From: a virus
Lineage: Duplodnaviria > Caudoviricetes
Direction: 5' to 3' (one strand)
IMG/VR virus record: IMGVR_UViG_3300027861_000125
Location: 1-32,309 of that record
Length of the DNA stretch: 32,309 nt
The notes under the pieces are model-generated. The model had not been told where the DNA came from, did not search any database, and saw only the letters and a list, made by a program, of their open reading frames with translations. Positions within the stretch are counted from its first letter, which is position 1; every line of letters begins with the position of its first letter. This document shows, piece after piece, positions 1 to 32,309 of this stretch. Made by a program: the position numbers and the translations under genes.

Positions 1-18
1 GACTAACCTGTCCCCATA

Positions 19-75
19 CCGTCCCAGGCCGTCCCAGGCCGTCCCAGGCCGTCCCAGGCCGTCCCAGGCCGTCCC
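19..75. repeat. 10-bp tandem repeat (GTCCCAGGCC) x5 plus partial copy; candidate origin iterons
   Basis: Five perfect copies at 21-70, followed by AT-rich ATATAGATATAGATGTAGATGTA (89-111). Confidence 0.9.
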
Positions 76-188
76 CAAAAGTCTTACCATATAGATATAG
101 ATGTAGATGTACTTAACACCTCCTCCTCCCTCAATCGCTGTTGTTTGTGGGAGGAGGAGGAGGAGTCATCCTTGCAAGAGAGAAACCC

Positions 189-710
189 ATGAATGAAACG
201 AAAACGAAAGAAGGCGCATTTACCAAGTCAACCGCATGGGCCTGGTTTGCTGTTGCGGTTGCTGACATCGAGTTGGGCGGGTCTGGCCCTGCCCGAGCTT
301 TCGGTCACGCTTGGGCAGAGGCCACCCGCCAGGACGCCTTGGAGCGCCCTTGGAGGGAGTGGGTTCAGGGCGTGGTCAAGGTGTGTCAGCACAGGGCAGC
401 CTCCCCCGCTGGTCTCCTCATGTCCATGCTTCAAGACGGGTCCAGCGCCGACCTTTCAGCCGTGTCTCCCGAGGTGTTGCGTCAGGAGGCCCGAGAAGCC
501 GCCTGGGAGGTTGCCAGAGCCGAGCAATCCCGGCTTGAGAAAAGGTATGCGGGCAAGGGCTGGCTCCCGCTGAGGGCCCTCACAGAGGCCCACCGCGAGG
601 GAATGGATGTTCATGGCCTGTGTCGTGCCTGGGACGAGGCTGGCCGCCCGGCGGCAGAGGATTTTGCTTGGCCTGGGTGGCAGCAGATTTTGAGTCGCGT
701 GCTCCGATGA
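189..710 (+). CDS. Hypothetical protein
   Basis: ATG at 189 (MNETKTK). Its stop overlaps the next ATG (ATGA at 707-710). The track start at 141 is probably too early. Confidence 0.65.
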   Translation: MNETKTKEGAFTKSTAWAWFAVAVADIELGGSGPARAFGHAWAEATRQDALERPWREWVQGVVKVCQHRAASPAGLLMSMLQDGSSADLSAVSPEVLRQEAREAAWEVARAEQSRLEKRYAGKGWLPLRALTEAHREGMDVHGLCRAWDEAGRPAAEDFAWPGWQQILSRVLR

Positions 711-934
711 GGCCCTATGCCGTTTGGCGATGTCAGCGTTGTCGCCATCTGATCGCCCGTGACCGTCTGGCTCCGGCCAACCCAGGGCGGTGTCGAGGTC
801 TCTGCGGGGGCGAGTATGAGGCTGCCGCCCTGGAGGACCCGGAGATGGCCCCTTGGGGCGAGGGCGAGGAGAGTGCCCGCGAAATTGCGGCCTTGAGGAG
901 ATGTTACAGCGTTGAGTTGCAGGAAGTCCGTTAG
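707..934 (+). CDS. Small zinc-ribbon-like protein
   Basis: ATGA-coupled start at 707; WRCQRC...CRGLCGG cysteine pairs. Confidence 0.65.
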   Translation: MRPYAVWRCQRCRHLIARDRLAPANPGRCRGLCGGEYEAAALEDPEMAPWGEGEESAREIAALRRCYSVELQEVR

Positions 935-1571
935 GCATTTTGGGGCGGCCCTGGGCATCCACGACGGGTTTTTGGGTGCGGCCAGCTCCGAAGCTCTCCG
1001 GGGGCACGCCTTGGGTTGCGTCTACCAGGATACCGTACACGAAGGCAAGGTGTACAGCGGTGTGTCCGACACGACAGGCACCGAGATTGAGGCCACGCTT
1101 TCGCTCGCCATCGCGGGCGTAAGGGCCGCAGCCGTGACACCCATCACATCTTTTTTTCGCCTGGCCGGTGAGGACATCTCTACAGGCCAGGGTAGTGCGT
1201 TTCGGGTACATACAGACCAGGGCATTGCCGCGTGGACCTGTGTGTACTATTTGGCTCCGCCTGGTCTGGAGAGGGGCGGAACAGCCTTTTGGTCGCCGCT
1301 AGGCGGCGGGCCGGTTTCCGAGGATGGATACACGGACCCACTCCTTTGGCGCCGAGATATGGTAGTGAGCATGGCGTTTGACCGGGCCGTGATCTTCCGG
1401 GCGGCCTGGGCGCACTCTGCCGACCCGCTGCGGGGCTGGGGCCGCTCTCCCGAGGAGGCACGCCTAGCCTGGTGCTGTTTTTTCGACCACCCCCACCACT
1501 CCCACCACCCCCATGAGGCACCGATTCCAGAGCAACCAGAGCAACAAGTATGGGGTGGGCCCAAAGGCTAG
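912..1571 (+). CDS. 2OG-Fe(II) oxygenase superfamily protein (DUF6445-like)
   Basis: HTD (HxD), CVYYL, GGTAFW, FDRAVIF, AHS and ARL give the facial triad plus the 2OG-binding Arg. Start uncertain. Confidence 0.8.
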   Translation: MSCRKSVRHFGAALGIHDGFLGAASSEALRGHALGCVYQDTVHEGKVYSGVSDTTGTEIEATLSLAIAGVRAAAVTPITSFFRLAGEDISTGQGSAFRVHTDQGIAAWTCVYYLAPPGLERGGTAFWSPLGGGPVSEDGYTDPLLWRRDMVVSMAFDRAVIFRAAWAHSADPLRGWGRSPEEARLAWCCFFDHPHHSHHPHEAPIPEQPEQQVWGGPKG

Positions 1572-1860
1572 GCGCACCCGGGGCGCGATTGTCTTCGATT
1601 CGATTTTGGAGGCGACCGTCTACGATGACCTGGTAGTGAGGTGTAGAGACGGGGGCGATGTGTTGTTTTTTCTGCGCCAGACGCGCATCGACCTCCCTGG
1701 CAACACCAAATATGTAGCCGACTTCCTGGTCTTTTTTCGCAGCGGGGAGGCCGAGTTTTGGGACGCCAAAGGGATGCGGACGCCAGCATACATTCGCTCG
1801 AAAAAACAGGTAGAAGACCTCTACCCTATCACCATCCGTGAAATCACAAGCCAGCGGTAA
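1513..1860 (+). CDS. DUF1064-like PD-(D/E)xK endonuclease
   Basis: NKYG, FDSILEA, YVADF and WDAKGMRT motifs. Confidence 0.85.
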   Translation: MRHRFQSNQSNKYGVGPKARRTRGAIVFDSILEATVYDDLVVRCRDGGDVLFFLRQTRIDLPGNTKYVADFLVFFRSGEAEFWDAKGMRTPAYIRSKKQVEDLYPITIREITSQR

Positions 1861-1925
1861 ACCGTGGGGAGTCTATTAGGGATGACGAGGAGGGACCGTG
1901 GGGGGGTCTATCTTGGAAATCTTTG

Positions 1926-2250
1926 GATTATATGACACAACCCTCTCTGTGGTCATCGCCAAGAGGGGTTGCGTCATAATCACCGTCGGGCAGGTCCTTC
2001 AGAACGCACCTCTTGGACGGTGGGGCACCAGCCGTACCGACTCAGGTGCTTCCCGGAAGGGCGATCGTGGCCTGCGCTGGGACAACGGCGTTCCCTAAGC
2101 ATCGCTGCGCCCAGGGCGAATGCGATGTCGGGGGTGAATAGGACCTCCGGCCGGCAATCGCTAAGTGCCCGCTCTGGCAGAGGGTTACGGCAGCCAATTG
2201 CCGATCGGAAAAAGGGAGGCGCCCAGGGAGAGAGGGGCCTGGGCGCCAGG
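1926..2250 (+). ncRNA. Putative structured non-coding RNA, family unassigned
   Basis: About nine back-to-back stem-loops in the gap between convergent genes; most wobble pairs read as G-U on the + strand. Confidence 0.45.
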
Positions 2251-2260
2251 CAGAGAGGCG

Positions 2261-2560
2261 TTAGACCGCCTCCCCGCGAACCTTCCTAGCCTCGTCGCGG
2301 CTGGCGTTTACTTTTCGGGCGGCCATGACAGCGGAGCCTTTGGCTGTACCGGCCACAGCCGTTAGGGCACCGGCACCCCACAACAACAATTCGAGGGGGT
2401 TGCTCGGGTTGGGCGCTGGGTTGCTGGCAACATAATCGCCTCCGCGATGAATCCCCTCCGCCAGCCGCGCCTGTGCGGTGTCTGGCCCAGAAAGGGGGGC
2501 CACGCACCCAACCGCCGCCGCTAGGGCGCCAAAAACCAAAAACTGTGTTGCTCGTTTCAT
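2261..2560 (-). CDS. Small lipoprotein with a second hydrophobic segment (possibly lysis or exclusion)
   Basis: ATG at 2560: MKRATQFLVFGALAAAVGC is a basic N-terminus, hydrophobic core and lipobox Cys. LLLWGAGALTAVAG lies near the C-terminus, followed by a basic tail. Confidence 0.7.
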   Translation of the reverse strand: MKRATQFLVFGALAAAVGCVAPLSGPDTAQARLAEGIHRGGDYVASNPAPNPSNPLELLLWGAGALTAVAGTAKGSAVMAARKVNASRDEARKVRGEAV

Positions 2561-2570
2561 GTTTTCCGGG

Positions 2571-3017
2571 TCAAAGACCAAATGCCTGTCGCTCCAGAGA
2601 TATGATACGGGCCTGGGTGGCGGCGTGCAAGGCCAATGATTTTGCCGCCTGGCCCCGGGCCTCCGTTGCCTCGGCATCAAGTCGGTCTAGCTCATGCTGG
2701 AGCGCCCCCATGGATAGGGCCACAAACCCAACTAACACGGTAACGGCGAGCCCCAGCCCACCTAAAATTGCCGCAACCAACGGATAATTGGTCCGCGACT
2801 GGGCCGCGATGTCTCGGGCGAGGCGGTCATGCGAGTCCCGAAGGTCTGCGTGTAGTTGTTGGCTGGAGCGCCGCGCCTCGGTGGATGTCTCGCCCAGGGC
2901 TACGGTCAAGCCCTCCATGTGCCGCGTAAGGGTTTCGAGCCCGGCCTCAAGAGCGGACACCCGCGAGTCCACCCGGGCAGGGTCAAACCTTCTTTCGTTT
3001 TGGGGGCCCTCGCTCAT
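2571..3017 (-). CDS. Single-pass membrane coiled-coil protein (possibly holin-like)
   Basis: Heptad-rich helices flank the TM segment LVAAILGGLGLAVTVLVGFVALSM. Confidence 0.7.
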   Translation of the reverse strand: MSEGPQNERRFDPARVDSRVSALEAGLETLTRHMEGLTVALGETSTEARRSSQQLHADLRDSHDRLARDIAAQSRTNYPLVAAILGGLGLAVTVLVGFVALSMGALQHELDRLDAEATEARGQAAKSLALHAATQARIISLERQAFGL

Positions 3018-3033
3018 GGGGGGCCAACCCTAG

Positions 3034-3327
3034 TCAACCTCCTCCTGCCTCACAATGGGCCGAGGAAAAACCCGAGGGGGCGGCGGCTTCCCACGACCGC
3101 ACCCACAGCGAGTCGCCCCCAGGGAGGGCGCCCGGCACGCTGACCCGAAGTTGCCATTTGCCAAACCTCTGATCGGCCTCCAGAACCTCCATCCAGATGC
3201 GTACTCCGGGGCGCCGGGGCCAGGCGACCAATACGAGCGTGCCGACAAGGCCGTGCAGGGCTAGATATGCGTCTAGCAATGTTCCACCGGGCACCGGCGC
3301 ACCCTCACCGGCTACCTGGCCGCTCAA
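3034..3327 (-). CDS. Hypothetical protein
   Basis: Start overlaps the upstream stop by 4 nt and the ORF fills the minus-strand operon. Confidence 0.55.
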   Translation of the reverse strand: MSGQVAGEGAPVPGGTLLDAYLALHGLVGTLVLVAWPRRPGVRIWMEVLEADQRFGKWQLRVSVPGALPGGDSLWVRSWEAAAPSGFSSAHCEAGGG

Positions 3328-3602
3328 AGTTGCTCCGCCGCCCCGAAGGGAGTCTTGTCCACAACCAAGTGTTCCAGGTGCTGCACGGCGGCCTCCAACC
3401 TCTCGGCCAAAACCAAGTGTTCCAGGTGCTGCTGTTCCAGGTGCTGCACGGCGGCCTCCAACCTCTCGGCCAAGCCCAGGGCCTCGGAAAAACGGCCAGG
3501 TGTGCCGGAGAGCGCGTCAACCATCGCGGCAGGGACGGGGGCCAGGTGGCTGCGTAGACATTTAGGGCAAGTTGCGGGCACGGAAAGCTCGGGTCTATTC
3601 AT
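3324..3602 (-). CDS. Hypothetical protein with CxxC and an internal duplication
   Basis: ATG at 3602 (MNRPEL), TCPKC, LAERLEAAVQHLE present twice. Confidence 0.6.
   Translation of the reverse strand: MNRPELSVPATCPKCLRSHLAPVPAAMVDALSGTPGRFSEALGLAERLEAAVQHLEQQHLEHLVLAERLEAAVQHLEHLVVDKTPFGAAEQL
3363..3473. repeat. In-frame 48-bp tandem duplication with a nested 15-bp duplication
   Basis: Copy 1 at 3363-3410; copy 2 at 3411-3473 carries 15 extra bp. Confidence 0.9.
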
Positions 3603-3698
3603 GGCGGTCACTCTTGGTTTCGGGTTTCTGGGGTTTGGGGCGGCAGGCCACAGCCAGCCACCCGAGGCAAAAAAAGTAGCAGGCGACCTCAACGAGGA

Positions 3699-4034
3699 TC
3701 ACGCCCCACACCTGTCGAGCAGGGCTCCCTCAAGCTCGCTCTCCCAGGCGGCGGCAACATAGCGGCGCACGATGGCGGGCATGGATTCGGTGATGCGAAT
3801 CAGGGCCTCTACCATCGAAATCACCCCATCAGACCAGCCGCGGTGTCCGCCCATGTCATAGATGATGCCCGTGCCCAAAAACTCGTCGGCGTCATCTATG
3901 TCTATCTCGGTGACGCCTACTTCCCAACTCGGAGGACTCCCGCCGCAGCCGTAGCTGGGGTAGGGCTGGCCGGGGTCGTACTCGACATCGCCGTCTACCA
4001 GCAGGCCGCAGTATCGTGTTTGCACCTGGCTCAT
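3699..4034 (-). CDS. Hypothetical acidic protein
   Basis: ATG at 4034 overlaps the upstream TGA; AGGAGGT Shine-Dalgarno at 4047-4041. Confidence 0.75.
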   Translation of the reverse strand: MSQVQTRYCGLLVDGDVEYDPGQPYPSYGCGGSPPSWEVGVTEIDIDDADEFLGTGIIYDMGGHRGWSDGVISMVEALIRITESMPAIVRRYVAAAWESELEGALLDRCGA

Positions 4035-4315
4035 GCCTGTACCTCCTCGTCGGCATCGTCGTAGTATCTCGCCTGGAGCTTCGTGACGAAGCGGTCGCGG
4101 TTGTCTGTGTCTAGCCCCGCCCAGAATGTCAGCGGGCACCTCGCCCATCGCTTCTCCTTTTCAGCAGCGTACTCAGGCGAGGTGTTGTATATGTCATCGC
4201 CGTAGGCCATCCGCACGGCACTTTCCGAGGGGTGAGAGTGGCGTTGCCAGGTCAGCGCCAGGATTGCGGCCTGCCATTCTCTAGTTGAGTGGCCTGTTGT
4301 TTTCTTGATGTTCAT
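4031..4315 (-). CDS. Hypothetical protein
   Basis: ATG with AGGAGA Shine-Dalgarno; translationally coupled to the next gene. Confidence 0.75.
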   Translation of the reverse strand: MNIKKTTGHSTREWQAAILALTWQRHSHPSESAVRMAYGDDIYNTSPEYAAEKEKRWARCPLTFWAGLDTDNRDRFVTKLQARYYDDADEEVQA

Positions 4316-4403
4316 GGTTCTGTCTCCTATTGGTTGGTGTTGGTGTTGGTGCCATCGGAGTTGGTGCCATCGGAGTTGTGGCCGATCTGGCTGCCAGCTT
4401 TAC

Positions 4404-4423
4404 CGGGGGGCTTCGGCCCCCCG
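4404..4423. terminator. Strong GC hairpin (terminator or RNA-stability element)
   Basis: CGGGGGGC-TTCG-GCCCCCCG just downstream of ORF 4441-4845. No clear U-tract on either strand. Confidence 0.45.
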
Positions 4424-4440
4424 TCACTCAGCTTCGTCGG

Positions 4441-4845
4441 TTAGCGGGCGCGGCGCTGCCTGGCCCCACGCTCGTTCCAGAGCCGGATGGCTTCCTCGTC
4501 CTCGGGTATATGTTCCTGAGAGCTATACCCCGCAGGAAGCCGCTCGATAAAGCGATAAACAGACTCGTCGGTGGGATGAGCCAACAGGCTGGCCCGGTCA
4601 GCCGCGTACTCGGACATCAACGCCTCAAGGCCAGCCTGGATCGCGTAGGCCAGAGCGCGGGTCGGCACCTCGGCCACCACCCTCTCTCTGCCGTCCAGCG
4701 TCTCTACGACCGCGAAGCCGTCGAGGGAGGGGAACATCGCCGCGCAGGGCCTCGGCCAGAGGGATGGCACGGCCAGCACCCTGTACCGTGTGCTCGCCAA
4801 GGGGTTCTGGGTTTCGGTATTCATGATCTTGATTTTGTTTTTCAT
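4441..4845 (-). CDS. Hypothetical protein with mosaic segments matching late genes
   Basis: First ORF of the leftward block, start at 4845 or 4824. See findings for the matched segments. Confidence 0.6.
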   Translation of the reverse strand: MKNKIKIMNTETQNPLASTRYRVLAVPSLWPRPCAAMFPSLDGFAVVETLDGRERVVAEVPTRALAYAIQAGLEALMSEYAADRASLLAHPTDESVYRFIERLPAGYSSQEHIPEDEEAIRLWNERGARQRRAR

Positions 4846-4942
4846 AGTTGGTGTTGTGACCACAGTTGTGGTCGTAGTTGCGACCATAGGAGGATGGCAC
4901 AAAAAACAGGGGTTTGGCATAGAGTCTTGGAAATATTGGGGT

Positions 4943-5014
4943 TGCTATTGAGAACCCATTATCAGTAGTGGCCAAACGGCGGGTGAAGATGCTATTGAGA
5001 ATCCATTATCAATA
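4943..5014. promoter_or_regulatory. Two 25-bp direct repeats, each an imperfect palindrome (operator-like)
   Basis: TGCTATTGAGAACCCATTATCAGTA (4943-4967) and TGCTATTGAGAATCCATTATCAATA (4990-5014) lie between divergent gene blocks. Confidence 0.7.
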
Positions 5015-5021
5015 AAGGGCG

Positions 5022-5030
5022 TGCTAGTAT
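5022..5030 (+). promoter_or_regulatory. Extended -10 element, probably giving a leaderless terS transcript
   Basis: TG-C-TAGTAT ends 6 nt before ATG 5037; no Shine-Dalgarno. Confidence 0.4.
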
Positions 5031-5036
5031 GGTGTG

Positions 5037-5723
5037 ATGCCTGCCCCCGCCCTCCCTGCTGCCTCCCCGCCCGAGTCGGTCGCCGCCATCTACTGCACCT
5101 CGCTGGAGGCTCACGGGGATCGGTCCCGTGCGGCCGAGGCTGCTGGCCTCACGCCCGCACAGGTGAGATACAGGCTTAGTCGAGACGGTGCGTGGGCCGC
5201 CCAGGTGGCAGACGCCTGGCACAACTACCGCTCGGGGCTGGCCGCCAGGGTATCGGCCAGGGTGCTGGCCGTGGCCCTCGACGGCGTGGCCGAAACGCTG
5301 ACCTATCGAGGCCGCATTACCTACGAGGTCGCCAGGCACTCGGACGGCCAGCCCATCATGGATCCAGCCCGAGACGCTGACGGGCAGCCCATCATGGCTG
5401 GTGGGTCCAGGGCCCCGGGGCCGCAGTATGTTGAGCGCCTGGCGCTCGACGCATCTGGGCAGCCCATCCCGGTGATCGTGCGGCGTTACCCCGAGGCTAC
5501 CACCCTACGCCTAGCTGAGGCGCTGGGCGTGTTGGCACCAGCAGACAGCGGCGCCAGCGCCCCAGACCCCCACATGGTACTACTTGACGCGGCCGGTCGG
5601 CGGTGCTCTATTGCTGACCTGTTGCAGGCCAGGTACACGGCCACGGCCACCCCACCCCAATCCGCCAATGACACTAACGATAGCCCTGATCGCTCTCGGC
5701 CTCTCCGTAGCAGCCATCCATAG
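5037..5723 (+). CDS. terS: Terminase small subunit
   Basis: N-terminal HTH (GDRSRAAEAAGLTPAQVRYRL), helical hairpin and ALDGVAETLTYRG...VRRY pattern typical of TerS. Enlarged loop with DGQPI repeats. Confidence 0.7.
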   Translation: MPAPALPAASPPESVAAIYCTSLEAHGDRSRAAEAAGLTPAQVRYRLSRDGAWAAQVADAWHNYRSGLAARVSARVLAVALDGVAETLTYRGRITYEVARHSDGQPIMDPARDADGQPIMAGGSRAPGPQYVERLALDASGQPIPVIVRRYPEATTLRLAEALGVLAPADSGASAPDPHMVLLDAAGRRCSIADLLQARYTATATPPQSANDTNDSPDRSRPLRSSHP

Positions 5724-5747
5724 GCAGATCCGCCGGGGCAACCTCTA

Positions 5748-6608
5748 GTGCCCTCTGTCATCCGGGGGGTGCCCATCCTGGCGCTAGACGGCACCAGGAG
5801 CATTGAGTGTGAGAGCCAGTACACCCTGGTGTACCTGCTGCGGCGCCTGGACTCGGCAAACCTGGATGCGGGAGCTGTGTCGCTGGCAGCCTACGACACA
5901 GCCAACCTCAACCACGGAGGTGGCTCCGGTCCACAGCCCAACGGCACAGGATACCGATGCAGTCTCCGTGAGACTCCAGGTGCGGCTGCCACGCTGGTAG
6001 TGGCTACCGTGGCCCAAAACGGCGTGCGAGCAGAGCGCCAACTGTCTTTCACCGGCGCCCCGCTGGAGGGCGAGACGGTCACCATCACCTACCCTGACCT
6101 GTCCGACACATCTGTCGCGCCGCCCACGATCACGCGCCTCTACACCTACAGGGCCGTGCCAGCACAAGCCGGGGATCTGCTGATCGGGTCAGCGGCGGTA
6201 TCAGCCGCCACCCTGCTGCGTGCGATCAACGGCACCTCTGACTACGGAGACCCCGCCGTGTACCACGGCACAGAGCCTTGCCGCGAGTTGATCGCCGTTG
6301 CCGGCACGGCGGGCGGCGACATACACCTGGAGGCCCGCGATGGCGGCGTTTGGGGTAACAATGTTGGGATCGCGGAAACTCTCAGCAACGGGGCCTGGTC
6401 TGGCGGCGCGACCACTCTCGATGGAGGCACGGGCACCCGTGGTCTCACTCTCTCCATCGCCTACTCGCTTCTGAGCAATGACCTGGTGCTCTCCGGGGTT
6501 TCGCGTGCAGTACACTATGACATCATGGGTATGGATACTGCGGGTGCGCCCACCAAGTTGATCGCTGGGCCAGCAACCCTGTACGCATCCTCCACAGAGA
6601 CCGCGTGA
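5748..6608 (+). CDS. Putative virion structural protein
   Basis: Gly/Thr/Ala-rich beta-type sequence; GETVTI...LLRAING...LDGG module. Confidence 0.6.
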   Translation: MPSVIRGVPILALDGTRSIECESQYTLVYLLRRLDSANLDAGAVSLAAYDTANLNHGGGSGPQPNGTGYRCSLRETPGAAATLVVATVAQNGVRAERQLSFTGAPLEGETVTITYPDLSDTSVAPPTITRLYTYRAVPAQAGDLLIGSAAVSAATLLRAINGTSDYGDPAVYHGTEPCRELIAVAGTAGGDIHLEARDGGVWGNNVGIAETLSNGAWSGGATTLDGGTGTRGLTLSIAYSLLSNDLVLSGVSRAVHYDIMGMDTAGAPTKLIAGPATLYASSTETA

Positions 6609-6615
6609 GGCGGGG

Positions 6616-7986
6616 TTGGCGTACCTGTACTCGGCGGCGGTTCGGGTGGCCGCGCCCACGGCACCCGGCACGCAGACGATCACGGCCGCAGGGGTGGGCA
6701 CGCCCAAGGCGGCTATTCTGGTGGTGGTGGGGGCAACCGCCAGCGGGGTAGCTCGCCCGGATGCCATCCTGGGGCTGGGGTTCACAGATGGCGCGGCCCA
6801 GCGGTATGTCTCATGGCAGTCGGAGTCTGGGCAGGACACCACCAACACAGACAACTGGGCTGGCGCAGACGCTTTGGTGCAACTCATCGACCAGGCAACC
6901 AACGGGCAGGCGGGCAAGGCGGTATTCGATGGGTGGGTGGCAGACGGGATCAGACTGGACTGGACAGACGCGCCGCCTGTGGCGCACCTGGTGACCGTGC
7001 TTTTTCTGTACGGCGCTGATATGCAGGCCAAGGTAGGCGACTTTTCCACCCCAGCGGTAGTTGGTGGGGGCACCGTTGTGACTGGGGTGGGATTTGAAGC
7101 CGACCATGTGCTGTGCATGGGTGCCAATCGAGAGTTCAATAACACCCGCAGCCCTCACTTTTGGTACACCCTGGGGGTTGCGTCCAACCTGTCGCCATCC
7201 GAGAATGTGGGCTTGGGTGGGCAGTTTCGCAACTTCCGTCCTCGCGGGGATGTTGCGGCCTTGTTGGGGTCTACCAGCCTGGGCAGCCTGGTTCAGGCCA
7301 ACCTCGATTCACCACCCACGGTCTCAAGCGGAGCCAAGATTGACAACTACACCAGCTTCGGCTTTCGCGCTCAGACTACCTTCGCTGCCAGGTCCACCCA
7401 CTACGCATACCTGGCGCTGGAGTACGGGGGCGGCGGCTTTGCCGCAGGCATTGCCACCACGCGAACCAGTCTCGGCGTGCAGACCATTGCCACGGGGTTT
7501 CAGCCATCTACGGTGCTGGCCGTTGCCACAACCCTGGACACAGAGCTTTCCGATGGGGACACGGACGCTGGCAGCCTTGGAATTGGGGTGGGCACCAGCA
7601 AGGCGCAATACTCCAGTACCGTGCGGGAAGAGGATGGAGCGGCCCCCTCCAACAGTCAATCCCTGTCAGAGTCATCATTCTTCTCGGTTGGGCCGAGTTA
7701 TGGCGCAGCCGGGTACGAGGCCACCCTGGAGGAGTTTGGCGCTGCTTCTTGGAGTCTGAACTACTCCGTGGCTCCAGCCATTGGGCGAAAGTTTCTCTGG
7801 ATGGCCTTTGGCTCCCCGGAAGAGGATGCCGTCGAGGACGGGCCGTTACGCAACACCGTGGCTGTATCTCGCTGCATTCCCGGCGACCAGCCAACCTACG
7901 AGTCCCGAGCGAGGCGTGTGATTGCCTGGGGTGCAGGAGCCCATCCTGTGGTAGGTTTTCTCCACAAACCATTTCACCACCCATAG
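6616..7986 (+). CDS. Putative tail fibre or appendage protein
   Basis: Three internal repeats: GTQTITAAGVGTPKA, GGTVVTGVGFEADHV and GVQTIATGFQPSTV. Confidence 0.6.
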   Translation: MAYLYSAAVRVAAPTAPGTQTITAAGVGTPKAAILVVVGATASGVARPDAILGLGFTDGAAQRYVSWQSESGQDTTNTDNWAGADALVQLIDQATNGQAGKAVFDGWVADGIRLDWTDAPPVAHLVTVLFLYGADMQAKVGDFSTPAVVGGGTVVTGVGFEADHVLCMGANREFNNTRSPHFWYTLGVASNLSPSENVGLGGQFRNFRPRGDVAALLGSTSLGSLVQANLDSPPTVSSGAKIDNYTSFGFRAQTTFAARSTHYAYLALEYGGGGFAAGIATTRTSLGVQTIATGFQPSTVLAVATTLDTELSDGDTDAGSLGIGVGTSKAQYSSTVREEDGAAPSNSQSLSESSFFSVGPSYGAAGYEATLEEFGAASWSLNYSVAPAIGRKFLWMAFGSPEEDAVEDGPLRNTVAVSRCIPGDQPTYESRARRVIAWGAGAHPVVGFLHKPFHHP

Positions 7987-7998
7987 CCTCCCCTCTCC

Positions 7999-8481
7999 AT
8001 GGTCTCAGTCAACAGCACACACCCTCAGTTTTGGAAAGACCTTATGACCGTCATGTCCGCTGGCGTGAGCCCTTACACGGGCGGAGTGCTACAGGCCATG
8101 CTCCTCACCTCGGACACCACGGCGGACACCGAGTGGACAACCAAGGCGTCCTTGGACCTGTTTACCACCATGGACGAGTATGTCACTTCTGGTCCTACCC
8201 ACTTCCGAGAGACCCTGACTAACATTACCCCTGCCTATAGTGGGACAAGGGCAACATTCAACTTCGATGACATCGTGTGGACTAGCCTTGCTGCTTCGCT
8301 TTCAGGCCGCCTTCCAACCCACTTGTTGATTTACCTCAAACTGTCTGGCGCCGCCATCGATCCATCCCTTGAGGACAGAATCCCTGTGGCTCTGCTCGAT
8401 GCGGCGTTCACCCCGGATGGCACCACTTTCACGGCGATAGTTCCGCTCTTTGGCCTCTTTGGCGTGGAAACCGCGCCATGA
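7999..8481 (+). CDS. Putative tail-associated structural protein
   Basis: LQAMLLTS, FNFDDIVWT, LLIY, PVALLD and PDGTTFT pattern common beside phage fibre genes. Confidence 0.65.
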   Translation: MVSVNSTHPQFWKDLMTVMSAGVSPYTGGVLQAMLLTSDTTADTEWTTKASLDLFTTMDEYVTSGPTHFRETLTNITPAYSGTRATFNFDDIVWTSLAASLSGRLPTHLLIYLKLSGAAIDPSLEDRIPVALLDAAFTPDGTTFTAIVPLFGLFGVETAP

Positions 8482-9227
8482 TTTCCATAAATCTGGTGCC
8501 TGGGACAACTTTGGGGCTTGAGCTTGAGTCCACCCAGCTTTCTATTGGGGTTGACACGGGCAGCGGAAGTTTCTTTGCTTTGGGCGTTCTCGCCACGGAT
8601 GTTCAATCAAGCAATCTGTCCATTGGACTCATCTACGGGGGGCCGAAGAGTCTCATCAGGTCCGTGGCCTTGGCTCTCCCCGAGGCTGCCGAGGCCAGGG
8701 TATTGCGAACTGGACCCGCCGCCCCTAGCCTTGGCCGCAGAACCCTCCCCGACTGGCAGGCGTCTGCGGCCCACTTCCTCGGGCAGATAACAGTTGCCAA
8801 CCAGCACTACTACGAGCACGGCCCAATGAGCATCACCCACAGGATATTTGCCCTTGAGGGGGATGACATTACCGTTCGCGGACGGCCCGTGACGGAGGAT
8901 GGCACGGCGTTACTTCAAGCCAACATCAGCACAATTCTTCTCAACATCTTTGACACAACCAGCTCAACCTCGGCCACCGCGATTCACACGGAGACCCTGC
9001 CCGTCGATCAGATGTTTTTCTCTTCGCTTCAAATCACGAAGGGGTGGCGCAAGGACGCCATCGGCTACTCGTTTGAGCACCAGGTGGACGGTGCCGCTCT
9101 CGTTGAGGGTGGCCGGGTCTACCGATTGGAGTATGTCTTCGGCCTTTCGGCCGGAGGCTCCATCAAGCACGCCGTTGAGGTGGCAATCTCGGGTCTGCTC
9201 ACACCATCCTCAGAACTAGGAAGCTAA
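8478..9227 (+). CDS. Hypothetical structural protein (beta-sandwich C-terminus)
   Basis: ATGA overlap with the upstream gene; GRVYRLEYVF strand pattern. Confidence 0.6.
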   Translation: MISINLVPGTTLGLELESTQLSIGVDTGSGSFFALGVLATDVQSSNLSIGLIYGGPKSLIRSVALALPEAAEARVLRTGPAAPSLGRRTLPDWQASAAHFLGQITVANQHYYEHGPMSITHRIFALEGDDITVRGRPVTEDGTALLQANISTILLNIFDTTSSTSATAIHTETLPVDQMFFSSLQITKGWRKDAIGYSFEHQVDGAALVEGGRVYRLEYVFGLSAGGSIKHAVEVAISGLLTPSSELGS

Positions 9228-9229
9228 TC

Positions 9230-9607
9230 ATGCCTGGAGTACCTGGAGTCTTTGGCCCCTCAATCGAATGTGTAGCCCTCTCTGCCGCCGTTGGCACCGT
9301 GTCTCCCGGGTTTGCGTGGTGCGAGACCGGAGAACTTTTGCAGGCGGGGGCTGCGGGCCAGATCAAGGCCATTTTTTCGATCCCTGACTTGGCGGGCGGC
9401 AATCCGACCTTGGTAATACAGACCTCCATCGACGGGCACTTTTGGTCCGATGTTAGCAACGCTACCACGATTACTAGTAGCACCGATTTTTTCTACACCA
9501 GCTTTTCTTCTTCTGCCGGTAATTGCCCGAAGCCGCTGCGTTACATTCGGCTTCGCCTGACCGCCGCAACGGCTGCAACTGGGTTGATTCATTGGGGCGT
9601 GCTATAG
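9230..9607 (+). CDS. Small jelly-roll-like virion protein (paralog 1)
   Basis: IQTSIDGHFWSDV...LRYIRLRL. Confidence 0.65.
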   Translation: MPGVPGVFGPSIECVALSAAVGTVSPGFAWCETGELLQAGAAGQIKAIFSIPDLAGGNPTLVIQTSIDGHFWSDVSNATTITSSTDFFYTSFSSSAGNCPKPLRYIRLRLTAATAATGLIHWGVL

Positions 9608-10021
9608 GTGCCTTTCTTGTTCGAGCACGGCATCCCGCAGGCTATTGCGCCATCTGTTAGCCTCGCCCACATGAAAGCTAACACCTTCTCGCCAGCTTTT
9701 GAGTGGAACTCCATGGGGCAGGTTCTTCAACGGGGTGGTGCCAATTTGGTATTTGCCATTCTTGGAGTGAATGGCCTTAGTGGCAGAACCCCGGAGGTAA
9801 AGGCTGTTTTGCAGCACGCTACCAACACAGGCGGACCTTGGGTTGATGTTCACCAAACCACCCCCACCACCGCCCTTATCTTGAGCGCCGATGGTTTAGT
9901 CACCTCATCATTGTTGCTTTCTGGCGGTGATCGGCCTAAGCCAGCCAAATACATTCGTCTGCGTTTAGTGTCCGTGGGCAACGATGACAACCAAGGCACG
10001 CTCATGTTTGGTGTGATCTAG
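9608..10021 (+). CDS. Small jelly-roll-like virion protein (paralog 2)
   Basis: LQHATNTGGPWVDV...AKYIRLRL; abuts paralog 1. Confidence 0.65.
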   Translation: MPFLFEHGIPQAIAPSVSLAHMKANTFSPAFEWNSMGQVLQRGGANLVFAILGVNGLSGRTPEVKAVLQHATNTGGPWVDVHQTTPTTALILSADGLVTSSLLLSGGDRPKPAKYIRLRLVSVGNDDNQGTLMFGVI

Positions 10022-10026
10022 CTCCG

Positions 10027-11505
10027 ATGCCGGTGGTAGGGCCGAGGTTTGAGGCCAGGGGGGCGGCTACGGATCTGATTGCCTCGACTGAGCGTGAGGT
10101 GCTGTACGAGGGCCCAGCGAACACGGGCAAGACCCGAACGGTTCTTGAGAAGATGCGGATTTTGATGGAGGAGCCCAGATTCAGCGGTGTGCGCCAGCTA
10201 TGGGTTCGCAAAACACGGAAGTCTCTCACGCAATCCGTTCTTGTGGAGTGGGAGGAAAGCGTGGTGGGAGGAGATCACCCGTGCATCAGAGGAACGGCGA
10301 AGCGGGGGACTCGGGACACCTACTACTACGCCCCAACAGACTGCGAGATTGTCCTTGGCGGGATGGACAACCCGGACAGAATCATGTCTACGCAGTACGA
10401 CATCATCGTGTACTTCGAGGCAACGGAGGGCGAGCTGGACGAGTGGGAGAAGCTGTCAACCCGCGCCAGGCACAAGCGTATTCCCATGGGGTCTGACCCT
10501 GGTGGCCGTCCTTTGTTTTGGCATCAGTTGATTGCGGACTGCAATCCTGCGGCGGCAACTCATTGGCTCAACCAGAGGGCCGCTTCGGGCAAGATGCGTA
10601 GAATCTGCGCGAAGCACTCAGACAACCCGACGCATGACTCGGAAGACCAGGCCGCCCTGGATGCACTCACCGGGGCTCGACGGGGCCGTTTGCGTGATGG
10701 TCTTTGGGTGTCCGAAGAGGGTCAGATTTGGGAGTGCTGGGATGGGCGGGCTATGACTTGCTTTCGAGATGATCTTCTCTGGGACCGTGCCGACCCCTCT
10801 CAGGGGTATCGGTTTGATTGGATGTTTGGGAGCATGGATTTTGGTTTCCGGCACGCGGCGGTTTTTCAGGCGTGGGGTGTGATTGGAGAGAAGATGTACC
10901 TGGTGGCCGAGATATACAAGCGAGAGAAGAACATCGAATGGTGGGCGGGCGCCATCGAACGGCAGTTGGACCGCTGGGACCTGGAATCCATCGCTGCGGA
11001 CTCCGAGGACCAGGGTTCAATCGACTATCTGAACGACAAGCTGGGACCCATGGCTGGCCGCGACGAGGACCCTCTGGTTGTGGGCATCAAGAAGGGTCCT
11101 GGGAGTCGCCTGGCGGGCTTCAACCAAGTCAACGACAACATGGGCCTCGGGAGAATCATCTTGTGCCTGGACGCCATGGAGGAGGGCCCTTGCGAGGTTT
11201 CTCTCAGGCGGAAGAAGCCTACCTGTACCCGGGATGAGATTCCCAGTTTTCGCTGGAAGAAGACGAAGGACGGCCAATCGGACAAGGAGGACTCTGATCC
11301 TTCATGCGACGATGATGGTTGCTTTGCGATGATCTATGCGGATCGGTGGAGGTGGGGGAAGGACTTTACAGACACAAGGGAAATGAGATACCCCCCGGGG
11401 AGTTTGGGAGAGGCTCTTGACCACGCAGAGGTTTGGGATCAGGATGAGGAGGCTGCCGACGAGCTAGTTACCAGCGAATACGACGAGTGGGGAAATCAGA
11501 CATGA
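10027..11505 (+). CDS. terL: Terminase large subunit
   Basis: Walker A GPANTGKT, Walker B-like IIVYFEATE, coupling motif DCNP, RNase H-fold SMDFGF and ADSED. Confidence 0.93.
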   Translation: MPVVGPRFEARGAATDLIASTEREVLYEGPANTGKTRTVLEKMRILMEEPRFSGVRQLWVRKTRKSLTQSVLVEWEESVVGGDHPCIRGTAKRGTRDTYYYAPTDCEIVLGGMDNPDRIMSTQYDIIVYFEATEGELDEWEKLSTRARHKRIPMGSDPGGRPLFWHQLIADCNPAAATHWLNQRAASGKMRRICAKHSDNPTHDSEDQAALDALTGARRGRLRDGLWVSEEGQIWECWDGRAMTCFRDDLLWDRADPSQGYRFDWMFGSMDFGFRHAAVFQAWGVIGEKMYLVAEIYKREKNIEWWAGAIERQLDRWDLESIAADSEDQGSIDYLNDKLGPMAGRDEDPLVVGIKKGPGSRLAGFNQVNDNMGLGRIILCLDAMEEGPCEVSLRRKKPTCTRDEIPSFRWKKTKDGQSDKEDSDPSCDDDGCFAMIYADRWRWGKDFTDTREMRYPPGSLGEALDHAEVWDQDEEAADELVTSEYDEWGNQT

Positions 11506-13385
11506 AAGACACCAAGGGCCTCTGGCCTTCACGGATTGAGGCGGACGAACAGTATCTCGAAGACCATCTTTTCTCCCTGGAGGGGATGATTCGGGCTGGT
11601 GGCGGCCCGCACTATTCTCGGTCAAGTGGGCCGGGCACCTATACCCCGGAGAACCATTACCACAGCTACACGACGCTAATGGTCGCTCGTTTGATGCACG
11701 ACAACCCCCGGGTCCGTTGCACGACCAGGCGCCCTGGGAGCCAGATGGAAGCGGCGGAGGCGATTAGGCACGGGCTCAACAGGTGGGTTCGGGATGTCAA
11801 CCTAAGAGAGGTTGGTCAGATTCTCGCCTACGATTTTAGCTATATGTGGGGGATGGCGATGGTCCGTCAAAGCCCGAACCGGCACATGGGGAAGACCACC
11901 GAGCGTTGGATATGGGACGATGACGGCTCAGTTCGAGTGGAGAAGCCGACGAGTCTATGGCCCGCTGTCTATCGCATTCCGCAACACCAAGTCATCATCG
12001 ACACGCAGGCCCTTACCACGAATGAGGCGGAATACATGGGCCATCTCTGGTATCAGGAGGCGAAGTCGATCATGGCCGAGGCCAAGGCGGACTCGGAAGC
12101 AGGTTGGAATATAGGGGCTCTTGAGGGTTTGCTGGGTTCAGCCGGGACCCAAGGGGGTTCTGCTTCCAAGTCTGACCCTGACAGGAAGGCGCGGTCGATG
12201 GACCCAAAGAAGCATGAGATCGAGTTTTTGACCTTGTGGGTTCCCGGAAACCAAGTTGACGAGGAGCACGGGCCCGACAAGGGGTATCACGGCGCCCTGC
12301 TCACCTATGCACGCAATTCATCTACATCGGGGGGGCGTTTTGCCGAGGTGAAAAAGCCCGAGCCCTACTATGGCCCGCCCTCTGGTCCCTACCAGTTGTT
12401 CGGCGCGTACCGGCTGCCAAACAAGCTACTTCCCTTGAGCCCCCTGGTGGCTGTAGAGGGTCAGATTCGGGAGCTAAACCGCCAGGCCAGGGCCTTGTCT
12501 CGTTCGAGCGAGCGGCACAAGCGGGTTATTTTGTTCGATGAGAAGCACAAGAAGACCGCGCTGAAACTCAAGAGCGCACAGCATGACTTCTTTGTTGGAA
12601 TCCCTGGGTTTGACAAGGCAAAGTTTGCGGAGGTAGAGGTGGGCGGAGCTACGGACAGCCAATACAAGTCTGTGGCCTACCACCACGACAGGTTGAACCG
12701 CATTTCTGCGATGGACGAAGCGCAGTCGGGTAATGTTACCGGCGTTGGCACGGCCACGGAACACTCCATCGCAAACGAGGCGAGTTCAACGCGAGTGAAC
12801 TTCCTTAAGCAGCAGTTTTCAGAAAGCATGAGCCAAGTTCTTCGCAAGGTGGCCTGGTTTCTTTACCACGACGATAGGGTTGTGTTCCCCCTTGGAGAGG
12901 AGGCGGCGGAGGATCTCTTGATGGACGAGCCTTGGTTCCATGGCGGCACACACGACAAGGACTCTGACGCTAACTTTGATGACCTTGAGTTGGAGATTGA
13001 GGCGTACTCTATGCAGCGTGCCGATGAGGCTGCGGTTAGGGCGCAGACGCAGGAGGGCATCTTCTGGCTCTTGCAGACGGCGCCCATGCGGGCGCAGTTA
13101 CCTTTCTTGGATTGGGACCGGGTAGACACCTTGGCCGCCCAGGTGTTTGGAATGCCGGATCTTGCTGGCCTGGTGGACAACCAGGCGGCCCTTGAGATGG
13201 GGCCATTTGAAGAGGGTGGGGCAGACAAGCAGCCCCGTCTTTCTAGGGATGTGGGCTCCGCAAAGAACTGGGGGGCATCCTTCGCAGGAGCTAGGCCCAC
13301 GGCGCAGGGCCCTCCGACGCCTATGATGCAAGCGGGGGCGATGCCTGGAGGCAATGCTGGCCTTGGACCGGAGATGGGGGTATGA
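11502..13385 (+). CDS. Portal protein
   Basis: Follows terL with an ATGA overlap at 11502; about 627 aa, GTATE motif of P22-like portals, low-complexity C-terminus. Confidence 0.85.
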   Translation: MKDTKGLWPSRIEADEQYLEDHLFSLEGMIRAGGGPHYSRSSGPGTYTPENHYHSYTTLMVARLMHDNPRVRCTTRRPGSQMEAAEAIRHGLNRWVRDVNLREVGQILAYDFSYMWGMAMVRQSPNRHMGKTTERWIWDDDGSVRVEKPTSLWPAVYRIPQHQVIIDTQALTTNEAEYMGHLWYQEAKSIMAEAKADSEAGWNIGALEGLLGSAGTQGGSASKSDPDRKARSMDPKKHEIEFLTLWVPGNQVDEEHGPDKGYHGALLTYARNSSTSGGRFAEVKKPEPYYGPPSGPYQLFGAYRLPNKLLPLSPLVAVEGQIRELNRQARALSRSSERHKRVILFDEKHKKTALKLKSAQHDFFVGIPGFDKAKFAEVEVGGATDSQYKSVAYHHDRLNRISAMDEAQSGNVTGVGTATEHSIANEASSTRVNFLKQQFSESMSQVLRKVAWFLYHDDRVVFPLGEEAAEDLLMDEPWFHGGTHDKDSDANFDDLELEIEAYSMQRADEAAVRAQTQEGIFWLLQTAPMRAQLPFLDWDRVDTLAAQVFGMPDLAGLVDNQAALEMGPFEEGGADKQPRLSRDVGSAKNWGASFAGARPTAQGPPTPMMQAGAMPGGNAGLGPEMGV

Positions 13386-13699
13386 CTCTCTACCCGTTTG
13401 TGGACGAGAAAACCGGCCTGGATGTTGACCTAAACTTTCCCATGGGGCGAGCCCCCAAGATTGGGGATACGGTTGTTCGGGGTGGAGCGGTACTCCGAAG
13501 GGTGCCTGGGCACCAAGAAATAAGCCCAAGGACTGACGATATTTTCTGGAATTACCAGATTGGGCGTGAGACGCAGGCTGCGAAGGATGCCGATTTTCAT
13601 ACCGCTAGTGGGGTTCCTGGGTGGAAAAACAGGGCGAGTGCTCGAACATGGGCAGAAAAGCGCACCGACCAGGGGCTTGAAGCGGACTTCGAGGGGTAG
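13382..13699 (+). CDS. Small protein resembling an FmdB-type ribbon but lacking cysteines
   Basis: MTLYPFVDEKTG...FPM...LRRVP; usual position between portal and scaffold. Confidence 0.6.
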   Translation: MTLYPFVDEKTGLDVDLNFPMGRAPKIGDTVVRGGAVLRRVPGHQEISPRTDDIFWNYQIGRETQAAKDADFHTASGVPGWKNRASARTWAEKRTDQGLEADFEG

Positions 13700-13711
13700 T
13701 AGATATAGGCC

Positions 13712-14782
13712 ATGGATCAAACGCCCGAAGCGGGGGAAGCAAACGCCCAAGACCCTGGGATCGCTTGGTTGCAGGAAAACGAGGCTGCCTACTCCGAAGA
13801 CCCCTCCATCCCTCTGGCCGAGGCCCTGCGCGGCGATGTTCCCCAAGAAGAGACCTCCTCTGAGCGCGTGGCTGCGGCCCTTCGTGAAGGGGTGGCGGCG
13901 GACAAGAAGGGCGAGACCCAAAAAGACACACCCTTGCCTGGTGTCAAGGGCGGGGACGGACCCTCTGAGGGAGACGATCATGCCTCCGGTTCCTCCGAGA
14001 AGAAGTCCCCCTTGTACAAAAAGGCGCTCGCCGCTCTCAATCGCGGATTGCAGTTGCCTGGTGATTTGAAGAAAACGACAATCGACGCGATGAGTGGAGA
14101 GCAAGTGCTCGAAGCTGGTTTGGCTATGGCGGAAACGCAGGCCGAACAAGATCGCGTTGGCAGCGAATTAGGGCGCATGAAGGCGCAGGACTCGAATGAA
14201 TACACGGATGCGGACTCTAGCCTTGGGGCTACAGAACCCGCCGAGGGCTCCCTCGACTTGTCTGACATTCTTGAACCCTACGACCTCGACCTCGACCCAG
14301 AGGATTTGCCCGAGGCCCTTACAGCGGTCGCCAACGCTGCTGTCAAGCAGGCTAGGGGGGAGGTGAGCAAAGAGCTTTCCGCCCTTCGAGCCGGTTTTGA
14401 GAGCTATGTTGTTGACCAGGTAGGGAGGCAGATGGAGGGACGATTCCCCCAACTGCGGGACGCGGAGAGCCGCGCCGAGGTTTACAAGAAGATGCGCGAG
14501 ATTGCTCCGACTGTGGAGTACGAGAAGGGCGACACGCTCTATCGTCGTACAGAAAAGCAGATGGATCTTGCTTGTCAGCTTGCCCTTGGCACGACCGCCG
14601 CATCTCAATTTAGCGAGAACCACCCGGGCGCACGCTCTCAGCCGCCTCGTCCCTCCCGTAGATCGCCAACACAGTCCGCTTCCTCTGGATCGCAGAGGGA
14701 TAAGGACTTCGCGTTTCTTACCACCTATGAGGATACTGGGGGCAATTTGTCGGCAGCGAAGAGGGCGTACTCGGGTAACTAG
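13712..14782 (+). CDS. Capsid scaffolding protein
   Basis: Acidic, helical, low-complexity protein immediately upstream of the capsid gene. Confidence 0.7.
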   Translation: MDQTPEAGEANAQDPGIAWLQENEAAYSEDPSIPLAEALRGDVPQEETSSERVAAALREGVAADKKGETQKDTPLPGVKGGDGPSEGDDHASGSSEKKSPLYKKALAALNRGLQLPGDLKKTTIDAMSGEQVLEAGLAMAETQAEQDRVGSELGRMKAQDSNEYTDADSSLGATEPAEGSLDLSDILEPYDLDLDPEDLPEALTAVANAAVKQARGEVSKELSALRAGFESYVVDQVGRQMEGRFPQLRDAESRAEVYKKMREIAPTVEYEKGDTLYRRTEKQMDLACQLALGTTAASQFSENHPGARSQPPRPSRRSPTQSASSGSQRDKDFAFLTTYEDTGGNLSAAKRAYSGN

Positions 14783-14821
14783 CAGAGCGAAAGCCTTGCC
14801 CTAGACTCAAGGAGTCTTTTA

Positions 14822-16048
14822 GTGGACCTTTTTACAGACTTTCTCCTGGCAACGGGAGATGCAGATGTTGGCGGAGCCAACGGCATTAACAACCTTCTCT
14901 CCCGCAAGGGCTATATGTTGCAACTTATGTTGCGAGGCCGCGACGGGTTTGAATCCTGTCAGGGCGGAAACAAGATTCGCGGGGATGTCTTGATCCGCGA
15001 TGTGAGCACCTACCGGACCTACAAGCCCGGCCAAAAGCAAACCTGGTCTAACCCGCAGGTATTGGACAACTGGGAGATCGACTGGCGGTTTTCTCTTGAC
15101 CATATGGCTTGGAACGACCAGGAGATCGAACTCAACGCGAGTCCCGATCTACAGAGCGAATACCGCTACCAACAGTTTGTCAATATGCGGCGCAAGATCA
15201 ACATGAGGACTGTCACCTCTATGGCGCACGGCATGGAAGACGAGTTTTGGGCGCTCCCTAGCAAGGCAGACATGGAGGACTCTGCTGGCAAGGAGATCAA
15301 CTCCCTCGCGCTGTTCTCTAACGAACTCCAAAATGCTGCGGGAACCCTGAACGGCCTCTACTCTAGTTACAGGGCAAGCAAAGAGGTTCAGGGCATCAAC
15401 AAGGAAACCTTCTCGGCCTGGGACAACGCCCGGGCAGAGTACAAAAATATTGGTGTGACCTCTGGATCGGCCCCGCACTTGTTTGATGCGTTTGATGACA
15501 TCATTCTGGAAACGGGCATCAAGCAGGTTCCCGGCCCGGAGGGGGCGGAGATGAGCGACGCCCCTTCTGTCCACAATGTTTGCGTTACCGGGAAGAGGGG
15601 CTTTACCAACTTCCAGCGGTCTCTTCGTGTGAACCAAGACTGGTTCCGCATGGGTTCGCAAAACCCGGCCTATCCTGGCCCGACATTCAACGGCATCCAG
15701 CTTTTGTATGTTCAGGCTCTTGATACTGCGCCAATCTATCCCACGGCGGCAAATGCCGCCTATGGAACCGAAACGACCTACAGCACCTTCGATGACGCCA
15801 CCAACAATAGTGCGCTCGACATTGGGGCGGGCACGGACTCGGCCAATAATGATGGCCCGCGCTACCACTTCCTTGATTTTGATTGGCTGCACAAGGTTAT
15901 GCACTCGCGGCGTTATTTCCGCAAACTTCCCATGAAGTCGCCTTCCAACCAAGCAACTGACCATGTGATCCCTTGCGACACCTGGCACAACAATATGTGC
16001 CGCGACTTCCGCCGCCAAGGCATTGTTTACCCCACAGCCACCATTTAG
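14822..16048 (+). CDS. Major capsid protein (HK97 fold)
   Basis: 408 aa, AAGGAG Shine-Dalgarno, GGNKI...DW...EIELN and TFNGI...RRQG patterns, expected position. Confidence 0.85.
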   Translation: MDLFTDFLLATGDADVGGANGINNLLSRKGYMLQLMLRGRDGFESCQGGNKIRGDVLIRDVSTYRTYKPGQKQTWSNPQVLDNWEIDWRFSLDHMAWNDQEIELNASPDLQSEYRYQQFVNMRRKINMRTVTSMAHGMEDEFWALPSKADMEDSAGKEINSLALFSNELQNAAGTLNGLYSSYRASKEVQGINKETFSAWDNARAEYKNIGVTSGSAPHLFDAFDDIILETGIKQVPGPEGAEMSDAPSVHNVCVTGKRGFTNFQRSLRVNQDWFRMGSQNPAYPGPTFNGIQLLYVQALDTAPIYPTAANAAYGTETTYSTFDDATNNSALDIGAGTDSANNDGPRYHFLDFDWLHKVMHSRRYFRKLPMKSPSNQATDHVIPCDTWHNNMCRDFRRQGIVYPTATI

Positions 16049-16059
16049 GAACCGTTCCC

Positions 16060-16617
16060 ATGAGTACCAACCAAACTTTTTCCCCCGTGGGGATTGCGCC
16101 CCCCTTCAAAGGGTTCATCCCTGATGGGAGCACGGTTCTTCGTCTTCTCAATTCGACTGACGGAGCCGCGTTTACCGCTGGTGAGGTGGTGGAGCTGATT
16201 CCCGAGGGAACTGATGCAACCACCCTCACAAGTGAAACGAGCGGCGATTTTGTGGACATGACGGCACCAACGGTTCCGGCTGCCACCGATGCTGGCAGCA
16301 ATGTTTCTACGAAATGCTATGGCGTTCTCCTTGAGGACATCGCTGATGACGCCTTTGGCCTCGTTCTCACTAGGGGCGAATTAGTGGTCGCCAATGTTGA
16401 TGGCGCACTCGGCGCCATTGATCTCGATGACGCCCTTTATATTGGCGGGGCGTCTGATCTTAACCGCCTTGCCAATGTCGAAGACCTCCCTGCTGGCGAA
16501 ACGGTCAAGGTGATTGCCCGGGCGAGAAACGCAACGCAAATGACGAGCGCGACGGGCCAGATCGCCGTTCTTTTCAACGGGATTGAGGGTTTCGGAACCG
16601 TCCAGGGTCTGGCGTAA
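16060..16617 (+). CDS. Capsid decoration/cement protein
   Basis: ATG at 16060 after the capsid gene; YGVLLEDIADDAFGLVLTRG motif. Confidence 0.65.
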   Translation: MSTNQTFSPVGIAPPFKGFIPDGSTVLRLLNSTDGAAFTAGEVVELIPEGTDATTLTSETSGDFVDMTAPTVPAATDAGSNVSTKCYGVLLEDIADDAFGLVLTRGELVVANVDGALGAIDLDDALYIGGASDLNRLANVEDLPAGETVKVIARARNATQMTSATGQIAVLFNGIEGFGTVQGLA

Positions 16618-16639
16618 CGGTCAAACTTAGCCCTATCAA

Positions 16640-16683
16640 GGGGCTTCTGGGGGCGTAACCCCCCCCGGGAGCCCCGTATTTTT
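16640..16683 (+). terminator. Rho-independent terminator after the capsid genes
   Basis: GGGGCTTCTGGGGG...CCCCCGGGAGCCCC stem followed by GTATTTTT. Confidence 0.7.
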
Positions 16684-16695
16684 CGGGAGTGTTGC

Positions 16696-17442
16696 GTGGT
16701 GCTACAAGCAAGCGATCTCGTTCAAGAGATCAAGATGGCGGTTTCTTCTGAGCGGGCGTCCAAGTGGACAACGCACGCGACGATTATCAACCAGGCCATT
16801 GCATACTTCAATGCGATGCATCCCTGGGACTCCATGGTCGTGTCCGAGTCAACTCTCGACACCGTTGCCGGGCAGAGCTACATCGCGCTGCCTGGCGATG
16901 TTCGAGACATCACGGCCCTCTACCACAATGAAGGCACAACCAACTGGGCCAAGTGGGTTTCTCCTGACCGCCTGACACAGCTCAGGGCCTATGATGACGA
17001 TGACGAGGACTATGTTGGCGGCTACTATGTCTGTGTTGAGCGCGGCGTCCCGGCGGTTGGAGGCGGGCTTGAGGACAGACTCGGCCTGTATCCAACGCCA
17101 GCCACGACCTCAACCACGGGGCTTTTTGTCATGCGTTACCGGAGGAAGCTACTTCCGGTGGGCATCGACGCGAGCGCGGACACGCAAGCCGTGAATGTTA
17201 TCTTTGAGCTTGAGCCCCTGATTCGCCGTCTGGTTCGGATCTTTGCTGGCGCGATTGAAGAGGAGGACGAAGCGCCCCTGGAGAGTCGGTTAGAGATGCT
17301 GGAAAGCAGCACTATGCTTTCTCGGATGAAGGAGAATGACGGGGCGATGCAGCCGGAAATTGGTCAGCTACATGGAGGGGCTGCCCAGCAGAAGTATGAG
17401 GACTCCTTCTGGTGGGACAGCGCCATAGACCAGCCTAGCTGA
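16696..17442 (+). CDS. Head-tail adaptor (T7 gp11 / P22 gp4 position)
   Basis: IINQA...HPW...TVAGQSYIALPGD...LGLYPTP motifs. Confidence 0.8.
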   Translation: MVLQASDLVQEIKMAVSSERASKWTTHATIINQAIAYFNAMHPWDSMVVSESTLDTVAGQSYIALPGDVRDITALYHNEGTTNWAKWVSPDRLTQLRAYDDDDEDYVGGYYVCVERGVPAVGGGLEDRLGLYPTPATTSTTGLFVMRYRRKLLPVGIDASADTQAVNVIFELEPLIRRLVRIFAGAIEEEDEAPLESRLEMLESSTMLSRMKENDGAMQPEIGQLHGGAAQQKYEDSFWWDSAIDQPS

Positions 17443-20400
17443 TGGGTAAGCGCATCGAGATTCTATGGCCCTCCCATGGGGAGAGCGAAGATCGCGCTCA
17501 CGCAAAGCAGTTGGCGCAGACAACCCCACGGTCCCGCAACTGTCGGACCTTGAACTCCAAGACCCTACGCGCACAAGGGGGGCAGCGTGCGGGCTACAGC
17601 AACTTCACATCTTCGCCGGTCGATGGCGGGGTCCCGGTGGATGCCCTAGCATCTGTTGTTGCCGATCTTCCTAAGTTTTCGTTTACTGGCCCGGGAAGAT
17701 TCGCACCCGAGCGTGTTTGGGGGCACCAGGTTCCAGGCAAGCAAGAGGCTCTTGATGCAGCGGTAGATTCTCTTGGCAACATTTTTGTTCTTTCTGCGGC
17801 GGGCTTTTTTGAGAAGATTGGCCCAGACGGGAAGGTGGATGGCACCACGGCCATTCATGTCCCAGGCCGAGAAGCCCCTGTGCCAAGGATAGAACTGGAC
17901 TCGCAGGGGTCGGTCTATGTTGCCACCTCTGATCCTGGCGGGCTGACCTCTCGGCTTATGCGTTTCGTGAGGAACGACCCGGACGAGGATGACAAGGATG
18001 TTCGGTATGTCTTCTCATGGCAGCATCTAGGTCTTTACGGAATACGGGACTTCCGGGTACGCGGCGGCCTTCTTGTCATTTCAAAGTTTGTTTCTCCCCT
18101 CGTTTCTGGTGGGCCCCCGGAGGAGCTTGATTTTCTAGGCCAGTTGACCGCAACAAGTCCTACGCTTTTCTCGTCGGCCCAAGTTCCGTGGCCCGTCTCC
18201 TCAATAGACCTGACTCCCAACGGGGAGGTTTTGGTGGCCTCTGCGGCCAATACCCAGAGAAACCGTGTGCCAACGGAAGAGGGGTGGTTCGTCTCTGTGG
18301 AGGACTACAGCCCGCATGAGTTGGAAAACATCAACGGAAGCGGGATGAGTACGCGCCTCCATTTTTGGGTTGACGCCAACACGCTCCCAGGGAAGTTGGA
18401 AGATGGCGACGATGTGGTTGAGGTTTTGGACCGGCGCTGGTTGCAGACCACAGAGGATTCCCCGGATATTGGAGCACTTCCCGGTGGCGCTCAGTCTGGT
18501 TCGTATTTCCCCCCAACGGACACCAAGGCTCGAACCCTCAGAGCAACGGCCCTGATTCGCGTCACAAGCCATAAAAAGTCTGGGGGATGTTTCCACGGAT
18601 CAAAGAAGAAGTTGACCGCTGCCAGGACGGCTGACAGCAGCCCACCTCGATACAGGGAGAATGGCGCGGGCTACCTGCCCGCTATCGTTTTCGAGCCGCA
18701 CCTTCCGGCTAAGAACGACATCTTCCTAGAGCAGAGCGCCAAGTACGGCGGGCGTCGCCGCAAGCGCCAGTCAGGAAATAACGGGGTTCTTCATTCCGGC
18801 GTTGGCCTCCCCAATGATGGGGTCAAGTCCGACACGGACGGCGACGGAGACACGAACCATGATGGCGTCATGCTTGGTCAGGGTCACCCGATTCCCTGCC
18901 ACGCGGAGGCCGTGTTTGCGACCTTCATGGTGATCCGCTACAGGCTGAACGACACGAAGAAGTCCGTTATTTTTCACCACCGGGCAACCTCTGGCATTGA
19001 GGTGGCCCTAGTGATGAATGCTGCCATCGCGGACTGTTACGGAACCTACGCCACGCCGACAGTCGCGGCTGATCCCCCGCCAACGCCGGTTACAGAGGGC
19101 AGCCTGTCTCTCTACATTGGGATGAATGGCGCTCGTACCGGAGTATCCGGCGCGGCGGTGGGGGCTCTTGGAACGGAGGTTGCCTCATGCGATCTAACTT
19201 CGGCCGACTTTGCCAACAACCAAAGAGTTGCGATCATCTGCATCGCATTCTCTGGGACAAATGTTGGCTCTTCGTCTATGTTTCGGGTGAATGGCCGAAA
19301 TGTTGATGTATTCAATGTGGCGAAAGACCTTACCCCGGGGGCGTTGAGCGGCTTTGGGGAACATCAAGTCAACCCTCTGGATGACCATTTCTGGATCTCT
19401 GGTCTCGGCGCCGAGCCCTTTGAAGGCAGTTTGCTGGAGGTTGTCACCGTGCTTGGGGATACAGCAACTCCTGGCGCGGGCGCACCGAACCGTGTCCCCG
19501 TCTCTTTCCCAGGCACACCCACCGGCCTTCCGGTGACTACCGCCTTCCAGTACACCGATATTGACATCGGGATGGGGGGGGAGACATACGCCACCGATCC
19601 GGTTCTCTACACAAGCCTGGCCTCCGAGGTAGAAAAAATGGAGGGGTACTTGGCCTACAAGTGGGGCTGCCCAAATGTGTTGAAGGGTGGCGCGGTGCCA
19701 GATAGCCCTGCTTTGGGTCTGGTCGATGTTCACCCGTTTGGTCTAGGTGTAGCCGGTGGGGCGGTGACGGACCCCGTTCAGCCGGTGGGTGTTTTTTCGT
19801 CTGGGGGGCTTGCTCAAGCTGATGTGACCGCCGCTCTTCGTTCGGAGAAGGAGATCCTTTGCAAGGTAGGTGTTTCTGGGAAGATCCCCTGGGCGCTTGC
19901 TGGGGGTGGGCACGGCTTGGGCGTTGTTTCTGGGCCAGACGGGTTTGTATTTGCAGTTGGCCAACATGATGCCGCTACAAGTAGCCGAACGGTTGCAAAA
20001 AAAATCCTCGACTTGGGGCCGTCTGTGGATGAGGCGGCGGAGGACACCTGGACGGTGGAGGAGGAGGAAAACTCGGCTGGGTCAGCGGTTAGGGGCTTGG
20101 CTGCCGATGATGCAGGCGGGCTCTATTGGCCTCGGGAGAGACTGGGCCGCTCCGCCGTTATGACGATATCGTATGATCCACATCCTGCCGCGCCCTATAC
20201 TTCGAACCACGCCCATGACAGGGTTTTTAGAACAAGCGATCAGATATCTGGGTCTTACACCCCCCCAGACCCCCTCCTCGGCCCAGAAGATCTCGGTAGG
20301 GTTTTCACATTCCGAGATGTTGAGGCACACGGCCCTGTGGAGAATGCCGGAGAGGTTGCGGCCCCGGCCTCTTTGCAACAACTGTTTCTAAACCTTGTTG

Positions 20401-22304
20401 CCGCAATCAACGGCGGCCCCGGAGCTGGTGTGGTTGGAACCAACAACCCGGTTGGGACCCCGTACATCCCCGTTGAGCTGCCCAACACGCCCGATCATTT
20501 TTTCAAGGCGGAGTTTATCGACTCTGGGGTTTCGGATCGCAACCAATCTCTCCGCCTTGTTCACAGGGGCTTTGGGGCCGGGACGGGCGCGGCGATTTTT
20601 CCCCAATGGTTTTCGCCCAACCCCTGGTCGTGGAGTTCTGTTGATGAGGGGGGTTCTTTGAGGACCCACATTACTATTGACGATTGGGTTGTGAGGCCCG
20701 AAACGGAAACTAGCCTTGCCCGGGTGGAATACAGGTCTCCCCTGACGGGTGAGGTTTTGTGGGCCAGGCGGTCTCCGCAAGAGTCTGGTGCGGAGATCCC
20801 GAATGCCGTGACGCTGGGCCCCAGTTCTGTTCTTTACCCAGAGGAGAGCGACCTGGAGGGAACCCCGGAACACCTCTACATAACCTCTCTAGCCAACACC
20901 ATGGCGGACGGGTCTCTTTCTTCAAGCCCCCTGAGTTTCAACCTTGAGAAGATAAAGCAAGTTGGGCGGACGCAGATTATTGATGCCGCTGGGTCTTCTC
21001 GGCAGCCGTTTTATGTTGCTGCGGCGGGGGGGGACCTATACCGCGTTCGCAAGGGGCGTGATCCGGTGGCCTTTACAACCGGGCGTGGTGTTTTGCAGGC
21101 CGGGTCTCCATACACGAAGCTGTTTTCCTACCGCCAGAAGATATATGGGCTTGATGGGGAGAAGTACATCCAGTTTGATCCGAAGACCTCCCTGGTGGAA
21201 CCCTGGAAAGCCGAGGGCGCGGGTGAGATTCCGTTTGGCGCCAAGCTGGCCGTTGTTTGGAATGGCCGAATTGTTTTGTCTCGCACGGCTGATGACCCGC
21301 ACAACATTCATATGTCGGAGAGGGGCAACCCTGACGGGTGGGACACCTCTCCGGTGGTTCTGACGCCTCTGTCGGCGTTCTCTGGCGCAAGCACGGGCAA
21401 CCTACACTTTCGCAAGAATGATCTGGTCAACTGCCTTATTCCTGCCAGGGATGACCTCCTTATTATTGGGGGAGACCAGTCAATTTCCCGGCTCACCGGG
21501 GACCCTGGTGGTGGTGGCCAGCTCGACAATCTAACGACATCAGAGGGCCTAGCCTTCGGTGACGCATATGCCATCGGGCCTGCGGGAGCAATTTACGCCA
21601 AGGGGATCAATGGCGGCGTTTGGAGAATATCGGTACAAGGTGGCGCGGAGAGGATTTCTCTGGGCTGGATTGAGCGGCGATTACAGAATATCGACCTGAG
21701 CCTTTACGATGTCAGAATGGTCTGGAGCTTCGAGTTTGAGGGCTTGCATCTGTATCAGGTTCCCCGAGGAGTGGGGGCCCGGACTGTGGAGCACTATTTT
21801 TGGGACGCGAAGGAAGCCGCTTGGTGGACGGACGAGTTTTCCATCACGGATCTCCAGCCAACCTCGGCAACTGTTTTCGACGGGGATGATCCCGCAGACA
21901 GGATGGTGGTTATTGGATGTGAGGACGGCTATATTCGCTATGAGGACGCCCTGGCGCTAAACGATGGTGGGCACCGGATCGTCTCTAGTGTTGTTTTGGG
22001 CCCCTTCAACATGGGCGAGCAAGCTGGCCGCATGGCTTTTTCTCACCTGGAGGTGGTCCTGGCGTCTGAGTATCAGGGATGCACCGTCCAGCTATTTGTT
22101 GACGAGGTTGCCGACTTCGCGGGGGGCTCCGAGCCTGTCTTCGAGGAAGAGATCACTCCTGGCTACACCGGATACACCATGGCCAGGGCAGTTGGCAATC
22201 ACATCTGGATAAGGCTTCTCAACGGGTCCGAGGGGGAGTCCTGGTCCTTGGAGACTTTGGCAATTCAGGCGCGTCGGGCCGGCAGAAGGCGTAGGATGTT
22301 CTGA
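17442..22304 (+). CDS. Tail nozzle/stabilisation protein with large inserted domains
   Basis: Beta-propeller-like C-terminus (WNGRIVL...HMSERGNPDGWD...DLLIIGG) and adaptor-adjacent position. The central region has a lectin-like FWVDA...MEGYLAYKWG frame. Confidence 0.75.
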   Translation: MGKRIEILWPSHGESEDRAHAKQLAQTTPRSRNCRTLNSKTLRAQGGQRAGYSNFTSSPVDGGVPVDALASVVADLPKFSFTGPGRFAPERVWGHQVPGKQEALDAAVDSLGNIFVLSAAGFFEKIGPDGKVDGTTAIHVPGREAPVPRIELDSQGSVYVATSDPGGLTSRLMRFVRNDPDEDDKDVRYVFSWQHLGLYGIRDFRVRGGLLVISKFVSPLVSGGPPEELDFLGQLTATSPTLFSSAQVPWPVSSIDLTPNGEVLVASAANTQRNRVPTEEGWFVSVEDYSPHELENINGSGMSTRLHFWVDANTLPGKLEDGDDVVEVLDRRWLQTTEDSPDIGALPGGAQSGSYFPPTDTKARTLRATALIRVTSHKKSGGCFHGSKKKLTAARTADSSPPRYRENGAGYLPAIVFEPHLPAKNDIFLEQSAKYGGRRRKRQSGNNGVLHSGVGLPNDGVKSDTDGDGDTNHDGVMLGQGHPIPCHAEAVFATFMVIRYRLNDTKKSVIFHHRATSGIEVALVMNAAIADCYGTYATPTVAADPPPTPVTEGSLSLYIGMNGARTGVSGAAVGALGTEVASCDLTSADFANNQRVAIICIAFSGTNVGSSSMFRVNGRNVDVFNVAKDLTPGALSGFGEHQVNPLDDHFWISGLGAEPFEGSLLEVVTVLGDTATPGAGAPNRVPVSFPGTPTGLPVTTAFQYTDIDIGMGGETYATDPVLYTSLASEVEKMEGYLAYKWGCPNVLKGGAVPDSPALGLVDVHPFGLGVAGGAVTDPVQPVGVFSSGGLAQADVTAALRSEKEILCKVGVSGKIPWALAGGGHGLGVVSGPDGFVFAVGQHDAATSSRTVAKKILDLGPSVDEAAEDTWTVEEEENSAGSAVRGLAADDAGGLYWPRERLGRSAVMTISYDPHPAAPYTSNHAHDRVFRTSDQISGSYTPPDPLLGPEDLGRVFTFRDVEAHGPVENAGEVAAPASLQQLFLNLVAAINGGPGAGVVGTNNPVGTPYIPVELPNTPDHFFKAEFIDSGVSDRNQSLRLVHRGFGAGTGAAIFPQWFSPNPWSWSSVDEGGSLRTHITIDDWVVRPETETSLARVEYRSPLTGEVLWARRSPQESGAEIPNAVTLGPSSVLYPEESDLEGTPEHLYITSLANTMADGSLSSSPLSFNLEKIKQVGRTQIIDAAGSSRQPFYVAAAGGDLYRVRKGRDPVAFTTGRGVLQAGSPYTKLFSYRQKIYGLDGEKYIQFDPKTSLVEPWKAEGAGEIPFGAKLAVVWNGRIVLSRTADDPHNIHMSERGNPDGWDTSPVVLTPLSAFSGASTGNLHFRKNDLVNCLIPARDDLLIIGGDQSISRLTGDPGGGGQLDNLTTSEGLAFGDAYAIGPAGAIYAKGINGGVWRISVQGGAERISLGWIERRLQNIDLSLYDVRMVWSFEFEGLHLYQVPRGVGARTVEHYFWDAKEAAWWTDEFSITDLQPTSATVFDGDDPADRMVVIGCEDGYIRYEDALALNDGGHRIVSSVVLGPFNMGEQAGRMAFSHLEVVLASEYQGCTVQLFVDEVADFAGGSEPVFEEEITPGYTGYTMARAVGNHIWIRLLNGSEGESWSLETLAIQARRAGRRRRMF

Positions 22305-22663
22305 TGCCGATAAAGAACACCCCTGTTGGTACGGGCCGGGTATCACAGAGCCTTGGGGCGGCAGACCCACGGGCCCGGCGGAACGCGGACACGGCGCAAA
22401 ACACGCCCCTGGCGTATCACAGGACGCTCCGCGTGGACAATAGGGGCCGGGTTGGGCTGAATCCGGCCCGGCTCGTTGCGGTCGAGGCCCTCGCCCCCGG
22501 CCACTACACCGAGAACTTTGAGGAGACCTCTGGCGAGCGCCACGCCGCCTTGGTGGAATCTCACAACGCCTTGGTCGCTTCGACCCAAAGCCTCCTTGAT
22601 GCCCATGAGGCCCTTCTTGACGCCCTGGCCGTAGCGGGAATTGTCCTGCCTAGACGCCTTTGA
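22304..22663 (+). CDS. Hypothetical virion protein
   Basis: Overlaps both neighbours; C-terminal coiled coil. Confidence 0.65.
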   Translation: MPIKNTPVGTGRVSQSLGAADPRARRNADTAQNTPLAYHRTLRVDNRGRVGLNPARLVAVEALAPGHYTENFEETSGERHAALVESHNALVASTQSLLDAHEALLDALAVAGIVLPRRL

Positions 22664-23109
22664 CCTACTCAATCCACAACATAGAGCCGGAGGATTCCGA
22701 AGGCGTCAAGCGGCTTACAGAGGACTTCTTCCGGCTGTCTGGACTGCCCGGGGAGTTTGACTTCAACATATTTGAAGAGTTTTGGGGCAGGGCTATTGAC
22801 GCGGAGGCGGGCTTTATTTTGATACTCCGGCTGGACGGGGCTCCGGTAGGATTGGTGGGCGGCCTGGATTGCGAGGCGCCCTATACGAGTCTTCCAACGG
22901 TGCATGAGTTGTTCTGGTGGGTTGACGAGAGCCACCGAGGCGCTCCCGCAAAAGACCTTCTTGTGGCCTTTGAGGAAGAGGCACAAGCTCGCGGAGCCGA
23001 GTACCTCTTGATGGGCACCCTTCACGGTCTGCGCCATGAGGCCATGGGCCGACTTTACGAGTCCCGAGGCTACCGTCCCTTTGAACACCTTTACTCCAAG
23101 GAGCTTTGA
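22660..23109 (+). CDS. GNAT-family acetyltransferase
   Basis: ELFWWVDESHRG (motif A) and RLYESRGY (motif B); sits just before the ejection genes as in many podoviruses. Confidence 0.85.
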   Translation: MTYSIHNIEPEDSEGVKRLTEDFFRLSGLPGEFDFNIFEEFWGRAIDAEAGFILILRLDGAPVGLVGGLDCEAPYTSLPTVHELFWWVDESHRGAPAKDLLVAFEEEAQARGAEYLLMGTLHGLRHEAMGRLYESRGYRPFEHLYSKEL

Positions 23110-23111
23110 TT

Positions 23112-23777
23112 ATGGCGTGGGCAGCAGCAGCATTAGCGGTTTCGACAGCATCGAGCGCGTATGGCGCCAGCGAGCAAAAGAAGGCGACCTCTGCGGCAAA
23201 CGCCGCCAACCTGGCGGCACAGGAGCGAGCCCGGGAGCAAATGCGTCTATGGATTGGCAAAGGCGAGGGCGCTGCCGGGCAGGGCATACGCGAGGCCGAA
23301 AAGGGGTTTGCTCAGGCAACAAAGTCCCTCGGCGTGATTGGGCAGGGGGCTCGCCGCCGTATTCTGCGAAGAGAGACGGCTGTTCTGGGCCGGGCCGATG
23401 CTGAAGCGGCCAACCGTGGTATGTACAATTCGACTCGGGCCCTGAACGCAAAAAGGGCGGTTCGGTCGGACACAAACCTAAATCTTTCTGCGGTAGATGA
23501 GTCTCTGGCCTCGCTCCACTCCCAGCTCTTCCGTGATCGAGCCAAGACGCTAATGCAGGGGCACATGGCTAAAATGAGTCTGTACTCGATGGGAAGCCAG
23601 CAAGCTGTTGGCATAGAGGGCTCCGTGACCCACCAGGCGGGCAATGTTGGCGGGGCGTGGGGTGCCGCCGGGGGCTCCTTGGCAAAACTTTTGATGATGA
23701 ACTCGGCGCCGGGACCAGGACCAGACGAAGGCGAAGGCGAAGGCGATCAAGTCTGGCCTGGCCCGCCGTGGCAATAA
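23112..23777 (+). CDS. DNA ejection / internal virion protein (small)
   Basis: Hydrophobic Ala-rich N-terminus (MAWAAAALAVSTASSAYGA), helical body and Gly-rich hydrophobic C-terminal segment. ATG at 23112. Confidence 0.7.
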   Translation: MAWAAAALAVSTASSAYGASEQKKATSAANAANLAAQERAREQMRLWIGKGEGAAGQGIREAEKGFAQATKSLGVIGQGARRRILRRETAVLGRADAEAANRGMYNSTRALNAKRAVRSDTNLNLSAVDESLASLHSQLFRDRAKTLMQGHMAKMSLYSMGSQQAVGIEGSVTHQAGNVGGAWGAAGGSLAKLLMMNSAPGPGPDEGEGEGDQVWPGPPWQ

Positions 23778-23778
23778 C

Positions 23779-25827
23779 ATGGCGTCAATAATTGAGCATG
23801 GAGCTGGCTCTGCTGCGCTTGGGCAGGGGTTGGCCTTTGGTTTTTCTGGCATGGCCGAGGGTCTCAAGGAGCGAGCTGCTCTTCGGTCTGCCCGGGCCAA
23901 AGAGCAAGAGAGTCGCCTAAAGACCCGTATTCTTTCCGATGCGGCAGATCTGCAAGAGAGCCAGCGGAAAGCCTCTAACGAGTACAGACTTTTGAAGCTC
24001 CGGGTCGATCCAAATAATGAGATGGGTGACGCCTGGAAGATCCCGCTTGTTGAAAACCTAAAAGAGCTTGACTCAGGAAATACCAGGATAGCGGGGGGGC
24101 AACGAGAAAAGATCGGCTTGACCGATGACCAGGCAGACCTCTTTATGAGGCTGCCCGCAGAGTTGCAAAATGAATGGTCGGACGAAATCCAGCATGATCG
24201 CCAAACCGAGTCCCTCCGAACTGACCTGCAACACCTTCGGGGGCGCCTTGCGCTGATGTCTCAGGAGGGGGGGTTTTGGGACAACGGGGGTATGTCGCAG
24301 GAGAAAGTAGAGTCCCTCCTCCGTGATATCGAAGAAGAGATCGAGGCTGTTGAGGATGGCTTCAAGGAACCTGGCCCCGTCAACGCAACCATAGACAGCC
24401 TTTCAAGCCTTATCCTAAACAGCGGGTGGCAGCAGGAGGAGACGCAGCAAACTCTTGAGGCCCTCAACGGCCAACGCGCACAGCTTTTTGCTGATGGGGG
24501 CGTTCTTGGTCCTAAAGAAGAAGAGCTTGAGTGGATTGAAAACATAATACTTCGGTATGTCGCCGGTGAGGAGGGGATGGACGCGGTGACGGCGCGGACT
24601 ATGGCTGGCATTGGCCCGGCGGGCACCAACGCGATAGCAGCGTGGACTGTCAACCGGGTCACAAAAACTCGGGGCGGAGCCCCCGGCTCCCTTGAATCCC
24701 AGGGGCTTTTACGCACCAACCGGGTGGGAGATCCCCAGACCGCTCCTATTGCCGGAGCGCCACAAGATCAGCCGCTTCCATTTGACTCCCTCTCTTTCAT
24801 CCAAGCGCCTTTTCCCTCTGGGAGGAAGATGCCTCCCCCTGGTGGAGCGCCGTCTTCAAGCACCCCGAATGCCGGTGCCTCCTCGTCGGTTGCCCGCCTA
24901 ACTTCTATTGACGAGGGGATTCGGGTTCTCGGAGAAGGAGATCGAGCCAACGATCCGCTGCCAAAAGCGTTCACAGACGCGGCGTATGCGCTGGAGGAGT
25001 TGGGCGAGAGCGATGAGCAGTACCAGGCTGGCCTTGAGGCGCTGATGTCCGAGCACGACATCACCCTTCCCCTTGGGGATGTTCTGGAACAACTGCCCCA
25101 GTATAGCGGCCGCAATCTTCAAGAGGGAAAAGGCGCTTGGATGAAAGAGAGGGAGTCAATCTGGGTTGGGAACCGTAGCGGCGTGATTGGTGGGCTATCC
25201 AGGCAGGACAAGAAACATACCGTCTGGAAGTTAGATAAAAGCCACTACGAGGGTCTGGGGTATTCAACTGAGGAGGTGCGGGACAAGATCGGGGCGGAGC
25301 CGCCCGCCTCTAAACACCTATCCAAGCTGTTGCGCTTGACAAAAGAAGTCCGCGACTTGGAGGCGATCCACTCAAAAACAAAGGCTAAGGCGGGGGCGGA
25401 GCGGGATGCGCTGCGCCAAGAACTCGAAGCGAAGGAAAAAGAGCGGATTCAGATGCTACCTCAATGGGAACGCAAAGCTGCCAAAACGGCCCTGAGGGAC
25501 CGTGTTTCAAAGGAACTGGCCACCGGGGTCTTGCCGAAAAAACTAGAGGCCCTTGGTAAGGAAATGCGAAGGGTTAAGGGGGATTTGGAATCTGTCAAGA
25601 AGTCTTACAGAGAGGACAAGGACGCCAGGGACGAGGACGCCAGGCGCCGCCCCATCAGAGACGCTGCTGCCAAGCTCCAGGCAGAGTCGGCCAAGAAGAA
25701 GTCGGCCAAGAAGAAGTCGGCCAAGAAGAAGTCGGCCAAGAAGAAGTCGGCCAAGAAGAAGTCGGCCAAGAAGAAGAATGTCGAGGACAAGAAGGGGGCC
25801 GAGGCAGGGGGCGGGCGCCCCGCCTGA
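23779..25827 (+). CDS. DNA ejection / internal virion protein (middle) with Lys-rich tail
   Basis: [12 protein letters not shown]-terminus, helical sequence, (SAKKK)x6 C-terminus, expected position. Confidence 0.7.
24782..25159. repeat. Perfect 38-bp inverted repeat inside the CDS
   Basis: TTGACTCCCTCTCTTTCATCCAAGCGCCTTTTCCCTCT at 24782-24819; exact reverse complement at 25122-25159. Confidence 0.95.
25686..25775 (+). repeat. 15-bp tandem repeat x6 encoding SAKKK
   Basis: GTCGGCCAAGAAGAA, six perfect copies. Confidence 0.95.
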
Positions 25828-25830
25828 CCC

Positions 25831-28800
25831 ATGCTGCGCGATCCTCTTGTTCGGGAAGAGTCCCCGGTTGCCCGTGCGCGGCGGCTGATGCGCGACGGTT
25901 CCCCTCCGCAGCCGCAGACGCAGCCGCAGACGCAGCCGCAGACGCAGCCGCAGCCGCAGACGCAGCCGCAGGAGCAAGAGGGCGCAATCTCTAGGGCCCG
26001 CGCCCTTATGCGGGAATCCGCAGAAGGTGAGCCTTTGGGCTTCTGGGACGCGGTGGACGAGACTTTTCAGGGGGGCAAATGGAAAGAGAAGCTCCCTTTC
26101 GTGGGCGGCGCTGTAACGGCGGAGAAGTATTCGTCTCTATGGTCGGCTGCCTCTCGCATGGAGAACGGCGAGCAGACAAAGGATGACGAGGAGCTTGTTC
26201 TGGCCTTTCTCTCTGAGGGCCAGCGCGAGGAGGGCATCGGCTACCTTGTGGGTTCCATTCTGACTGACCTCCCTGGGTTTGCGGCAGAGTTTTGGCTTTC
26301 TGGTGGCCTTTGGACCGCCGGAAAGAAGATGGGCCTTTCTGTGGCGAGCCGGGGTCTGCGCGAAGCCATCGAGTCCGCAGCCCGAAAGGGTGGGGTGCGC
26401 CTTCTCAAAAGGCAGATGCAGAAGAGGTCCGTTGGGGGCTTTACTGCGGTGGCAGCCCGTGGCATTGGCGCCGCCGCAGTCAACACGGTTGGTCAAGGGG
26501 TGGCAATGACGGCCGTTGGTGAGCTTTTTGGTGGGTCTCGGGTCACGGCTGGCGCGTGGCGTAGAGCCCTTCCTGAGATGAACCTAAGCGAAGATGATGC
26601 TGGGCGCTTGGCTATCACCTTCAACTCAACCGTTGGTGACTTCTGGGAGTCTTTCCCAGTTGCCGCTCAAGACGAGTTTATTGAGTTGTTCTCCGAGCGG
26701 TCTGGCGATGCGCTAATGACCGTGGGCGGACAGGTCGCCTCCAAGATTCCGGGGCACGCTGCCCTTACGGCCATGCAGGGCCAGGTAGCTAAATGGTGGT
26801 CTGTCAAATACCCGGGCGAGATGGGCAGGCTGCTCAAGACCGTGGCCGAGAAAGGCGGCTGGCACGGCCCGGTTGGGGAGTTTCTTGAGGAGCGCCTTGG
26901 TGGCGCCATGCGTGGCGCCGCTGGTGTAGAGCCTGGTGGAATTATCCACAACGCATTCCCTGGCACAAAGCAGATGGCTGCGGAGTTGATTGCGTTCAGC
27001 GTTCCGGGCGGTGCTTCGGCGGGCTTGCAAGCCCTGGCCTCTCCTGGCCCAGATGTTGATATCGAGAGCCGGGGCTACAGGCGCTCCACAACGCTTCCGC
27101 AGCCCGCTGGCGAAGAAGAGGTGAATGAAGCCACAGCGGAGTTTTCCAAAAACCTAGCCGATTCTGCCGCAAGTCGTGACGAGGGGGCTCCAGAGATCGA
27201 GATTGTAGACGGCCCCAAGGACACCAACATTTCTAGGCGCGGCGTTCAGGTTGTCTATGTCCAGTCACTTGACGGCAAGCCACTACCTCTTTCTGGCAAG
27301 TTCGTTCGCCCCGGGCTCGCCATTGTTGATGTGAACGCCCCCGCTGGCCAAGAGGCCATTCTGACGCATGAGCTTTTACACAACCTTGAGGAAACTAACC
27401 CGGAGGTTTTCAAGCAGCTCTATGAGGATCTTTCAGCGGAGGACCGTGAAAGCCTGGAGAGGTTCAAAGAGGATTACATAAAGGACTTGGGCGAGGCCAT
27501 GCCCGAGACTGCGCTTGACGAGGCGGGGAAGGTGTCTGAGGGCGCGGCGCGTTACGGCGAAGAGCGGGCTAAACTTATTTGGCTGTCTGTAACACCAGAA
27601 GGGCGCCAGTATCTAGCAAACATTTGGGGAAACCAGAGGAGCGCCCTAGAGAAAATCTCTGACTGGCTGAAAGCTGGTCTAGGGAACCTTGGGCTTCACC
27701 TGAGAAGCACGCAGGAGAAGCGCCTGGCAGAACTAGACCGTCGCCTTAAAACCAAGGGCACGGCCAGGGAGCACCTTCTTGGCGCCATCTTGATGGGTGA
27801 GGCGCTGGACACAATGCTTGGCGTCGATATGGGAGGGGTCCTTACAGCCCAGGAGCTTACAGCCCGGGGGCCCGCATCGTTTGGGGCCTCGGGCCCGCCC
27901 GATGGCGAAGGAGCGGCGGCGCCCGGCGTAGAAATGTCCCCTCTCTCCGTCATAGGCGGCGCCTATGACTCGGAGGGTGTATATCTGGGGGCCGAGGTAG
28001 AGCCCTACGATGGCACCGAGGAGGGGGCTATAAAGGCGGCCGCTGCCGTTATGGCGCGACTCCAAAAAACCTTCCCTGATATGGATGTGGGGGCCACTCG
28101 CATAGGGGTCACAGATAAGGATGGGGGCCCCGCCGGGGTTATTTCACCCGATGGCGAGATGAGAGCATGGGAGGCGCCTACCCCGAAAGAGTTGCCGAAA
28201 GAGGCGTCGGCCCGAGAAGCTGAAGAGCCCGAGGCCCCCGATGATGATGATGAGAAGGCCCCGCGCAAGAAGAAGAAGGCCCCGCGCAAGAAGAAGAAGG
28301 CCCCGCGCAAGAAGAAGAAGGCCGAGCTTGGCATAAGCAAGGAGCAGGCGGACGCTGAACAGGAAAGGACCGTCCGGTATAGAGCAGGGCCCACGGGGGA
28401 TAGCGCAACGCTTGAGCTTGCTAGTGGGCGGTCTCTTCCAGTTGTCTACAGGGTGGTAGACGCCGACGATGTTCTACCTACCCACGACGCCCGTAGGGGC
28501 TTCCGGCCGAACCCGGGCGCTGACATCAACGAGCGGCCCTATGACGATCCCACCGAGGGCAGAGCCTCAAGGGCCACCGTGGAGAAGATTGCAGGGAGCC
28601 CGAAGCCCCGCTTGATATTCAGCGACACCCCCAGCCCGGTTGACGGCCCCCCCATAGTTACGCCAACTGGGGTGGTTTTGGGCGGCAACGCGAGGACTAT
28701 GGCGATGCAGCTTGCCTACGGCGCGGGCGGCAAGCCAGCGGACTCCTTCCGCCGTAGTGCCCGGGCCTTTGCGAAGCGCATGGGTGCGGACTCAAAGGGA

Positions 28801-31800
28801 ATCAAAAACCCAGTAGTGGTGCGTGAGGTTCAGGCGCCCGAGGTGGGGGAGCCGGGAAGCCTCTCGCGGGAACTCAACGCTGCCCTGACCACAGCCCGTT
28901 CGCCGGTTACGGACGCGGTTTCGAGGGGCTCAAAGATCACGGCAGACTCGGCTGGCCGCATTTCTACGCTCCTTGGCGACGATACGCTCGGGGAGGTGCT
29001 TAACAACCCCAGCCGCACGAAGGCCCTACTATCTGAACTCCGCTCTGTGGGGGCATTTACCGAGGCCGATATCACCTCCGCACTTGAGGAGCGCGGTCTT
29101 TTGACCAAGGCTGGTCGAGACATGGTAGAGCAGACGCTTCTCGGGGCGGCCCTGCCAGATGTCAGGCGCGTTGCAGAGATGGCCCCGTCTGCGCGGCAGA
29201 AACTCATTCGTTCGCTCCCCTCGCTTATTGGCCTCCGCTCCGGGTGGCCCGTGTTTTCGGAGCACCTGGGAAACATGGCGGACGGAGCCAAAGCCTACCG
29301 GGGCAGCGGTCTGGCCTACGAGGACTTCCTCGGTCAGCAGACCCTCATTCAGGAGCCCTGGAAAGATGATGAGGTTGCCCTGGACCTTCTAGGGGCATTC
29401 GTTCGGGACGGCCAGAAGGCGTGGGCGGAGCGCATGAAATCACTCGCGCATCAGGTAGCAGACATCTCTGGCGGTCAAGCCGGAATGTTTGCTGGCGTGA
29501 TCGCTGACAGCCCAGAGGGGGCCGTGCGCTCTGTTACGAGCCGCTTCGCCGCCCCCAGGGGCAGCGCCAACGCTCCCGCGCCTGACGCTTCCTTTGAGGA
29601 GCGCGATGAGTTCCTTGCCAAGAAGTACAACATTCGTCAGTACGCGGAGGCAGGCCCTCGCCCGGTCCCGCTCGCGCCAGAGCCAGACTACCGTTTCGCG
29701 GCCAAACGCCCAGAGCAGGGCAATTACGGGGTGGACTCGATCTGGGGCCTTCCCCTCAATAAGGACGGGACTGTTACCGTTTACTACTTCACTACACGGA
29801 GCCTGGCGCGGGCTATTGGGCGTGCCAAGGAGATCCCCTCCCCGCCAGGGGGTCGCGTATATGTCTCGAACGACTCTTCCGCAAAGGCGGTGTACGGGCC
29901 GAACAGCCAACGCTCTGTGGTGCGGCTCATGGTGGACCCGCACGACTTGCACCTGGAGCGCGAGATTGAGGGAACGGAAAACAGCAAGCTCTTCTTCATC
30001 GCCACCAAAGAGGGGCGAGCGTTCTCCCGCAAGATGGAGACCGGCAACCCCTATGCTCGCCAGGTGGCAACCCATGGTCTGAGGTATTTCAGAAGTGTCT
30101 CTGTGGACCCAAAGTTCACATGGAAGCGGCTACGCGAGAGCTTCGCGCAGGCGCTGGACGAATATCTCGCCCTGTCCCCCAAGGAGCAGCGGGCGCGGCT
30201 TTCAGAGGTCAATAAGCACCTCAAGCAAGAGCACAATGTCACAACCCTACTCACGGGCAACCGCAAGCTCCTCAAGAGCAAGGCTGGGGCCATTGGTCTC
30301 AAGCTCCCCAAGTGGGCCAAGGGGATCAAATCTGCTGGCGTCGGCCTTGCGGCTGCTCAACAGCTAGGGGATGACATCAACCTTTGCGAACTCAGCGCCA
30401 ACTGCATGGCAGTCTGTCTCGGGCACACGGCTGGCGATAACTGGACCCACGGAGGGAGGGGGTCGGATCGGCGCGGAGCGAGAATGTCCCAGTACCAGAA
30501 GTCCGAGGCCATGGTCCTCAGTCCCGAGGCATTCATCATTCGGCTGCACCATGAGATTTCTAAGATGGAGGCGGCGGCCAAGGGAGAGAAGGTGATAAGC
30601 GCGGTTCGTATCAATGTGACCTCGGACATCCCCCCCAAGGTCTTCCGGTCTCTGATGGAGGCGCACCCCGGCACCACCTTCTACGACTACACGAAACTTC
30701 GCGGTATGCCCATAGCGCCGAACCATCACCTGACCTACTCGTCGGACGGGCTCGCGCAGACTCTGCCCGGCGGTGAGCGCGTCGGGCACGATCACCCGAA
30801 CAACTGGCGGTTTGTGCGGAGTATGCTGGATCGGGGATACAATGTTGCCATGGGCTTCTCCGCCAAGGGAGCGGGAGAGGGCGATAGATATGACCGCACC
30901 CAACTCCCGGCGCGACTAAAGGACGAGGAGACGGGAGAGATTTATCGGGTCCATGACGGCGACACATACGACACTCGGTTTTTGGACCCGAAGGCGCGTC
31001 AGAGGAAAGGGCGCAAGAAGGGCATGATCATTGGGCTCCGCAACAAGGATATGTCCACCAAGGCGGCGAGTGCCGCCAAACAGTCGGGGGGCTTCTTCGT
31101 GGACTACGACAGGAGTCGTGATGGAGCCACCGTGACTGTGGAGACGCAGCCGCTTCCGGGGGAGTTCAAGGCTCGCCCCCGCTTCGCTGCTCCTGCTCCC
31201 CCCGTAGGTTCACCAGAGTTCCAAGCATGGTTCGGGGACGGGGTGGTGGATGCGGAGGGGAAGCCGCTGGTGGTTTATCATGGGACGGGGCGGACCTTCA
31301 CCGAGTTTGCCCGAAGGGCCCTTGTCAGGGTTGGTTTTGGTCACGGCTTCCACTTCTCCGCCGACCCCGCCGTTGCGAACATTTACGCTCAACAATGGGA
31401 CCCGGATGCCAAGCGGGTGCTTGCGCCCTACGGCTACCGCTCCAACAACCCCGGTGGTGCGTGGTTGGAGCATGAGCAGGCGAAAGCCCGCGCAGGGAAG
31501 AAACGCGGGACGGTGACTGCCCAAACGGTCGACGCGCCCATCGCGGTTGACGATCTCCTGCGCCTTCCTGGGCAAGCTGACGAGCATAACCACATTCTGG
31601 ACGGCGACGAGCGCGTGCTCGAACTGGCCGAGGAGATGAGGGCTGTCGGGTACAAGGGTGACGAGCCCCTGCTCGTATGGGTGCCTCTCGACGGTCGGGC
31701 CACTATTGCCGAGGGAAACCATCGCGTGCGAGCCGCGAAGCTCGCCGGGATCGACACCGTGCCCGTGCATTTCCGCTGGTTCGCTGGATCGGAAAAGGCC

Positions 31801-32309
31801 ACCGGGGAGTGGAGCGCCAAGTCCGTCGCGCAGAAAGTGGGCGGCCAGGTGGGTGCCGCTCCGCGAGGCCTCGCCGTTTATCTGTCGATTCAGAACCCGG
31901 CATCCCTCCAAGAGTACCTAGACGCGAAGCGGAACTTTGAGGGCACCGGGTTGGTGGTAGAAATCCAAACCCGAAGGCTCCTAGAAGAACGCGGCTTTGA
32001 CGGGATCAAGTATCCCGGTGACGGAATCCTCACGGAAGGCGGGTGGAGCTATGTTGCCTTCTCCCCCGACCAGATCAAATCCGCCACGGGCAACACCGGA
32101 GCCTACGGCCAGCGTCCCCCTACTGCTGAAGAGGCGTCCGGGGTAGGCATGACCGAAGCCGAAGCCCTTGAGGCACAGCGGGGGGGCGACATACGCTTCG
32201 CCATTCCCCGCGTTGACCAGTTGGGTTTCTTCTCGCAAGCCGAGAAGGCCGCTCTCGAATCGCCTCAAAAATCCTACCGCAAGAACCAGGTGCGCCCGCG
32301 CTTGAAGAA
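25831..32309 (+). CDS. Giant polyvalent internal virion protein (3' truncated, >2150 aa)
   Basis: Hand translation from ATG 25831 is open to the window end, which is why the track omits it. Motifs: HELLH at 27367; [13 protein letters not shown]...GPPIV...GGNAR; [14 protein letters not shown]...FYDYTK; [20 protein letters not shown]...QIKSATGN. Confidence 0.92.
25909..25971 (+). repeat. CAGCCG/CAGACG microrepeat encoding (QPQT)n
   Basis: Directly visible. Confidence 0.9.
28255..28323 (+). repeat. 21-bp tandem repeat x3 encoding APRKKKK
   Basis: GCCCCGCGCAAGAAGAAGAAG x3. Confidence 0.95.

Follow-up and report, generated by a model that had tools for sequence, protein, structure and literature searches.

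The window, i.e., the whole stretch of DNA analysed here, is a linear tailed-phage record of 32.3 kb (32,309 nucleotides, about 78% complete) whose sequence is present in marine metagenome runs. Rightward from 5034 lie terS (phrog_4044, E 1.3e-4), terL, a capsid gene and the gene of a giant polyvalent protein, and leftward from about 4900 small genes, whose start motifs recur from one to the next, form an operon. The labels "scaffold", "portal" and "ejection gene" reflect gene order only, and the putative scaffold and ejection proteins have no match in PHROGs or Pfam; late genes would account for about four-fifths of the genome. Between the divergent early and late units lie two direct repeats of 21 nt that resemble operators (4944-4964 and 4991-5011; span 4944..5011). 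They are 20/21 identical and kept both in the window and in a sister strain, hereafter strain B (contigs L002, L004, L006, L007 and L010). These repeats may serve as operators, and no repressor gene for them was identified. A sigma70-like promoter candidate for the leftward early operon (4958..4987, minus strand, 9/12 matches) is the only promoter-like site found between 3000 and 5200, none being found on the plus strand of this interval; as shuffled sequences give 0.5 site on average, this prediction is weak. With respect to the host, no cultured phage match was obtained, and an assignment from a 30%-identical capsid on a 32-kb contig (L013) of a Thermoplasmatota-labelled (archaeal) MAG was rejected, this contig being likely a binned virus contig. 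The giant polyvalent protein (window 25831-32307) contains ddrB-ParB, GP88 and ADP-ribosyltransferase domains; strain B departs from the window after 31269, in this gene, and has LPD38 at its likely far end. Tandem repeats are present in the window at 13-72, 3353-3478, 25678-25779, 25895-25976 and 28252-28335; strains differ in copy number at 3353-3478 and 25895-25976, and assemblies do so at 25678-25779.

The recipient ORF (4441..4845, minus strand; 134 aa) joins a 114-aa cassette gene, from 4824, to 7 codons belonging to the first early gene. Its homologues are found only in near-identical strains, which agrees with the de novo gene building proposed in the first-pass annotation; against this proposal, the insert-free form of the ORF is predicted to adopt a beta-beta-beta-alpha fold (mean pLDDT 62.4, i.e., modest confidence), and according to this model it may be an older small gene being peppered with pieces. 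No fold match was obtained at E<=0.001 for the ORF-cluster protein P0001, and neither fold searches nor the Atlas provided a family. Upstream of the first early ATG, strain B has 15 bases that include an SD-like motif (L004 9800-9814; window 4846-4848). They are missing from the window strain, whose 134-aa ORF may for this reason be poorly translated.

A Twister-P5 self-cleaving ribozyme motif (4370..4433, minus strand; Rfam RF02684) starts 7 nt past the stop codon of this ORF, with a score of 46 bits against a gathering threshold of 37.6 (E 1.7e-6) and no broken pairs flagged. The module containing it (4334-4438) is also found in runs X2, X5 and X6 behind different upstream sequence, and Twister-P5 is absent from strain B even at E<=5. 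A twister pattern search retrieved no other record, an Rfam scan of seven retrieved stretches returned nothing, and Twister-P5 was detected in 0/23 records, a count to be read with control genomes that were equally silent. Twisters are known near phage genes, and a role in the processing of polycistronic mRNA has been suggested for them (PMC6765202). The motif described here resembles them, being of the P5 type and intergenic in a polycistronic region, with the difference that it follows a patchwork ORF (PMC6765202). In the cassette region, this predicted ribozyme likely serves to process the mRNA, and its position on the minus strand points to this strand as the transcribed one, which counts against an antisense RNA made from the plus strand. 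Downstream of the twister, the minus strand contains a 15-nt tandem duplication and a CA-rich leader, and one X2 variant is without 16 nt there. In X6, a loose end of 30 nt that precedes the twister has some likeness to the giant gene (20/30) and was left uncounted, controls reaching 19-20/30. RNA folding of the whole locus was unremarkable (z -1.14).

Three reverse-complement matches had been reported in the first-pass annotation; self-BLAST and a repeat search confirm them, far above shuffled sequences. The first piece, E1 (4729..4767, minus strand), is as claimed a 39/39 reverse complement of 13806..13844 (plus strand) in the putative scaffold gene, read in a different frame. The two flanks of E1 (4768..4783 and 4717..4728, minus strand) are the halves of a second piece, E2, which join to match 5258..5285 (plus strand) of terS (phrog_4044). 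Its first half, which keeps the donor's frame, is 16/16 to 5258-5273, and both halves together give the 27/28 initially counted against the window terS and 28/28 against the terS of strain B, the single mismatch being a strain SNP at 5274. The match of E3 (4605..4639, minus strand; 35 nt) to 25023..25057 (plus strand) of the putative ejection gene also holds at 33/35, with the donor's frame kept. What had been missed is a 38-nt piece whose donor lies outside the window (E4, 4533..4570), an insert in a late gene (24782-24817) and the twister. When 4441-4845 was shuffled 1000 times with its dinucleotides preserved, exact matches to the remainder of the genome reached 17 nt at most, and stretches of at least 16 nt, of which three are observed, occurred with a mean of 0.011 and a maximum of 1; such a shuffled control had been named beforehand as a possible refutation, and the shuffles do not reach the observed matches. 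The observation is hence confirmed as real and is larger than first reported. Moreover, it is correct that no repeats separate the pieces: none was found among the families shown by the repeat search, and the insert-free site is contiguous. Searches of phage and plasmid collections with the locus gave chance matches only, and, when more diverged pieces were sought by comparing six-frame peptides, low-complexity noise was all that appeared besides those already known.

Alignment of homologues, which had been recommended to tell which copy is the insert, designates the locus copy of E1. Indeed, X5 and X6 contigs join 4728 to 4768, omitting exactly 39 nt (depth 2.8 and 2.2, in two runs that may be one campaign), and the 13 residues of E1 are missing in 3/4 ORF-cluster proteins (P0001, P0003 and P0004) and present in the fourth. 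In addition, strain B has the donor in unaltered form. E1 is therefore a recent insert in the older terS-derived piece E2. The insert-free strains thus demonstrate the in-frame 13-codon insert nested in a terS-like piece that had been deduced from the letters, and support serial templated capture, including the order of nesting. The insertion is blunt and polymorphic between strains, with no target duplication and no microhomology, neither end of E1 sharing a base with the donor flanks. In run X1, possibly the origin of the window DNA, contigs break at the 39-mer (depth 22.5 for 3444-4758, 48.2 for the isolated 39-mer and 35.9 from 4738 onward), exactly as a genuine two-copy 39-mer predicts. 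Given that E2 is 28/28 to the terS of strain B and that X2 locus variants have the donor base at 4620, within E3, the older pieces were copied from earlier alleles and have drifted since. Regarding E4, it is matched by differently flanked contigs in 4/4 runs compared, with one difference where listed (X2, X3 and X4), and an exact search of IMG/VR did not find its donor. In X2, the 4698-nt contig carrying this donor has a depth of 12.7, close to that of longer phage contigs (13.5-14.7), and the donor is therefore likely to belong to the missing, unsequenced part of the same phage genome.

The self-BLASTN search that had been recommended also uncovered a further inverted in-frame copy. This piece, E5 (24782..24817, plus strand), is a 36-nt copy of 25124-25159 (donor feature 25122..25159, plus strand); it lies within the putative ejection gene, and strain B has no counterpart. 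It sits in a Pro/Gly-rich stretch about 300 nt from its donor, with 2-3 nt of microhomology at one end, and is also found in P0157 from a second assembly, possibly of the same DNA. Right of 4850, it is the sole strain indel of more than 4 nt outside changes in tandem or short local repeats. As E5 lies in a late gene, capture is not confined to the locus. E1 and E5 are two precise strain polymorphisms; both are known only from X1 or from assemblies possibly sharing its DNA, the comparison of run contigs covering E1, and the events with a known empty site number only two (n=2).

Strain B is 98-99% identical to the window from 4824 rightward and unrelated between about 4280 and 4824, the alignment of the window to L004 breaking at 4052/4278-4824. 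At this place, strain B has two proximal ORFs containing an independent set of pieces (25, 31, 21 and 20 nt exact, and one of 14 nt) in both orientations. L004 9692-9711 (20 nt) and 9477-9490 (14 nt) derive from terS (window 5305..5324, plus strand); L004 9441-9462 and 9220-9244, both antisense in the early transcript, derive from 6154..6175 and 22349..22373 (plus strand), respectively; and L004 9257-9287 derives from the giant polyvalent gene, matching strain B's own allele at 31/31 vs 22/25 for the window equivalent (32102..32126, plus strand). In each strain, the pieces thus follow alleles that really exist. Four segments of at least 16 nt are observed for a shuffle mean of 0.013. Three of the pieces are almost back to back, and 5/11 matches of at least 12 nt come from the adjacent 1.6 kb (3.1 per kb vs 0.2-0.4). 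These pieces are identical in an IMG/VR record and in a GenBank-type record, which may share a sample. Considering the two strains together, the proximal 405 + 713 nt (window and strain B) contain 3 + 4 segments of at least 16 nt, and the distal 1141 + 1785 nt of the same two early operons contain none. The two patchwork ORFs tested have near-identical copies as sole homologues, the neighbouring cassette gene having 488, and no confident fold is predicted for the strain B ORF (pLDDT 39.7). The twister and the insertions, between which a link would be hypothetical, are co-located in the window lineage, and strain B has pieces without a twister.

Among the mapped pieces of both strains and E5, 6/9 are sense and 3/9 antisense to the transcript in which they sit, the donor's frame being kept in 4/6 of the sense pieces, for which we estimate a chance probability of about 0.1. 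Distances to the donors range from 0.3 kb to more than 20 kb. In the window lineage, the four pieces that are not split measure 35, 36, 38 and 39 nt; those of strain B measure 14-31 nt. The early description of all pieces as sense and spacer-sized is therefore valid for the three window pieces and the 35-39-nt class, and fails for the three antisense pieces and the shorter ones of strain B. Similarly, the mapped donors of the window are late genes, as had been noticed, and a bias toward them is not established, such genes making up some four-fifths of the genome. In 20 distant relatives (major capsid about 30-39% identical), several of them covered in part, repeated start motifs are present, a single long-range match of 19-24 nt is seen in 5/20, and no locus-like cluster was found; from these sequences, the trait looks confined to a narrow clade as far as sampled. 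A distant relative, G006 (L098), has at 1585-2014 and 2373-2985 two local inverted pairs of 27-28 nt with common first bases, which are probably regulatory repeats.

The search for enzymes that could build such a locus, advised at the outset for reverse transcriptase, recombinase and Cas1, was fruitful for the recombinase only. RT (PF00078) was not found in the window record (G000, about 78% complete), nor Cas1 in G000 or G001, both incomplete. In strain B, RecT (L004 1473-2447, PF03837, E 7e-41) is followed by a DUF3799/exonuclease VIII (RecE-like) gene (L004 2450-3508), both located just left of where the window starts, and the RecT cluster is also present on a 37,261-nt contig sharing window proteins. 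No PAM consensus was discerned by eye in the flanks of 7 donors, a comparison limited by few events and fuzzy ends. A common internal donor motif was not above simulation (57% and 18% of random sets equal it), leaving a bipartite central motif, as in a type IIB restriction scenario, unsupported. Rfam scans revealed no CRISPR repeat, and 0/2 known empty sites (E1 and E5) show a target-site duplication. Finally, 2/7 donor sites carry a strain SNP, which is no excess over the genome rate of 1.05%.

In eukaryotes, templated insertion or fragment capture at double-strand breaks introduces short copies of near or distant sequences, in either orientation, with 0-3 nt of microhomology and no duplication. 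By analogy, this process would be the closest in its working to the present case, in which the recipient is a phage genome and the pieces concentrate at a single locus in both lineages. In contrast to DGRs, retrons and RT-Cas1 systems, characterised by pieces of one polarity or by a template/variable repeat pair with adenine-specific changes, the pieces have no single polarity (6 sense, 3 antisense) and most are exact copies. Virus-borne mini-CRISPR arrays keep spacer-size virus-derived pieces in a viral genome without cas genes (PMC6858448). The present pieces are likewise spacer-sized (35, 36, 38 and 39 nt in the window; 14-31 nt in strain B) and strain-variable; they differ from those arrays in having no repeats or duplication, and in being self-derived, inside ORFs, nested and, in one case, in a late gene (PMC6858448). 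T4 minihomology recombination and repair after Cas cleavage offers another example of non-classical joining of phage breaks; it yields deletions between 3-13 nt repeats, whereas templated insertions of 36-39 nt with 0-3 nt of microhomology are found here (PMC8262927). The locus also recalls the PeSLs of T4-type phages, or hyperplastic early regions: its genes are small and non-conserved, have repeated start motifs and are swapped between close strains. PeSL cassette shuffling moves whole genes between repeats, which leaves the sub-gene pieces of structural genes unexplained (PMC2839356). Relaxed Rad52-like/RecT recombination has its genes in this phage lineage, which encodes RecT and a RecE-like exonuclease; it needs flanking homology and swaps long mosaics, whereas E1 has no such homology and E5 has it on one side only (PMC3945230).

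The explanation that we favour, and to which we give an even chance, is that short fragments of the phage's own DNA are captured into breaks, with a concentration in the dispensable, promoter-proximal early cassettes. The locus would be a hypervariable promoter-proximal early region gaining short copies of its own genome one after another, the inserts having likely entered breaks as free duplex fragments that were joined, in the course of infection, with no homology. In size, the 35-39-nt class would fit CRISPR prespacer-type fragments; the fragments might be by-products of host nucleases chopping phage DNA, and sealing might be ensured by host end-joining or ligase activity. Pieces would pile up at the locus since the phage can do without its cassettes, which probably suffer frequent breaks, perhaps next to a site near terS where packaging begins. 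At other places, an insertion would persist only if it kept the frame and fell in a tolerant linker, as exemplified by E5. The product would be a new orphan coding sequence and not a programmed guide array. Capture into breaks is the best fit because the junctions are blunt or almost so (0-3 nt of microhomology), the inserts are templated in either orientation with no duplication, the donors lie as far as tens of kb off and four pieces measure 35-39 nt. Against it, no joining enzyme was identified in the records searched, neither a consistent PAM, judged by eye in 7 donors, nor a single size ruler (strain B, 14-31 nt) is seen, and the proximal clustering is stronger than dispensability alone predicts, the distal early genes being free of pieces.

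The local enrichment and back-to-back pieces of strain B fit equally well serial template switching or short-patch recombination, in which a broken 3' end, helped by RecT and the RecE-like exonuclease, would briefly copy another site and return; we regard this as a possible but doubtful account of the whole. Both genes are present in the strain B contig, the donor of E5, an inverted copy with microhomology, is only about 300 nt distant, and Rad52-like recombinases act on short, diverged homology (PMC3945230). Older pieces could then be in-frame patch replacements rather than insertions, and the frame conservation in 4/6 sense pieces points the same way, with the reserve that it is not beyond chance. 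Template switching does not explain E1, whose donor is 9 kb away and whose ends are devoid of microhomology, and in T4 minihomology repair the available text mentions insertions of only 1-5 nt besides deletions between 3-13 nt repeats (PMC8262927). It does account for E5 and for the chained pieces that strain B drew from nearby; the two routes may coexist. Sizes of 35-39 nt, resembling those of spacers, and three window locus pieces all sense to late mRNA could suggest off-target full-site integration by a host Cas1-Cas2 integrase or RT capture of late mRNA, which we consider very unlikely. Indeed, neither empty site has the duplication expected from canonical integration, no repeat family or Rfam CRISPR repeat accompanies the pieces, and no PAM consensus was discerned by eye in 7 donors; moreover, no Cas1 (2/2 records) or RT (1/1) was found, these records being incomplete, and the capture from mRNA contemplated in the first-pass annotation is not supported, 3/9 pieces being antisense to the transcript hosting them.

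If selection rather than repair shaped the locus, it could be a repeat-less memory or decoy, new pieces being added near the promoter, in which the earliest transcript, its 3' end trimmed by the twister, sequesters the guide-RNA complexes of the host, or in which decoy targets are provided by the DNA copies themselves. This is an unlikely reading, to which the proximal clustering in two lineages, the most promoter-proximal whole piece being the newest, the spacer-like sizes, the persistence of the twister module under changing upstream sequence (X2, X5 and X6) and the SD-like stretch of strain B missing from the window strain lend some weight. It is weakened by strain B having pieces with no twister, by E5 lying in a late gene far from the locus, by the mixed orientation and by donors without an excess of strain SNPs; twisters near phage genes have, besides, already been given suggested mRNA-processing roles (PMC6765202). 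In its most ambitious form, namely a promoter-proximal acquisition locus without repeats for host-made prespacer-size self fragments, carried on a ribozyme-trimmed RNA that is the first to be made in infection and acting as an adaptive decoy or counter-immune memory that breeds new genes, we likewise deem it improbable. RNA-level action had also been proposed as a plus-strand RNA directed against packaging, head and ejection mRNAs. Transcription of the plus strand at the window locus would yield an RNA complementary to three late mRNAs, but it is the minus strand that carries the ribozyme and the sole promoter-like site found in 3000-5200, and a minus-strand transcript is identical to the late mRNAs at the three pieces, making pairing impossible. 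Furthermore, the targets wholly differ between strains about 98.5% identical in late genes, strain B pieces are of both polarities, and E1 splits E2, halving its pairing, so that this function is extremely improbable. An assembly or amplification chimera, which the restriction of E1 and E5 to X1 or possibly same-DNA assemblies might evoke, has just as little credibility: E2-E4 are in the same context in X5 and partly in X6 and X2, X1 contains no insert-free joint at depth 22-36, both inserts keep frame, and the strain B pieces recur in two records, possibly of one sample.

The locus is a real, strain-polymorphic hotspot of short self-derived insertions in a phage early region, in two lineages, adjoined by a twister in one of them. 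Capture into breaks is a repair outcome of a known kind that we did not find described for phages; no report of clustered self-derived short inserts in a phage was found in the literature, subscription papers being mostly outside the coverage. Capture by homology-free joining of short fragments, the likely mechanism, would be an undescribed way for phage genes to gain sequence. Phage early regions are rich in small orphan genes and, in these two sister strains, pieces of structural genes enter early genes in steps that can be ordered from empty sites, nesting and later point changes. Were the fragments by-products of host immunity sealed into breaks, phage genomes would record host attack, and break repair would supply new coding sequence as well as, in genes that are essential, in-frame insertions allowing escape. 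In practice, clustered self-matches of 20-40 nt need not be assembly errors.

Besides this locus, a second strain-variable cassette is located at window 1931-2203 and L004 5793-6186, strain B having there a 101-aa ORF and the window a shorter, partly rearranged stretch. Among the early genes of strain B, L004 8693-9049 (minus strand) encodes an acidic protein of 118 aa from a wide unnamed family (488 representatives at E<=0.001), which may be reminiscent of Ocr-type DNA mimics.
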